Source: a virus. Taken from it: DNA of 64,000 nucleotides. The translations under genes and the position numbers were made by a program. Positions 1-64,000 of the stretch are shown piece after piece. Below the pieces are notes generated by a model, which was not told the origin of the DNA, did not search any database, and worked only from the letters and a program-made list of their open reading frames with translations. How positions within the stretch are numbered: position 1 is the first letter of the stretch; every line of letters starts with the position of its first letter. The stretch covers positions 1-64,000 of the IMG/VR virus record IMGVR_UViG_3300026488_000019. One strand, 5' to 3'.

Positions 1-1
1 A

Positions 2-169
2 TTACCTAATGGAGTGGACATTCAAGTTAAGTTAGTGAAACAAGATATTAAAGAAATTCCAGTTGAATATGAGTTAGATAGCTTCCAATCTCCTATTGAG
101 TTATTGGAAAATGAAATCAAAGAAGTGTATCCTGATAAAGTTAAGATGTTGAAAGAACTTCTTAAATAA
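2..169 (+). CDS. 3' end of a gene entering from the left, possibly SbcD/gp47-like nuclease
   Basis: Open frame LPNGVDIQ...KELLK* read manually; identity inferred only from position upstream of SbcC/gp46. Confidence 0.4.
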   Translation, partial: LPNGVDIQVKLVKQDIKEIPVEYELDSFQSPIELLENEIKEVYPDKVKMLKELLK

Positions 170-189
170 TGAGGAGGAGTAAAGTGAAA

Positions 190-345
190 ATGGATGTTCA
201 AGATATTATAGATATGATTCAAGTTTGGGATGATATTAGAAAATTAGAGTTTTATAAGCTTTATAATAATGAGAAAAAATTTAAAGAACTGAAAACTTTA
301 GTCTTTCTAATTGAAGAAATTAAAGGAGAAAGAGATGATAGTTAA
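190..345 (+). CDS. Small hypothetical protein (51 aa, MDVQDIIDMIQVW...)
   Basis: Manual translation; GAGGAG SD upstream; stop overlaps the start region of the next gene. Confidence 0.55.
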   Translation: MDVQDIIDMIQVWDDIRKLEFYKLYNNEKKFKELKTLVFLIEEIKGERDDS

Positions 346-1945
346 GTTTCAAAGTTACTACATAGAAAACTTCCAATCTATTAAGGAACTCTCTGTTAAT
401 CTTGATACCAACAAAGTTTACTGTGTAGTAGGTAAAAATGGTTCAGGCAAGTCCTCTATGTTTGAAGGGTTAATTTGGGTTCTTTATGGTAAGGCTAGAA
501 CTAATAACTTTATCAGACAAGGTTCAGCTTACTGTTGTGGTAGTGTAGAGCTTTCCATTAATGATAAACTAATTCTTATCTCTAGATACAAGAACCATCC
601 TGAACACGGTTCTACTGTTAGAATAAAGATAGATGGTCAAGATTTAGTACTACACACTATTAGAGAAGCTAACAAGAAGATTGAAGAGCTTATAGGTAGC
701 TATGAACTTTTCCAATCCTGTGTTATCCTTACTCAAGGTTTGCCTTACGACTTTACTTCCCTTACTCCTACTACTAGAAAGGTAGTTTTTGAAGAGCTAA
801 TAGGTATAGCTTACTGGGATAAGTGGAAGGAAAAGTTACAGAAGAAGCTCAAGGAGGTTCAAACTCAACTTAACCAGATTCTATTAGAAATCTCTAACCT
901 TGAGAATAAACAAAACTACCTACAAGGTAAGTTAGAGGAGTTAGAAAACCAAACTGGTTTAGACTCTATTAAACAAGAGCTTTCCGAAACTGAATCTACT
1001 AAGTCTAGGATAGAATCAGAACTCAATAACCTACCTGATATAGAGCTTATCTCTATCCAGAATCAACTTTCCCAACTAGAAAGGAAGTTAACCTTATTCC
1101 AAAAAGAATACCAAGAAAAGTTTTCTATCATACAGTCTGGTATATGTCCAACCTGTGGTCAACCTTATCCTGATAGCTTAATAAAGCAAGTTGAAGAAAG
1201 GTTAAAGATTCTTAAGGATAGTATAGTCAAGCTAAAACAACTTAAATCTCAGTTGGAATCCCAAAGAGAGATTGCCTATAAGAGACAAAATTTACTCACT
1301 CAATACCAAACCCTTATGAGAAGGATAAACTCTCTTAAAGAGGCAATAGATAAATCTCAGAGTGATGTTAAAGGTAAGTTAGAAGAGATAACCAGAGAAT
1401 TAGACTTGATCCAAACTGAATTAAAAGACTTACAAGCTAAACAAAATGAATTGGAATCTGATATAGAATTCCTTAATTATGTTATAGATTTACTTAAACC
1501 TTCTTCTCAGTTTAGAACCAACTTGCTTAATAGATATGTAGAAGCTCTTAATACAATTCTAGCAGATTTCTCTATTGAGTTTGAGATTGGGTTCAAATTA
1601 GGTAGAGGATTGGATTTAGAGATTAAGAGGAATAATCAGGTATTGGATTTAAAACAACTCTCAGGAGGGGAAAGGAGGAAGGTTAGTATTGTTATTCTTT
1701 TAGCTTTACAGCAGTTAATGGAAAGGATAGGAGGGATTAGAACTAACCTTCTAGTAGTAGATGAAATCTTTGATGCATTAGATTTAGAGAACCTTCAATT
1801 TGCAGTAGAGTTGTTTACAGGTTTTGAAGGGGAGAAATCAGTATTCATTATTACCCACAATGAAATGCTAAAGGAAATGGTTTCTAATGTTATAGAAGTA
1901 AGAAAGAGTGAGGAAGGGGTTTCTGAGTATTCTAACCTACCTTAA
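335..1945 (+). CDS. SbcC/Rad50/T4 gp46-like recombination ATPase
   Basis: Walker A GKNGSGKS, coiled coil, zinc hook CPTCG, signature LSGGE, Walker B VVDE, H-loop ITH; ATG 335 has AAGGAG SD. Confidence 0.93.
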   Translation: MIVKFQSYYIENFQSIKELSVNLDTNKVYCVVGKNGSGKSSMFEGLIWVLYGKARTNNFIRQGSAYCCGSVELSINDKLILISRYKNHPEHGSTVRIKIDGQDLVLHTIREANKKIEELIGSYELFQSCVILTQGLPYDFTSLTPTTRKVVFEELIGIAYWDKWKEKLQKKLKEVQTQLNQILLEISNLENKQNYLQGKLEELENQTGLDSIKQELSETESTKSRIESELNNLPDIELISIQNQLSQLERKLTLFQKEYQEKFSIIQSGICPTCGQPYPDSLIKQVEERLKILKDSIVKLKQLKSQLESQREIAYKRQNLLTQYQTLMRRINSLKEAIDKSQSDVKGKLEEITRELDLIQTELKDLQAKQNELESDIEFLNYVIDLLKPSSQFRTNLLNRYVEALNTILADFSIEFEIGFKLGRGLDLEIKRNNQVLDLKQLSGGERRKVSIVILLALQQLMERIGGIRTNLLVVDEIFDALDLENLQFAVELFTGFEGEKSVFIITHNEMLKEMVSNVIEVRKSEEGVSEYSNLP

Positions 1946-1949
1946 CCAG

Positions 1950-2038
1950 CCTGATTTTCTCTAGCTAACCTGTTTAGTTTAGTAGAAAGGATAGTTAGCC
2001 TACAACCTGAAATTTAACCTGAATCAGGTTTAGTTTAA
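1950..2038 (+). promoter_or_regulatory. Two tandem copies of bipartite motif CCTGAAATTC-N12-GTTTAGTTTAG
   Basis: Copies at 1950-1982 and 2006-2038; same motif at seven other intergenic positions. Confidence 0.75.
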
Positions 2039-2066
2039 TAGAAAGATAAGTGATGAGGAGGGTACT

Positions 2067-2324
2067 ATGGGTAGGAGGAGGTTGGAAGGAATACTAAGGA
2101 AGTTCAATGCTATTGTTAAGGAAATCCAAGAGGGTAAAGAGTATTCTGAAGTTTTGTTTGAGGTTAAAGCTTCTGATAGGATTAGTTGGGAAGTACTAGC
2201 TATGGTAGGTAAAGATTGGTCTGAGGTTCTCTACACCAGGAAGAAAGGAGAGTGCTTAACTTCTCTAACTTGGAAGGAAAGAGAAGTTCTTAATAATTTT
2301 GTTAAAGAACTTAGAACTCTTTAA
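2067..2324 (+). CDS. Hypothetical protein
   Basis: 85-aa ORF with GAGGAGG SD. Confidence 0.65.
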   Translation: MGRRRLEGILRKFNAIVKEIQEGKEYSEVLFEVKASDRISWEVLAMVGKDWSEVLYTRKKGECLTSLTWKEREVLNNFVKELRTL

Positions 2325-2340
2325 AATAGAGGTAGTGGAA

Positions 2341-3078
2341 ATGAAAGTTAATGTTGTTTATGCTAAGTCTTTCTTTGGTTTTGAAGAGATAGAAGATGAA
2401 ACAGTAGATTTAATATTTGCTGATCCTCCTTATGGTATCAGTAGAAACGAAATTCTAAATAACCCTTTGATAGGGTATGAACCTAAAAAAGGAGACTGGG
2501 ATTTAGTTTCAGAAGAATATTTAGAAGAGTTTGCTGAGCAGTTAGTATCAGGTGCAAAAAGAGTTCTCAAACCTGGAGGTAATATAGTTATATCAGGAGT
2601 GTACGGTTCATTAATCCCTTACTTCTTGAAGTTAGAGAAGTATGGTTTTCAGTTTAGACATCACATTATTTGGCACAAAACTAATCCAGCTCCTTCAGTT
2701 CACAGGAGAAGTTTAGTTTACTCCAACGAAATATTACTCTGGTTCAATAAACCAGGAAAATGGTACTTTGATTATGAGTTGTCTAAGACTTATAACAACG
2801 GTAAACAACTTCACGATGTCTGGAACATTCCTGCTGTAAGAAAACAAGCTGGAGTTACGAGGAAGCCTCCTAAGCTATTAGAGATGATAGTTAGGATTTT
2901 ATCTCCTGAAGGAGGATTAGTGGTTGACCCTTGTGTAGGTTCAGGTACCACTATTGAGGTAGCTAGAGAGTGGAATAGAAATTTCATAGCTTATGAAATA
3001 GGAAAAGAACAACTCAATTTACTTAAAACCAAAGGATTTGAAGTAGTGAGGAATGAAGATGAAAGCTATAATCGTTGA
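2341..3078 (+). CDS. DNA N4-C/N6-A methyltransferase (beta class)
   Basis: ADPPY catalytic motif followed by DPCVGSGTT SAM-binding motif; likely ATG start 2341. Confidence 0.92.
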   Translation: MKVNVVYAKSFFGFEEIEDETVDLIFADPPYGISRNEILNNPLIGYEPKKGDWDLVSEEYLEEFAEQLVSGAKRVLKPGGNIVISGVYGSLIPYFLKLEKYGFQFRHHIIWHKTNPAPSVHRRSLVYSNEILLWFNKPGKWYFDYELSKTYNNGKQLHDVWNIPAVRKQAGVTRKPPKLLEMIVRILSPEGGLVVDPCVGSGTTIEVAREWNRNFIAYEIGKEQLNLLKTKGFEVVRNEDESYNR

Positions 3079-3772
3079 AGGAGCAGATGGGTTAGGTAAA
3101 ACTACTATCAGTAAGTACTTAGCTCAAGTATTAGAATGGGATTGGATTAGACAACCTAATCCTAATAGTATTTTAGGTTGGATAAAAAGAGAAGTAAAGG
3201 AGAATTTTGATTGGAATCCAGTAGAAAGACAATTGTTACATACTTGTTCTAACTTAGTTGATTACTTAACGGTAAAAGAGAATACAGTATTTGATAGGTT
3301 TTGGTTATCTACCTATGTGTACTCTAAAATGTTAGGTATAGATGATAAGATTGTTAACACTTTAGTAAAGATTAATCGTGATGTGTTTGAAAAAGTATTT
3401 AGCGAATATAAAATAGTTATCCTTACTGGAAACCAACCTTTTATTAAAGCTGATAGGGATTACTATGAGAAGAAAGGCAAGTGGGACTTTTTAAACAACC
3501 TATACAAGAACTTACCAGCTCAATTCCCTGATTTGGATATCAAGGTTATAGATGTTACTAGTAAAACTGTTCCAACTATACTTTACGAAGTGTTAGAGAA
3601 AGTTGAACTAGTTCACAAAGTTTCAATAGAGAAGTTTCTTAATGCTTTTGGAGATGAAGAGTTAGTTAAAGCACTGTTGTGGGTCTACGGGATTCTACCA
3701 GATGAAACTCTTGCGGATATAGAATTGCCAATTATTGATGAATGGGTTCAAATAATCCTAAAAGGAGGTTAA
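3053..3772 (+). CDS. tmk: Thymidylate kinase-like dNMP kinase
   Basis: IVEGADGLGKTT P-loop, RQP, FDRFWLSTYVY motifs. Confidence 0.85.
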   Translation: MKMKAIIVEGADGLGKTTISKYLAQVLEWDWIRQPNPNSILGWIKREVKENFDWNPVERQLLHTCSNLVDYLTVKENTVFDRFWLSTYVYSKMLGIDDKIVNTLVKINRDVFEKVFSEYKIVILTGNQPFIKADRDYYEKKGKWDFLNNLYKNLPAQFPDLDIKVIDVTSKTVPTILYEVLEKVELVHKVSIEKFLNAFGDEELVKALLWVYGILPDETLADIELPIIDEWVQIILKGG

Positions 3773-3773
3773 G

Positions 3774-4529
3774 ATGGAACTGAAGTACACTGAACCTGTT
3801 AGTGGTAAGGAAAGGGTTATTAAGCTAGTTGACATTAATTTAGTTGAACCTTCTCCATTACAAAGGGAGATTAGCGAAAAACATGTTGATAATTTGGTTA
3901 AGTCTATGACCAAACTAGGTTTCCTAGACCCTCTTATTGGATATGAAAGTAATGGTAAGTACTGGATTGTTAATGGTCAACATAGGCTAATGGCTCTAAA
4001 GAAGTTGGGAGTTAGTGGAGAAATACCTGTTTTAGTAATTCCATTTGAAGATGCTAAGTATATCCTAGACATGAACATTGAAAAAGCTCCTAATGTCAAG
4101 GACAAGTCAATTGAAGCTCTAAAAGTTTATAAAGAGTTTATCAAAACTATACCTAACGAAACTGAGTTTATAGTGGAAGATACTGTTGGAGAGATGTGCT
4201 TAGTAACCTTTGGACTGTGCTACGCTATAGATAATCGCTTTCCAGCTTCTACTTTCTATAACTTAATTAAGAAAATTGATAGAGCTGAAAATGTTCCTCT
4301 TTCAGAAGGATTGGCTCTAAGACAAGAAAGGGCTAATAAGCTAATGGAACTCAGGGAGATTTTCAACCAGAAAAAGCAGGAATTTATTGAAGCTGGTTAT
4401 GATAAGTATCAGGTAGGTAATGTTATTATGAGTTTATCTAATCCTTGGGGGAGAAAGAGGTTGATAGAGGAGAGTTTTGATGAAGGGATTGATATGATTA
4501 TTGAAAAAATGAAAAGTCTTACTCCTTAA
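3774..4529 (+). CDS. ParB/Srx N-terminal domain protein
   Basis: PSPLQRE...GFLDPL...IVNGQHRLMA motif. Confidence 0.85.
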   Translation: MELKYTEPVSGKERVIKLVDINLVEPSPLQREISEKHVDNLVKSMTKLGFLDPLIGYESNGKYWIVNGQHRLMALKKLGVSGEIPVLVIPFEDAKYILDMNIEKAPNVKDKSIEALKVYKEFIKTIPNETEFIVEDTVGEMCLVTFGLCYAIDNRFPASTFYNLIKKIDRAENVPLSEGLALRQERANKLMELREIFNQKKQEFIEAGYDKYQVGNVIMSLSNPWGRKRLIEESFDEGIDMIIEKMKSLTP

Positions 4530-4542
4530 GGCAATTTAACTT

Positions 4543-4566
4543 AGAGCTCCCCAAGAAGGGAGCTCT
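4543..4566 (+). terminator. Stem-loop, possible intrinsic terminator
   Basis: AGAGCTCCC-N6-GGGAGCTCT just after the ParB-like stop; weak U tract. Confidence 0.55.
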
Positions 4567-4603
4567 TATCCTTAACCTAATTAAGTTAAGAGGAGTTAAT
4601 GTT

Positions 4604-4789
4604 ATGGGATTTAAGGAACTGGAAAGGGATTGTAAGGTTGGTAAAGATTGGAAACTGAAGTGTCCAGTATGCCAATCTTCTTATTTGGAAATTTCAGAAT
4701 TCCCAGAGTTTGAAAAGCTTTTATGTACTTGTGGTAAGTGTGGGGTTGATTTTATCCTTTATCCAAAGAGCTATAAGAAAATTGAGTAA
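4604..4789 (+). CDS. Small zinc-ribbon protein
   Basis: CPVC...CGKC; GAGGAG SD. Confidence 0.65.
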   Translation: MGFKELERDCKVGKDWKLKCPVCQSSYLEISEFPEFEKLLCTCGKCGVDFILYPKSYKKIE

Positions 4790-4797
4790 TGGAGGTA

Positions 4798-5294
4798 TGA
4801 TGGAGTTTAGCTGGTTTGATAGATATTTTGACAATTGCTTAGAATATAATTCTGAAAGTTTAGTTGATGAATTTATTCCTGGTATATGGTATCATTACAT
4901 ATCTACTGATTTTTTACAAGGATATGTAAATTATTTAAAGAATAAAAAGTTTATTATCTTGCTTGATAATGAAAGTATTAGGAAGAAAGCACATATCATT
5001 AATATGTTTAAATCAGAGTTTCACCTTGACATACCTCAGATTTGTGATGTTTTAGACTGTACTTTTGATGTAATTATTTTTGGTAGTACTAAAAAGTATC
5101 ATTGGTGCTTATGGTCGTGTGCTGATGTGAGTAATTCAGGGATTGGAAGAATAGAAAAAGGTGAGATTGATTTAGAGGTAATAAAGAGTGATTTCATTGA
5201 GTTACATGTGAAAAAGTATTTGTTGGTAGAGGGATGGTTTGAAGACTTCATTGATTTGCAAGAGTTTGAAGCAAAAGGGTGGATAACCTTATAA
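4798..5294 (+). CDS. Hypothetical protein
   Basis: ORF track 4710..5294; GGAGG SD favours ATG 4798/4801. Confidence 0.6.
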
Positions 5295-5599
5295 ATAAAG
5301 GGATAGCTATGATTACAAAAGAACAATGGGAAAAGGTAATGGAGTGTTTTAGAATGATGAGAAGAATGGGATATGCTTATTCAATTTACTATAAAGAATC
5401 ATTGGTAATAGGAGTACCCAAAAGTGCTGATTATTTCATAATTGAGAAGAGTAATGGAGACTGGGAAAAGGTTTATAGATCAAAGTTTTATTCGTTGCAA
5501 AATTTAATAGAATCATTTACAATTGTTGAACCATTCCGCAAGTATTTTAGTAAATGTAAATCCCATCAACCAGACTATAAATCTGAGGGGAGGGGTTAA
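5279..5599 (+). CDS. Hypothetical protein
   Basis: ORF packed in the operon; start may be ATG 5309. Confidence 0.55.
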   Translation: MDNLINKGIAMITKEQWEKVMECFRMMRRMGYAYSIYYKESLVIGVPKSADYFIIEKSNGDWEKVYRSKFYSLQNLIESFTIVEPFRKYFSKCKSHQPDYKSEGRG

Positions 5600-5601
5600 G
5601 T

Positions 5602-6261
5602 ATGAAATCCAAACTTTTACTAGGTTCTATCTTAACCTTACTAGGGCTTAACTCCATCCTAACCTTATCCTATGTTCACTCTTCCCTACAGGAAACCAAG
5701 ACTCTTATAAAGCAGGTACAGGTTCAGCAGAAGGAAACTCAAGCTAAGCTTAATCAAGAACTTAATGAAGTAAGAAACAGGTTAGTTAACCTAGAAGTTA
5801 AAGTTAATCATTGTGAGACTAAACCAAAACCTTCAGTCCTTAATAAACTAGAGTCTTTTATCAAAGGAGTAAATCCTAGTCTTCCTTCTAACCAAATTAA
5901 CCTGATAGCTAAAAGCTTAGTAGAATCTAGTAAAGAGTTTAATGTTCCTTTATCTATACTAATAGCAGTAGCTTGGCAAGAATCTCATTTTAATCCTTAT
6001 GCCTGTTCTAGTTATGGATGCATAGGAATAATGCAGGTTAATCCTAAAGTGTGGTCTGAAGCTCTTAATATACCTGAATCTTTACTAATCTATCCTGATG
6101 TTAACATTAGGGTTGGAGCTTATATCTTAAGGTACTATTACAACCAAACTGGTAGTTGGAGAAAGGCTATTAGAAGATATTATGGAATTTCTCCTTACGC
6201 CAAAATATATCATGAAAAGGTTTCCGAGAAGATTAGTCTAGTTAAAAGCAAGGTATTATAA
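5602..6261 (+). CDS. Membrane-anchored lytic transglycosylase (SLT domain)
   Basis: N-terminal TM helix, coiled coil, AWQESHFNP, GIMQV, NIRVGAYIL motifs. Confidence 0.88.
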   Translation: MKSKLLLGSILTLLGLNSILTLSYVHSSLQETKTLIKQVQVQQKETQAKLNQELNEVRNRLVNLEVKVNHCETKPKPSVLNKLESFIKGVNPSLPSNQINLIAKSLVESSKEFNVPLSILIAVAWQESHFNPYACSSYGCIGIMQVNPKVWSEALNIPESLLIYPDVNIRVGAYILRYYYNQTGSWRKAIRRYYGISPYAKIYHEKVSEKISLVKSKVL

Positions 6262-6287
6262 CCACTATATCTACCTTATAAAACAAA

Positions 6288-6309
6288 GGTTAGAGGTTAA
6301 CCTCTAACC
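6288..6309. terminator. Perfect palindrome between convergent genes; likely terminator of the late operon
   Basis: GGTTAGAGG-TTAA-CCTCTAACC, followed on the minus strand by TTTGTTTT. Confidence 0.7.
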
Positions 6310-6729
6310 CTTTAAGTTTCTTAAACTTTGCTTATCTAGTTTATTCTCATTAATAAAATTAATGACTTTAGAATTTACACTTTCCACTTTACCATCCTTA
6401 ACAATAAAAATCTCCCCTTCCCACCTTCCATATATCCCTGGAACTTTAGATGTTTTAATGAATAAGTCCTGTTGGTTTTCAACTAATAATTTAGTTAGGT
6501 ATTCTTTAACTTGAAATCCAGCTTCTTTCTCTTTTTCATTAGCAGGTCTAAATATTTCTGGAGCATCAAAACCTTTTAACCTAACCTTAATCTTAAAGGA
6601 TAAATAAAAGCCTAAATCAACAGTAAGGATAACTGTATCTCCATCTACAACTTTATCAATAGACTTTACTTTGTAAAGGTAAAGGTTTTGTTTCATTTTC
6701 ACCTCTTTAATTAACCACTCCTTTTTCAA
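6304..6729 (-). CDS. Thermonuclease (SNase-like)
   Basis: KVVDGDT, VRLKGFDAPE, YGRW motifs; start probably ATG 6696. Confidence 0.88.
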   Translation of the reverse strand: MKKEWLIKEVKMKQNLYLYKVKSIDKVVDGDTVILTVDLGFYLSFKIKVRLKGFDAPEIFRPANEKEKEAGFQVKEYLTKLLVENQQDLFIKTSKVPGIYGRWEGEIFIVKDGKVESVNSKVINFINENKLDKQSLRNLKG

Positions 6730-7270
6730 CTACTCTAAATCCATTAGCTAAGCACAGTTCATATACATCTTCTGGAGATTGCCTCCAGTAAGGTATTTCT
6801 TCTGGTAAAACACCTAAATATTGTAGAATAAAGCAAGTTCCAGTAGAACATACAAACTTACCATTAGGTTCTGATTCCTTACCTTTAATAACAAATTTAA
6901 TTATCTCTGTGTAATCGTAAGGTAACCCAGCTTGACAAATAAAATCTAATATTTTGAAGTATTCAGTATAAGTTTCATAGTCTACTTCTTTACCTAAGAC
7001 TACATAAGGAGTACCTTTAGTATGGTAGCTAGGAGTAGTTAATTGCCACTTAGCTCCAAAGATTCCTAAATACTTATGTCTAGTATTTTCCCAAGCTTCT
7101 ACTCTATAATAACCATCTAAATCAAATCCTACATGAGAAAATTTACTCCTAGTAAACCATTTGATAAGCCTGGATATGAATGATATCCCTTGGAAAAATA
7201 TTACTCTGATTAGATAAGGCTTTTCAGAGTCAAGGAATATTTGCTGAAGTTGAGAAGTCTTTAAGGTCAT
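6707..7270 (-). CDS. Permuted papain-like NlpC/P60 (YiiX/YebB-type) hydrolase
   Basis: ISRLIKWFTRSKFSHVG...GLPYD...KFVCS order (His before Cys). Confidence 0.75.
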   Translation of the reverse strand: MTLKTSQLQQIFLDSEKPYLIRVIFFQGISFISRLIKWFTRSKFSHVGFDLDGYYRVEAWENTRHKYLGIFGAKWQLTTPSYHTKGTPYVVLGKEVDYETYTEYFKILDFICQAGLPYDYTEIIKFVIKGKESEPNGKFVCSTGTCFILQYLGVLPEEIPYWRQSPEDVYELCLANGFRVVEKGVVN

Positions 7271-7278
7271 TCTTTACC

Positions 7279-7854
7279 TCACCTACTTAGTTTGAAATAG
7301 TAGTAGTTAATTCTATCTACATAAGTAATAGTTTCCCTACAATGCTTTCCAGTAAATTTACATAAGTTTTCTCTAAATTCCTTCCAATAGTAAGGCCTTC
7401 CTGCATCCTTCCACGCTTTATAAATCCATCCCATACCAGCATTATAACTAGCAAATATGTAGTTAAGTTTTTCTAAATATTCTAGTTTTGGGAACTTCTT
7501 CCTCCACCACTTAGCTATTATCCAATCATATTTAATACCAATAGCAATATTAACTTCTGGAATAAGGAGCAGGTTAGGGTTTTTAATACCTAACCATTTT
7601 CCTGTTTCAGGCATAATCTGCATTAATCCTAGAGCACCTACATAACTTTTAGCTCTAGGATTAAGAGAACTCTCTTGAATAGCTTGAGCTTTAAACCATC
7701 TCCAGTCCAACCACCAAAAATACCTTTTACCATACCTTTGAAAATAAATATCATATTTATGATTGTTAACTACTTGATTGATAGTTAAGCTATAAGCTTG
7801 ATTAGTAAGTATCGTAAGTAGCCAAATAAGAAAGATCAGAATTGACTTCTTCAT
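7279..7854 (-). CDS. Endolysin, SLT/MltF-like transglycosylase with signal peptide
   Basis: AQAIQESSLNP, GALGLMQIMP, ASYNAG, ETITYV; N-terminal hydrophobic signal. Confidence 0.88.
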   Translation of the reverse strand: MKKSILIFLIWLLTILTNQAYSLTINQVVNNHKYDIYFQRYGKRYFWWLDWRWFKAQAIQESSLNPRAKSYVGALGLMQIMPETGKWLGIKNPNLLLIPEVNIAIGIKYDWIIAKWWRKKFPKLEYLEKLNYIFASYNAGMGWIYKAWKDAGRPYYWKEFRENLCKFTGKHCRETITYVDRINYYYFKLSR

Positions 7855-7864
7855 AGCTTTCTAC

Positions 7865-8119
7865 CTAAAGCATGAAGTTGGTAAAAGCGTAGATTAATCC
7901 TAAAGCTATTAATCCTATTATTAATCCTGAATAAATAGCTACTGCAACATTGCCTTCTTCAAACACTTTTTTGTGGATGATCTTAAATTCTTTTTGGAAA
8001 ATGTGGAGTACACTCATTCTAGTTAAGGTAATGGTGATTAACGATAACATTATGAATAGCACTAATCCCAAAAGTTTAGAAATAGTTAACATTTGAATTG
8101 GATTAAGGGTTTCCATCAT
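7865..8119 (-). CDS. Putative holin (DUF350-like, two TM helices)
   Basis: Two hydrophobic segments, EGNVAVAIY motif, adjacent to endolysin. Confidence 0.65.
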   Translation of the reverse strand: MMETLNPIQMLTISKLLGLVLFIMLSLITITLTRMSVLHIFQKEFKIIHKKVFEEGNVAVAIYSGLIIGLIALGLIYAFTNFML

Positions 8120-8128
8120 TCTACTCCT

Positions 8129-8920
8129 TTAGTAAGTTATCGCTAACTTTGTTAGTCTTTCTTGTTCTAAGTACCACTTAACAATGGTTCTAGACTCTGG
8201 ACTAGGGTTAATGTAATAAATTTTGAATTTGGTTTCTGGGAATTCTGAAAGTACTAAGTTAAAGATGTTAATCTCCTTGTTAAGGTAGAATACCTCTGGT
8301 AGTATGAAAACATGAGGGTCATTTTGTAGGAATGAGTCCAATGAGGTTACTTCACAAATAGAGTAGGCTAATCCACCTGATAAAAGCATCCCTATATTAT
8401 CAGTAGTTTCTTCATAAGGTAGATTCAAATCTAATATATACCTTAAGCGTTTAACAAATACTTGGAATACTTTAAAGTGAGTCTTAAGGAATAAATTGGC
8501 TAATTCATGATTATGGTTCCTTAGCTCTTCTGAATATTTCTCTTCAACTTCTCTAGCAGTCTCTAAAATAGGTTCAGGATATAAAGAACAATTACGATAA
8601 GCTAAGATTGAAATGTAGTTGATTAATTGATGATACCACAGAGACCACAAGGAATATTTTAACCTTATTATGTTATAAGTTTCAGGATAGAACTTTAGTC
8701 TGCAATACCTCATTTCCATAAATGTATTAGAAATAGTTCTAGCTATGATAGACAACCACTTACACCCACTAGCAGTTATCCTCAAATCTGTATCAACTTG
8801 TTCAAATGGAGGGTTTTCTTTAATCTCAGGATAGTGGATATTGTGAAGGATTTCCTTCATACTGATAATAGAGCAGGTATCTAGTCCACAAGATTTGTCA
8901 CAGGTCATTAGCTCCTCCAA
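8129..8920 (-). CDS. Hypothetical protein
   Basis: 263-aa ORF within lysis cluster. Confidence 0.6.
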   Translation of the reverse strand: MEELMTCDKSCGLDTCSIISMKEILHNIHYPEIKENPPFEQVDTDLRITASGCKWLSIIARTISNTFMEMRYCRLKFYPETYNIIRLKYSLWSLWYHQLINYISILAYRNCSLYPEPILETAREVEEKYSEELRNHNHELANLFLKTHFKVFQVFVKRLRYILDLNLPYEETTDNIGMLLSGGLAYSICEVTSLDSFLQNDPHVFILPEVFYLNKEINIFNLVLSEFPETKFKIYYINPSPESRTIVKWYLEQERLTKLAITY

Positions 8921-9315
8921 GTGATATTCTTAACATTATCAGATATTTCATCTAGCTTCTTTGGAATATCTTCCTCTAGCTTTTTCTTCATGCTATTCAG
9001 TAAGGATTTTACTTCCTCTAGCTTCTCAGTAATCAGTTGATTATTAGCATCATTAGTCCTATCTCTAGATTCTATTAACTTTTCTATACTGTTAATAAGA
9101 TTCTCAATATTCCTGAACTGAAGCTCCAATACTTTTTCATCAGTTTTAGGTTTATCAATTGGAACTGATATGATAAGTTTTGCCATAAATCCATAAAAAG
9201 TTCTAGTTAAGAAATATCCCCCTACTCCTCCTGCTCCCATAGACATAGAAACTACAACCAATTTCCAAGTTGGGTATTCTCTAATTGCCTTGTCCATTAG
9301 TTCTACTATTTCCAT
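8908..9315 (-). CDS. Membrane protein with coiled coil (holin/antiholin-like?)
   Basis: One TM segment followed by heptad repeats; lysis context. Confidence 0.5.
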   Translation of the reverse strand: MEIVELMDKAIREYPTWKLVVVSMSMGAGGVGGYFLTRTFYGFMAKLIISVPIDKPKTDEKVLELQFRNIENLINSIEKLIESRDRTNDANNQLITEKLEEVKSLLNSMKKKLEEDIPKKLDEISDNVKNITWRS

Positions 9316-9613
9316 TTGATACTCCTTGTTGGGTAATCAATCTACAAGACTGTAAATAATTTTGGAGAAGAATTAAGTACTGAGAAACTTGGTAAGCAGA
9401 ATCTGAATCATAGCAGTAATAAACTTTGTTATTCAACTTAACTTTGTATAGGTTAATCTGGGGAGGTTGAGGTGGATTAGGAAGTTTAGGTAAATCACAT
9501 TTATAAACAACTTTGGTTTTATAAACTATTTTAGGTTGACTGGGTTGAGTAGTAACACAACTACTTAGCAGTAGAGGAATTGTTAGAAATAAAATCCTTG
9601 AATTGGAGAACAT
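9281..9613 (-). CDS. Outer-membrane spanin (Rz1-like lipoprotein)
   Basis: Lipobox LLLSSC, Pro-rich, overlaps upstream i-spanin. Confidence 0.75.
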   Translation of the reverse strand: MFSNSRILFLTIPLLLSSCVTTQPSQPKIVYKTKVVYKCDLPKLPNPPQPPQINLYKVKLNNKVYYCYDSDSAYQVSQYLILLQNYLQSCRLITQQGVSNGNSRTNGQGN

Positions 9614-10013
9614 TGCTTACCTCATCACTAGGATTAACTTCTACTCTAATAGTTTGGTTCTTTAAAACCTTGTTAGTATGCTCTAATTTGTAGATAGTAG
9701 TTTTTAACTTAGTTAGCTTAGTGATTAAAGAATCTCTTTCTCTAATTACTTGTTCACAAGTTTGTCTATAAGAGTTATAAGTGGAGTAACAGGCTGTGAG
9801 TTGAGATTGAATAACTTTAAGTTGGCTGTTAAGGTTATCTATGGTAGCTTGTTTTTGTTTAATCTGTTGTTTAAGGGAAATAATCTTATTCTGTAATATC
9901 TCAGTTTCTATCTTAAAGAATGTTAGTTCTCCCCAAATAAAGATTGTTGATAGTAGTGCTATACCAGTTCTGCTGAATAGAAACTTTACGAGTATTGTTA
10001 AAATTGGTAGCAT
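9561..10013 (-). CDS. Inner-membrane spanin (Rz-like)
   Basis: N-terminal TM plus long coiled coil, overlapping o-spanin. Confidence 0.72.
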   Translation of the reverse strand: MLPILTILVKFLFSRTGIALLSTIFIWGELTFFKIETEILQNKIISLKQQIKQKQATIDNLNSQLKVIQSQLTACYSTYNSYRQTCEQVIRERDSLITKLTKLKTTIYKLEHTNKVLKNQTIRVEVNPSDEVSNVLQFKDFISNNSSTAK

Positions 10014-10023
10014 TGATTACCTC

Positions 10024-10389
10024 TTAGTAGGATTTATACATAGGAATAACCCATACCTTAACAGTTCCTTCAGAAGATAAATCACCATTCATAAAAACAT
10101 TAACTTGTAAAGCCTCCTCATTTTGAGCCATAGGGAGATAAATCCTATACTTGCCTGCACTAAGAATTCTTTTATAATCAACTAAATTAGAACCATCATC
10201 CTGCTGGATAGGAAATATCTCACCTGTGGTAACTTCTTTAGCTCCAAAGGAAACAGTAATAGAATCTTCACTACCTTTAGTGTAATCAATGTAAACCATG
10301 CAATCTCTTCTAGAATTCTCTACTTCTACTGAAATGCTACTATTAGACTCTGCAATCTTATTTCCGTTCTTATCAAATACTTGAATCAT
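10024..10389 (-). CDS. Hypothetical virion-associated beta-rich protein
   Basis: ORF with SD in late operon. Confidence 0.55.
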   Translation of the reverse strand: MIQVFDKNGNKIAESNSSISVEVENSRRDCMVYIDYTKGSEDSITVSFGAKEVTTGEIFPIQQDDGSNLVDYKRILSAGKYRIYLPMAQNEEALQVNVFMNGDLSSEGTVKVWVIPMYKSY

Positions 10390-10399
10390 TTCTCACCTC

Positions 10400-10813
10400 T
10401 TAAGGTAGGAATTTAGTAAGAGGGATATACTTTTCCCTAGTTGCAAAGTAGATTTTGTTATCAGGGATAGAAGAATCATTAAGGATTTGTTTATGTAGTT
10501 GCTTGATTATACCCAACCAACCAGTCCTAACTCCAACCTTGAGTAGCTGTTCCCAACTTTCTCTCAAGTCAAATACCTTACAAAGATTTTCTAGTTCAGT
10601 ATTGAAATCAGAAACTCCTTCTAGAATCTTAGCTGAAGATTCATAAATAAGTTGACCTATTTTATCTACTGTAAGAGAACCTTTAGAATAAGTTACAAGT
10701 TTAGTAGTATGAAGTTTCCAATCAGCTTCATCACTCCTTTGCTTCCATTCAGGGTAATAACGATGGATATAAACGGAAGTTAGTTGAGATAAGACTAATT
10801 CCCTTTCAATCAT
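10400..10813 (-). CDS. Hypothetical, possible fibre assembly chaperone
   Basis: YIHRYYPEWKQ motif; follows a fibre-like gene. Confidence 0.5.
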   Translation of the reverse strand: MIERELVLSQLTSVYIHRYYPEWKQRSDEADWKLHTTKLVTYSKGSLTVDKIGQLIYESSAKILEGVSDFNTELENLCKVFDLRESWEQLLKVGVRTGWLGIIKQLHKQILNDSSIPDNKIYFATREKYIPLTKFLP

Positions 10814-10828
10814 AACTTAACTCCTTAA

Positions 10829-12244
10829 TTATTTCTTAAACTCTTCTTGAGAACCAATTGAATCCATCTCAGTATGCCAATCTACATAAAGTATCGGTAA
10901 TTCACTGTTGAAAGTATCATCAGTATCAGTCCCTAACCTAGTTAATCTGTGGAATACTATTTGAGATAATGATTTAACTTGGTCAATTGCTCCAAAGTTG
11001 AGTAAAACATGCTTACCAATCATATCTTCTGTTATTTCAAAAGTTTTGATTATAGTTTTAACATTCTTGTCCGTAGTACTAACTTGCTGATATTCTGAAC
11101 CAGTATTTATAATTTCTACTGGAATAGTTTCCCATTCCAACTTCAATTTAACCTTTCCAGGACTAGCATCAGGAGGAATGAAAGAGTGTATGTGAAACAT
11201 ACAGTTGCTATCATATTTAGCAGAGTGGTTAAACTGAGTAAAAAATGAGATAGAGCTAATAGTGTTAGGAGGAAAAGCTAAAGTAGTGAACGTAGGAGAA
11301 ATAACTTCAGCATATACAGTGTAATAATCAAGAGGTAATGTATCAATTGGAACTTGTATATCATAGTAAGGATTTTCAGATAAGTTAGTTATTTGAACTA
11401 ACTTATTTCCTTTTTCATCAGTAGTTACAGAAACATCAATATCACTCTCATTGAAGTATCTTCTAACACAAATGTAATCTACTAATAAAGGGTTAAGTGT
11501 GGTATCTGAGTCACAGACAAATTGGAGATATTCTCCACCTTTGTAAAGGATACTTACTGATTTAACTGTTTTATTAACAGATAGGTTCTTAAAGATAGTT
11601 TGAGTAGGAGTTAAAATAGCTTGATAATCATTCCACTTATTAGGTTGTTGAGAACCATTAGGATAACACAAACTAGTACAGATAGAATGATTACCAGTTC
11701 CTTTATCAGAAATTAGATAAAGGGGGCCCAGTCTAATACCTGAGTCAAAATCCATATCTTTAGAATACATATTCCATTCTATTACCACATTAGTAGGAAT
11801 AGGTATTTTAGATTTGGTACCTAGAATGTTATTTCCTCCATTTACCTTTAAATGACTGTTAGCGTCAAGCCCTCCATATTGGTAAGTCCAAGTATCTTCA
11901 TTTAAGGTATCAAAATCATCGTAAAGGAGAAATACAGCTTTATTGTTAGCACTACCTGATCCTGGAACAAACTTATAGGTTTTAGTCTCCCTAGGATTAA
12001 GAGAGGTTTTTATCCAAACTTTATTCTTGTAAACTGCATAATCAGTCTTCTGCTCATACTTAGTAGAAGCTAAAGCATATTCAACTACATTAGGATCACC
12101 TGTAATCCTATTAGTTAGCTGATCATTAAAAACTGTAGCATTACCTGTTAATCTTAAAGAACCATCAGGAGCAAATTCAAATCCAATAGGAAAGGAGGAA
12201 GACCCTCCCTTACCTCCTCTGAAAAAGAAACTTCCTAAACTCAT
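10829..12244 (-). CDS. Tail/receptor-binding protein with DUF2341-like beta domain
   Basis: VWIK...VFLLYDDFD...VDYICVRRY pattern. Confidence 0.6.
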   Translation of the reverse strand: MSLGSFFFRGGKGGSSSFPIGFEFAPDGSLRLTGNATVFNDQLTNRITGDPNVVEYALASTKYEQKTDYAVYKNKVWIKTSLNPRETKTYKFVPGSGSANNKAVFLLYDDFDTLNEDTWTYQYGGLDANSHLKVNGGNNILGTKSKIPIPTNVVIEWNMYSKDMDFDSGIRLGPLYLISDKGTGNHSICTSLCYPNGSQQPNKWNDYQAILTPTQTIFKNLSVNKTVKSVSILYKGGEYLQFVCDSDTTLNPLLVDYICVRRYFNESDIDVSVTTDEKGNKLVQITNLSENPYYDIQVPIDTLPLDYYTVYAEVISPTFTTLAFPPNTISSISFFTQFNHSAKYDSNCMFHIHSFIPPDASPGKVKLKLEWETIPVEIINTGSEYQQVSTTDKNVKTIIKTFEITEDMIGKHVLLNFGAIDQVKSLSQIVFHRLTRLGTDTDDTFNSELPILYVDWHTEMDSIGSQEEFKK

Positions 12245-12322
12245 TGTTCTACCTCATTTAACGTTGTTTAGAGATAATAAGTGAAACATTGATTGTTTAC
12301 TTAAACAAAGGATACATAGCCA

Positions 12323-12736
12323 TTACTTACTTCCCTTAATACCGTAGATTTCTTTAAAGAGTTTACCTATCTTGTCTTGCCTATCCATGAGTTTATCTAT
12401 TAACTCCTTACCGTTTATTAGAAATTCTACATCAGCACGAGTTTGAATTGAATGATACTTATTAAATGCATATTCAATCATTTCACGAGTTTCCTTATCC
12501 ATTTTATCTTTAATTTCATTTGGGATAGCTTCTTCCCAAATTCTAGAAAGGAGAGCAAAGATTAGAGAAATCATTTTAGCATTATCTGCAACACTATCAT
12601 GTATATCAAATACTTCATTATTAACCCTATACCTCATTTTACCTTTCTTGTTTAGAGAAATAGAAGATGGTTCCTCTATTACAACTTTTTTAAAGAATCC
12701 TGGTTTCACTTGCTTCTTTGCAATTTTAAACTTCAT
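12323..12736 (-). CDS. Hypothetical protein, possible fibre chaperone
   Basis: Directly downstream of the LamG fibre gene. Confidence 0.55.
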   Translation of the reverse strand: MKFKIAKKQVKPGFFKKVVIEEPSSISLNKKGKMRYRVNNEVFDIHDSVADNAKMISLIFALLSRIWEEAIPNEIKDKMDKETREMIEYAFNKYHSIQTRADVEFLINGKELIDKLMDRQDKIGKLFKEIYGIKGSK

Positions 12737-12756
12737 TACATTCTCCTCACTAAAGA

Positions 12757-15744
12757 TTACTCAGTCCATAAATTAACTTTGAAATTATCTACATATGTAT
12801 TTTCAATACCTTCAAGTTTGACTCTCAGTGCTCTACCTTTCTTATTAACAGTTTGGTACTTTGATCTGATAATGTCTTGATCTGTCAAGTAAGTTCTATT
12901 CTGTAGAGTTTGAAGTGTAATTCTCTGTGGAATGATAACAGATGTAATGGTAGAAGGTTGTTCTGGTACTTTAATTTGATAATTAATAGGTAAGAGATAT
13001 TGATGAACTTTGTCATCACTACCACTTAGTATATACACTTTATCGCCATTTGGATGGAAAAAGATGCTCTGTGGTTTTGACTCAATTTTATAACTTGATA
13101 CGAAAGTTGCTGTAGTAACATCCCAAGGTGTTGAAAGGTTATATTGGCAAACCAATGGGTCTGTTGTGCCTACTACATACATTTTATCACCAGTTGGATT
13201 AAAAGAAATACCAGTTAAATAGTCAAAGAATTCCTTAATACTTTTACTTGATTCAAGAGAGGCTGTGGTAACATCCCAAGGTGTTGAAAGGTTATATTGA
13301 TAAACTGTATTATTACCATCTCCAACTATATACATTTTACTTCCATCTGGATGGAAAAACAAGTCTCGTGGGTTATTGTCTTTATCTTTAATACTCTTAC
13401 TTGATACGAAAGTTGCCGTAGTAACGTCCCAAGGAGTAGAAAGGTTATACTGGTAAACTTTATCATTCCAAGAACCCACTATATACATTTTAGTACCATC
13501 TGGATAAAAGAAAATACCTTGTGGAGAGGAATCCTGGTCTTTAATACTTTTACTTGATTCAAGAGAGGCTGTAGTAACATCCCAAGGTGTTGATAGGTTA
13601 TATTGATAAACTGTAGCGTTAGTATAACCCACTATATACATTTTACTACCATCTGGGCGGAAGAAAATTCCTCCTGGATTTGTTTCTTCTTTTCCAACAG
13701 AGTAATCTGATATGAGAACCATAGTGGAAGTATCCCAACTACCTTTAGGAGTTACTTCATTCACTTTTACGTTATTACCATTAATAATTAAAGAATCTTC
13801 TGCTTTTACTAAATCCCTTCTAATGTCTTGAAATTCAAAAGATGATGTAGTAGCATTCTGTATTTTATCACTTATATCTTCGTCTTTCCACAGGCACCTA
13901 TCTGAATTAGATTCTAATGCAACATAAACTTTGGTTGGTTCTTTCCAAGCTTTTGTAGGAGGATTGGTAAGGTTAAAAGAGGAAATATCTATTTTATATA
14001 ACTCCTCTTTATATAGAGCCTTAATTTCTTCTTCTGATAAAGGCCTGTTAAAAATACGAACCTGATCTACGCTCCCTACTAGAGGTTGATAACCACCCCC
14101 ATCATAACCAGAACCTATTGTTGCATTCTTATCAGCATTTGTTGGTGTTGAAATTGATTCCGAACCTACCAAAACACTATTAACATAGAAAGATAAAGTT
14201 TTACCATCAAAAGTAACTACTAGGTGATACCAAGTCTTCTCTTTAGCAGGATAAGATATTATCTTACCAGAACTTCCTGAAATCCCATAATCAGTAAATA
14301 TTTCATTTGAGTTTGCTTTACGAGCAATTATTACTCCTCTTCTATCTACTGTGGTACCTGAAGCATAAAAATATTTGTCAAAAAATCTAGACCACTTATC
14401 ATTTATAGTATCAAATTTACCCCAAAGTGAAATAGTAAAAGGTTTAGTAGTGTCTAAAGCAGTTGAAGAGTTCTGGAGTTCTATATAACTACCTCCATCA
14501 AACTTAGCACACTTTCCAAACTTACCAATTTCGTACTGCTCACTACCTTTCCAAAGTCCATTGTACTTTCCACCTAGATCACTAGGATCTCCGTCTAAAG
14601 TATAAGTTGCAATGCAACTACCATCGTTGAAAACATCTAAAACATTAACAGTATTCACAATATCAGGATAACCATCTAGTTGTTTTTCTATTACTTCATT
14701 GTTAGAACATACTAATAAATTTTCACCTTTCAAAACTTCTGTTACAGTTTTAATTTCATTAACATCTGCTGAAACTATCTTAACTTCTCTAGGCTTTTCG
14801 TCAACTTCAATCTGATACCAATTCCAATCACTATCAGTTTCTTCTTGTTCAAAAGGTGTTGATACCCAAATAGAAAAAGATTCTTTCCTAAAAGCTTGTT
14901 CAGGAGCTTGGCTTAAATAGGAAAGTTGACAATGGTAATATTTCTCTCCAAGAGATAATAATTTAATTTCTTCTTCAGATAGGATACGATTAAAAATACG
15001 AATCTGGTCAACATAGGTTCCACTGCAAGCAAAATCGTTAGGATTATTATTGTCTGGATCCCAATCTCCTCCAATAAGTAAAGGTCTATCTACAGTTGAT
15101 AAATCAACCGAAGGTATTTCCAAAACCTTTTCACCATCTACATAAACATTTCCTAATGTATCAACAACTAGATGATGCCATAAATTATCCTCATAAGTTA
15201 GAGGAAGTGGTTTTGTGGATTCACCTTGATTAATATCAAAAAACATCTTCTTCTTTAGATCAGTTGTATATTGCCACAAATTTAAAATATTTTTACCGTT
15301 ACCAAAAAAGCTAAATAAACAGTGTTGAGCTGAAGTATCAATCTCCCCTTGTTTAAACCAAAAAGAGAGGGTTACTGTAGCTGGAAAACTACTAACACCA
15401 GTTTTTATAGAATTGTTTCCATTAAATTTAGCACATTGGTCAAACTTACCTGTATCATATTGTTCACTACCATACCAAGTTCCATTATGATTACCTGATA
15501 AGTCATTAGCATTCCCATCCAAAGTATAAGTTGCAATGCAACTACCATCACCAAAAATATCAAGAGTGTTGATAAAATTCAGTTCATCAACTTTTGACGG
15601 AGTAAACTCAACGAATTTATCAGATTTATTATAGACAATTATTTTATCCTTATTTGATATCCTATCAAAAAGATATAAGTCGTCTTTTGTTGTTTTTGAA
15701 GTTATTATACGAAGTTCTTTCCATCCGCCTTTAAGTGCTTTCAT
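12757..15744 (-). CDS. Tail fibre/adhesin with two LamG (ConA-like) domains and a beta-propeller repeat domain
   Basis: Two GSCIATYTLDG...WxHLVV...DQxRIFNR units; four 51-aa YNLSTPWDVTTA repeats. Confidence 0.82.
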   Translation of the reverse strand: MKALKGGWKELRIITSKTTKDDLYLFDRISNKDKIIVYNKSDKFVEFTPSKVDELNFINTLDIFGDGSCIATYTLDGNANDLSGNHNGTWYGSEQYDTGKFDQCAKFNGNNSIKTGVSSFPATVTLSFWFKQGEIDTSAQHCLFSFFGNGKNILNLWQYTTDLKKKMFFDINQGESTKPLPLTYEDNLWHHLVVDTLGNVYVDGEKVLEIPSVDLSTVDRPLLIGGDWDPDNNNPNDFACSGTYVDQIRIFNRILSEEEIKLLSLGEKYYHCQLSYLSQAPEQAFRKESFSIWVSTPFEQEETDSDWNWYQIEVDEKPREVKIVSADVNEIKTVTEVLKGENLLVCSNNEVIEKQLDGYPDIVNTVNVLDVFNDGSCIATYTLDGDPSDLGGKYNGLWKGSEQYEIGKFGKCAKFDGGSYIELQNSSTALDTTKPFTISLWGKFDTINDKWSRFFDKYFYASGTTVDRRGVIIARKANSNEIFTDYGISGSSGKIISYPAKEKTWYHLVVTFDGKTLSFYVNSVLVGSESISTPTNADKNATIGSGYDGGGYQPLVGSVDQVRIFNRPLSEEEIKALYKEELYKIDISSFNLTNPPTKAWKEPTKVYVALESNSDRCLWKDEDISDKIQNATTSSFEFQDIRRDLVKAEDSLIINGNNVKVNEVTPKGSWDTSTMVLISDYSVGKEETNPGGIFFRPDGSKMYIVGYTNATVYQYNLSTPWDVTTASLESSKSIKDQDSSPQGIFFYPDGTKMYIVGSWNDKVYQYNLSTPWDVTTATFVSSKSIKDKDNNPRDLFFHPDGSKMYIVGDGNNTVYQYNLSTPWDVTTASLESSKSIKEFFDYLTGISFNPTGDKMYVVGTTDPLVCQYNLSTPWDVTTATFVSSYKIESKPQSIFFHPNGDKVYILSGSDDKVHQYLLPINYQIKVPEQPSTITSVIIPQRITLQTLQNRTYLTDQDIIRSKYQTVNKKGRALRVKLEGIENTYVDNFKVNLWTE
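13080..13690 (-). repeat. Four intragenic 153-nt repeats (propeller blades)
   Basis: TCCCAAGG anchor at 13121, 13274, 13427, 13580. Confidence 0.85.
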
Positions 15745-15761
15745 ATGTTAAGCCTCCAATA

Positions 15762-16940
15762 TTAAGCTGTTAAGTCCCAACCATCATTATATTCAGTACT
15801 ATCTTGAAAGTTGGAAACACTTACAGCTGAATCAGATACAAGTGGTACATTTTTAATAGTAAGTTGCTTAGAAACTCTTTCAGTTGCGTCATTACCATCT
15901 GAATTCCTAGTTACCCATAAAGTAATGGTAGCTGTTGTGTCTTGATCTACTTCAGGCAATTCCCAAGTAAAATGCATTCCTGTTACTGTAAGTGTCCCAT
16001 GAGTAACAGTTCCACTTAAGGAATACTTAGAAGTATCAAAAGTCCTACCGTCATCATGGGTAACATCACCTTCCACTGTAGAAAGCTCATTCTCTTGGGA
16101 CGGAATTGTATATTCAATTTGGTACTTGGTAGTGTTATACTCTAGTACATTAGACCAGTTTGAAGAATGACCTTTATCTCCATTATACCTAGCTCTTACA
16201 TAATAAGTTGAATCTACATCAAGTACATCAGAAGAAATTGTTAGTGTATCCTGTTTTGATGGATCAGTTTCAGTGTAGCTAAAGACTAGATTACTAAATT
16301 CAGAATCAGTAGCTATTTCCCAATTAGTACTTTTCCAATTGTCTGAACATCCTACTGCTTTAAATGATGTAAGTTTAAATGTAGGATAAAGTGAACCTGT
16401 ATCAGATGTAGATAATGTAGGTGTTTCTATGTAAGCACTAGCTGTTGTAAACTTAACAGGATCAGACCAGTCTGATATGTGGTAATCTGATTTATACCTT
16501 ACTCTTACATAGTAAGTAGTTTCTGGGTCTAAGTTTTTGGGTTGATAAGAGGTTAAGTTAATAGTATCGTTATATGAGGACTCAACTATATTAGTAAACT
16601 CAGAATCAGTAGCTATTTCCCAATCAGATGCTTGATGAGTACCATAGAAATGCTGTGTTGGTTGAAATGGAGAAGACTCAATTGTTCCTAAAAAATCAGT
16701 TTCTCTATTAGTAGGGTTAGTAATAGTTGGTTTAACTATTACAGTAGCATCTTTCTTTGAAACACTTTCAATGGTTTCTGAAAGAGTCTCTAACTCTTGA
16801 ACTAGGTATTGATCATTTTCTAACAGTTGGGCTATTGGTCTATTAGCAACTCCTTGAGGAGTATCATCTGTAGTTCCATCAAACTTTTCGTATTGTTTAT
16901 ACCAATTTAAATTGTGGTAAGGAAGTTTCTTTTTGGCCAC
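15762..16940 (-). CDS. Tail fibre protein with two FN3/Ig-like repeats
   Basis: Duplicated WEIATDSEF...YYVRxRY...SxWS; N-terminal ANRPIAQLLENDQYL fibre motif; GTG start. Confidence 0.72.
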   Translation of the reverse strand: MAKKKLPYHNLNWYKQYEKFDGTTDDTPQGVANRPIAQLLENDQYLVQELETLSETIESVSKKDATVIVKPTITNPTNRETDFLGTIESSPFQPTQHFYGTHQASDWEIATDSEFTNIVESSYNDTINLTSYQPKNLDPETTYYVRVRYKSDYHISDWSDPVKFTTASAYIETPTLSTSDTGSLYPTFKLTSFKAVGCSDNWKSTNWEIATDSEFSNLVFSYTETDPSKQDTLTISSDVLDVDSTYYVRARYNGDKGHSSNWSNVLEYNTTKYQIEYTIPSQENELSTVEGDVTHDDGRTFDTSKYSLSGTVTHGTLTVTGMHFTWELPEVDQDTTATITLWVTRNSDGNDATERVSKQLTIKNVPLVSDSAVSVSNFQDSTEYNDGWDLTA

Positions 16941-16970
16941 TATTTGATCCTCCCAATCAGCTTCAACAAA

Positions 16971-17825
16971 TTAAGGAATTTTATACAACACAAAAGTAGA
17001 AAATTGAGAGGCTGAGGAAAGCTGAGATTTAAGCCTTTCTTTATCTTTGGTTATATGAAAAGGATTACCATTTTCAAAGATTTCAACATTAGGATACAGT
17101 TTAATGTCTTGAGAATAATAAGTAAGCTTATTATAAGCTTCTTTAACAGAACGGAGATTACTCCCTACTCCGTCTTGAATATAACAGTATATAAAAGGAA
17201 GATTGCATAAATCTTTTATGTATTGAAAATTTGGATTACTACAACCATTCCAGTAAGGAGAAACAACTGTAACGTATTTATACTTTTGGTATGCATAATT
17301 AGCAACTTCCCTTACATAAGAGGAATAGTTATCAAAAATAACACATAAGTTGAGTTCTTCAGGAATGTAAACTCCTAAAATGGAGGATTTCCATTTTGAA
17401 TAAATCCAATCTATATATCTTTTTTGATGTTCAACCCATTCTTTATTATAGTAACCATTAGACTGAGCAAATTTAGGATAATCTACATCTAAGCCAACAA
17501 TCACCTGAAAATTATTATCAATTAGATGTTGAATAATTCTGTTTTGGTTCCGTATATCTAAGTTTCCATTGTAAGTATCATAATTGACAATAAAGAAGCT
17601 AAAATCACAGTTTAATTCTGCTTCAGTTAGATAAATTTTCTCTAACAAGTTTTCTGGAGAATCTTTGTGATATTTATCTTGATAAATAAATGCTCCAACC
17701 TCATTATTTAATACCAACTTCATTTCAGTTCCAGTTGACTTGTTAGAAGGAGGGTTGTTGCCACCTCCTCCACAGGATATAAAAGTAGTAGCAACAACCC
17801 CCAAAATAACAAATAAACTACGCAT
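16971..17825 (-). CDS. Lipoprotein, putative glycoside hydrolase (TIM barrel, DUF4434-like)
   Basis: Lipobox FISCGGGG; GVYIPEE, VSPYW, QDGVG, NVEIF motifs. Confidence 0.65.
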   Translation of the reverse strand: MRSLFVILGVVATTFISCGGGGNNPPSNKSTGTEMKLVLNNEVGAFIYQDKYHKDSPENLLEKIYLTEAELNCDFSFFIVNYDTYNGNLDIRNQNRIIQHLIDNNFQVIVGLDVDYPKFAQSNGYYNKEWVEHQKRYIDWIYSKWKSSILGVYIPEELNLCVIFDNYSSYVREVANYAYQKYKYVTVVSPYWNGCSNPNFQYIKDLCNLPFIYCYIQDGVGSNLRSVKEAYNKLTYYSQDIKLYPNVEIFENGNPFHITKDKERLKSQLSSASQFSTFVLYKIP

Positions 17826-17827
17826 TT

Positions 17828-18415
17828 TTATCCTCTTGATGCAGTGTTGGTACTATCTGATGTAGCAGTAGAACTGCTATTTTGAAGTAAGTTAATAGCG
17901 TCTTGAATAGTATAGTCTAACACAAAGAATTTATGGGTAGGTCTTATCCAAAACTTTACCTCAGTCTTGGTTGCTAAGGAATGAAAAATTCTTTCTTTTA
18001 TAGTAAAAGCGTTAGGAACTATTGAATATACCTTAGTTACCTTATAGACTCCAGGAAAAAGAAAGGTTAATTTCATTCTGGATGAGTTAGAGTTTCGGAA
18101 TACCACTGGAACTAGTAGCGAATGGGTTTTAGAAGTAATTTCTACCAAATAGTAAGAGTTCTCTAAAGCTAAAGGTTTTCTTAAATAAATATCTGAATAC
18201 ACCTCAACTGTATAATTGTAAGGTTGTCCTTTTTCTAAGAAGTACTTTCCTGAAAATACAAAGGTAATGTCTGTTTCAGTAGGTAAATACTCCAAAGGTT
18301 CTATGTACCAATCTTTTCTATTTATGTTACCTTCATAGTAAGAAAAACCATCTAATTCTAGAATAGGAGTTAAAGGTATTTCCTTTTTATAAGTTGTAGG
18401 CACACGAAATTTCAT
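17828..18415 (-). CDS. Hypothetical tail protein
   Basis: ORF in fibre cluster. Confidence 0.55.
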   Translation of the reverse strand: MKFRVPTTYKKEIPLTPILELDGFSYYEGNINRKDWYIEPLEYLPTETDITFVFSGKYFLEKGQPYNYTVEVYSDIYLRKPLALENSYYLVEITSKTHSLLVPVVFRNSNSSRMKLTFLFPGVYKVTKVYSIVPNAFTIKERIFHSLATKTEVKFWIRPTHKFFVLDYTIQDAINLLQNSSSTATSDSTNTASRG

Positions 18416-18416
18416 A

Positions 18417-20531
18417 TTAAGCCTCCTTTGGAAGTGCAGAGTAAGCTATTAATTCATACTCATGTGGACCTTGAAGTGAGCAAGAAACAGTCTGTTCTTT
18501 TGTTTCTTCAAAGATTTCTGGTACTTCATTAAGGGTTTCATCAGCAGTATCAGTTGAATAGGTCTTACGTTCAAATTCATATTCTAACTTGTCTTTGTTT
18601 ATTAAGCTAGTTCCTTCAGATACAAGAACTTTTTCGTCCTTTCCATACACTAACTTTGAAACTGGTTCATAGTCTGGAGCAATCCATATCCTAATATGAT
18701 AGTCGTCATATTCATCTTTAAAAAACTTAAAAGCAAAGTAGCACCCAAATACCTTTTTGTTGAGGAGATAGTCATTAAGAGCTCCAGTATAATGGGTATT
18801 CAGTATATTACCTGATCTATCAACTAACATTCCACCTATCCACATCTTTTCAATAGAGGAGTCACATAATTCAAAAAGACGAGAACCAAGTTCTACAACT
18901 TTGTAGGTTGTATCATTTTCCTTTCTAAGGAAAGTATTTTTAGCAAGAGGTACTAAATCAGTAGGTCTTAATGAATCATCTAAAAAGATAATGTAAGGAG
19001 AGTTGAGAGAATTACTAGGAGGTAAAGAACCCTCACCTTTCCATTTGTAGGTTTTACCTGAATTTAGGTCTGATATAACAAATCTATCATCAGGAGTGTA
19101 ACTAACATCACGAATTAATACAGCCAACCTTTTGTCTAAGGAAAAGGACATAAAAGGAACTTCATTATAATGAGTGATAGTATCTATTGCTGTATTTGGA
19201 AACTTAAAAGTAATTAAATTTTTATCTGGAGTTGATACAGCGTAAAAACATTGTGATGCATTAGTCAAAATACCATAACTAGAAGGACAATCTTGGGAGG
19301 AACTGCTAGGACAATTCACATTTGTTTTAGTTAAAACTAGACCTCTTACTCTAAAGTAGTCGCTATAGTATTTATAATTACCAAAAGTTTCCATCCAAAG
19401 TCTAGAAGAATCTGTAACTAAATCTTGACTGTGAGTATCTTGAGCTCTATACTCAACATAACCATCAAGGTCAAGATATGAACAAAAACTTCTTACTGTA
19501 GTAGAGGAGCAAATACAATCTGGATGAAGTGTCCAACCATCATCTTTACAAGTTCCATGACAAGTGTAATAATCTATATCTACATTTGGTCCGTAGCCTA
19601 ACTCAACAGAATCTGATTCTTCAATTGCATATTTCCTAATTTTCTTCTCCTTGAAATCATAAGATATGAGAAGTCCTGAAGAACTAAGTAGGAATTTAAA
19701 AGAATTACTCTGAACAATTGGTTTGTTAAATTCAGTAGAAGGGTCATCGTTTCCTTCTACTACAACTCCATATCCACTAGCAAAAGTCAACTCATTAAAC
19801 AAGATATAGTTTATCGTATTCCCTTTTTGAACTTTCAAAACGAATGGTACTTTACCTACTTCTCTAGGAGTAATATATGAAATCCTGAATTTATTGCTAT
19901 CTAACTTCTTAACTACTAATCTTGGGTCATTAGAAATTATTTCTACATTATCAGGAGCTTGGTCAAAATTGAAGGTGAGGTCATAGTAATAAACATTTTG
20001 TTTAGTGCAAGTCCAGTACCAAAATACCTCTATTTCTTCTTTAGTCTTACCTTCATAATCTACTACATCCCAAGAGTTAAGGTTGGAAAAGTTTTCGCTA
20101 CTATCTTTACATGTAACTTCTATAAAAGCAGGTTCAGAAAGATTACCTAACCTGTTTACTGCATAACAAACGATTTTAAACTTATCTCCTGGTTTAGCAT
20201 CAGAAGGAATAGTAAATTCTAAGGTGTCCCCTGCTACTGAATTACCATCAGGTAAAATCCACTTGTAGAAGATGTATTCAGAAGGGTCTCTTGGTATAGA
20301 AAAACCTGCTTTTAATGTAATCTTTTCACCAGCTTTTCCACTAGCTTCTCCCCAAACTAAAGGCTTAGTTAATTGAATTTCTAGAGCACTTAATTTACCT
20401 AAACTTGAACTGATTTGTTCAGAAAGCTCTTCAAAATTAGAGTTCATATCGTTGGAAAGGTTGTCAATGTCAAAACCCAACTCTCTAAGTTTCTTGTAAA
20501 TAGCTGGAGTTAAAAGTTCAAAACTTCCCAT
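18417..20531 (-). CDS. Putative tail fibre/structural protein with PKD/Ig-like N-domain
   Basis: YKWILPDG...TLEFTIP...AVNRLGNLS; Cys-rich middle; position after tail-collar gene. Confidence 0.6.
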   Translation of the reverse strand: MGSFELLTPAIYKKLRELGFDIDNLSNDMNSNFEELSEQISSSLGKLSALEIQLTKPLVWGEASGKAGEKITLKAGFSIPRDPSEYIFYKWILPDGNSVAGDTLEFTIPSDAKPGDKFKIVCYAVNRLGNLSEPAFIEVTCKDSSENFSNLNSWDVVDYEGKTKEEIEVFWYWTCTKQNVYYYDLTFNFDQAPDNVEIISNDPRLVVKKLDSNKFRISYITPREVGKVPFVLKVQKGNTINYILFNELTFASGYGVVVEGNDDPSTEFNKPIVQSNSFKFLLSSSGLLISYDFKEKKIRKYAIEESDSVELGYGPNVDIDYYTCHGTCKDDGWTLHPDCICSSTTVRSFCSYLDLDGYVEYRAQDTHSQDLVTDSSRLWMETFGNYKYYSDYFRVRGLVLTKTNVNCPSSSSQDCPSSYGILTNASQCFYAVSTPDKNLITFKFPNTAIDTITHYNEVPFMSFSLDKRLAVLIRDVSYTPDDRFVISDLNSGKTYKWKGEGSLPPSNSLNSPYIIFLDDSLRPTDLVPLAKNTFLRKENDTTYKVVELGSRLFELCDSSIEKMWIGGMLVDRSGNILNTHYTGALNDYLLNKKVFGCYFAFKFFKDEYDDYHIRIWIAPDYEPVSKLVYGKDEKVLVSEGTSLINKDKLEYEFERKTYSTDTADETLNEVPEIFEETKEQTVSCSLQGPHEYELIAYSALPKEA

Positions 20532-20543
20532 TTATACCTCCAA

Positions 20544-29948: not shown

Positions 29949-30438
29949 TTATAACTCCTACTATTCTGTATAGTAGATTAACAGACTCTATTTCGCTATT
30001 AGAGTTCCAAGCTCTCTTAAATGAAGATGATAAAAACCCAATTACAGACTTATTCCATATAAGCTGATTTTGTCTGCTGTACTTCTTAATGTGGAATAGC
30101 AGTGTAATAGAGAGCAAAGGTTTTCTTTTGTATCTTAATTCTTCTTGTAAGGTTAACCACTTTGCTAATCTTCCCTCATCGTCTAATAATAATGTAAAGG
30201 AAAGTTCTCCTAAAGTTACTCCAGTTGGGTAAGAAGCTGTAATTCCTGCTGTAGTAACAGAGGATTCAGTTGGGGAGTAAAGCTCTAGGTTTACATCTGT
30301 AATAGGTAGAAACTTGTCAAAAGGAGAAGGAGGAGGGGGAATTTCACTCCCCCTATAAGGCTCTACTGTTATATCCCACTTATAAGTAGTTGAAAAATCC
30401 CATTTTTTGTATAGTAGGTCTGATAACTTTATCATCAC
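29941..30438 (-). CDS. Tail tube-like protein (gp54-like paralog)
   Basis: Size, beta pattern and position after tube gene. Confidence 0.55.
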   Translation of the reverse strand: MMIKLSDLLYKKWDFSTTYKWDITVEPYRGSEIPPPPSPFDKFLPITDVNLELYSPTESSVTTAGITASYPTGVTLGELSFTLLLDDEGRLAKWLTLQEELRYKRKPLLSITLLFHIKKYSRQNQLIWNKSVIGFLSSSFKRAWNSNSEIESVNLLYRIVGVINE

Positions 30439-30440
30439 TC

Positions 30441-30959
30441 TTACTCATCATAGTAGTCTACATAAGTGATGGTGAGAGTAGGTTTAGCTATGTCTGAATC
30501 AGAACCTAAATCCCCTCCTACTGGATCATAATCAGAAAGGAAGCAACCTACTAAATGGTATCTCCAGATAACTTTATCTTGCCTATCCAACCTTTCTAGA
30601 ACTATTTCAGCTTCTACATCAGAAGTTTTCTTGTGGGTTTGAGTATTGTATTCAGCACAGGCTTCTCTCCAATCCCTAATCCACTTCTGAACTAGAGCAT
30701 CAACAGTATCTACTAAGGTAACTGTAATCTCTCCAGATGACTCATTAACTCCAGGTTGGAAAAGTCTGTGTCCTCTAATTCTATACTCAATCTTCTGGTT
30801 AGTTTTCTTAGGAACTCCACTAGTAAGAACTCTTAAGTTAATTTCGTTAGAAGAAGGGAAAGGGACTGCTGGAGGAGCTTTTACTACTATAAAGTTCCAT
30901 TGATAAAGAGTTGCTTTATCAGGTAAAGTTCTAAGTTCACTAAGGGTAGGCCTAACCAT
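30441..30959 (-). CDS. Tail tube protein (gp19-like)
   Basis: ITVTLVD...WIRDW...LDRQDK...Y.L.GCF...TLTITY; ATG 30959 with GGAGG SD. Confidence 0.85.
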   Translation of the reverse strand: MVRPTLSELRTLPDKATLYQWNFIVVKAPPAVPFPSSNEINLRVLTSGVPKKTNQKIEYRIRGHRLFQPGVNESSGEITVTLVDTVDALVQKWIRDWREACAEYNTQTHKKTSDVEAEIVLERLDRQDKVIWRYHLVGCFLSDYDPVGGDLGSDSDIAKPTLTITYVDYYDE

Positions 30960-30960
30960 A

Positions 30961-32541
30961 TTAACCTCCAATAGTTATTTCACCAAAGTTAACTCCAGTA
31001 GAGCTAAGCGTAAGAGGTACTTTAATGTATTCAACTACTCTCATAGGTTTAATGAAAATCCAAACTTCTAGTTCATTGTTATCTATTACTTGAGGAGTGT
31101 TATTCTCCTCATCACACTTTACATAGTAGTCGTAGATACCTCTTTTAGCTTTTACTTCCTCTAGGTAAGAAGAAAGGATAGTTCTAACACGATACCTAGT
31201 TTCTTCATCGTTAAACTCAAAGAAGAAGGATTCAAGCATACGCTTAATAGCAGGTTTGAGAGCTACAAGGAGAAGTCTAACATTTAGCCTATCTAAGGCT
31301 GAAGGAATTCTTTGGAGTGTCTTTTGACCAAAGATAGCTATTCCCATTCCTGGTTTAAACTTGATGAAGTTAACATTATTATCATAGAGGTAATCTTGTT
31401 CTGCTTTAGTAAACCTCTTATAAACATCTAAAACATTGAGTTTACCCCTATTCCAACCAGCAGGAGCATACCAAATCTCTTGGTTAGTAGCAGTTTGGGA
31501 GATAACAGCTCCTACAAAACCAGTAGGGTCTACATATATTTCCCTGTTGTTAAACCTATCTAAAACTTTGACATGGGAAACATATACAGCTCCATAGGAA
31601 GAAGGGTTGTTAAGTTCTTTAGTTACATAATCAACTATATCATTTACTGAATTTTGCTTATCAATAGGAACTGATAGAATAGCTACACAGTCCTCTCTTT
31701 CTTCAGCAATGGAGATAAGTTCTCTTTGATAAGCTGGAGTTGACCAACCTCCATCCATTAAAACTGTAACAGGGTAGGAATCAGCATCTTTAAACTCTTG
31801 GAGAGCTTGAACCATTTGAGCATCAGTTACAGGATTTCCATCATCTCCACCTGAAAGGGAAACTGGAGTAGTTATATCTTCAGGGTTAATTGAGCTATCT
31901 ACAGCTATATTATCTACAATCTGGATATACCTAGACTTTCCATTTACTGATTCTACATAGATGTTATTACCATAACCATCTTTAGCTTCAGGATTTCTAG
32001 AAAGAACCCAAGACTCTACAGGTTTTCCATCTAGGAGAACCTCTAAGAGGAAAGCATTAGGAAGTTTTACTAGGTCTGGATTAGTAGAGTAGTTAGTAAT
32101 CTTAATGCTTAACCTGTTGTTCCAAGCTCCTCTATTAGAACCTAATACTGCAAATACATGATCGTTTCCAAATGATACATCAGTAGGAGAAGAGACTCCA
32201 GAAGTTAGTCCTTTAGTAGAATCTACTGAACCGTCTCCATCAATATCTTGACCTGAAGATACTAATACCCCTCCATAAAGAGCTCCATTAGTTACTCTCT
32301 TTACCCAGAGCTTATTTGATTTCTCTAGAAAAGCTAAAGCTGAAAAGTGAGTAAGAGTTTCTCCTATGTGAACCTTACCATCTAGAGTAAACTTGTTTAG
32401 GTAATCTGTTTGAGAAGATACTAGAGTAGGTTCCTCTGAACCAAACTTAGAAGGAACTAACATTAAACCATATACTCCAGGAAATCCTGGAACCGTTTGG
32501 GAAAGGTCTTTTTCTGTTATCACAATGGTAGGAGCAGACAT
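30961..32541 (-). CDS. Tail sheath protein (gp18-like)
   Basis: EKDLS N-terminus, WYAPAG.NRG, GQKTL...SALDRLNVRLL, FEFND, CDEENNT. Confidence 0.96.
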   Translation of the reverse strand: MSAPTIVITEKDLSQTVPGFPGVYGLMLVPSKFGSEEPTLVSSQTDYLNKFTLDGKVHIGETLTHFSALAFLEKSNKLWVKRVTNGALYGGVLVSSGQDIDGDGSVDSTKGLTSGVSSPTDVSFGNDHVFAVLGSNRGAWNNRLSIKITNYSTNPDLVKLPNAFLLEVLLDGKPVESWVLSRNPEAKDGYGNNIYVESVNGKSRYIQIVDNIAVDSSINPEDITTPVSLSGGDDGNPVTDAQMVQALQEFKDADSYPVTVLMDGGWSTPAYQRELISIAEEREDCVAILSVPIDKQNSVNDIVDYVTKELNNPSSYGAVYVSHVKVLDRFNNREIYVDPTGFVGAVISQTATNQEIWYAPAGWNRGKLNVLDVYKRFTKAEQDYLYDNNVNFIKFKPGMGIAIFGQKTLQRIPSALDRLNVRLLLVALKPAIKRMLESFFFEFNDEETRYRVRTILSSYLEEVKAKRGIYDYYVKCDEENNTPQVIDNNELEVWIFIKPMRVVEYIKVPLTLSSTGVNFGEITIGG

Positions 32542-32543
32542 TA

Positions 32544-32762
32544 CTACTTAACCTCCATAATAGAGTGGTTTCCAAAAGTTTGAATTTGAGAGTTAGAGTT
32601 AACTTCTATTATTCCTTTAGGAGGAAGGATTAGAACTTGTCCATCTACTCTAATACGAATATCAAAAGGATTAGGGTTTAGCAGTTTTTTAGTTGTTTTA
32701 GTAGGAATTGTAGGCTTTTCTTTAATGGAAAGTTCTTTAGGTTCTTTTCGTTTTTTAGCCAT
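32544..32762 (-). CDS. Small hypothetical protein
   Basis: ORF with SD just upstream of sheath. Confidence 0.55.
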   Translation of the reverse strand: MAKKRKEPKELSIKEKPTIPTKTTKKLLNPNPFDIRIRVDGQVLILPPKGIIEVNSNSQIQTFGNHSIMEVK

Positions 32763-32777
32763 ATTTCTAACCTCACT

Positions 32778-33467
32778 TTAAGGAGTTAAAGTTTCTTTAT
32801 CCAAAGTTGATGAATCATCCCAGTCATAGATAATATCTCTAATTGTCTTGATAATACCTATCTTCTCCTTGTTTAAGGAGAGAATTGGAACTTCAAAAGT
32901 TATTTCAAAAGTACCTGAGAAAAGTTTCTTATCTGGGTACTCTTTTACTATCTCTAGGAAAGGTTCACACTTGATACCAATCTTAGTATCAAAAGTTATT
33001 TCATCAGTTAAAGGAACTGATATATCTAAAGAACCGTGTCCAACCCAATCTAAAAAGAACATTTCCTCAAATTCATACTGATACCTAAACACATTAGTGA
33101 GAGGTTTAAGTCTTAAAGTTATCTCAGCTAAACGATACCTTCCTTTGTAATTGTAAGGTATTAATCCTGCTTCAACTAAACTTTTTAAATACTCTCTAGA
33201 ATAAGCTTGAATGTCAAACCTTCTGTAGTTTTGAATTTGAAAGGAGCTTCTGTTATATAAGAGGAGGAAGAACTTAGATTGCTTACTTAAACCTACCCTC
33301 TTTAATCCATCTGGAACAGTTTGTAAATCAGGAGAGAAGTAAAAGCTTTTTTGGAAAGTAAAGTGGGGGGTTGAATAGGGAGTTTTCACTAAAGGGAAAT
33401 CAAAAGTATCTTCTAGGTAGTCTTGGAGGGATTTAAGAACTCCAAAGATATAGAAATCGGATAGCAT
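32778..33467 (-). CDS. Putative tail terminator / sheath stabiliser (gp15-like)
   Basis: Synteny and size only. Confidence 0.5.
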   Translation of the reverse strand: MLSDFYIFGVLKSLQDYLEDTFDFPLVKTPYSTPHFTFQKSFYFSPDLQTVPDGLKRVGLSKQSKFFLLLYNRSSFQIQNYRRFDIQAYSREYLKSLVEAGLIPYNYKGRYRLAEITLRLKPLTNVFRYQYEFEEMFFLDWVGHGSLDISVPLTDEITFDTKIGIKCEPFLEIVKEYPDKKLFSGTFEITFEVPILSLNKEKIGIIKTIRDIIYDWDDSSTLDKETLTP

Positions 33468-33469
33468 TA

Positions 33470-33892
33470 TTACCTCATACTAGTAAGGTAAATTTCATAG
33501 TAAGCTCCAGCTCTAGTAGGATCTTCTTTTATATGAGAGACTTGGAAAGCTAAAGTTTTGTTATTAATAGTAATTTCAACCTTAGAATTAAGAGGGGGAG
33601 GTTCTTTCTTACCTGAAAGAAACCAAACTACCTCATCTTGAGAGAAAGCTTCCTCTAAAGATGAATCAGTAGGAGATAAGAAAGCTGAATTGTATATGCT
33701 AGCTAAAAGTATATTTGCTTCTAGATCTGGAGTGTTGTTATAAGTAATCTCAGCATCTTGATCTAGCAAAGAACCATATTGAACTGGATAATAAATCTTA
33801 GCTGGAAAACCTAAGATGTTTTCCAGAACTGAAAGTTGAGTAGAGGTTGTTTTAGCTATTACTCTAGTTATCTGTTCTAATACAGTTGCCAT
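33470..33892 (-). CDS. Putative head closure/neck protein (gp14-like)
   Basis: Synteny; G.PAKIYYP beta pattern. Confidence 0.5.
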   Translation of the reverse strand: MATVLEQITRVIAKTTSTQLSVLENILGFPAKIYYPVQYGSLLDQDAEITYNNTPDLEANILLASIYNSAFLSPTDSSLEEAFSQDEVVWFLSGKKEPPPLNSKVEITINNKTLAFQVSHIKEDPTRAGAYYEIYLTSMR

Positions 33893-33910
33893 TGTATATC
33901 CTTAATGGAG

Positions 33911-34093
33911 TTAGGATTCTTTGTCTAGTGAAATAAGCTTTAAAGCTCTACTGTAAAGTAGAGTAGAAAGGGTCTTATCTTCATCATAAAGAAGTAAAGC
34001 AGTATTAAGCAATTGGATAGCTTCTATAATGTAGAGTGTAGGTTCTTTACTGCTTAACCTGATTATTAACCTTACTATGGCTTGCTTGTCCAT
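33911..34093 (-). CDS. Small hypothetical protein
   Basis: 60-aa ORF, co-oriented. Confidence 0.45.
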   Translation of the reverse strand: MDKQAIVRLIIRLSSKEPTLYIIEAIQLLNTALLLYDEDKTLSTLLYSRALKLISLDKES

Positions 34094-34104
34094 TTGAACT
34101 CTCT

Positions 34105-34217
34105 AGTATTACGATTAGTTGGATTAGTATTACTTAATAATACTAAATTTTATTGACCCTAGGAAATTTTGAATAGCAGTAATACTAAGTAAGATGAATT
34201 AGTTAAAAAGTATTACT
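34105..34217. repeat. Symmetric six-box site, copy 1
   Basis: AGTA(A/T)TACT-like boxes at 34105, 34126, 34136, 34178, 34188 (degenerate), 34209 around CCTAGG; core 34126-34191 matches 63508-63573 at 63/66. Confidence 0.85.
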
Positions 34218-34971
34218 AACCTAGTACAGCCTCTATATAACCTGCATCCTTAACCCAATCTACTAACTGCTGGTCTGTTATCCCGTTCTTACCTTTAATC
34301 CTCTTATCTCTTGCAAACTGAAGGAAAGAAGTTTCATCAGAAAAACTCTCTACACTACCACTAGGATAAACTACATCAAAAGTATCTCCATCATAAGTAA
34401 TTATCACTTTAGTAGCCTCTTCCTCAGTTTTCTTAAATATCTTTCTTAAGAGCTGAAGTACTTTAGTCCTCTTCTTACAGATTGGATCTCCTTTCCTATC
34501 TCCTGAACAACCATACCTGTTGTAGAAAAAGTTTACCCTAGCAACAGCTTGCTTATAATCCTTAGAAGCCTTAGCTACTGTTTTAGCTATTGTTTCAGGG
34601 TCTTTAGTAAACAAACCTTCAGGAGGATGCCACTTAGGTTTAACTTTGTTTACCCAGTTAGCTTCATCTATCTCTAGGAGTAAGTTGTTAAGTCTTTCTA
34701 TTAACCTCATCTCATTAACTCCACAAACCTTTTTAAGCTTTTGTATTAGTGAAAGCGTTTTAGAGCTGAATTTTCTTTCCTTAGCTAGTTTTATTACTCT
34801 GCAAACAAAGATTCTCTGGTAGTTAGATTTACAACCAAACTTAAGTATTTCCTCCAACCTTCTCTGAAGAGAGTCCTCTGGAAGTAAGTGGAGATGGTTG
34901 ATTAGGAAAAGGAAGGAGGCTTGGTCTATGAAGAACTTAGGGAGTTGCTCTTTAACCTTCCTCTCCTCCAC
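34216..34971 (-). CDS. Hypothetical head-region protein with DUF3175-like domain
   Basis: W...V.....PEGLFTKDPETIA...VNFFYNR; GTG 34971 with AAGGAG SD; internal ATG 34710 with GGAG SD. Confidence 0.6.
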   Translation of the reverse strand: MEERKVKEQLPKFFIDQASFLFLINHLHLLPEDSLQRRLEEILKFGCKSNYQRIFVCRVIKLAKERKFSSKTLSLIQKLKKVCGVNEMRLIERLNNLLLEIDEANWVNKVKPKWHPPEGLFTKDPETIAKTVAKASKDYKQAVARVNFFYNRYGCSGDRKGDPICKKRTKVLQLLRKIFKKTEEEATKVIITYDGDTFDVVYPSGSVESFSDETSFLQFARDKRIKGKNGITDQQLVDWVKDAGYIEAVLG

Positions 34972-35290
34972 TTTGAAGCTCCTTAGCCTTATTCTCAATA
35001 AACTCTACCATAGCTTTAAGTCCACCTTCATCTACCTCATAGGAATCAAAGACAATGTTACCATTTTCATCTAGCTTAGTATTTACTTGGATGATTTCCT
35101 TACCTGCTACATTAATAGCTACCATGTAAGTACCCTGCTCTTCATCAATAGGGTCAAAGTCAAAGTAAGAGGACTCCCTAAGGATAATTCCCATTTTATC
35201 GTAAAGGTCAGATGTAAGAGCTTCCTTAACCTTTTTCTTCTTAGATTTACACCTCTCTACTAAAGCTAAAAGTCTTTTAGCGTTAGCCAT
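34952..35290 (-). CDS. Hypothetical, possible internal head protein
   Basis: GGAGG SD; N-terminal leader ending LVE. Confidence 0.6.
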   Translation of the reverse strand: MANAKRLLALVERCKSKKKKVKEALTSDLYDKMGIILRESSYFDFDPIDEEQGTYMVAINVAGKEIIQVNTKLDENGNIVFDSYEVDEGGLKAMVEFIENKAKELQSGGEEG

Positions 35291-35303
35291 AACTTAACCT
35301 CCT

Positions 35304-35495
35304 CTACATAACTGAATCTTTCCAATCTATTGCTAGTGTAGGGCAATTTTGGATACATAACCCACAATTTAAACAAGAGGATTCACTTGAACTAGAAAAG
35401 TGAGGGTAATCGTTAAGAATTTGAAAACAACCCATAGGACATTCATCTACACAGATATAGCATTGGATACACAACTCGTAATCTATTTTCACCAT
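35304..35495 (-). CDS. 2x[4Fe-4S] ferredoxin
   Basis: CIQCYICVDECP and CLNCGLCIQNCP, both canonical CxxCxxCxxxCP. Confidence 0.9.
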   Translation of the reverse strand: MVKIDYELCIQCYICVDECPMGCFQILNDYPHFSSSSESSCLNCGLCIQNCPTLAIDWKDSVM

Positions 35496-35497
35496 TC

Positions 35498-35938
35498 CTA
35501 TCCCTCTACCTCAACTTCTATTTCACACTCTCCATCTTCCATAGCACAAAGAACTGCATCTTCAGCAGTAGGATTGGACTTAAGTTGAAGGAGTTTAGCT
35601 ATTGCATCTACTTTATTAAGAGCTGAAAAGATAGGATTACCTTGCTCATCTATTAAATCAAAAGTAGGAGCATCTGAACCATTAAAGATAAGTTTAGCTT
35701 TTATAACTTTAGTTTCATTTTTCTTAGACTCTTCAGGCTCTTCATCAGGTTGTTCTGGTTCTTGATTATCTACTTTCCTAGTCATAGGAGTACCACACTT
35801 AGGACAATCATAGTTAGAACAAGGTACTCCCATAGGAGCTTCCATCTCATAACCACAGTTAGGACATACACAGGTTTTAGTAGGAATTTCTATATCTAAG
35901 TCCTCTAGCAAGGAAATTATTTCATGTATCTTTGCCAT
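35498..35938 (-). CDS. Cys-rich zinc-ribbon protein
   Basis: CVCPNCG...GVPC....CPKCG; AAAGGAGG SD. Confidence 0.7.
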   Translation of the reverse strand: MAKIHEIISLLEDLDIEIPTKTCVCPNCGYEMEAPMGVPCSNYDCPKCGTPMTRKVDNQEPEQPDEEPEESKKNETKVIKAKLIFNGSDAPTFDLIDEQGNPIFSALNKVDAIAKLLQLKSNPTAEDAVLCAMEDGECEIEVEVEG

Positions 35939-35965
35939 AACCTAACCTCCTTTATTACTGAAAAT

Positions 35966-35989
35966 GGGAGAGGGTTAGTACCCTCTCCC
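35966..35989 (-). terminator. Terminator-like hairpin after the capsid gene
   Basis: GGGAGAGGGT-N4-ACCCTCTCCC followed by ATTTT on the minus strand. Confidence 0.7.
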
Positions 35990-35997
35990 TATATCAA

Positions 35998-36426
35998 TTA
36001 AGCATTCTTAACTTCAAGCTTACCTACAAACTGAGGAACAATTACCTCTACTCCAGCCCATACAGCAACAGCCCTCTGGTTTGTTAGTGGGTTAGGGGAA
36101 AGTGGAATGAGGTCTGTAGTGGTGAGAGGCATATAAGGAGCATAAACTGCAGCACCTTCAAATGGATTATCAGGATTATAAATTCCTAATGCTACATTAG
36201 CAGGTAGTGCATTAGCATCATTAACCCTAATAACAGTTACTCCATCAAGAGTACCAAATACATGAGCACCCATTGCCTTACCATCAGCTATCTTCTCAAA
36301 TCCAGGGAGAGTTGAAAGGATGGATGCTACCTTAGCACCTGCTATGATAACATTAATAACTCCTCTACCTGCATTCTGAACAATAGAACCTTCAAGGTCT
36401 GCAAGTGCGTCCTTAACTGTTTGCTT
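35998..36426 (-). CDS. Major capsid protein, exon 2
   Basis: GAAVYAPYMPL gp23-family motif; joins exon 1 as VSYFEH|KQTV (~460 aa spliced). Confidence 0.9.
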   Translation of the reverse strand, partial: KQTVKDALADLEGSIVQNAGRGVINVIIAGAKVASILSTLPGFEKIADGKAMGAHVFGTLDGVTVIRVNDANALPANVALGIYNPDNPFEGAAVYAPYMPLTTTDLIPLSPNPLTNQRAVAVWAGVEVIVPQFVGKLEVKNA

Positions 36427-37721
36427 CATCACCTTCAGCAGGGATCGCTACTCCCCACCCGTCTTACCAGGAGGTTCTATGTAATCTTTATACTTTCTAA
36501 GATAAGTTTTCCAAGTAGGATAAGAATTGGGATAATATTCTTTCCTCACTCTTTCATAATTTTCTTCAGTACAGGGAAGAGAAAGTTCATTAAGCTTATC
36601 CAGAATCTTAACTATCATTCTAATGGTTCTTTGTCTCAGACCTTCTTCAGTATGAACTTTCATTCCTTTAGTAATTCTTATTAAACCTTTAGCTAACTTC
36701 TCCTTTCTAGTTTTAACTCTCTTCTCAATTGCCTCTTTAGGCATCTTCCTACCTTTAAGCTTCTCACTAATCTTCCTCTTGGTCTCCTCGCTATGTCTCC
36801 TTCCTCTGGACTTTTCACCTATTTTTCTCCTAGTTTCCTCGCTCCACTTTCTACCCCAATTAGGATGCTCAGGCCCTCTTGGGTAATACCTACTTCCTAT
36901 CTTCTTTCTAGTTTCTTCATCAAATTTTCTTCCAAATCTCTTCTTCCTTATTTCAGAGGGTAACCCTTCTCCTGAAACTCCATCACCACCAGGAGTAAGG
37001 TTATGTAGAGGGCCTTGCCCTAACTCATACCTTCCTATGGTAGCTATTAGTTCTTTTTCTTTCTCTAACGCTTCCTCTTCTGTTAAACCTGAAAATACTT
37101 CCAAAATAATAGGTTCAAGTCCAGCATTCCAAATAGCTTTAATTTGGTTATTTTTAGGGTGCTTAATACCCTTCCTCGCTTCATCCAAATGAGCAAACTT
37201 TCTCTTCCCTGTACCCTTACCTACATAGAAAGGTTCATAATCAAACTCATACTTACCATACTTGAACTTTCCAGGATAACGAGGGTCTAGGTAAACATAT
37301 ACATAGAACCTTCTGGCAGACCGCCCAGAGGTTTCCCTCTGGGATGGGACTATATCACCACTCTGGGGCATTTTATTAACCTCCTAAAGCAGGATATATG
37401 ATTATTATAACCTATAACCCCAGAGTGCCCCCCATTTCGTCCTCGCTTGAGGACTACTCCAGGGCAGGAATCCAAAATAGGATTCCTGTTTATCCCCTTG
37501 GATAGTCTCTGAACCTTCCCCATAGGTATCATAAGATACCTTTAGGGGCTTGGCTGCGGGTTGCCCATTTCAGGAGTTTTACTCCCTCATCCCTTAGCTT
37601 TTTACCATACCCACAGGCTTGCGACCTGTGGCCCTCACTAAGGTTTCCCTTAGTGAGTTGGTACTAAGGGCTTTAGGGCTTTCCCGCAATTAGGGGGGTT
37701 TAACGAGCACTAGCAAAACTA
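36427..37721 (-). ncRNA. Group I intron (IA-like, 1295 nt) in the major capsid gene
   Basis: P1 GAGCAU|UAG with CUAGUGCUC gives U.G at the splice site; P AAUUGCGGGAA, Q GGCAACCCGCAGCCAAG, R GUUCAGAGACUA, S GAUAUAGUCC; terminal G; UUUGCU can form P10 with exon 2 AGCAAA. Confidence 0.92.
36448..37371 (-). CDS. Intron-encoded GIY-YIG-type homing endonuclease with NUMOD3 repeats
   Basis: FYVYVYLDPR...PFYVGKG..R...H...E..LI...NLTPGGDG; repeated SEETRRKI/SEETKRKIS. Confidence 0.88.
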   Translation of the reverse strand: MPQSGDIVPSQRETSGRSARRFYVYVYLDPRYPGKFKYGKYEFDYEPFYVGKGTGKRKFAHLDEARKGIKHPKNNQIKAIWNAGLEPIILEVFSGLTEEEALEKEKELIATIGRYELGQGPLHNLTPGGDGVSGEGLPSEIRKKRFGRKFDEETRKKIGSRYYPRGPEHPNWGRKWSEETRRKIGEKSRGRRHSEETKRKISEKLKGRKMPKEAIEKRVKTRKEKLAKGLIRITKGMKVHTEEGLRQRTIRMIVKILDKLNELSLPCTEENYERVRKEYYPNSYPTWKTYLRKYKDYIEPPGKTGGE

Positions 37722-38675
37722 ATGCTCAAAATAGCTTACTCCATCTGGAGGAGTTTTGTCCCAATTAATAGTTCCACCAGCAGGATTAGCATTCATCTTC
37801 CTGATAAGGTCACCACCAATCTCATTGTTAATAGCTACAACCAGGTCTTTAGCTAGTTCATCTTCAGCTACAATTCCAAACCTTTGCCTGAGAGCATAAG
37901 ATTGGAGAAGTCCTACTACTCCTTTAAGAGCATAAATCCTAGCTGTAACAGGTACAGATTCAAATACAGAACCAATGCTAGGTAGGTCTGCTTGAGCTTC
38001 TACATCAAGCTGATATCCAACTACAATAGGAGTTCCATTAGCAGGAGCATCAGCAAAGTGGAGTTCTACTGTACCAGTTTTGTAGTCAATAGAACCCCAA
38101 ACTCCTACTCCAAGGATTACTCCATTACCATCATCCTTACCGTAAACCTTTCCAGCTTTAACTTGGAAAGTTTCAGGTCTTACAGGAACAGGTTCAATTG
38201 TTACTGTGAAGTCTTTAGTAGTACCGTCTCCAGTAGCTACTTCTTTATCTGAAACTACATTAGAAGCAAGTCCACTAGGAAGAACTGCTCCAGTTCTAGG
38301 GTCAATAATAGTATCTCCTGTGTCTTGCCTCTTGATTACTTTGAAGTAAACATTTCCACGCTCTTCTTCAATGTTCTGTACACTAGCTATGAAAGGAATA
38401 ACAGAGTTACCATAAGCTACTGTGATAACATCAAAAGCTACTTTGGGAAGAGCTCCTAGTGAGCTAAGTCCATCTTCCTTAACAGTAGCTTCTAGCATTT
38501 CCCACTTTTCAAGCTCTTTCCCAAGCTGAACTACATCCCAAGCTTGTACTCCTTTAAGCTTACCAAGAATAGTATGATCTTCAAGAGTTTCTACCTGCTC
38601 ACGATATCTTTTAAAGTAGTTCTCTGCCTGTGCTTCTACTTCCCTAAGCTTCTTTTCAATAATGAGTTCGCTCAT
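37722..38675 (-). CDS. Major capsid protein (T4 gp23-like), exon 1
   Basis: IASVQ.I....G.VYF, VTAR...LK, EI..DLI; strong AAAGGAGG SD; follows protease/scaffold. Confidence 0.9.
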
Positions 38676-38718
38676 ATTAATCCTCCTTTGTGTAATTTAA
38701 TTTGAGTTGAAGTGAGTT

Positions 38719-38746
38719 TAACTAACCTGATAGTGCAGGTTAGTTA
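38719..38746 (-). promoter_or_regulatory. 11-bp hairpin in the capsid gene leader (mRNA processing/stability?)
   Basis: TAACTAACCTG-N6-CAGGTTAGTTA. Confidence 0.5.
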
Positions 38747-40132
38747 CTTGAGGAATGATTCAGCTATCCTTACTGTTCTGGGTTTAAGGAATTTAGGAGA
38801 ATCCTCTTTGGTTTCATTTACCTTAGACGAGGAAACTTTATATTTGTTAACATACTTAGCTGATTCAGTCATCTTAGAAAGAACTTCTTTAGCTTCCTCT
38901 ACTCCTAACTTAGAAACTAACCTTTCTACAACTTCCTTGTCTGCTTTAAACTCTTTAGCGAGTTCCTCTACTTGCTTGTTGAGTTTTTCTTCCTTAAGCT
39001 TAAGGAGAACTTGTTCTATACCTTTAAGGAATTCTTCAACCTCTTCTAATGAACCTACCCTAGACTGAAAGTCTGCTAGTTTTTCTAGTGTGGATTTAGC
39101 TTTTTCTAATGTTTCCTTAATTTCTTCAGGAGTACCTAGCTCAAGGTACTTTTCAAGAGTTTCTTTAGACTTGAGGAGAGACTTTTCAACTTCTTCAGGA
39201 GAACCTATTTTGAGGTAAGCTTTGAGGATTTCCTCAGACTCTTTTAGAGCCTCTTTAATCTCTTCAGGAGTACCTAATACTTCATACTTAGCAAGAGTTT
39301 CTTTGAGAGATTTGAGCTCCTCTTCTACCTTAGTGAGGGATTCCTTTACAGATTTAGCTTCCTCTTGATTCTTTTGGAGCTCTTCAAGTTGTCTTTTGAG
39401 TTCTTCGTTTTCCTTAAGAACCTTGTCTAGTTCCTTTTCCAATTCTACTTTCTCTTTAGTAAGTTGTTCAAGGACTTGCTCCATAGCCATATTTTTATCC
39501 TCCTTAACCTGAATTTGATTAAAGTTAGCTTGGTTGTCTGATATACTACATATACCTCCTATACACTCTTTTAAGTCTTGCTTTATGGATTCAACTAGTT
39601 CAGGGTTGGCTTGTAAGAATCCTGGATCATAAACGAAGTCAAATCCTATTAGTTCATACTTATCAGGGTTTAAAGCTGGAACTTTACCAGTAGGGTCTTT
39701 ACCTTCGTATTCTCCAAATGCTCTAGAAGATACATAGAGTTTAGCTCCTGCTCTTAAGAGAGTATTAAGAACCCTACCAGCAGGAGTGTTAAGGATTAAA
39801 GCTTCTCCTATACCTCTACCTTGTTCATCTATGTAAAGGTTAGTTACTATGTGAGAAATCTTACCTTCTGCTATTGTGTTGTCGTTTATAGGGGTATCGT
39901 GACCAATAGTACCAAACATTCGTCTTTCTTTAAGTTTCTTTTTGATGTTTGGGTTGGATATTACCTTTTCCCAGAGCTTACGAGGGTAAAAGCGATTATT
40001 TCTAGAGTAGCCATCTGGTACAAAGAATTGGCCTTTTACCTTACCTAAGATGTGAATACCATCTACTTCGTTAGACTCTTGCAGTGTGAACTGAATTTGT
40101 GGTTCTATGAGGTCAACTAACCTTTCCATCAT
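38744..40132 (-). CDS. Prohead protease (gp21-like) fused to scaffold
   Basis: SRNNRFYP, GTIGH, SHIV, LNTPAG, VSSRAFG, FDFVYDPGF; C-terminal coiled coil with GTPEEI repeats. Confidence 0.92.
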   Translation of the reverse strand: MMERLVDLIEPQIQFTLQESNEVDGIHILGKVKGQFFVPDGYSRNNRFYPRKLWEKVISNPNIKKKLKERRMFGTIGHDTPINDNTIAEGKISHIVTNLYIDEQGRGIGEALILNTPAGRVLNTLLRAGAKLYVSSRAFGEYEGKDPTGKVPALNPDKYELIGFDFVYDPGFLQANPELVESIKQDLKECIGGICSISDNQANFNQIQVKEDKNMAMEQVLEQLTKEKVELEKELDKVLKENEELKRQLEELQKNQEEAKSVKESLTKVEEELKSLKETLAKYEVLGTPEEIKEALKESEEILKAYLKIGSPEEVEKSLLKSKETLEKYLELGTPEEIKETLEKAKSTLEKLADFQSRVGSLEEVEEFLKGIEQVLLKLKEEKLNKQVEELAKEFKADKEVVERLVSKLGVEEAKEVLSKMTESAKYVNKYKVSSSKVNETKEDSPKFLKPRTVRIAESFLK

Positions 40133-41054
40133 ATTTCCTCACTAATTCAAGGAATAGTGAAACTGGGATTGTTTTTATGATTTGGCACTGAGAACCTTTT
40201 ATGTTAGAGTAGCTAATACTAGGGTAGTCGTAAGCAACTCTATTTTTCTCTAATGAGTCAAATAGTACCTTAGACTTATCTCCTGATATTATCAATGCAT
40301 GGTTTACTTTAGGTTCGCCTTGCTGTGATAAGGTTACAGAAGGATTACTACCACAAGATACTAAAGCTATTAAGTGAGAGTGGTACTTATCAGGGTTGTT
40401 ATAAACCTGCTTTGCTACCTGAGCATAGCAGGAAGAGTTAGCAGGGTTGTTAGAGAGGGAGAAAAGTAGCATTTTCTTTAACACATCTTTTACTGTAAAC
40501 AAGTCCTCTCCTATTATGTCTAGGAGGAACTCTACATCCTCTTTATCAAGCTTATTCTCTATAAGAACCTTCTTTTCAATTTCATCTATTAGAGGTAATA
40601 CTTCTTCAGTAAAGAGTTCATACTCAACTTCTTCTAGGAGAGGCTTGTAGTAAACTCCTTCTATATACCAATGGGTTTTAAGACTGGAAAGTAGCTTGAG
40701 GAATTCGTATCTTTCTAATGGAGATAAGTAAGATTCGCTCCTGAATAACCTAGTAGCTAAGAATCTACCTAGTGCTCTGTGAAACCTTTTACCAGATATA
40801 GATTTGTGCCACTTTCTTAGAGCTAAGAGGTATTTAGTTCTGTACCTTTTCCAGTTTTGCTTTTGAATTAAAGAACGCTTCCTATCCTTTAACCTCTTCT
40901 TTAGAGGTTTACGACGCTTAATAATACCTTGCCAGATTTCTTCAATGGCTTCCTGTGAGAGTTTCTCTACATCACTAAGGGTTTCATATTGGTTTAACAA
41001 ACCTGCTTCAGAAAGAAGCAATATTTTGTCGTTTGGGTCTCTAAACTTTATCAT
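40113..41054 (-). CDS. Hypothetical head-associated protein
   Basis: Basic KRRK-rich helix; head module context. Confidence 0.6.
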   Translation of the reverse strand: MIKFRDPNDKILLLSEAGLLNQYETLSDVEKLSQEAIEEIWQGIIKRRKPLKKRLKDRKRSLIQKQNWKRYRTKYLLALRKWHKSISGKRFHRALGRFLATRLFRSESYLSPLERYEFLKLLSSLKTHWYIEGVYYKPLLEEVEYELFTEEVLPLIDEIEKKVLIENKLDKEDVEFLLDIIGEDLFTVKDVLKKMLLFSLSNNPANSSCYAQVAKQVYNNPDKYHSHLIALVSCGSNPSVTLSQQGEPKVNHALIISGDKSKVLFDSLEKNRVAYDYPSISYSNIKGSQCQIIKTIPVSLFLELVRKYDGKVS

Positions 41055-41090
41055 TGGGTTGCCCTTTAGCGTATTCTTCTAAAATTTAAC

Positions 41091-42350
41091 TTATAGGTTA
41101 GTCAATCCCCACTTATAACCATAGTCTTGTTTAATTGGTTTTGGACAAGAGCCTACAAAATCAAAGAAGTCCTGAGTTGATTTTACTGATAAAGCTATGT
41201 AAGGGAATTTCTTTTTGGTTTTGTATTCAGTTCCAGTTCTTAAATATGCTTTTAATCCAAGTTTATTAAGTTGTTCTACCAAAAAGTTAACCTCTTCAAA
41301 AGTAAAACAATTGGTAGCAAAATGGATGAAAGGTTTACCTTTTGATGGTTTAATTAGACTCCCATCACCAATATACCAATGAAGAACAACTGTTGGAGTA
41401 AGTTTTAAATCTTTTGGTATTATCTTCTTTCCATTCCGATACCATCTATGATATTGCTCTGTTAAACAAGGATATTTTCTTGTAGAAAAATAAAATGCTA
41501 TACTACCAGGTTTAAATCCTTTTTCATTGACCTTTTCATAAATTTTACCACACTCCAAACCTTCATCAATAAACTGTTGTCTTAGCCACTCTATATAATT
41601 CTTGTGTTTATCAGTATGCTGATAACAAGAATTAGAGTTTAAAGATTTTGGTTTAGCTAAAGACCCATCTCCAAGTAATAACCCATCCAAAACTTGCTTA
41701 AAATAATCTGAAAGTTGGTGATAAAAGTTAGAAACGGAAGAATTAGCTTCATTTACATTCCTTATAGGAATATTATACTTCTTTAATAAATTAGAAACAG
41801 TTTTATAATGAATTCCTAACTCCTTTGCAATTTCTTTTATTGACTTCTTTTTAATTACATATTCTTGATATAACCACTCTCTTCCAATAGCGGGTTTAAA
41901 CTTTTCTCTTGATACAAAACCAAATTTATCAAACCAATATTTAACTGAAGAAGGATCTACATCACATTCTTCAGCAATTTGTTTTATAGATTTTTCTTTA
42001 ACATAATACTCATTATAAAGCCATTCTTTATTAGTGTACTTTCCTTTCTTATGCCATCTTCTTATTGGTATTCCAAATTTCTTTAACCACTTTAATATAA
42101 CAGTTTCAGAAACCCCTAATTCTTCTGCTATCTGAATAGTTGATTTTCCTAACTTTACATATTGTTCCTCTAACCATTCTTTGTTTTGATAAAGTTTCTC
42201 TGGATAACCTAATCCAAATTTTCTTGCCCACTTCTCAATAGTATCTCTATTAACTCCTAACTCTTTCGCCACTTGAATTCTTGATTTACCTTTTACAATT
42301 AATTCATTATACAACCAATCTCTATTCCTGTAAGGTTTATTCTTAAACAT
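41091..42350 (-). CDS. Free-standing LAGLIDADG homing endonuclease with four N-terminal HTH repeats
   Basis: LDGLLLGDGSL and LHWYIGDGS motifs; four WLY..Y..K.KS..QIA.E repeats. Confidence 0.88.
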   Translation of the reverse strand: MFKNKPYRNRDWLYNELIVKGKSRIQVAKELGVNRDTIEKWARKFGLGYPEKLYQNKEWLEEQYVKLGKSTIQIAEELGVSETVILKWLKKFGIPIRRWHKKGKYTNKEWLYNEYYVKEKSIKQIAEECDVDPSSVKYWFDKFGFVSREKFKPAIGREWLYQEYVIKKKSIKEIAKELGIHYKTVSNLLKKYNIPIRNVNEANSSVSNFYHQLSDYFKQVLDGLLLGDGSLAKPKSLNSNSCYQHTDKHKNYIEWLRQQFIDEGLECGKIYEKVNEKGFKPGSIAFYFSTRKYPCLTEQYHRWYRNGKKIIPKDLKLTPTVVLHWYIGDGSLIKPSKGKPFIHFATNCFTFEEVNFLVEQLNKLGLKAYLRTGTEYKTKKKFPYIALSVKSTQDFFDFVGSCPKPIKQDYGYKWGLTNL

Positions 42351-42925
42351 TACTTTTTCCTACCACCATCTTTATACTTCATAACATTCCAAACAATTTT
42401 CCCTTTAATTATTCTATGTTTAATTAAATATTCTGTCAATAAACATAGATGTTTTCCGATTTGGGGAATGTTCATAGGATTACGGATTTTAGCAGGTACT
42501 TTATTCCAGAGAGAAGGTCTACCAAATAAAGCTCCATGAGAATAAAGAGCATAAGCCAGGAAATATCTAAAAGACTCACAAGAACACCTTACTGCTACTG
42601 GTAAATCCCAACTCCAATCTATATTAGTATTAGGTCTCGCTAACTGTAAGACACAGCTATGATATTTCCCTGGTCTTGAAACCGATTTAACATAAGCATG
42701 GACAGTCATTACCAACTCATCTTCAGTTAACTCTATCCTTCTAATCTTCACAGGTTGAGGAGGAATGGGATCGTACTTATAGACAGAGTAGGGGAAGTTC
42801 AAATAAATCTGTTTTAATGTTACCCTACTCTTTCTCCTTAACCTTTTTGGAACTTCTACTATCTGAGATGGGTCAGGTTTATTAGACTTTTCTAGCAATC
42901 TTAAAACCTCTTGAGATAGGTTCAT
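42350..42925 (-). CDS. SWIM-like zinc finger protein
   Basis: VRCSCESFRY...RNP...KHL. Confidence 0.65.
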   Translation of the reverse strand: MNLSQEVLRLLEKSNKPDPSQIVEVPKRLRRKSRVTLKQIYLNFPYSVYKYDPIPPQPVKIRRIELTEDELVMTVHAYVKSVSRPGKYHSCVLQLARPNTNIDWSWDLPVAVRCSCESFRYFLAYALYSHGALFGRPSLWNKVPAKIRNPMNIPQIGKHLCLLTEYLIKHRIIKGKIVWNVMKYKDGGRKK

Positions 42926-42927
42926 TA

Positions 42928-43431
42928 CTACTTACCTTTAGAAAGCTTTTTGAGTTCTGTGAAGAGGGTTATAAAGGCTTCTCTCATACCCTTTAATACT
43001 GAGTCCTGTTCAAACTTCTTTACTGATGATAAAGTATCTTGAGAAAGCTCTTCTTTAGATATTACTAGTTTAGTTTGTAATCTTTGAGGTAGTCCTGGAA
43101 CATATTCTCTAGCTTTGGAAAAGCCTGCTGAAACTTGAAGAACCACTCTATCAGAAAGCTCATTAGCTAAAACCTGAAGAGAGGCTACTGAGTATCTAAC
43201 ATCAGGCTTCTTAGAAAAGTCTAACCAGATTCCATCTTTCTTAGTAAACTTTACTTTTACTATTGCCTCATAGGTAAAGGATCTTCCAGGAAAGATAGCA
43301 TCTTGAGGGTCAGTAGGCCACTCTGGTATTAGGTACATTAAAAGTTCTCTTATTAACCATCTTAAATTTAGGTCTTGCTTATCAGTTAGCTCTTCTAACA
43401 AGAGGTTGAGGTTATCTATTAACCTTCCCAT
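42928..43431 (-). CDS. Hypothetical, possible internal head protein
   Basis: Leader MGRLIDNLNLLLEE. Confidence 0.6.
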   Translation of the reverse strand: MGRLIDNLNLLLEELTDKQDLNLRWLIRELLMYLIPEWPTDPQDAIFPGRSFTYEAIVKVKFTKKDGIWLDFSKKPDVRYSVASLQVLANELSDRVVLQVSAGFSKAREYVPGLPQRLQTKLVISKEELSQDTLSSVKKFEQDSVLKGMREAFITLFTELKKLSKGK

Positions 43432-43443
43432 TTACTACTCCTC

Positions 43444-44040
43444 TTAGATTAATATTGAAGATTGTTGAAGCTTCTCTATTGTGTCTTCATAAAGTTTTTG
43501 TCCTTCAGATGCAAGTATTTCGGAATCATTGGTAATTGGAAGATCACCAAGATGGAACGCTCTCCTACTCCTAGCTAATCCCACTAAGAACTCTGCTGTT
43601 ATTAAGTCTAGGTAAAGCTCATCCTCAAGTTCTATAAACTTTTTACCTGAATCATCAGTTTTGACTTCCCACTCAAACCAAGCTATAACTTCTGCTTTAC
43701 CATTAAAGTTAGTATAAAGAGTAGGTTTCCTATACTCCCACTCTACGAATGGAATATTACCAGATTGAGTAGCTATCTGTAACAGTGGATTGAATACAGT
43801 AGAATAACAAGGTGTTACATCTGATATATAGTGAGGAATGTTTTCAGTAAAAGTGTACTGGTAGTTAGTTAGGGTTATAAAGAGCTTTTCCCTAATAGGC
43901 TTATACTTAGAGTAGGTTTTGAGGGTCTTTTTAACTAAAGTTTCAAACTTATCGTAGTCTAGTTCTACATCATCTTTACCTATTAAAAATTGACCTGAGC
44001 GAATAAGGATTAGATTAAAGAGCTCTTCTAAGGTTAACAT
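43444..44040 (-). CDS. Putative neck/head-tail adaptor (gp13-like)
   Basis: Helical ends with beta core; ITND...L.SEG C-terminus; synteny. Confidence 0.6.
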   Translation of the reverse strand: MLTLEELFNLILIRSGQFLIGKDDVELDYDKFETLVKKTLKTYSKYKPIREKLFITLTNYQYTFTENIPHYISDVTPCYSTVFNPLLQIATQSGNIPFVEWEYRKPTLYTNFNGKAEVIAWFEWEVKTDDSGKKFIELEDELYLDLITAEFLVGLARSRRAFHLGDLPITNDSEILASEGQKLYEDTIEKLQQSSILI

Positions 44041-44043
44041 TGA

Positions 44044-44292
44044 TTAATCCTCTTTCTTAGGTTTCCTACCTCTCTTAGGTTTAGAATCTTGCTTTACCTC
44101 TTTAGGAGAATCTTCTTTAATAGGTTGAGGTTTAGGTTCTTTAGTTACTACTTTTAGTAAACCTTTAGTGAGGAGTAGTTTTACTGGAGGTAAATTGGCT
44201 AATTCCTCAGAATACTGAGTAGGAAATTCGTATCTTTTGCCTTTGTAGTTTACTATGACTTTACCTTTAGCAGTAGGTTTTATGATTTTCAT
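44044..44292 (-). CDS. Small basic protein
   Basis: KRGRKPK tail; GGAGG SD. Confidence 0.6.
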   Translation of the reverse strand: MKIIKPTAKGKVIVNYKGKRYEFPTQYSEELANLPPVKLLLTKGLLKVVTKEPKPQPIKEDSPKEVKQDSKPKRGRKPKKED

Positions 44293-44304
44293 TAGTAGTC
44301 CTCC

Positions 44305-44910
44305 TTAACTTACCTTACACTTTTTAAGCTTAAACTTAGGTTGTAGTGGTTGAGCTTTTACTCTTTTAAGATTAGCTTTAACTATCTCAGGTAGTTTTCC
44401 TTTCCTTACTAGAGGTAATCTCTCTCTACGATTACCTCTTATAACATGGTAAGATTCAGGTATTAACTTACCAGCTAAGAGTAGAGCTGATACTACAGAC
44501 TTCTTAAGCCAAGTTAGAGGTTCATCCCAATCTATTCCTGCTGATATAGTGTAGTAAGCTAGTGGAACTTCTAGGTTAGTTAAATTTACTTCTATTGGTT
44601 CATCATCTGGACTAACTACTACTGCTAATACTTCATTATCTACTACTGTAAAGAATACATCTACCTCTTCCTTAGTTTCAGGGTTAGTAAACCTGATTAA
44701 AAGTTCTCCAGTGTTAGGGTCAAAGGAAAGGATTCTAGGTTCTATGTTAGAGTAGCCTAAGTAGTTGAGATACTCCTTAAACCTGTTTTCTAACTCCTGT
44801 ATGTCTAACTCTACTTCATCATAGGTTATTAAAGCTAGAGGGTTACTAGGAATAACTCCTAAAGTTGATAAATCTTCTAGCATTAAGTTAAGTTGTTGGA
44901 TTAGCTTCAT
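44305..44910 (-). CDS. Hypothetical, possible internal head protein
   Basis: Leader MKLIQQLNLMLED; follows portal. Confidence 0.6.
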   Translation of the reverse strand: MKLIQQLNLMLEDLSTLGVIPSNPLALITYDEVELDIQELENRFKEYLNYLGYSNIEPRILSFDPNTGELLIRFTNPETKEEVDVFFTVVDNEVLAVVVSPDDEPIEVNLTNLEVPLAYYTISAGIDWDEPLTWLKKSVVSALLLAGKLIPESYHVIRGNRRERLPLVRKGKLPEIVKANLKRVKAQPLQPKFKLKKCKVS

Positions 44911-46402
44911 AGTCTTGTTCCTCTCCAGGAAGTTGAATTAAGGAGTCTAAACCTATCTTACTGAGTTCATTGTTAAGATATTCAGCAAAGCCTTCTGTGT
45001 TTACATATTGAGAAAGGTTTTCATCACTCTGTAAATCATTAACGAACCTGTGGATGTCTGAAAGGTTTTGAGTTATGGTTACTGTGTACTCAATCTTATC
45101 TAAGTCGTCTATGTTGATAATAGAGTTAGTAAACCTGATTGAGAAGTCTTCAGGAGTCACTGATATACCTTTGTTGATAAGATGGATAAGAGTAAGCTCT
45201 CTTAACCCATCTACAATAGCTTTCTGTATGTACTTAAGCTTACGATAGTACCTAGAGTACCTCTTTAAGATTTCGTTCTTAGTACTATCTCCTGAGTTGA
45301 AAATAAGTTCAGGAGGAATACCTACACTGGTTAATATAACTTGCCTTAAGTCTTGAATTGAATCTAAAAGGTTGGAAGACTCTTCAGGTTTGTAGTCCAG
45401 TTTAGTAATTTGACCTTTCTCTGAGGTAACAGGTATTACTTTTACCCTACCAGCTCCTTTTAGGATTTCTACTATTGAGAGCTGGTCTAGGTCTTTATCT
45501 ACTGATATGCCTAAAGAGTTAAGCTTCCTCTCTAGTTGTTTAGCAAAGTTTAAAGCTTCTTCAGGGGACATAGAAGGAGGTACATATACTCCTACTACAT
45601 TACCTTTAGAGAGGAGTTGGATTTGAGAAGCAGGTATTAGCTTTTCTAGTAAGTCAAGTTCTTTAATCTTCTTAATAACTCCTGATGTAAAGAGAGGAGT
45701 TCCTATCTTGAGGAAGGAGGGTAGCTTCTTCCTCTCTTCCTCACTAAAGTAAGATAAGAACCCTTTACCTAACTTTAACCTGATTCTTCTAGCATTAACA
45801 AAGAATACTATGAAGTCTGTTGGATTGTAGTAGAAATTAGGTTTACCTTTGTCATCTAACTTGAGGTAGAACTCTAAATCAGTACCTTTATAGAAAGGTA
45901 TTACTTCATAAGGTAAGTAGTCATCTTTGATTTCTACTATACCTTGACCTTCCTCTATTATTGGCTTAAGAGTGTAAGAACCAAAAGCTATTAGGTCTGG
46001 AGTTATGTCTTGTACTAACCTATCTATATCAAACCTGAGTTGGAAGTCCTCTAAAGCTTTAGCTAATTCTGAGTTATCAATATTAGGAGTTATCTCTATA
46101 ATGTTATCTGATGATACATCAGGAGTTAACGTATCAAAGGTAAATTGGTCTAGGATTACTTCTGCTATATAGGTTTCCCTTACCCTTTCTATTTCCTTAT
46201 AGAACTTTTGATAATCCCTAGAAACCTCTAGGTACTTAGAAACTACCTCTGTTATTACTTTGTAGTCCTTTTGGGTAAACTGAATAGGAGAGTTAGTTGA
46301 ATTGGTTTGAGTTGGTTTGTAGTTTTCAGGTAAGTTTAGCTCTAACCCTAAACCTGAAAGTATTTTAGATAGCAATCCCATTTTAGTTTCCTTGTCATTC
46401 AA
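44888..46402 (-). CDS. Portal protein (gp20-like)
   Basis: ~500 aa after terminase; IL.SVGIPPELI...RY.RKL..IQ; start may be ATG 46381. Confidence 0.8.
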   Translation of the reverse strand: MNDKETKMGLLSKILSGLGLELNLPENYKPTQTNSTNSPIQFTQKDYKVITEVVSKYLEVSRDYQKFYKEIERVRETYIAEVILDQFTFDTLTPDVSSDNIIEITPNIDNSELAKALEDFQLRFDIDRLVQDITPDLIAFGSYTLKPIIEEGQGIVEIKDDYLPYEVIPFYKGTDLEFYLKLDDKGKPNFYYNPTDFIVFFVNARRIRLKLGKGFLSYFSEEERKKLPSFLKIGTPLFTSGVIKKIKELDLLEKLIPASQIQLLSKGNVVGVYVPPSMSPEEALNFAKQLERKLNSLGISVDKDLDQLSIVEILKGAGRVKVIPVTSEKGQITKLDYKPEESSNLLDSIQDLRQVILTSVGIPPELIFNSGDSTKNEILKRYSRYYRKLKYIQKAIVDGLRELTLIHLINKGISVTPEDFSIRFTNSIINIDDLDKIEYTVTITQNLSDIHRFVNDLQSDENLSQYVNTEGFAEYLNNELSKIGLDSLIQLPGEEQDYEANPTT

Positions 46403-47168
46403 AGGTTAAGTGTTCTATCTTTAGGTTAAAACTTCTTTTAGTAGCATTAGGTATATTAGGTAGTTCTATCTTTACAGTACCATTTACACTGGGAGGATAG
46501 GCCTGAGCTGAACCATATCCTCCATACTCCATAGAAAAGGAAGGTACATTTATGTAGTAAGTTTTGTGGAATCTAATCCTAGAGTGTTTTCTATCTATTA
46601 TGTACTTTTGGTCTGCTGTTACTATGAAGTCATGAGTGTGACCTGTTAGGATTATATCTGCATTAGGGAAAATATTACCAAACCTGTGCAGATTGTTTAT
46701 CTTACCTCCCTTTAACCTACCTCCTCCTATTCCATGATGCAGTACCAAGTACCAAGCTGTTTTAGGTAGAGAAACTTTTAAGACTAGGAAGTCTGGAGAA
46801 TAGAACCTTTCTAAAGTTAGCTTTCTCATTAAGAGAGATAGGATATCTAGTCCTACTGATTTGGATATACGGTTTTCGTGGTTTCCACTTACTACTCCTA
46901 TTATCCTATCTCTAATAGGTTTTAAGACTGAAACTGCTAACCTGATTTCTTCATCAATTGATTTGGCTTTATAAGGATTACCTTTACTACCTATGATAGC
47001 TGACTCTAGCAAGTCTCCTAATAATACTACCCTAACATTAGGATTAGATGTTATATAGTTAAGAGCTGAGTGGATTTTGCGTAGGTTACAAGTTTCTGAA
47101 CCTAAGTGTAAGTCTGAGAGTGGTATTAACTCAATTGAGTCTTGTTCTTTTACTGTTATGAACTTCAC
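46395..47168 (-). CDS. Calcineurin-like metallophosphoesterase
   Basis: SDLHLG, GDLLE, GNHE, HHG, GHTH motifs. Confidence 0.9.
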   Translation of the reverse strand: MKFITVKEQDSIELIPLSDLHLGSETCNLRKIHSALNYITSNPNVRVVLLGDLLESAIIGSKGNPYKAKSIDEEIRLAVSVLKPIRDRIIGVVSGNHENRISKSVGLDILSLLMRKLTLERFYSPDFLVLKVSLPKTAWYLVLHHGIGGGRLKGGKINNLHRFGNIFPNADIILTGHTHDFIVTADQKYIIDRKHSRIRFHKTYYINVPSFSMEYGGYGSAQAYPPSVNGTVKIELPNIPNATKRSFNLKIEHLTFE

Positions 47169-47185
47169 ATTCAGAAACCTCTTAG

Positions 47186-49051
47186 TTAGTCAAGATAACT
47201 ACCCCAAAACAGTTGAGTTAGAGTTTGGTTTTGTTGAGAGGTATTACCTACTTCTGCTTTATGAATCCTTTGGAAAGCTAACTGTTTGATTAAATCTTTA
47301 TTAGTTACTAAATTCCAGTAAACTCCTACTACTGCATCAGCACCATCCTTACTACCTTTAGTTCCATCAGGAAACTCTTGAGGGTGGTCTATCTTCTTAC
47401 CTACATCCTCTACATGCAATAGCTCTTTAATCAGTAAGTCGTGTTTAGGTATCCAAACTCTTTCTTCATATATAGCATCTCTGAAGGAGAGGTAAGGATC
47501 TTTAGTTCTATCTACTGATAAAAGAGCTGTTTTATAACCCATCTGGGTTAACTGTTGCCTCATATCCTCAGACTGGAATCCATCAGTGGTCACCATTGCT
47601 ATTGGGTAACCTAATCTAGAAAGATCTACTATAAACTGCCTTATCTTATAGAATGGGATCCTCTCCCCTGGAAGAGGTTCTAGGTAGGCTACGAAGTCTA
47701 TAACTACTTCTGGTTCAGAAAAGGTATGCTTTTCTAAGGTTAGTGGATCAACTCTTTCTATTGTTTTGTAGCCTTTTATGTAACCTGAAGCTATACCTGT
47801 TCTGTCTCCTGTTATGGAAAGGTCTATATGGATAACTCTAGGAGACTCTTTAAAGAGTGGGTTCTTTAGGTAGTTTATGTTGAAGTAGTTAATTAAGACA
47901 TCTGATTTGTCGTTAAAGGAAAGTCTAATTATCTGTTGGTTAACAGGGTTAGTAACAGAGGCTTGTTTTATGAGTATGTTTTTAGTTTTGAATATCCTGT
48001 GGGTTGAACCTACTGAATAACCAGCTAAATCTCTTATGGCATTGTGTAAGTCTAACTCAAATTTATCCTTTAGCTCTATTGGAACATCTATTACCTTAGA
48101 CTCATCTATGTATTGTAGCTGGGATTCATCTTCTATTATGAATGGATCAGTAGTTTCATCTCCTATGAATACTTTGAAAGTTTTACCTGAGTAGATGCCT
48201 AAGTGCTTTTTAACTTCCCATATAGGGTATTGGAAGATTATTACTCCTTGCTTACCTCTTACCTTTTCTGCATGCTGGGAAACGAAATCAGTAGGAGATT
48301 TCTCTGAAGAAACTAAGCAAAGGTGTCCTGGAAGCTTACCTCCAGCTTGAGCAAATCTAGATTCCATTCTTCTTAGGAGTGCATTGTAAGACTCTTGAGC
48401 TTGGTTAGATATTACATCAAAGTTAGCTTCGTCTAGTATTCCGCCAAATACAGCCATACCAAGGGTATGAGTAAATCTTGAACCTGCTACTATACCTATG
48501 TTGTTAACAAACCTGATTTCTGATGTTTTCTTGTTCTCAGCATCTAAGTGTTCTTGGAAGAACTCTGAGTTAGCTATTAAGTTTTTGAAAGGCTCATATA
48601 AAACCTGATCAGCTAGTCCTAGTGTAGCGTTGAAGAGAGCTATTACTATTCTATCAGTAGGAATTAAGTTAAACTTTTTATGAGGGTTTTCCAATAGGAG
48701 AAGTTTGTAAAGGTCGTAAAGTGTTATAACCCTTGCTATTGAACTCTTACCAACCCCTATCGCACCTCGCAAGATGCACTCATAATAAGGAGAATAAAAT
48801 GGGTTAGGAAAGATTGTTTTTAGAGCTTCTTTCCATACTGGGTATATCTTACCTCCTAAAGAAAGGCCTAAATACTTAGGATGTTCTATAAATGTTATTA
48901 TGTCAACTGGAACTTCTTTATAACCTTCTAATTCAGCATATAGTTGGAATAAAGATTGAGGGTCATTTTGGAACTTCTCTATTAGCTTCTTTAGTATAGA
49001 CCTCTCTTTAGGAGGTAAGGTTTTTAGTTTATTGATTAGTTGGTTTAGCAT
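47186..49051 (-). CDS. terL: Terminase large subunit
   Basis: GAIGVGKS Walker A, ILDEA Walker B, IHIDLS..GD nuclease, DHP...GSKDGADA. Confidence 0.92.
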   Translation of the reverse strand: MLNQLINKLKTLPPKERSILKKLIEKFQNDPQSLFQLYAELEGYKEVPVDIITFIEHPKYLGLSLGGKIYPVWKEALKTIFPNPFYSPYYECILRGAIGVGKSSIARVITLYDLYKLLLLENPHKKFNLIPTDRIVIALFNATLGLADQVLYEPFKNLIANSEFFQEHLDAENKKTSEIRFVNNIGIVAGSRFTHTLGMAVFGGILDEANFDVISNQAQESYNALLRRMESRFAQAGGKLPGHLCLVSSEKSPTDFVSQHAEKVRGKQGVIIFQYPIWEVKKHLGIYSGKTFKVFIGDETTDPFIIEDESQLQYIDESKVIDVPIELKDKFELDLHNAIRDLAGYSVGSTHRIFKTKNILIKQASVTNPVNQQIIRLSFNDKSDVLINYFNINYLKNPLFKESPRVIHIDLSITGDRTGIASGYIKGYKTIERVDPLTLEKHTFSEPEVVIDFVAYLEPLPGERIPFYKIRQFIVDLSRLGYPIAMVTTDGFQSEDMRQQLTQMGYKTALLSVDRTKDPYLSFRDAIYEERVWIPKHDLLIKELLHVEDVGKKIDHPQEFPDGTKGSKDGADAVVGVYWNLVTNKDLIKQLAFQRIHKAEVGNTSQQNQTLTQLFWGSYLD

Positions 49052-49082
49052 TATTGAACTCTTTTTAGAGTGTTATGGATTT

Positions 49083-49159
49083 GCAAGGTAGGAGAAGGGA
49101 GGACTGGGACTCCCTTTAACCTGAGTGGCCAACTCAGGCTCTCCTACCTTGCCCCAGTC
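49083..49159 (-). ncRNA. Structured RNA element: three-way junction plus pseudoknot
   Basis: 13-bp, 6-bp and 7-bp stems plus 7-bp loop pairing, all perfect; GC-rich island in an AT-rich genome. Confidence 0.7.
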
Positions 49160-49202
49160 TGATAAATGGGTTGTAACGAATAATGTTTTGTGGTTATATT
49201 AA

Positions 49203-49682
49203 CTATACTTCCAAGTGTTCTACTACTGAACTTAGTATTTCCTTTAAGGTGTTTCTAGTTTCTTGGTTTATTTCTAGTTGCTCTAGTATAGAAGAGTCTT
49301 CTTCAGTTTCTACTACTCTTAATTCTACTGATTGGGATAGCTTGGAAAGTTCTTTTAAGATTGGTACTAAGGATTTAAGATTATTGAATACTGAATTATA
49401 GGCTTGAACTAATCCATTGTAGAACTCTACCTGTTCTATAAAGTTAGAGAAGTTAGCATTGGAAAGTAATTCATCCTCTAAGGTTTCTAATTTTTCTCCT
49501 AGTTTTATTAGACGAGACATATACTTTTTTATCATTAACCTTGTAAAAGAAGCTACTTCTAGTTTTAAAGAGTCTAAGTCTGGGTCTAATTTAAAGTCCT
49601 TAGAGTTACCTTCTAGGTAGTCTCTTAGAGAGGTTAGTTGTTTATCTAGTTCTGATTGAACCTTTATGTTAGGTTTTTTCAT
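49203..49682 (-). CDS. Putative terminase small subunit
   Basis: Helical coiled coil, upstream of terL. Confidence 0.55.
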   Translation of the reverse strand: MKKPNIKVQSELDKQLTSLRDYLEGNSKDFKLDPDLDSLKLEVASFTRLMIKKYMSRLIKLGEKLETLEDELLSNANFSNFIEQVEFYNGLVQAYNSVFNNLKSLVPILKELSKLSQSVELRVVETEEDSSILEQLEINQETRNTLKEILSSVVEHLEV

Positions 49683-49782
49683 TAGTTACCTCTTTAAGAT
49701 TAGAAAGAGAGGGTAGAGGGTTGTTTCCTCTACCCTTAACTCCCCTGGTCAGGGAGGAAGAGATGGAGGGAAGGACTTTAGA

Positions 49783-49860
49783 ATGGAGTATAAAGTAAAG
49801 AGGATGGTTCAGGTTAGTAGGTATTATTTAGCCTTAGCTAACCTAGTTAAGGCTGGTTAA
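49783..49860 (+). other. 25-codon mini-ORF whose first 42 nt duplicate the start of 61251..63485
   Basis: MEYKVKRMVQVSRY vs MEYKVKRIVQVSRY, 38/42 nt identical. Confidence 0.6.
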
Positions 49861-49882
49861 CTCTATTATAATAACCTGATAA

Positions 49883-50317
49883 TTATAATGGTACTTGATT
49901 AGGTAAATTAGAAATTAAAGTTTGGATTGGGTTGTTTATGTAGGAATAGGATTTAACTATACTTTGGATTAGATTAGCTAATGAACAGTCTTGGTCAAAC
50001 TGGTAGTTTATTTCATATTTCTCATTAAATTTGGACTCGTCTATTAATAAGGAAAACTTTAAGTCTTTAGCTTTTATATGGGTTAGAATTAGTTCTAATA
50101 AGGTAAGCATAAAGCTTCTACTTACTTTAAGTCTTAACTCTTTATCAAATTGATAGTACTTAAGAGGAATGGTTAGTATTAGTCCTGAATAAATATCATT
50201 GGCTGTAAAGTGGTATTTAGGATAGCGTAATGTAGAAGAGTAGGTTAGGTTTAGTAAGTAGGTCTTCCTTTTACCTTTCTTTAGTCTTCTTATGAAATCT
50301 CTTTCTATAATCAACAT
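49883..50317 (-). CDS. Hypothetical protein
   Basis: ORF with AAGGAG SD. Confidence 0.55.
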   Translation of the reverse strand: MLIIERDFIRRLKKGKRKTYLLNLTYSSTLRYPKYHFTANDIYSGLILTIPLKYYQFDKELRLKVSRSFMLTLLELILTHIKAKDLKFSLLIDESKFNEKYEINYQFDQDCSLANLIQSIVKSYSYINNPIQTLISNLPNQVPL

Positions 50318-50330
50318 AATTAGCTCTCCT

Positions 50331-50855
50331 TTATATGTAAACTGGAGATAAACAGTAGTTAAGGAAGAGGTCTAACCAAGTTCCTATGTAATCATTATTA
50401 ACAATGTAGAAAGGTAAGGATTCAGGTCTCTTAGGCAAGTAAAGGTTTAAGAGGTTGGAGAAGTCTGGTATTCTGTTTAGCTGAGCTGTGTTTACTATTG
50501 CTAGAGGTCGCATATTATTAGTAGCGAATACTATCATTGGGAAAGGGAATACTCCAAAATGTTCATAATACTTTTGAGAAGATACTTCTAACTGGTTAAC
50601 CCAATCCTTTAGTTCTGATGTAAAAGTTAGGAGCTGGTTGGCTGAGACTCTAGAACGCTTTTTACACTCTACTATTAAGTGAGGTCTTTTTATTGTATCA
50701 GGAGAAAATACTATATCTGAATAGTCAACTTGGTAAGTACCTGAAGATAAGGCTCTGTGGCATTCATGTTTTTTGAGATTCCAACACTCTCTAAAGATTT
50801 TAGCTACCCTCTCTTCAAACTGCTTTCCCTTGTTCTTAGACCTATTCCTACCCAT
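50331..50855 (-). CDS. Holliday junction resolvase (Hjc-like PD-(D/E)XK)
   Basis: SKNKGKQFEERVA...SG....SDI....IVECK. Confidence 0.85.
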   Translation of the reverse strand: MGRNRSKNKGKQFEERVAKIFRECWNLKKHECHRALSSGTYQVDYSDIVFSPDTIKRPHLIVECKKRSRVSANQLLTFTSELKDWVNQLEVSSQKYYEHFGVFPFPMIVFATNNMRPLAIVNTAQLNRIPDFSNLLNLYLPKRPESLPFYIVNNDYIGTWLDLFLNYCLSPVYI

Positions 50856-51027
50856 ACTTGCTTCTCCTTATTAGTTTCTTTAGAACCTTTACCAGTTTAA
50901 TTTTCTCTGAATCAGTTAGGAGTCTCCAACCTAGCCTACTATCATAGACTTGAACCTTAAAACAGTTTTGACAAAATCTGTAATACTTTGACTTAACTTT
51001 AACCTCCTCCCATTGATGATTACACAC
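50848..51027 (-). CDS. Small Zn-finger-like protein (59 aa) missing from ORF track
   Basis: GTG start, MCNHQW...FCQNC...SKYG*; fills the gap exactly. Confidence 0.55.
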   Translation of the reverse strand: MCNHQWEEVKVKSKYYRFCQNCFKVQVYDSRLGWRLLTDSEKIKLVKVLKKLIRRSKYG

Positions 51028-51038
51028 AACTCACTCCA

Positions 51039-52145
51039 CTAATCAAAGTTAATCTTGTCTATATCTTCCTCACTTACAGGTATGTGAGCATAATCAATAG
51101 CTCCAGTTTCAAAGAAAGAGGTTTTGTCTTGAGTTAAGAGTTTCTCTATATCCTCAAATGGATTTCTGTTAACATCAAATATCGGAGATATACCTAATAA
51201 GGCTAACCTTTGGTTGGTTAAAGTTTGAATGTAATCTTTTATGTTCTGTTCAGTCATTAATGGAACTTCTCCTGCTATTGAATTAGTGTAAAACTCAATA
51301 TCTGCTTCTGCACTCCTACCAAATATCTCTTTAATTTCTTCTTCGTTGTAGTAATATCCTCTATCCCTCCACTCTTTTAGAATGTAAGTGAATAGAGGAA
51401 TGTGGAGAACTTCATCCTTTCTGATCTGGGTTATCTGTTGGTTAGAACCTTGAAGAATACCTAACTTATAGGCAAATATGTGGAAAGTGTTAAATCCTGT
51501 AAAGAAGACTACTCCTTCAATAGCTAAATCGTTTATCATAGCTCTAAAGATAGCTCTTTGGAGAGTTTCTTGCCTATAAGAAAGTTGGTTTAGATTATTC
51601 TCATCTACTATTCCTCTGTTAACTAAATCATTAAGAGCCTGAAAATCCCTAGTTATAGCATAATTCCTCTTAAGGAGAGGTTCAAAATGCTTGAACTTGT
51701 AGTAAACCTCATTAATCTTCTTGTCATCTTCCCCAAACACTGATTTAAGTATATACTGGTAAGACTCTCTGTGGAGGGACTCAATAGCTGTATGCCAATA
51801 GAGAGCTGTTTTTATTTCCTCATCAGCCATTACTCTTAACAATGTTGAAGTGTTATTAGGAACTATTGAGTCTAAGAGAATTAGGAAAGATATAACATAC
51901 TCAAAGGTATCCTTTATACCTTTAGGTAAGTCTTCAAATTGTTTTTTATCCTCAGACATAGATATTTCCTCTGGTCTCCAGAGAATAGACATAGCTTGCT
52001 TAATCCACTCTATTGCATAAGAGTGTTTGTTCAAGTTGAGGTTGGCTAGTCCTGAAGATTTTTCTACCACTTCATCAGTCCAGATTAATTCACTGAAGTT
52101 GTCATTACCACTTGGATTAAACACTTGAGGAAACCTACTTACCAT
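51039..52145 (-). CDS. nrdB: Ribonucleotide reductase class I beta subunit
   Basis: WRPEEISM..D, LLDS, ESLHRESY, EGVVFFTGF, DEVLH, FFE...DY. Confidence 0.93.
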   Translation of the reverse strand: MVSRFPQVFNPSGNDNFSELIWTDEVVEKSSGLANLNLNKHSYAIEWIKQAMSILWRPEEISMSEDKKQFEDLPKGIKDTFEYVISFLILLDSIVPNNTSTLLRVMADEEIKTALYWHTAIESLHRESYQYILKSVFGEDDKKINEVYYKFKHFEPLLKRNYAITRDFQALNDLVNRGIVDENNLNQLSYRQETLQRAIFRAMINDLAIEGVVFFTGFNTFHIFAYKLGILQGSNQQITQIRKDEVLHIPLFTYILKEWRDRGYYYNEEEIKEIFGRSAEADIEFYTNSIAGEVPLMTEQNIKDYIQTLTNQRLALLGISPIFDVNRNPFEDIEKLLTQDKTSFFETGAIDYAHIPVSEEDIDKINFD

Positions 52146-52832
52146 CTTTCCTAACCTCCTTTATCCTTTTCTTAGCTATTTCACAATATTTCTCATTAAT
52201 TTCTATTCCTATCCATCTTCTATTCAGCTTTTCACAAGCTACTAAAGTAGTTCCTGAACCTATAAAAGGATCTAAAATTAAATCACCTCTATTAGAATAA
52301 AAATAAATTAAATCTTCCATTAAACCTAATGGTTTAGTTGTAGGATGATTGTATTTCTTTTTTGGAACAGTCCTGTAATTAAAACAAGCATATCCATATC
52401 TCTTTTCTTTGTTAGTTTTCGGAACAGTTTTAGCAAAAACTAATATCGGCTCAATAGAATACCAAATATTAGTATGCATTGCTCCTGCAAACTGACTTCC
52501 TGGAGGTTTATTCCAAATAAGTAATCTATGGAATATCTCTTCTTTACCTTTTAAAATGTAAGGCATCATTTTCCCTGCACAAAACCATAAAACTACAGTT
52601 TTTGTGATTTTATAACAAAGATTTATCCATCTATCTACCATATCTAAAAAATTTTCTTTATTATCCCATTCTTCTTTTTTTCTCTCACTCCATAAGGAGG
52701 ATCAGTCAAAACTAAATCTACACTCTCTTCAGGAAATTTCTTCATTATTTCTAAACAGTCCCCACAATAGAGAATACCATTCTCAGTCTCAAAATATCTG
52801 TTTTCTTTAGGAAATATGTCTTTCCAAGACAT
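52135..52832 (-). CDS. DNA N4-C/N6-A methyltransferase split by a -1 frameshift at A_AAA_AAG
   Basis: 5' part has GDCLE and TDPPY; 3' part has HPTTKP and LDPFIGSGTT; frames join at the A7 run 52675-52681; could be a pseudogene. Confidence 0.8.
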
Positions 52833-52859
52833 TAGACACCTCCTTAGTAGAGTAGTATG

Positions 52860-55800
52860 TTAATTAGCACAACTTACACACTCTTCTTTAGTTTGTTTTC
52901 CCTCTGCTTTAGCTACTATTCTAGCGTAATAAAGAGCTTTTATTTTACTCTTCCAAGCTTTATAAATAAATTGACCTAATATCCTACCTACTTCTTCTTT
53001 TGGAATAAAGCCATCTCTTATGTTAACTGGGTAATCAAAGGAAATCCCTGAGTCTATATACTTTTGGATAAACGAAACTATCTCTATTACATCGTATAAG
53101 TCCTGCTCAGTAAACTTTGAGTACTCATCATAATAGAACCAACCTTCTGTGATATATCTAGGGAATACTACATAAACTCCAGTAGACTGCTTTTCAGTCT
53201 GAATAAGGTTGAATGGAGGGGAAATGCTCGCAGTAGTTCCTGCGTAGATAGATGTAGAAGTATTAGGAGGAGCATTTAACAGCATTGTATTCCTGATACC
53301 ATATTTCTGAATATCTTCTATCAACTCATCAACTTCACCCCTATCTACATCAAATTCAACAGTAGTAGAAACTTCAAAACCTTCTCCATAAGGAATTTGA
53401 CCTAAGAATACTTCATCCCACTTGGTTTCACTATACTTATTTGCCCTACCTCTCTCTTTAGCTAAATCTACGCTAGCTCTTATAGAATAAAATGCTATCC
53501 TACCAAATATCTGCTTAAGCAAGTTGAACAACTCATCTTTGTTAACATTTCTACTAGTTAACCTGTAAGCGTATAACTTACCATTATCTATTGACTTCCT
53601 AACGAGCAAATCTGCTAGTCCCACAAAACCTATTCCTAAAGTTCTGTAATCCTGATTGTGCTTTTTAATCTCATAGATAGGATGACCTGCTATATCAAGA
53701 ATGTTGTCCATATACCTAACTACTAACCTCATCAAAGAACTTAATTTCTGATTATCCTGTAAATAACCTAGCTCATACAAAACTGGTAAATTAAGGGAAA
53801 GAAGATTGCAAGAATGTACATAACCTAAATCTTCTATCTTTTCATCAGGTTTCTTACCTTCAGGGTTTGAGTTAGAAAATGGGGAATAAGACTCAACACA
53901 ATTACCAGTCAGAACTCCATTTAAAATACCTCTATTTAATTTCGGCTCAAAAAAGCAATAACTATCAGAAACAAAACCATCAAGTTTTCTTATTGACTTA
54001 ACTCTTACAAATTGGCTTGCCTCTCTATTTGGAACTTTTCTACCTTTCAAATCTAATCTCTTAGGATTGAAACCAAGCTCAATTAACTTTGCTAAGTTAT
54101 ACGCTGAAATTAATATACGCTTTGTCTCTTTACAATAATAATCTTTATAACCACCTTTACCATCTGGCATACTACGATAACCAGCTTCACAACCATCAAC
54201 TATCTTAGATTGAATACCTAATGTATCTAACATTCTTTTTACATTTAGCAAGAATTCAAAATTAATAGAAGACAATTGGAGTGTGTAAGTATTACCATTC
54301 CTCACTACTGTACCATCACCATCAAATAATCCCTCAAGCCATCTTATCCTACTCTCAACAGTATAACTGCTATCAGGAACAAAAAACTTATCTTTCAGTA
54401 CCCCTTTCTTATAATAGACATCTATGCGATTAATTTTCTTATTACTGTATGTTCTATAATATCCACTCAAATAATCAATTAACTTTCGCTTCTTATCGTA
54501 TAAGTAAATACAATCTACACCATCATAAGCAGTACCTTCTGCTGTAAATAATCCATTTTCATATGCATACTCAAGTATTTTATAACCTTCTATAACAGGC
54601 AAATTCCATTTTTCTAAAACATCTCCTTCAGAGAGCTCAAAAGTTCTTTTAACTTTCGTTTTACTATGATAAGGTCTTGCTTTATCTCCTCTAACATACC
54701 ACCTATGATAGTCTGTTACAATAATTTTTTCACCGTTAGTAAATTCTATCTCATACCAATCACTATAATTATCCCCTGTCTTAAATATTGCTGATTTACT
54801 CCATTCTACACCATTCCAAACTTCAAGAATCTGCCCTGCCACTTTTTTTATCTCAATATAACCGTATTCTTTGGTAAGGATTCTGGTATCAGGAGCTACA
54901 CAAAGGTTCCCACACTTAATTTGCTCCTTAAAAGGAGAATACTGATTTACTGTGTCTACAAAGAAGAGATAAGGCATTCCTGATGCCAATATGTTCTTTA
55001 TCAGTTGCCTATAAATCTCCCTAGCTTTATAAACTTTACCTCTTACCTTTCCTTGCTTAACTAACTCTTCTGCTTTCATATAATTTTCTTCAAACTCCTC
55101 CCCCCAACAGTTTACCAAGTCAATACCATACTTCATCTTCAACTCATAGTGATCTATAAGTGTCCAATCTTTATTTTCTTTAACTTTTTCCATAAATAAG
55201 TCTGGAATTACTACTTGAGGATATAAAGAAAACATTTTCATACGAATTTCACCGATAGGATTACGCATAGCCATAAAGTCCAATATATCCATATGCCATA
55301 TAGGGAGGGCTACTGTCCCAGCTCCTTTGCGTTTTCCAAGCTGATCTACTGTATCTAACATATCGTCAAGTATTTTACACCACTTTAATATTGATACTGA
55401 TTTACCTTTATTTCCTTGTATATAACTTCCATTAGGCCTTATCTCTCCAAGATAAATACCTAACCCTCCTCCTCTTTTACTAATCTCTGCAACTTGCCAA
55501 AATGAATACATAATACTTTCAAGGTTATCGTGAATATCAAGGATATTACAAGATGATAAATTACCTTTAGCTCTTCTAAGGTTAGAAAGTTGAGGGGTAG
55601 CTGGAATTATTGTTCTATCAAGTAATAGCTTGTAAAACTTTTTAACATTATCTATAAATAGCTCTTTATTCTGTTTATAGTCTGGAAGAAAACCAAGAAT
55701 GGAAATCAAAAGGAGAGCTTCGGCAAAAGTTTCTATTGGTCTATTATTGTAAGTCAAAATATATGATTTTGAAAATTTTACTACCTGATAGTAAAAGTCA

Positions 55801-56300
55801 TTCCACATAAAATAAGGAAAGTTATAATTATAATCTAACTGAACCTTTTTAGCATACTCATAGAGTTCTTCAAGAATGTCATTAGAGATTTTGAGTATTC
55901 TCTCATCATAAATACCTAATTCTATATACTTTTTTAAGTGAAAAATCCAATCGTTAGCATTTTGAAAAAACCCATAATCATCAGTAAAAGTGTCATACTC
56001 CCTTTCTCTATGTAATCTTATGTCTTTTATCCAATCTAATAAATAAAACCTACCTGCTAGAATAGAATAGTCCTTAATTCTACCTTTATCTGATATTGAA
56101 AGCTTATTAGCAGTAGCTATTAAATTCTGTTGAATTTCTTTGGTAGTAATACCAGACTTAAGAGTAAAGCGAAATTCTTTCCAAAATTGCTCATCATCTA
56201 TATTTAGACCTTGCCTGCAAAAGTTATACATCTTAATAATCTTATCCATACTGAAAGGTTCTTTATGACCGTCTCTCTTTACAACTTCAATTCCTATCAT
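52860..56300 (-). CDS. nrdA: Ribonucleotide reductase class I alpha subunit with intein
   Basis: ATP cone VVKRDG, PATP, SSC, GNLC|E, CNL, PNTSTS, C-terminal CVSCAN. Confidence 0.95.
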   Translation of the reverse strand: MIGIEVVKRDGHKEPFSMDKIIKMYNFCRQGLNIDDEQFWKEFRFTLKSGITTKEIQQNLIATANKLSISDKGRIKDYSILAGRFYLLDWIKDIRLHREREYDTFTDDYGFFQNANDWIFHLKKYIELGIYDERILKISNDILEELYEYAKKVQLDYNYNFPYFMWNDFYYQVVKFSKSYILTYNNRPIETFAEALLLISILGFLPDYKQNKELFIDNVKKFYKLLLDRTIIPATPQLSNLRRAKGNLSSCNILDIHDNLESIMYSFWQVAEISKRGGGLGIYLGEIRPNGSYIQGNKGKSVSILKWCKILDDMLDTVDQLGKRKGAGTVALPIWHMDILDFMAMRNPIGEIRMKMFSLYPQVVIPDLFMEKVKENKDWTLIDHYELKMKYGIDLVNCWGEEFEENYMKAEELVKQGKVRGKVYKAREIYRQLIKNILASGMPYLFFVDTVNQYSPFKEQIKCGNLCVAPDTRILTKEYGYIEIKKVAGQILEVWNGVEWSKSAIFKTGDNYSDWYEIEFTNGEKIIVTDYHRWYVRGDKARPYHSKTKVKRTFELSEGDVLEKWNLPVIEGYKILEYAYENGLFTAEGTAYDGVDCIYLYDKKRKLIDYLSGYYRTYSNKKINRIDVYYKKGVLKDKFFVPDSSYTVESRIRWLEGLFDGDGTVVRNGNTYTLQLSSINFEFLLNVKRMLDTLGIQSKIVDGCEAGYRSMPDGKGGYKDYYCKETKRILISAYNLAKLIELGFNPKRLDLKGRKVPNREASQFVRVKSIRKLDGFVSDSYCFFEPKLNRGILNGVLTGNCVESYSPFSNSNPEGKKPDEKIEDLGYVHSCNLLSLNLPVLYELGYLQDNQKLSSLMRLVVRYMDNILDIAGHPIYEIKKHNQDYRTLGIGFVGLADLLVRKSIDNGKLYAYRLTSRNVNKDELFNLLKQIFGRIAFYSIRASVDLAKERGRANKYSETKWDEVFLGQIPYGEGFEVSTTVEFDVDRGEVDELIEDIQKYGIRNTMLLNAPPNTSTSIYAGTTASISPPFNLIQTEKQSTGVYVVFPRYITEGWFYYDEYSKFTEQDLYDVIEIVSFIQKYIDSGISFDYPVNIRDGFIPKEEVGRILGQFIYKAWKSKIKALYYARIVAKAEGKQTKEECVSCAN
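53901..54902 (-). mobile_element. Intein (334 aa) with LAGLIDADG endonuclease in NrdA
   Basis: GNL|CVAPDT...T..HRW...LEGLFDGDG...GVLTGN|CVE. Confidence 0.92.
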
Positions 56301-57328
56301 CTATTAACCTCCTCCTTAAGAATTTTCTCATCAAATAATCCAATTTCTAAATTAAACCTAGCATAATAATCTTTATCTCCGTACTCTACATAAACACATC
56401 TGGCATCCTTATTCCAACCATTACTTTGCATTTGTTTATATTTATCTTGAATATCTAAAATCCTAATAGTAAATCCACCTTTGTCATATAAACCTAATTT
56501 ATCATCTCCTACAACTTTAACATATTGGCCTAAAAATTCAGGTTGATATTTGTATAAAAGTTCAAGTTCTGCTTTAGCTACTTCTCTTATTTGTTCTTGA
56601 GCTTGTTTTGAATATCTTTCTACAAAGAAATTCCTTGCACATTTGTAATCTTTCATAGTCCAAAATATAGTGTAGAGAGATTGAGGCAATACAGAACGGG
56701 CTACTTCAGGTTTATAGCCTATTTTAAGCAAAATCTTATACATACTTTCAAGTTCTTGATAAAAATAACTAAGCTCTTGGAATGTTAAACCTGTTGCTTC
56801 ATTAAGCAACCCATCTGGATACCAAAACTCAAATTCTACTTTATCAGGTTTTACATACCTACGAGAAAGTTCTAAAAATGAACAACATCTGTGACGATGA
56901 TATTGACTTCTTACAAAGAGAGGAATTTTAATTTTAAAGGTAGCTATCGTTTGCTTGTGTATCCTAACTAGATCCTCTAAACTAATTAAAGAGTTAAGTT
57001 CCAAAAACTCTTTGTATGTCATAAAATAATTATTCCTCAAACTTCCACTTATACTACAATCTTCAAACCCTCCTAAATCTTCTTCAGGAAATCTGATAAA
57101 TTCAAAAACACTACTATGTCCTCTTTTAGTAAGAAAATCCCAAAGTTTCTTAGGATTTTTAGCCATTTCATTACCATAACTAATTGATGCTACTACTGAT
57201 ACAGCTTCCTCTCTTGATTCTTGGTTAAGATTGGATAAAGAAAAATCCCATAGTTCCACAAATCCTTTTACAGGAGAGTAATCATAAATCTCCTTTTTAG
57301 CTATTTTCTTTACATATTTCAACTCCAT
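56297..57328 (-). CDS. thyX: Flavin-dependent thymidylate synthase
   Basis: GHSSVFE, RHRCCSFLELSRRY, PEVARSVLP, AQEQIR. Confidence 0.92.
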   Translation of the reverse strand: MELKYVKKIAKKEIYDYSPVKGFVELWDFSLSNLNQESREEAVSVVASISYGNEMAKNPKKLWDFLTKRGHSSVFEFIRFPEEDLGGFEDCSISGSLRNNYFMTYKEFLELNSLISLEDLVRIHKQTIATFKIKIPLFVRSQYHRHRCCSFLELSRRYVKPDKVEFEFWYPDGLLNEATGLTFQELSYFYQELESMYKILLKIGYKPEVARSVLPQSLYTIFWTMKDYKCARNFFVERYSKQAQEQIREVAKAELELLYKYQPEFLGQYVKVVGDDKLGLYDKGGFTIRILDIQDKYKQMQSNGWNKDARCVYVEYGDKDYYARFNLEIGLFDEKILKEEVNR

Positions 57329-57339
57329 CTTAACCCTCC

Positions 57340-57792
57340 TTAATAACCTTCTACAGGTTCAATTACAAAACTAACTTCATCCTCTTCTTTAGTTAAAGTC
57401 CAAAATACTGGATAAGACTCACCAAACCTGATAGTATATAGGCGTGAAATCAAGTCTTCCAAAATCTTTACCAGTTCAGCATTCTTAATAGAGGTTTTAA
57501 CTTCAGTAGGCGAAACCAAATGTTCAATTGCTGATACTATCACTTTGTAAAAGTGATAAAAGTTCAGAACATCATCCTCTAACAAGGAGATAAGTTCCAT
57601 ATAATCAGAATTATCCATTATGTTATCTATAAAGCTAATAAACTTGGTTGGAGTTAAAACCAAATTCAAATCTGCATCCTCATAAAGAACAGACACCCTA
57701 AACTTCCCTATCTTCTCATCAAAGGTAATTTGAATTTCTTGTATATCTCCTGTAAAAAGTTCTAGCAGTCTCATTACTCCACCTCTATACAT
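57340..57792 (-). CDS. Hypothetical protein
   Basis: ORF; start probably ATG 57774. Confidence 0.55.
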   Translation of the reverse strand: MYRGGVMRLLELFTGDIQEIQITFDEKIGKFRVSVLYEDADLNLVLTPTKFISFIDNIMDNSDYMELISLLEDDVLNFYHFYKVIVSAIEHLVSPTEVKTSIKNAELVKILEDLISRLYTIRFGESYPVFWTLTKEEDEVSFVIEPVEGY

Positions 57793-57796
57793 TTAG

Positions 57797-58021
57797 TTAA
57801 ATTGATCTTGTATTGTCAATACAAATCAAATTATCCTTTTTAGCTAACTCCTTTGCACATTTCTCACATAAATATTTAAGAAGAGTTCCAAAGCCTTTCT
57901 TAAGACTAGAAAGGCTTTTACCCTCTTTAAGAGAGTAACAATACCTTGTCATAATAAAACCACACTTATTACACCTTAATGCAGTTCCTTCATAAAGTTT
58001 ATATTTACACAATGCTTTCAT
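57797..58021 (-). CDS. Small Cys-rich protein
   Basis: CNKC...CEKC; ATGA coupling. Confidence 0.55.
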   Translation of the reverse strand: MKALCKYKLYEGTALRCNKCGFIMTRYCYSLKEGKSLSSLKKGFGTLLKYLCEKCAKELAKKDNLICIDNTRSI

Positions 58022-58443
58022 CTCACTTCCTCCTCTTCCTCAATTGAAAGAACATTCCTCAAGTTTATAAGAGCTGGAACATCCTTGGCCTGTTCAAACT
58101 CTAGCATTAGTCCAGCATCCTTAAACTTCTCCCAAAATCTATTCATGTATTGAACTCCAACTATTGGAATATTCAAAACTAGTCCATCAAAAGTTTCTAC
58201 TTTTAGTCTTAACTTAAAGTCGTATAATTGGGTCTCCTCTACGAAAACTGATTCAGCTCCACTTAAACTTATCCAATTCCTCTTACCCTTGCTTTCGTAG
58301 TAGTAACTATCCTTACAGTTCAAAACAGCTTCAAACAACCTTCTGTAATCCTTCCAAGATTCCAGCTCAACAGTTTTAACTAAATTGCTGTAAACTACCT
58401 TTGCTTTAATGTAAGTTTTAGCCATCTTTAACCTCCTATTCAT
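58018..58443 (-). CDS. Hypothetical protein
   Basis: ORF; start probably ATG 58425 with GGAGG SD. Confidence 0.6.
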   Translation of the reverse strand: MNRRLKMAKTYIKAKVVYSNLVKTVELESWKDYRRLFEAVLNCKDSYYYESKGKRNWISLSGAESVFVEETQLYDFKLRLKVETFDGLVLNIPIVGVQYMNRFWEKFKDAGLMLEFEQAKDVPALINLRNVLSIEEEEEVR

Positions 58444-58912
58444 TTATAAATTTATAAATTGTCTTTACAACATCTCCTATAAATTTCTTCAACATTACTT
58501 CTACAAACTCTTCTAAATAGAACATCTGTTCTGCTACATATTTAGCTTCATCATAAATCTCTTCAGTAGTCCACCTCTTTAACCTCCGTCCAAGGAATTC
58601 GCTTGACCCCTCAAAATATCCTTTCCAATCTCCACTGTGAGCATAATCCCAACCGTACCACCAATACCCTTTTGGTAAATAATTCCCATCCCCTCTCTCT
58701 GAATAGGTAAAACCTCCATGAACATTAATGAAAGCTAAATCAAAATAATCAAAACCTGCAAAGATATGATTCTCAGGAAGTCCCACATAAGCTACTGGGT
58801 GAGTTCCTAAAGACATTCCTATAATCCTAAAACCAAGATACTCTTCATCAAAGAGTACTTCTGGTTTGTCTAACCTCTCCTTCTGATAAACCATCTCCTT
58901 AAACCTTCTCAT
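58436..58912 (-). CDS. Conserved phage hypothetical protein
   Basis: AYV..P..H...VHGGFTYS...WWYGWDYAH motif common in phage early genes. Confidence 0.7.
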   Translation of the reverse strand: MRRFKEMVYQKERLDKPEVLFDEEYLGFRIIGMSLGTHPVAYVGLPENHIFAGFDYFDLAFINVHGGFTYSERGDGNYLPKGYWWYGWDYAHSGDWKGYFEGSSEFLGRRLKRWTTEEIYDEAKYVAEQMFYLEEFVEVMLKKFIGDVVKTIYKFINE

Positions 58913-58934
58913 CCTGTCCTCCTTAATTCGTTTA

Positions 58935-59127
58935 CTAAACTAAACCCAAATCAGGGAGAATTTCAGGCTGGTTAACCTAAACTTTCTATCCATAACTAAC
59001 TAAACCAACCTAACCTAGAATTTCAGGTTAAAACTATCCAACTATCCCATCTTAAACTAAACTCTCTTACCATCAAATTTCAGGTTGGTAGTAGCCTGAA
59101 ATTCTAATCCAATCCAGTTTAGTTTAG
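58935..59127. promoter_or_regulatory. Divergent control region: three minus-strand and one plus-strand copies of the bipartite motif
   Basis: Minus 58967-58935, 59027-58995, 59084-59052; plus 59095-59127; each points at the adjacent gene. Confidence 0.78.
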
Positions 59128-59152
59128 TAGATACCAATTAAAGGAGGTTAAC

Positions 59153-59362
59153 ATGAGTAAGAAAACTTACCAATCCTTACAAGAGTGGTTATCTACTACT
59201 AATCCTATGAACAAACATTACCTAGCTCAGATTATTTCCCTAATAACTATGTTAGAAGTAGGAGATGAAATTAGCTTAGGTTTAGTTAAGGTTAAGAAAG
59301 AGTCTCATACTAATAATGGTTATACTTTCTCAGTTAGTATAGATAGTTCTCTATTAGAGTAA
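59153..59362 (+). CDS. Small hypothetical protein
   Basis: AAAGGAGG SD, follows motif copy. Confidence 0.6.
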   Translation: MSKKTYQSLQEWLSTTNPMNKHYLAQIISLITMLEVGDEISLGLVKVKKESHTNNGYTFSVSIDSSLLE

Positions 59363-59434
59363 TCCCCCTATTTTCAGTAGGTATTCTAAGTAATACAACA
59401 ACTTTCCCAACCTAGTAAACTAATAGGAGGAGTT

Positions 59435-60508
59435 ATGATTAAGTTTGAGGAGTATGAAGAGGTATTAGTAGAGTTACAAGATAAGCTAAATGATGAAAAT
59501 AGTACTCTAACTTTCCTAGATGTATTAACTAAGTTGATAAGGGATTTATTGGGTACTCATTACAGTAAGTACAGCTGGGTAAAAGGACTTAACTTTGATG
59601 AGATAGCTCCTCAGATAGCTTTAGACTACTACCTTAAGGTAAAGTCTGGGTTAAGGATTAACAAGTGGGGGATTTACCTGAGGAAAAGCTTAGCTAGTGA
59701 TTTGGTAAAGTTTGCTCATCCTAAAGATGTGAGCTATGACGACCTGCTTAAAACTCCTTACACTAAAGATGAGGAAGATGATAAGGACTACCTAATAGAA
59801 ATCCAAGAACTGTGGAAAACCCTCTTCCCTCACTTAACTAAATCTGAAATCTTAATCTTGGTAGAACTCTCTACTGAGTATAAACTCTCTCCCTACGACA
59901 AGGTAAGAGGATTAGCTAAGTACTCTTACAGGAAGAGAATAGAACTAGCTAAAATCTTAATGAAGTTAACTCACTATTACAGAACTAAGGAGGTAAGCAT
60001 GAACAGGGTAACATCCAACTCACTGGTAAGAACCTTAGCTGGGATTATGATTTCTCCTTTATTCTTAGTTCTAGACTTAGAAGACATGGCTAAGGTAATA
60101 GCTACTCTAGGAGGTCAAACTGTTCGCATTCCTACCTACACAGAACTCCAAAAGCTAATCCCACTCATCATCCTCTTCTACGAACACAAGATTAACAACA
60201 AGTCCCTCTCAGAACTCTCTAAAAAATTCAACCTAGACCGTAAAGACCTTTCCCTAATCCTAGACATCTTAAACCAAGTAAAGCTCTCAGACTACGAAAA
60301 GAAGAACCTAATCATTACCCTTTCCAAACTTACCCAACTGGTAAATACTCAAGACTCCTTCATATCTCAAAGATTACAGGAGATAGAAGATAAGCTCAGA
60401 AAGAACTCCAAAACAGCTCTAGAACTCTACAAATCCCTCTCCAAGGAAGAAGCTAAAGGATTAGAAGACCTAATCAAACTAACTACTGAGATAGTTAAAC
60501 TACTCTAA
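59435..60508 (+). CDS. Putative transcription regulator with Mor/C-like C-terminal module
   Basis: LGGQTVRIP followed by HTH-like SLSELSKKFNL; internal AAGGAGG-ATG at 59999. Confidence 0.5.
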   Translation: MIKFEEYEEVLVELQDKLNDENSTLTFLDVLTKLIRDLLGTHYSKYSWVKGLNFDEIAPQIALDYYLKVKSGLRINKWGIYLRKSLASDLVKFAHPKDVSYDDLLKTPYTKDEEDDKDYLIEIQELWKTLFPHLTKSEILILVELSTEYKLSPYDKVRGLAKYSYRKRIELAKILMKLTHYYRTKEVSMNRVTSNSLVRTLAGIMISPLFLVLDLEDMAKVIATLGGQTVRIPTYTELQKLIPLIILFYEHKINNKSLSELSKKFNLDRKDLSLILDILNQVKLSDYEKKNLIITLSKLTQLVNTQDSFISQRLQEIEDKLRKNSKTALELYKSLSKEEAKGLEDLIKLTTEIVKLL

Positions 60509-60686
60509 CTTACTTACTTATCCTATACTCTCAACACTGTTATACTACTAACTCATATTAACCTAGTTACCCTAACTAACCCTATTAGCTAGCTTACTAT
60601 TCCAGTACTCTAGTTTTGAGTTGGATAGTTAGCTATGTTACATTGTTATATACCCCCTTCTGATATTGTTATAGTTATACTGATAT

Positions 60687-60997
60687 CCTCTATTTTCAGT
60701 AGGTATTACTTGATTTACAATAGCTTTCTAGTATTACTTATTCAGGTAAAGTTATATCTCTATACCTTACATATTCAGTTAGTTAATATCTGATTAGTAG
60801 TATAGTTACTATATAGATCCCCCATTTTCAGTAGGTTTTCCTTGTATTCCATAGGTTATTTCACTATTCATAGAATACTAATTTGATAGAGATATACTGG
60901 TAATGGTATAGGTAATAGGTATAGAGTTAGGTAAGTAGGTTAGATAGTTCTCTTATAGTAGTATAAGTATAGATACCCCCTCCTATTTTCAGTAGGT
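60687..60997 (+). repeat. Iteron-like repeats in a 740-nt noncoding region (candidate origin)
   Basis: ATTTTCAGTAGGT core within 60687-60704, 60819-60836, 60980-60997, plus 59365-59382. Confidence 0.7.
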
Positions 60998-61135
60998 TTC
61001 TTAAGTATTACAATATCTATCTCAGGATTAGTAATAGAAAACTTATGAATTACAATAATTAAGAGAAATAGAGATATGGGAAAACTAAGTAACTCAAGGA
61101 GTTATACATATTAGGGAAAATATCTAACTAACCTA

Positions 61136-61227
61136 CCTGAAATTCTAACTCAGACTAGTTTAGTTATGTAGAGTGGGAAAAGTTATATACTCAGCCTGAA
61201 ATTCTTAACCAAATCAGTTTAGTTTAG
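61136..61227 (+). promoter_or_regulatory. Two tandem copies of the bipartite motif
   Basis: 61136-61168 and 61195-61227 upstream of the primase-like gene. Confidence 0.78.
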
Positions 61228-61250
61228 TAGAATAGCAGGAGGTTGTAAGT

Positions 61251-63485
61251 ATGGAATATAAAGTAAAGAGAATAGTTCAGGTTAGTAGATATAAGAAGTT
61301 GGGAGAAGAGGTAGATAAGACTACTGGTATAATCTTCGTTAAGTATTACGATAGACATAAGAAAACTGAGTTTTCAGCTTTCAAGAGTAAGGAAGATGCT
61401 AGGAAGTACTGGGAATATTGGATTGGACACGACCCAGAGGCTTTAAAGTTCTACATAAGCAGTGCTACGATAGAAGGGGAGTTTTCAGACTTTACCAGAG
61501 ATGTAATTGAGTTTGAAACTCCCAATGGTAATAGATATCTCTCCTACTACAAAACAGACTTCTCCTTTGGTAAGGATTCTAACTTTACCTTTGGAGTTCA
61601 TGTTCCTAAAGGTACTACTCCTTACTATCCTACTGGTTGGTGGAATCTAAATGTACCTATGAAACCTGATGACAAGCTAATAGTAGGAGTAGGTTCTCAG
61701 GTTAACATGGGTAAAGCTTTTACTAAGGAGCTAACCATAGATGAGTTCATAAAGCTTATGGAAGCTAAAGGTAAGTTCTACACTCCCTTTGTCTTTGAGA
61801 ATAACAAGAGGAATAAAGCTAATGCTTACAGGCCTGATAACACTTTAACGATGATTTGTATTGATGTGGATGACGACCTGAACCTGATAGATGTTCTGAA
61901 AGAAAAAGATAAAAATGGGTTTGTTAATTCTTTTCTTAATAAAGTTACCTACTACCTAGAGCAAGTTAGTAAGAGTGGAGAAGGTTATCACTTCTTTGTA
62001 CCTGTAAAGGTAAAAGACACTCAGCAACTCTTAAAAATTCTCAACTACCTTCAGTTAGAGTACAAAGGAATAGCAGACATCTCAGTATTTGAACCAGCTA
62101 GGCTAATCTTCTCCTCTCCTTACAGGATAAAAGAGGTTTCTAGGATAGCAGTTACTAGGAACTTCTATGCTGATGTAGAGCTTACCCAACTAGAACCAGC
62201 TTCAGAGAGGTTAGAAAGAATTAAATCCCATCAGCTAACTATTGAGGGTCATAAGAACTATGTGAGGAATGATGGAGCTCTCTACATAAGAACCTATGTA
62301 GATGGAGATAGGTTAGTTAAGTGGTTTGAGGAAAAGCACGGAAAACTAACTAGCAAAAAGCTTTTCTCAGTTCAGATTACTTCTAATCGCCAATCTATTT
62401 CCTCTATAAGCAACGAAAATGGTGAGGTAAATACCCAACCTTTAGGTAAGGGTAAAAAGTCCGATAATGGCCAAATAGATAAACGAGAGAGCAAATTTAG
62501 GGAAGAGTTAAAAACTAGTACCATAGCAACTGTGAAAGGAGACCTGAACCCAGTTTCAGATAAGAGTAAGGTAAGGGAATACCAGAGTGGGTTAATAGGT
62601 TTGATTAAAGAGCTTTCCAAGTTAGCAGGATTTAAGCTCTATGAGTTTAATAGATATGATAAAGATGGAAATGTAGTAGGTAAGTATTACCAAATTTCAG
62701 TATCTCCTGATGAGAAATCTCCTATGGACATATTTCTGTATGATAACAATCCTGAGTTTTTCTACTTTCAATCTCAAAACGCTTTAAGACACTTCCCTAA
62801 GATATTTGAAGAGATAGTTAGTTATACTACTGATGGAAGACCTTGCTTACACATATCTTGGCTAATTAAACTATTAAGCTTTATTTCCAAGAACTTCAAA
62901 CCAGACTTTAATACAGCTAAGATTAGGGATTTGATTAAAAAGTATGGAATACATGAGAAGTACCTCTACTCTCACTTTGAGGAAGTAGAAGGATATGTAG
63001 TAGAGCTAATCAAAGCTCTTATCAAGAAGAAAGGTAAGCCTGTAAGGGTATCTAAATACATTCCTAAAGAGATTATTAGTAAGTCTAAAGTGTGGAGAAG
63101 TTTTAGGAAAGAGTTGGAAAACTTAGGCTTTGTGTTTGAAAGGAAAAGAGGGGGGTTAATAGTATATTGGGATGAAGAAAAGAGGAGTAATATTGATTAC
63201 CTGAAGTATAACTCCAAAGGGCTTTCTCCTAAACTGAGGGAAATTCTTAAGAAGTTCTTTGCAGTAGTAAATCAGGAAACTTGGTTTGAAGAGGTAGTAG
63301 TAATACTAGAAGAAAACTGGGTTAAGCATATGGTTTATTGGGTTAGGAAGATGGTAGGAGAGGAGTTGAGAAAGTGGGAAATGATGTTTAAACGAAAATT
63401 GCGAAGTGGAGAAATGTTGTGGTATGAGGATAAACAAAAGCCTATCAGTGCTTTGTCTTATGTAATCACTAGGATGGTAGCTTAA
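61251..63485 (+). CDS. Putative AEP primase-polymerase / replication protein
   Basis: MICIDVDD, EQVSKSGEGYHFFV, AD.S....RL motifs typical of AEP/prim-pol. Confidence 0.7.
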   Translation: MEYKVKRIVQVSRYKKLGEEVDKTTGIIFVKYYDRHKKTEFSAFKSKEDARKYWEYWIGHDPEALKFYISSATIEGEFSDFTRDVIEFETPNGNRYLSYYKTDFSFGKDSNFTFGVHVPKGTTPYYPTGWWNLNVPMKPDDKLIVGVGSQVNMGKAFTKELTIDEFIKLMEAKGKFYTPFVFENNKRNKANAYRPDNTLTMICIDVDDDLNLIDVLKEKDKNGFVNSFLNKVTYYLEQVSKSGEGYHFFVPVKVKDTQQLLKILNYLQLEYKGIADISVFEPARLIFSSPYRIKEVSRIAVTRNFYADVELTQLEPASERLERIKSHQLTIEGHKNYVRNDGALYIRTYVDGDRLVKWFEEKHGKLTSKKLFSVQITSNRQSISSISNENGEVNTQPLGKGKKSDNGQIDKRESKFREELKTSTIATVKGDLNPVSDKSKVREYQSGLIGLIKELSKLAGFKLYEFNRYDKDGNVVGKYYQISVSPDEKSPMDIFLYDNNPEFFYFQSQNALRHFPKIFEEIVSYTTDGRPCLHISWLIKLLSFISKNFKPDFNTAKIRDLIKKYGIHEKYLYSHFEEVEGYVVELIKALIKKKGKPVRVSKYIPKEIISKSKVWRSFRKELENLGFVFERKRGGLIVYWDEEKRSNIDYLKYNSKGLSPKLREILKKFFAVVNQETWFEEVVVILEENWVKHMVYWVRKMVGEELRKWEMMFKRKLRSGEMLWYEDKQKPISALSYVITRMVA

Positions 63486-63487
63486 CC

Positions 63488-63599
63488 AGTATCACGAATT
63501 ACTCAAAAGTATTACTTAGTAATACTAAATTTTATTGATCCTAGGAAATTTTGAATAGCAGTATTACTAAGTATTACTAATTTCACAAATCGTAATACT
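63488..63599. repeat. Symmetric six-box site, copy 2
   Basis: Direct repeat of 34105-34217 with near-identical box offsets. Confidence 0.85.
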
Positions 63600-63620
63600 A
63601 CCAAAGTTGGATAATTTTAA

Positions 63621-63653
63621 CCTGAAATTCTAGGTTAGGTTGGTTTAGTTTAG
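63621..63653 (+). promoter_or_regulatory. Bipartite motif copy
   Basis: CCTGAAATTC-TAGGTTAGGTTG-GTTTAGTTTAG; spacer identical to the copy at 59027. Confidence 0.78.
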
Positions 63654-63677
63654 CAAATAGGTTTTAGAGGTTAAGGT

Positions 63678-63887
63678 ATGACAAAAGTCCTAAACATTTC
63701 AGGAAATTGGGATGATAAGGATGTAGTAGGTCGCTTTGACTTTAATACAGAAGAATACTGGTTGGTTATAAGTCAGAATGGTAGAGTAGTAGAGATTAAT
63801 GAAGGAGAGTTTGCGTTGTTCAAATTTCTCCAACTTCTCTTAGATGAAGTTGGGAGTGAAGCTTTAACTAAGCTTAAAGGAGGTTAA
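63678..63887 (+). CDS. Small hypothetical protein
   Basis: ORF with GAGG SD after motif. Confidence 0.6.
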   Translation: MTKVLNISGNWDDKDVVGRFDFNTEEYWLVISQNGRVVEINEGEFALFKFLQLLLDEVGSEALTKLKGG

Positions 63888-63890
63888 GCT

Positions 63891-64000
63891 ATGGAAACTA
63901 AGTGGAGAATTTTGTTACGCTCTCATCAAATTCCAATCATAATGGAAATTGATTACTGTATAGGTAGATGTAGTCAAAAGTTAACTTGGGATTTAAAACA
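63891..64000 (+). CDS. Partial hypothetical gene running off the window
   Basis: AAAGGAGG SD, METKWRILL... open to the end. Confidence 0.5.
   Translation, partial: METKWRILLRSHQIPIIMEIDYCIGRCSQKLTWDLK

Follow-up and report, generated by a model that had tools for sequence, protein, structure and literature searches.

A 77-nt element in the gap upstream of the large-terminase gene (terL) of an uncultured hydrothermal-vent phage folds into a three-way junction whose 5' tail is perfectly complementary to one of its own hairpin loops, and this pseudoknotted fold is probably a functional RNA structure. The element (positions 49083-49159, read throughout on the minus, mRNA-sense strand) probably serves as a control element of the terL mRNA that is particular to this lineage; the assignment of a role in cis on terL itself is tentative. 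Unless a genome or locus is named, coordinates refer to the window, i.e., the whole 64,000-nt stretch of DNA that was analysed. Public sequencing runs matching this stretch were labelled hydrothermal vent metagenome, with no RNA run listed among them, and the genome as a whole, an IMG/VR virus record, comprises 84,995 nt with a GC content of 34%.

Fold and setting of the element

The sequence-only reading had named the 621-aa gene downstream of the element terL, and profile searches bore this out. The protein matched phrog_9 (E 1e-5) and phrog_17415 (E 1e-3) in PHROGs, and among 25 aligned homologues phrog_2 was matched by 17, phrog_9 by 9, and phrog_17415 by 5, all three families being annotated as terminase large subunit. 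In a large protein collection, relatives of the 621-aa protein carried PF27249. The TerL alignment retained G101 and K102 (in GAIGVGKS) and E208 (in LDEANF), which we take to lie in Walker A- and Walker B-type ATPase motifs. The 159-aa protein encoded upstream of the element had no match in Pfam, PHROGs, NCBIfam, PDB sequences, or Atlas, and only 5 clusters of relatives were found for it among 5.8 billion proteins; because it lacks a family match, the name terS is a guess from position and size only. The features of the locus, in 5'-to-3' order on the minus strand, are as follows.

49203-49682, minus strand: 159-aa ORF, terS-like by position only, upstream of the element
49052-49202, minus strand: gap between the 159-aa ORF and terL, 151 nt, untranslated
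49160-49202, minus strand: 5' flank, 43 nt, from the terS-like stop codon to the pseudoknot strand, poorly conserved
49153-49159, minus strand: pseudoknot 5' strand GACUGGG, abutting P1, perfect complement of 49102-49108
49140-49152, minus strand: P1 5' arm, GCAAGGUAGGAGA, 13 bp with 49083-49095
49120-49138, minus strand: P2 hairpin, 7 bp (49132-49138 with 49120-49126), loop UGGCC
49116-49119, minus strand: junction J2/3 (UUAA), between P2 and P3
49096-49115, minus strand: P3 hairpin, 6 bp (49110-49115 with 49096-49101), 8-nt loop
49102-49108, minus strand: pseudoknot 3' strand CCCAGUC, within the P3 loop
49083-49095, minus strand: P1 3' arm, UCUCCUACCUUGC, pairing with 49140-49152
49052-49082, minus strand: A/U-rich leader, 31 nt, from P1 to the terL AUG, conserved
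49058-49071, minus strand: small hairpin, 5 bp, over the weak Shine-Dalgarno sequence (SD), kept by RNAalifold
47186-49051, minus strand: terL, 621 aa, downstream of the element, with phrog_9 and phrog_17415 matches

The element had originally been described as a 13-bp stem enclosing two hairpins in a three-way junction, and every one of these pairings was confirmed on the minus strand, where the Y shape was both the minimum-free-energy (MFE) fold and the centroid fold (ViennaRNA). A single nucleotide, G 49139, separates P1 from P2, and the unpaired junction nucleotides consist only of a G, UUAA, and a U (about 6). The complementarity of GACTGGG to CCCAGTC, also noted at the outset, proved to be perfect over 7 nt, with one strand abutting P1 and the other lying in the P3 loop, and the energy of this pseudoknot duplex was -11.3 kcal/mol (7 bp). 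In mononucleotide-shuffled flanks, a stretch of 7 nt perfectly complementary to the loop turned up anywhere in 63 of 200,000 cases and directly abutting P1 in 0 of 200,000. If the loop helix stacks on P3, the 6 bp of P3 and the 7 bp of the pseudoknot would together equal the 13 bp of P1, giving the tail a direct route into the base of P1; such an agreement in length would suit a compact, side-by-side intramolecular fold. The palindrome to which attention had been drawn is present as UGGCCA (the P2 loop UGGCC plus the closing A), but a loop palindrome of 4 to 6 nt is by itself not beyond chance.

The predicted stability of the region exceeded that of all dinucleotide-shuffled controls. On the minus strand, the 151-nt gap folded at -52.0 kcal/mol (z -5.9) and a 91-nt core at -45.7 kcal/mol (z -5.3), and the plus strand folded at -57.0 kcal/mol (z -4.7); in each of these three tests, 0 of 200 shuffles were as good. 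When both strands of the 84,995-nt genome were scanned in 90-nt segments at a step of 10, the segment containing the element, at -47.9 kcal/mol, ranked second genome-wide (mean, about -13; standard deviation, about 5). The first rank fell over a TnpB guide RNA candidate and the third and fifth ranks over a group I intron, and the fourth-ranked segment (17731-17820) was an unrelated coding hairpin. Furthermore, the Y shape stayed the predicted MFE fold across 37 to 85°C, and the GC content of the element was 0.54 to 0.56, versus 0.34 to 0.35 for the genomes that carry it. A heat-stable, GC-rich fold in a vent phage of 34% GC fits a functional RNA.

The 31-nt leader that follows the element ends in a weak ribosome-binding site. 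The SD of terL is AAAGAG, and no GGAG, GAGG, or AGGA was found at positions -18 to -4. The description of this SD as weak was thus correct, though the property is not rare: a GGAG/GAGG/AGGA core was missing from 20 of the 58 ORFs on the minus strand that encode 100 aa or more, so that a weak SD is no special mark of terL. RNAalifold also offered two weaker pairings, which were not relied on: one of CCCA with UGGG, in competition with the pseudoknot, and one a 7-bp A/U helix that takes in the AUG.

Conservation and distribution among relatives

TerL-based scans of IMG/VR yielded four close relatives, designated L004, L005, L006, and L007, and a TerL-based metagenome scan gave contigs that match three of these in length. 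The element was present at the same place in L004 (TerL, 98%) and in L007 (IMGVR_UViG_3300026488_000001; TerL, 93%) and was absent from the sister phage L005 (TerL, 86%; terS-like protein, 74%); the contig of L006 (TerL, 84%) begins inside terL, so that the gap is not covered. A covariance model built from the three copies (window, L004, and L007) found exactly one copy in each of the genomes G000, G001, and G003, flanked in each case by the same pair of genes. It found none in G002 (the record of L005, 66% complete) or G004 and none in 81 more distant terL loci (357,438 bases), which consisted of L006 and 80 loci from an IMG/VR TerL profile scan (27 to 41% identity). With filters off, the model recovered only the element from the window, the next match (15.4 bits) being the unrelated coding hairpin at 17742-17817, and exact-core scans of IMG/VR returned the L004 and L007 contigs only. 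A separate study from 2025 provided one X6 contig that spans the whole element and two X5 contigs that span most of it, at about 90 to 95% likeness; among the differences listed were a one-letter deletion at 49118 in the X6 contig and an A-to-G change at 49086 in X5 and X6, and these contigs are taken as evidence of presence only. In addition, upstream gaps with a length of about 60 nt or more were folded in 40 cases, 39 from the distant terL loci, and none shared the element; three of the 40 reached z values of -4.4 to -5.5, figures biased by the choice of the best segment and by mononucleotide shuffling. The element is confined to one narrow clade of hydrothermal-vent phages, a distribution judged from relatives represented by DNA loci; further TerL relatives, at 61 to 86%, are represented by proteins. 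A TerL profile scan of prokaryote species genomes gave 2 distant loci and was silent on the host.

In the sister phage, the upstream gene and terL meet at a classical coupled junction, in which 3 nt separate the TAA stop of the former from the GTG start of the latter, with a GAGG 8 nt upstream (L005:2995-3003). Set against this 3-nt junction, the 151-nt gap of the window represents a spacer that replaces a coupled junction, and since L005 combines a GTG start with a good SD, the gain or loss of the spacer was accompanied by a change in start codon and in SD strength. The existence of a sister lineage without the element also shows that terminase expression as such can do without it.

The element is under purifying selection. 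Third codon positions of the flanking genes, taken as a proxy for neutrality only, differed at a rate of 0.161 between the window and L004 and of 0.270 between the window and L007, whereas the 77 nt of the element had 2 differences in the former comparison (binomial P 1.6e-4) and 8 in the latter (binomial P 3e-4). The element thus changed 3 to 6 times more slowly than third codon positions. Conservation extended across the leader to the AUG, where L004 lacks 1 nt of the 31 and L007 carries two substitutions. The 5' flank, by contrast, drifted at approximately the neutral rate: it had 6 substitutions relative to L004 (manual count), its L007 counterpart was shorter by about 15 nt and could barely be aligned, and only the stretch CCAU(U/A)UAU was shared.

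Changes within the element largely preserved pairing. Alignment A4 contained 9 variable columns in the element, 7 of which fell in coordinated pairs or in the pseudoknot strands (manual count). The A-U pair that P1 has at columns 22 and 85 in the window is replaced by G.U in L004 and by G-C in L007; P3 is closed (columns 61 and 70) by G-C in the window and L004 and by U.G in L007; and both strands of the pseudoknot are changed in L007, where GCUGGG pairs with CCCAGC (6 bp, -10.1 kcal/mol). The other two variable columns comprise the closing pair of P2, which turns from U-A into C.A in L007, and one junction U deleted in L004. The P2 stem was otherwise invariant in all three sequences, as was the GGCC of its loop. 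On the plus strand, the G.U pair of L004 and the U.G pair of L007 would be A.C mismatches, and the preference for the minus (mRNA-sense) strand, argued earlier from possible wobble pairs, accordingly gained ground from the relatives, in which both wobble pairs work on that strand only. A covariation control on the three sequences was not significant, with 100 of 500 shuffles reaching the observed values; given this result and the small number of sequences, the covariation is suggestive and anecdotal. Comparison with relatives, which the sequence-only reading had proposed as a check, therefore came out in favour of conservation and pairing-preserving changes (n = 3) but not of significant covariation.

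Known RNA classes and comparable systems

The element had been put forward as an unrecognised RNA, and searches of Rfam 15 agreed with this. At gathering thresholds, the only match in the window was a group I intron, with none at the element, and when E values up to 10 were admitted for 48900-49350, the only match was MIR528 on the other strand (16.6 bits, E 1.1), which is noise. ARAGORN found 0 tRNA or tmRNA genes in the window and 0 in the whole genome. An intrinsic terminator was rejected: P1 is followed by AAAUCCAUAAC, with no U-tract, so that the element is not a plain terminator, and a terminator scan listed none at the element. Small self-cleaving ribozymes (hammerhead, twister, pistol, hatchet, and HDV-like) were likewise rejected, no such family being matched at E values up to 10, and no hammerhead-type core was seen when the sequence was read. 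The earlier suggestion of a self-cleaving RNA is therefore disfavoured, all the more with only about 6 unpaired nucleotides in the junction.

Several further candidates were also discarded. A mobile repeat of the MITE, REP, or PATE type would not be expected in single copy, as found in each of G000, G001, and G003, with none in G002 or G004. A solitary mimic of a CRISPR repeat was rejected because the 19-nt P2 pattern occurred in no arrays (exact matches only); among 185,579 species genomes, the 19-nt hairpin gave 9 single matches in 9 unrelated genomes, none of which extended beyond the seed. These isolated, seed-only matches indicate no host repeat family or CRISPR array with the hairpin. 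The 29-nt core had 0 matches in the same collection of one genome for each of 185,579 prokaryote species. A leader peptide was discarded because a 19-codon UUG ORF within the element is frame-shifted by the 1-nt deletion of L004, translational bypass because there is no matching in-frame landing codon, and a self-splicing intron because 151 nt is too short. Three sequence motifs were dropped after comparison with chance: CCATWTATYA occurred once in the window versus 0.84 expected, RGGTAGRRG occurred 12 times versus 6.2 expected (3 of 100 shuffles reached 12), and the T4 late-promoter box TATAAATA occurred 7 times versus 11 expected.

The closest architectural parallel is the operator of T4 gene 32, in which a 5' pseudoknot is followed by an unstructured A/U-rich leader that runs to a weak ribosome-binding site. 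Here too, the sequence after the knot is a 31-nt A/U-rich leader whose only hairpin is 5 bp long and whose SD is weak. [quoted passage not shown] The pRNA of phi29, to which the element had been loosely compared, joins loop to loop, is transcribed from its own promoter, and serves a single packaging ATPase in phages without a small terminase. The likeness consists in a three-way-junction RNA of the packaging region with short complementary segments through which molecules could join. The differences are that the complementarity here joins a tail to a loop rather than two loops, that there is no Rfam match to pRNA, and that the element sits inside an operon with a terS-like ORF and terL and has no promoter-like site directly upstream and no terminator of its own; the analogy gained no positive support. 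RNase III sites of T7 and REP-type stabilisers shape the relative levels of neighbouring cistrons and, like the element, comprise very stable intercistronic helices without a U-tract, but they are unbranched hairpins or multicopy repeats, whereas the element is branched, pseudoknotted, and single-copy.

A full-text literature search returned one paper with a bearing on structured RNAs before terminase genes, PMC10690425. In it, 14 candidate structured RNAs (csRNAs) mined from IMG/VR are reported to lie upstream of large-terminase genes; a cis-regulatory function was proposed for them, and the gene 32 pseudoknot operator is also described (PMC10690425). Like the element, the csRNAs are short (median, 65 nt), structured, conserved, and located directly upstream of the large-terminase gene in uncultured phages (PMC10690425). 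They differ in gene family, theirs being of the psiM2_ORF9 type (PMC10690425), whereas the TerL family here carries PF27249. A pseudoknot forms no part of such covariance models, and the element, compared with the 14 csRNAs by these general features, may be one of them.

Candidate roles of the element and other features of these phages

Because the element and the leader down to the AUG are conserved while the upstream flank drifts, the pattern points to a clade-specific, cis-acting leader of the terL mRNA. Among the functions offered by the sequence-only reading, a cis-regulator of terL agrees best with the pattern of conservation, and no positive support emerged for a ribozyme or a pRNA-like RNA. 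The element would be transcribed within a minus-strand messenger spanning the terS-like gene and terL, and the knot, the 31-nt A/U-rich leader, and the weak SD would together form the terL 5' untranslated region. The spacer may uncouple the translation of terL from that of the upstream gene. The heat-stable knot could then shield the terL-proximal mRNA by blocking nucleases, to which it would be resistant, or it could provide a fixed anchor beside an unstructured leader for a protein or the 30S subunit, the latter option being modelled on the pseudoknot in the operator of T4 gene 32. Neither a partner protein nor a promoter or processing site was identified for the element. If the fold does control terL, then this thermophile phage would have replaced the translational coupling of its packaging genes by an RNA device, and a compact, heat-stable, pseudoknotted three-way junction would join the few phage leader structures that have comparative support. 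The narrow distribution limits the general importance of the element; the sister lineage without it offers a natural with/without comparison.

The direction of conservation is also what weighs against intercistronic processing or 3' protection, a reading that is plausible and, on balance, rather unlikely. A helix of about 19 to 20 bp, formed by P1 stacked on P2 or P3, might be cut by a double-strand RNase or might block 3'-to-5' exonucleases, so that the terS-like segment would outlive the terL segment and a high TerS-to-TerL ratio would result. Precedents exist in the RNase III sites of T7 and in REP-type stabilisers, and the position between two cistrons of one operon, the extreme stability, the missing U-tract, and the simple GC-rich hairpins in other minus-strand gaps (49710-49736 and 35947-35990) all agree with such a role. 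Conservation, however, reaches toward terL and not toward the upstream gene, and a simple barrier needs neither a pseudoknot nor branching. Another reading is a site at the DNA level, in which the nested GC-rich inverted repeats would form a pac-like or cruciform site for the packaging machinery or a DNA-binding protein. This idea draws on the location between the terS-like gene and terL, on a plus strand that folds as well as the minus strand, and on the conservation of the palindrome, given that the exchange of A-T for G-C preserves a DNA palindrome too. It is nonetheless improbable: the G.U and U.G states pair on one strand only, it is not obvious what the tail-loop complementarity, kept through changes in both strands, would mean in duplex DNA, the sister phage does without the element, and G003, whose record is flagged for terminal repeats, has the element not at an end but at 36.8 kb of its 88.8 kb. 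Just as improbable is a functionless or selfish GC-rich palindromic insertion (MITE- or REP-like) in the ancestor of the clade. Such an origin would account for the presence of the element in one clade, for a sister with a clean junction, and for a GC content well apart from that of the genome, and a TnpB element elsewhere in the phage indicates that mobile DNA does reach it. Against it stand the single copy per genome even with filters off, the lack of any match to the 29-nt core in the species genomes, where the 19-nt hairpin matched by its seed only, and a change that is slower than at third codon positions and preserves pairing.

A stable small RNA derived from the messenger and acting in trans, either as a self-associating, pRNA-like packaging cofactor or as a decoy for a host protein, is slightly less probable again. 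The 7-nt complementarity of the three-way junction could equally form between molecules, the self-complementary GGCC of the P2 loop is kept in 3 of 3 sequences, and packaging genes adjoin. Rfam, however, gave no match to pRNA or any other family; the scan found no minus-strand sigma-70-like promoter directly upstream of the element and no terminator after it; and the equality of P3 plus pseudoknot with P1 would suit an intramolecular fold. The more specific version, in which the knot is excised from the late messenger and, joined tail to loop or through the GGCC loop, binds TerS or TerL as a self-associating cofactor, is very improbable; were it true, a phage with a classical two-subunit terminase would, for the first time, be seen to have a pRNA-like component. 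The least probable readings are a self-cleaving ribozyme and a riboswitch aptamer. A compact pseudoknotted junction in a 5' leader, with an SD-covering hairpin downstream, would suit either, but no such family matched at E values up to 10, and of the few unpaired junction nucleotides, which include no visible hammerhead-type core, one is deleted in L004. A cis-acting terL leader thus stays the favoured reading of the element.

The genome fold scan and the inspection of the terL loci also brought out several other features. The most stable fold of the genome (at 75.8 kb; -58.6 kcal/mol over 130 nt) shares sequence with the 3' end of a TnpB-like ORF of 472 aa, which lies outside the window at 74472-75910 of genome G000 (L096:10472-11910, plus strand) and contains OrfB_IS605 (E 4.5e-18) and Cas12f1-like TNB (E 9e-12) domains. 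This fold, which had sub-threshold Rfam matches to sot0042 and HgcC and which we take to be the guide (omega) RNA of TnpB, is probably the omega/guide RNA of a phage-borne IS605-family element. The TnpB region matched G001 over a 33-nt flank only and had no matches in G002 to G004. A complete group I intron (Rfam RF00028, 106 bits) occupies 37325-37747 on the minus strand. The near-perfect 76-nt hairpin at 17742-17817 (minus strand; -42.8 kcal/mol over 111 nt, z -6.2) coincides with the first codons of a 284-aa ORF (16971-17825) whose N terminus resembles a lipoprotein signal peptide. The minus-strand hairpins at 49710-49736 and 35947-35990 are simple, GC-rich, and followed by U-rich tracts, and thus terminator-like; the terminator scan does list 49710-49736. 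From each hairpin it is about 20 to 27 nt to the SD of the gene that follows (the terS-like ORF and the ORF at 35498-35938, respectively), which leaves a promoter no room before the gene.

In L007, terL is split. Within L007:1271-4557, the gene is divided after the P-loop GVGK into ORFs of 134 and 652 aa in different frames, with a free-standing 324-aa ORF between them. The first part continues as CLG..., and the second has about 134 extra residues, ending ...HHN, before TerL resumes. Several TerL homologues contain intein Pfam domains, and from its sequence the L007 gene resembles one interrupted by a split intein into which an endonuclease gene was inserted, an arrangement that presumably corresponds to a "fractured gene."
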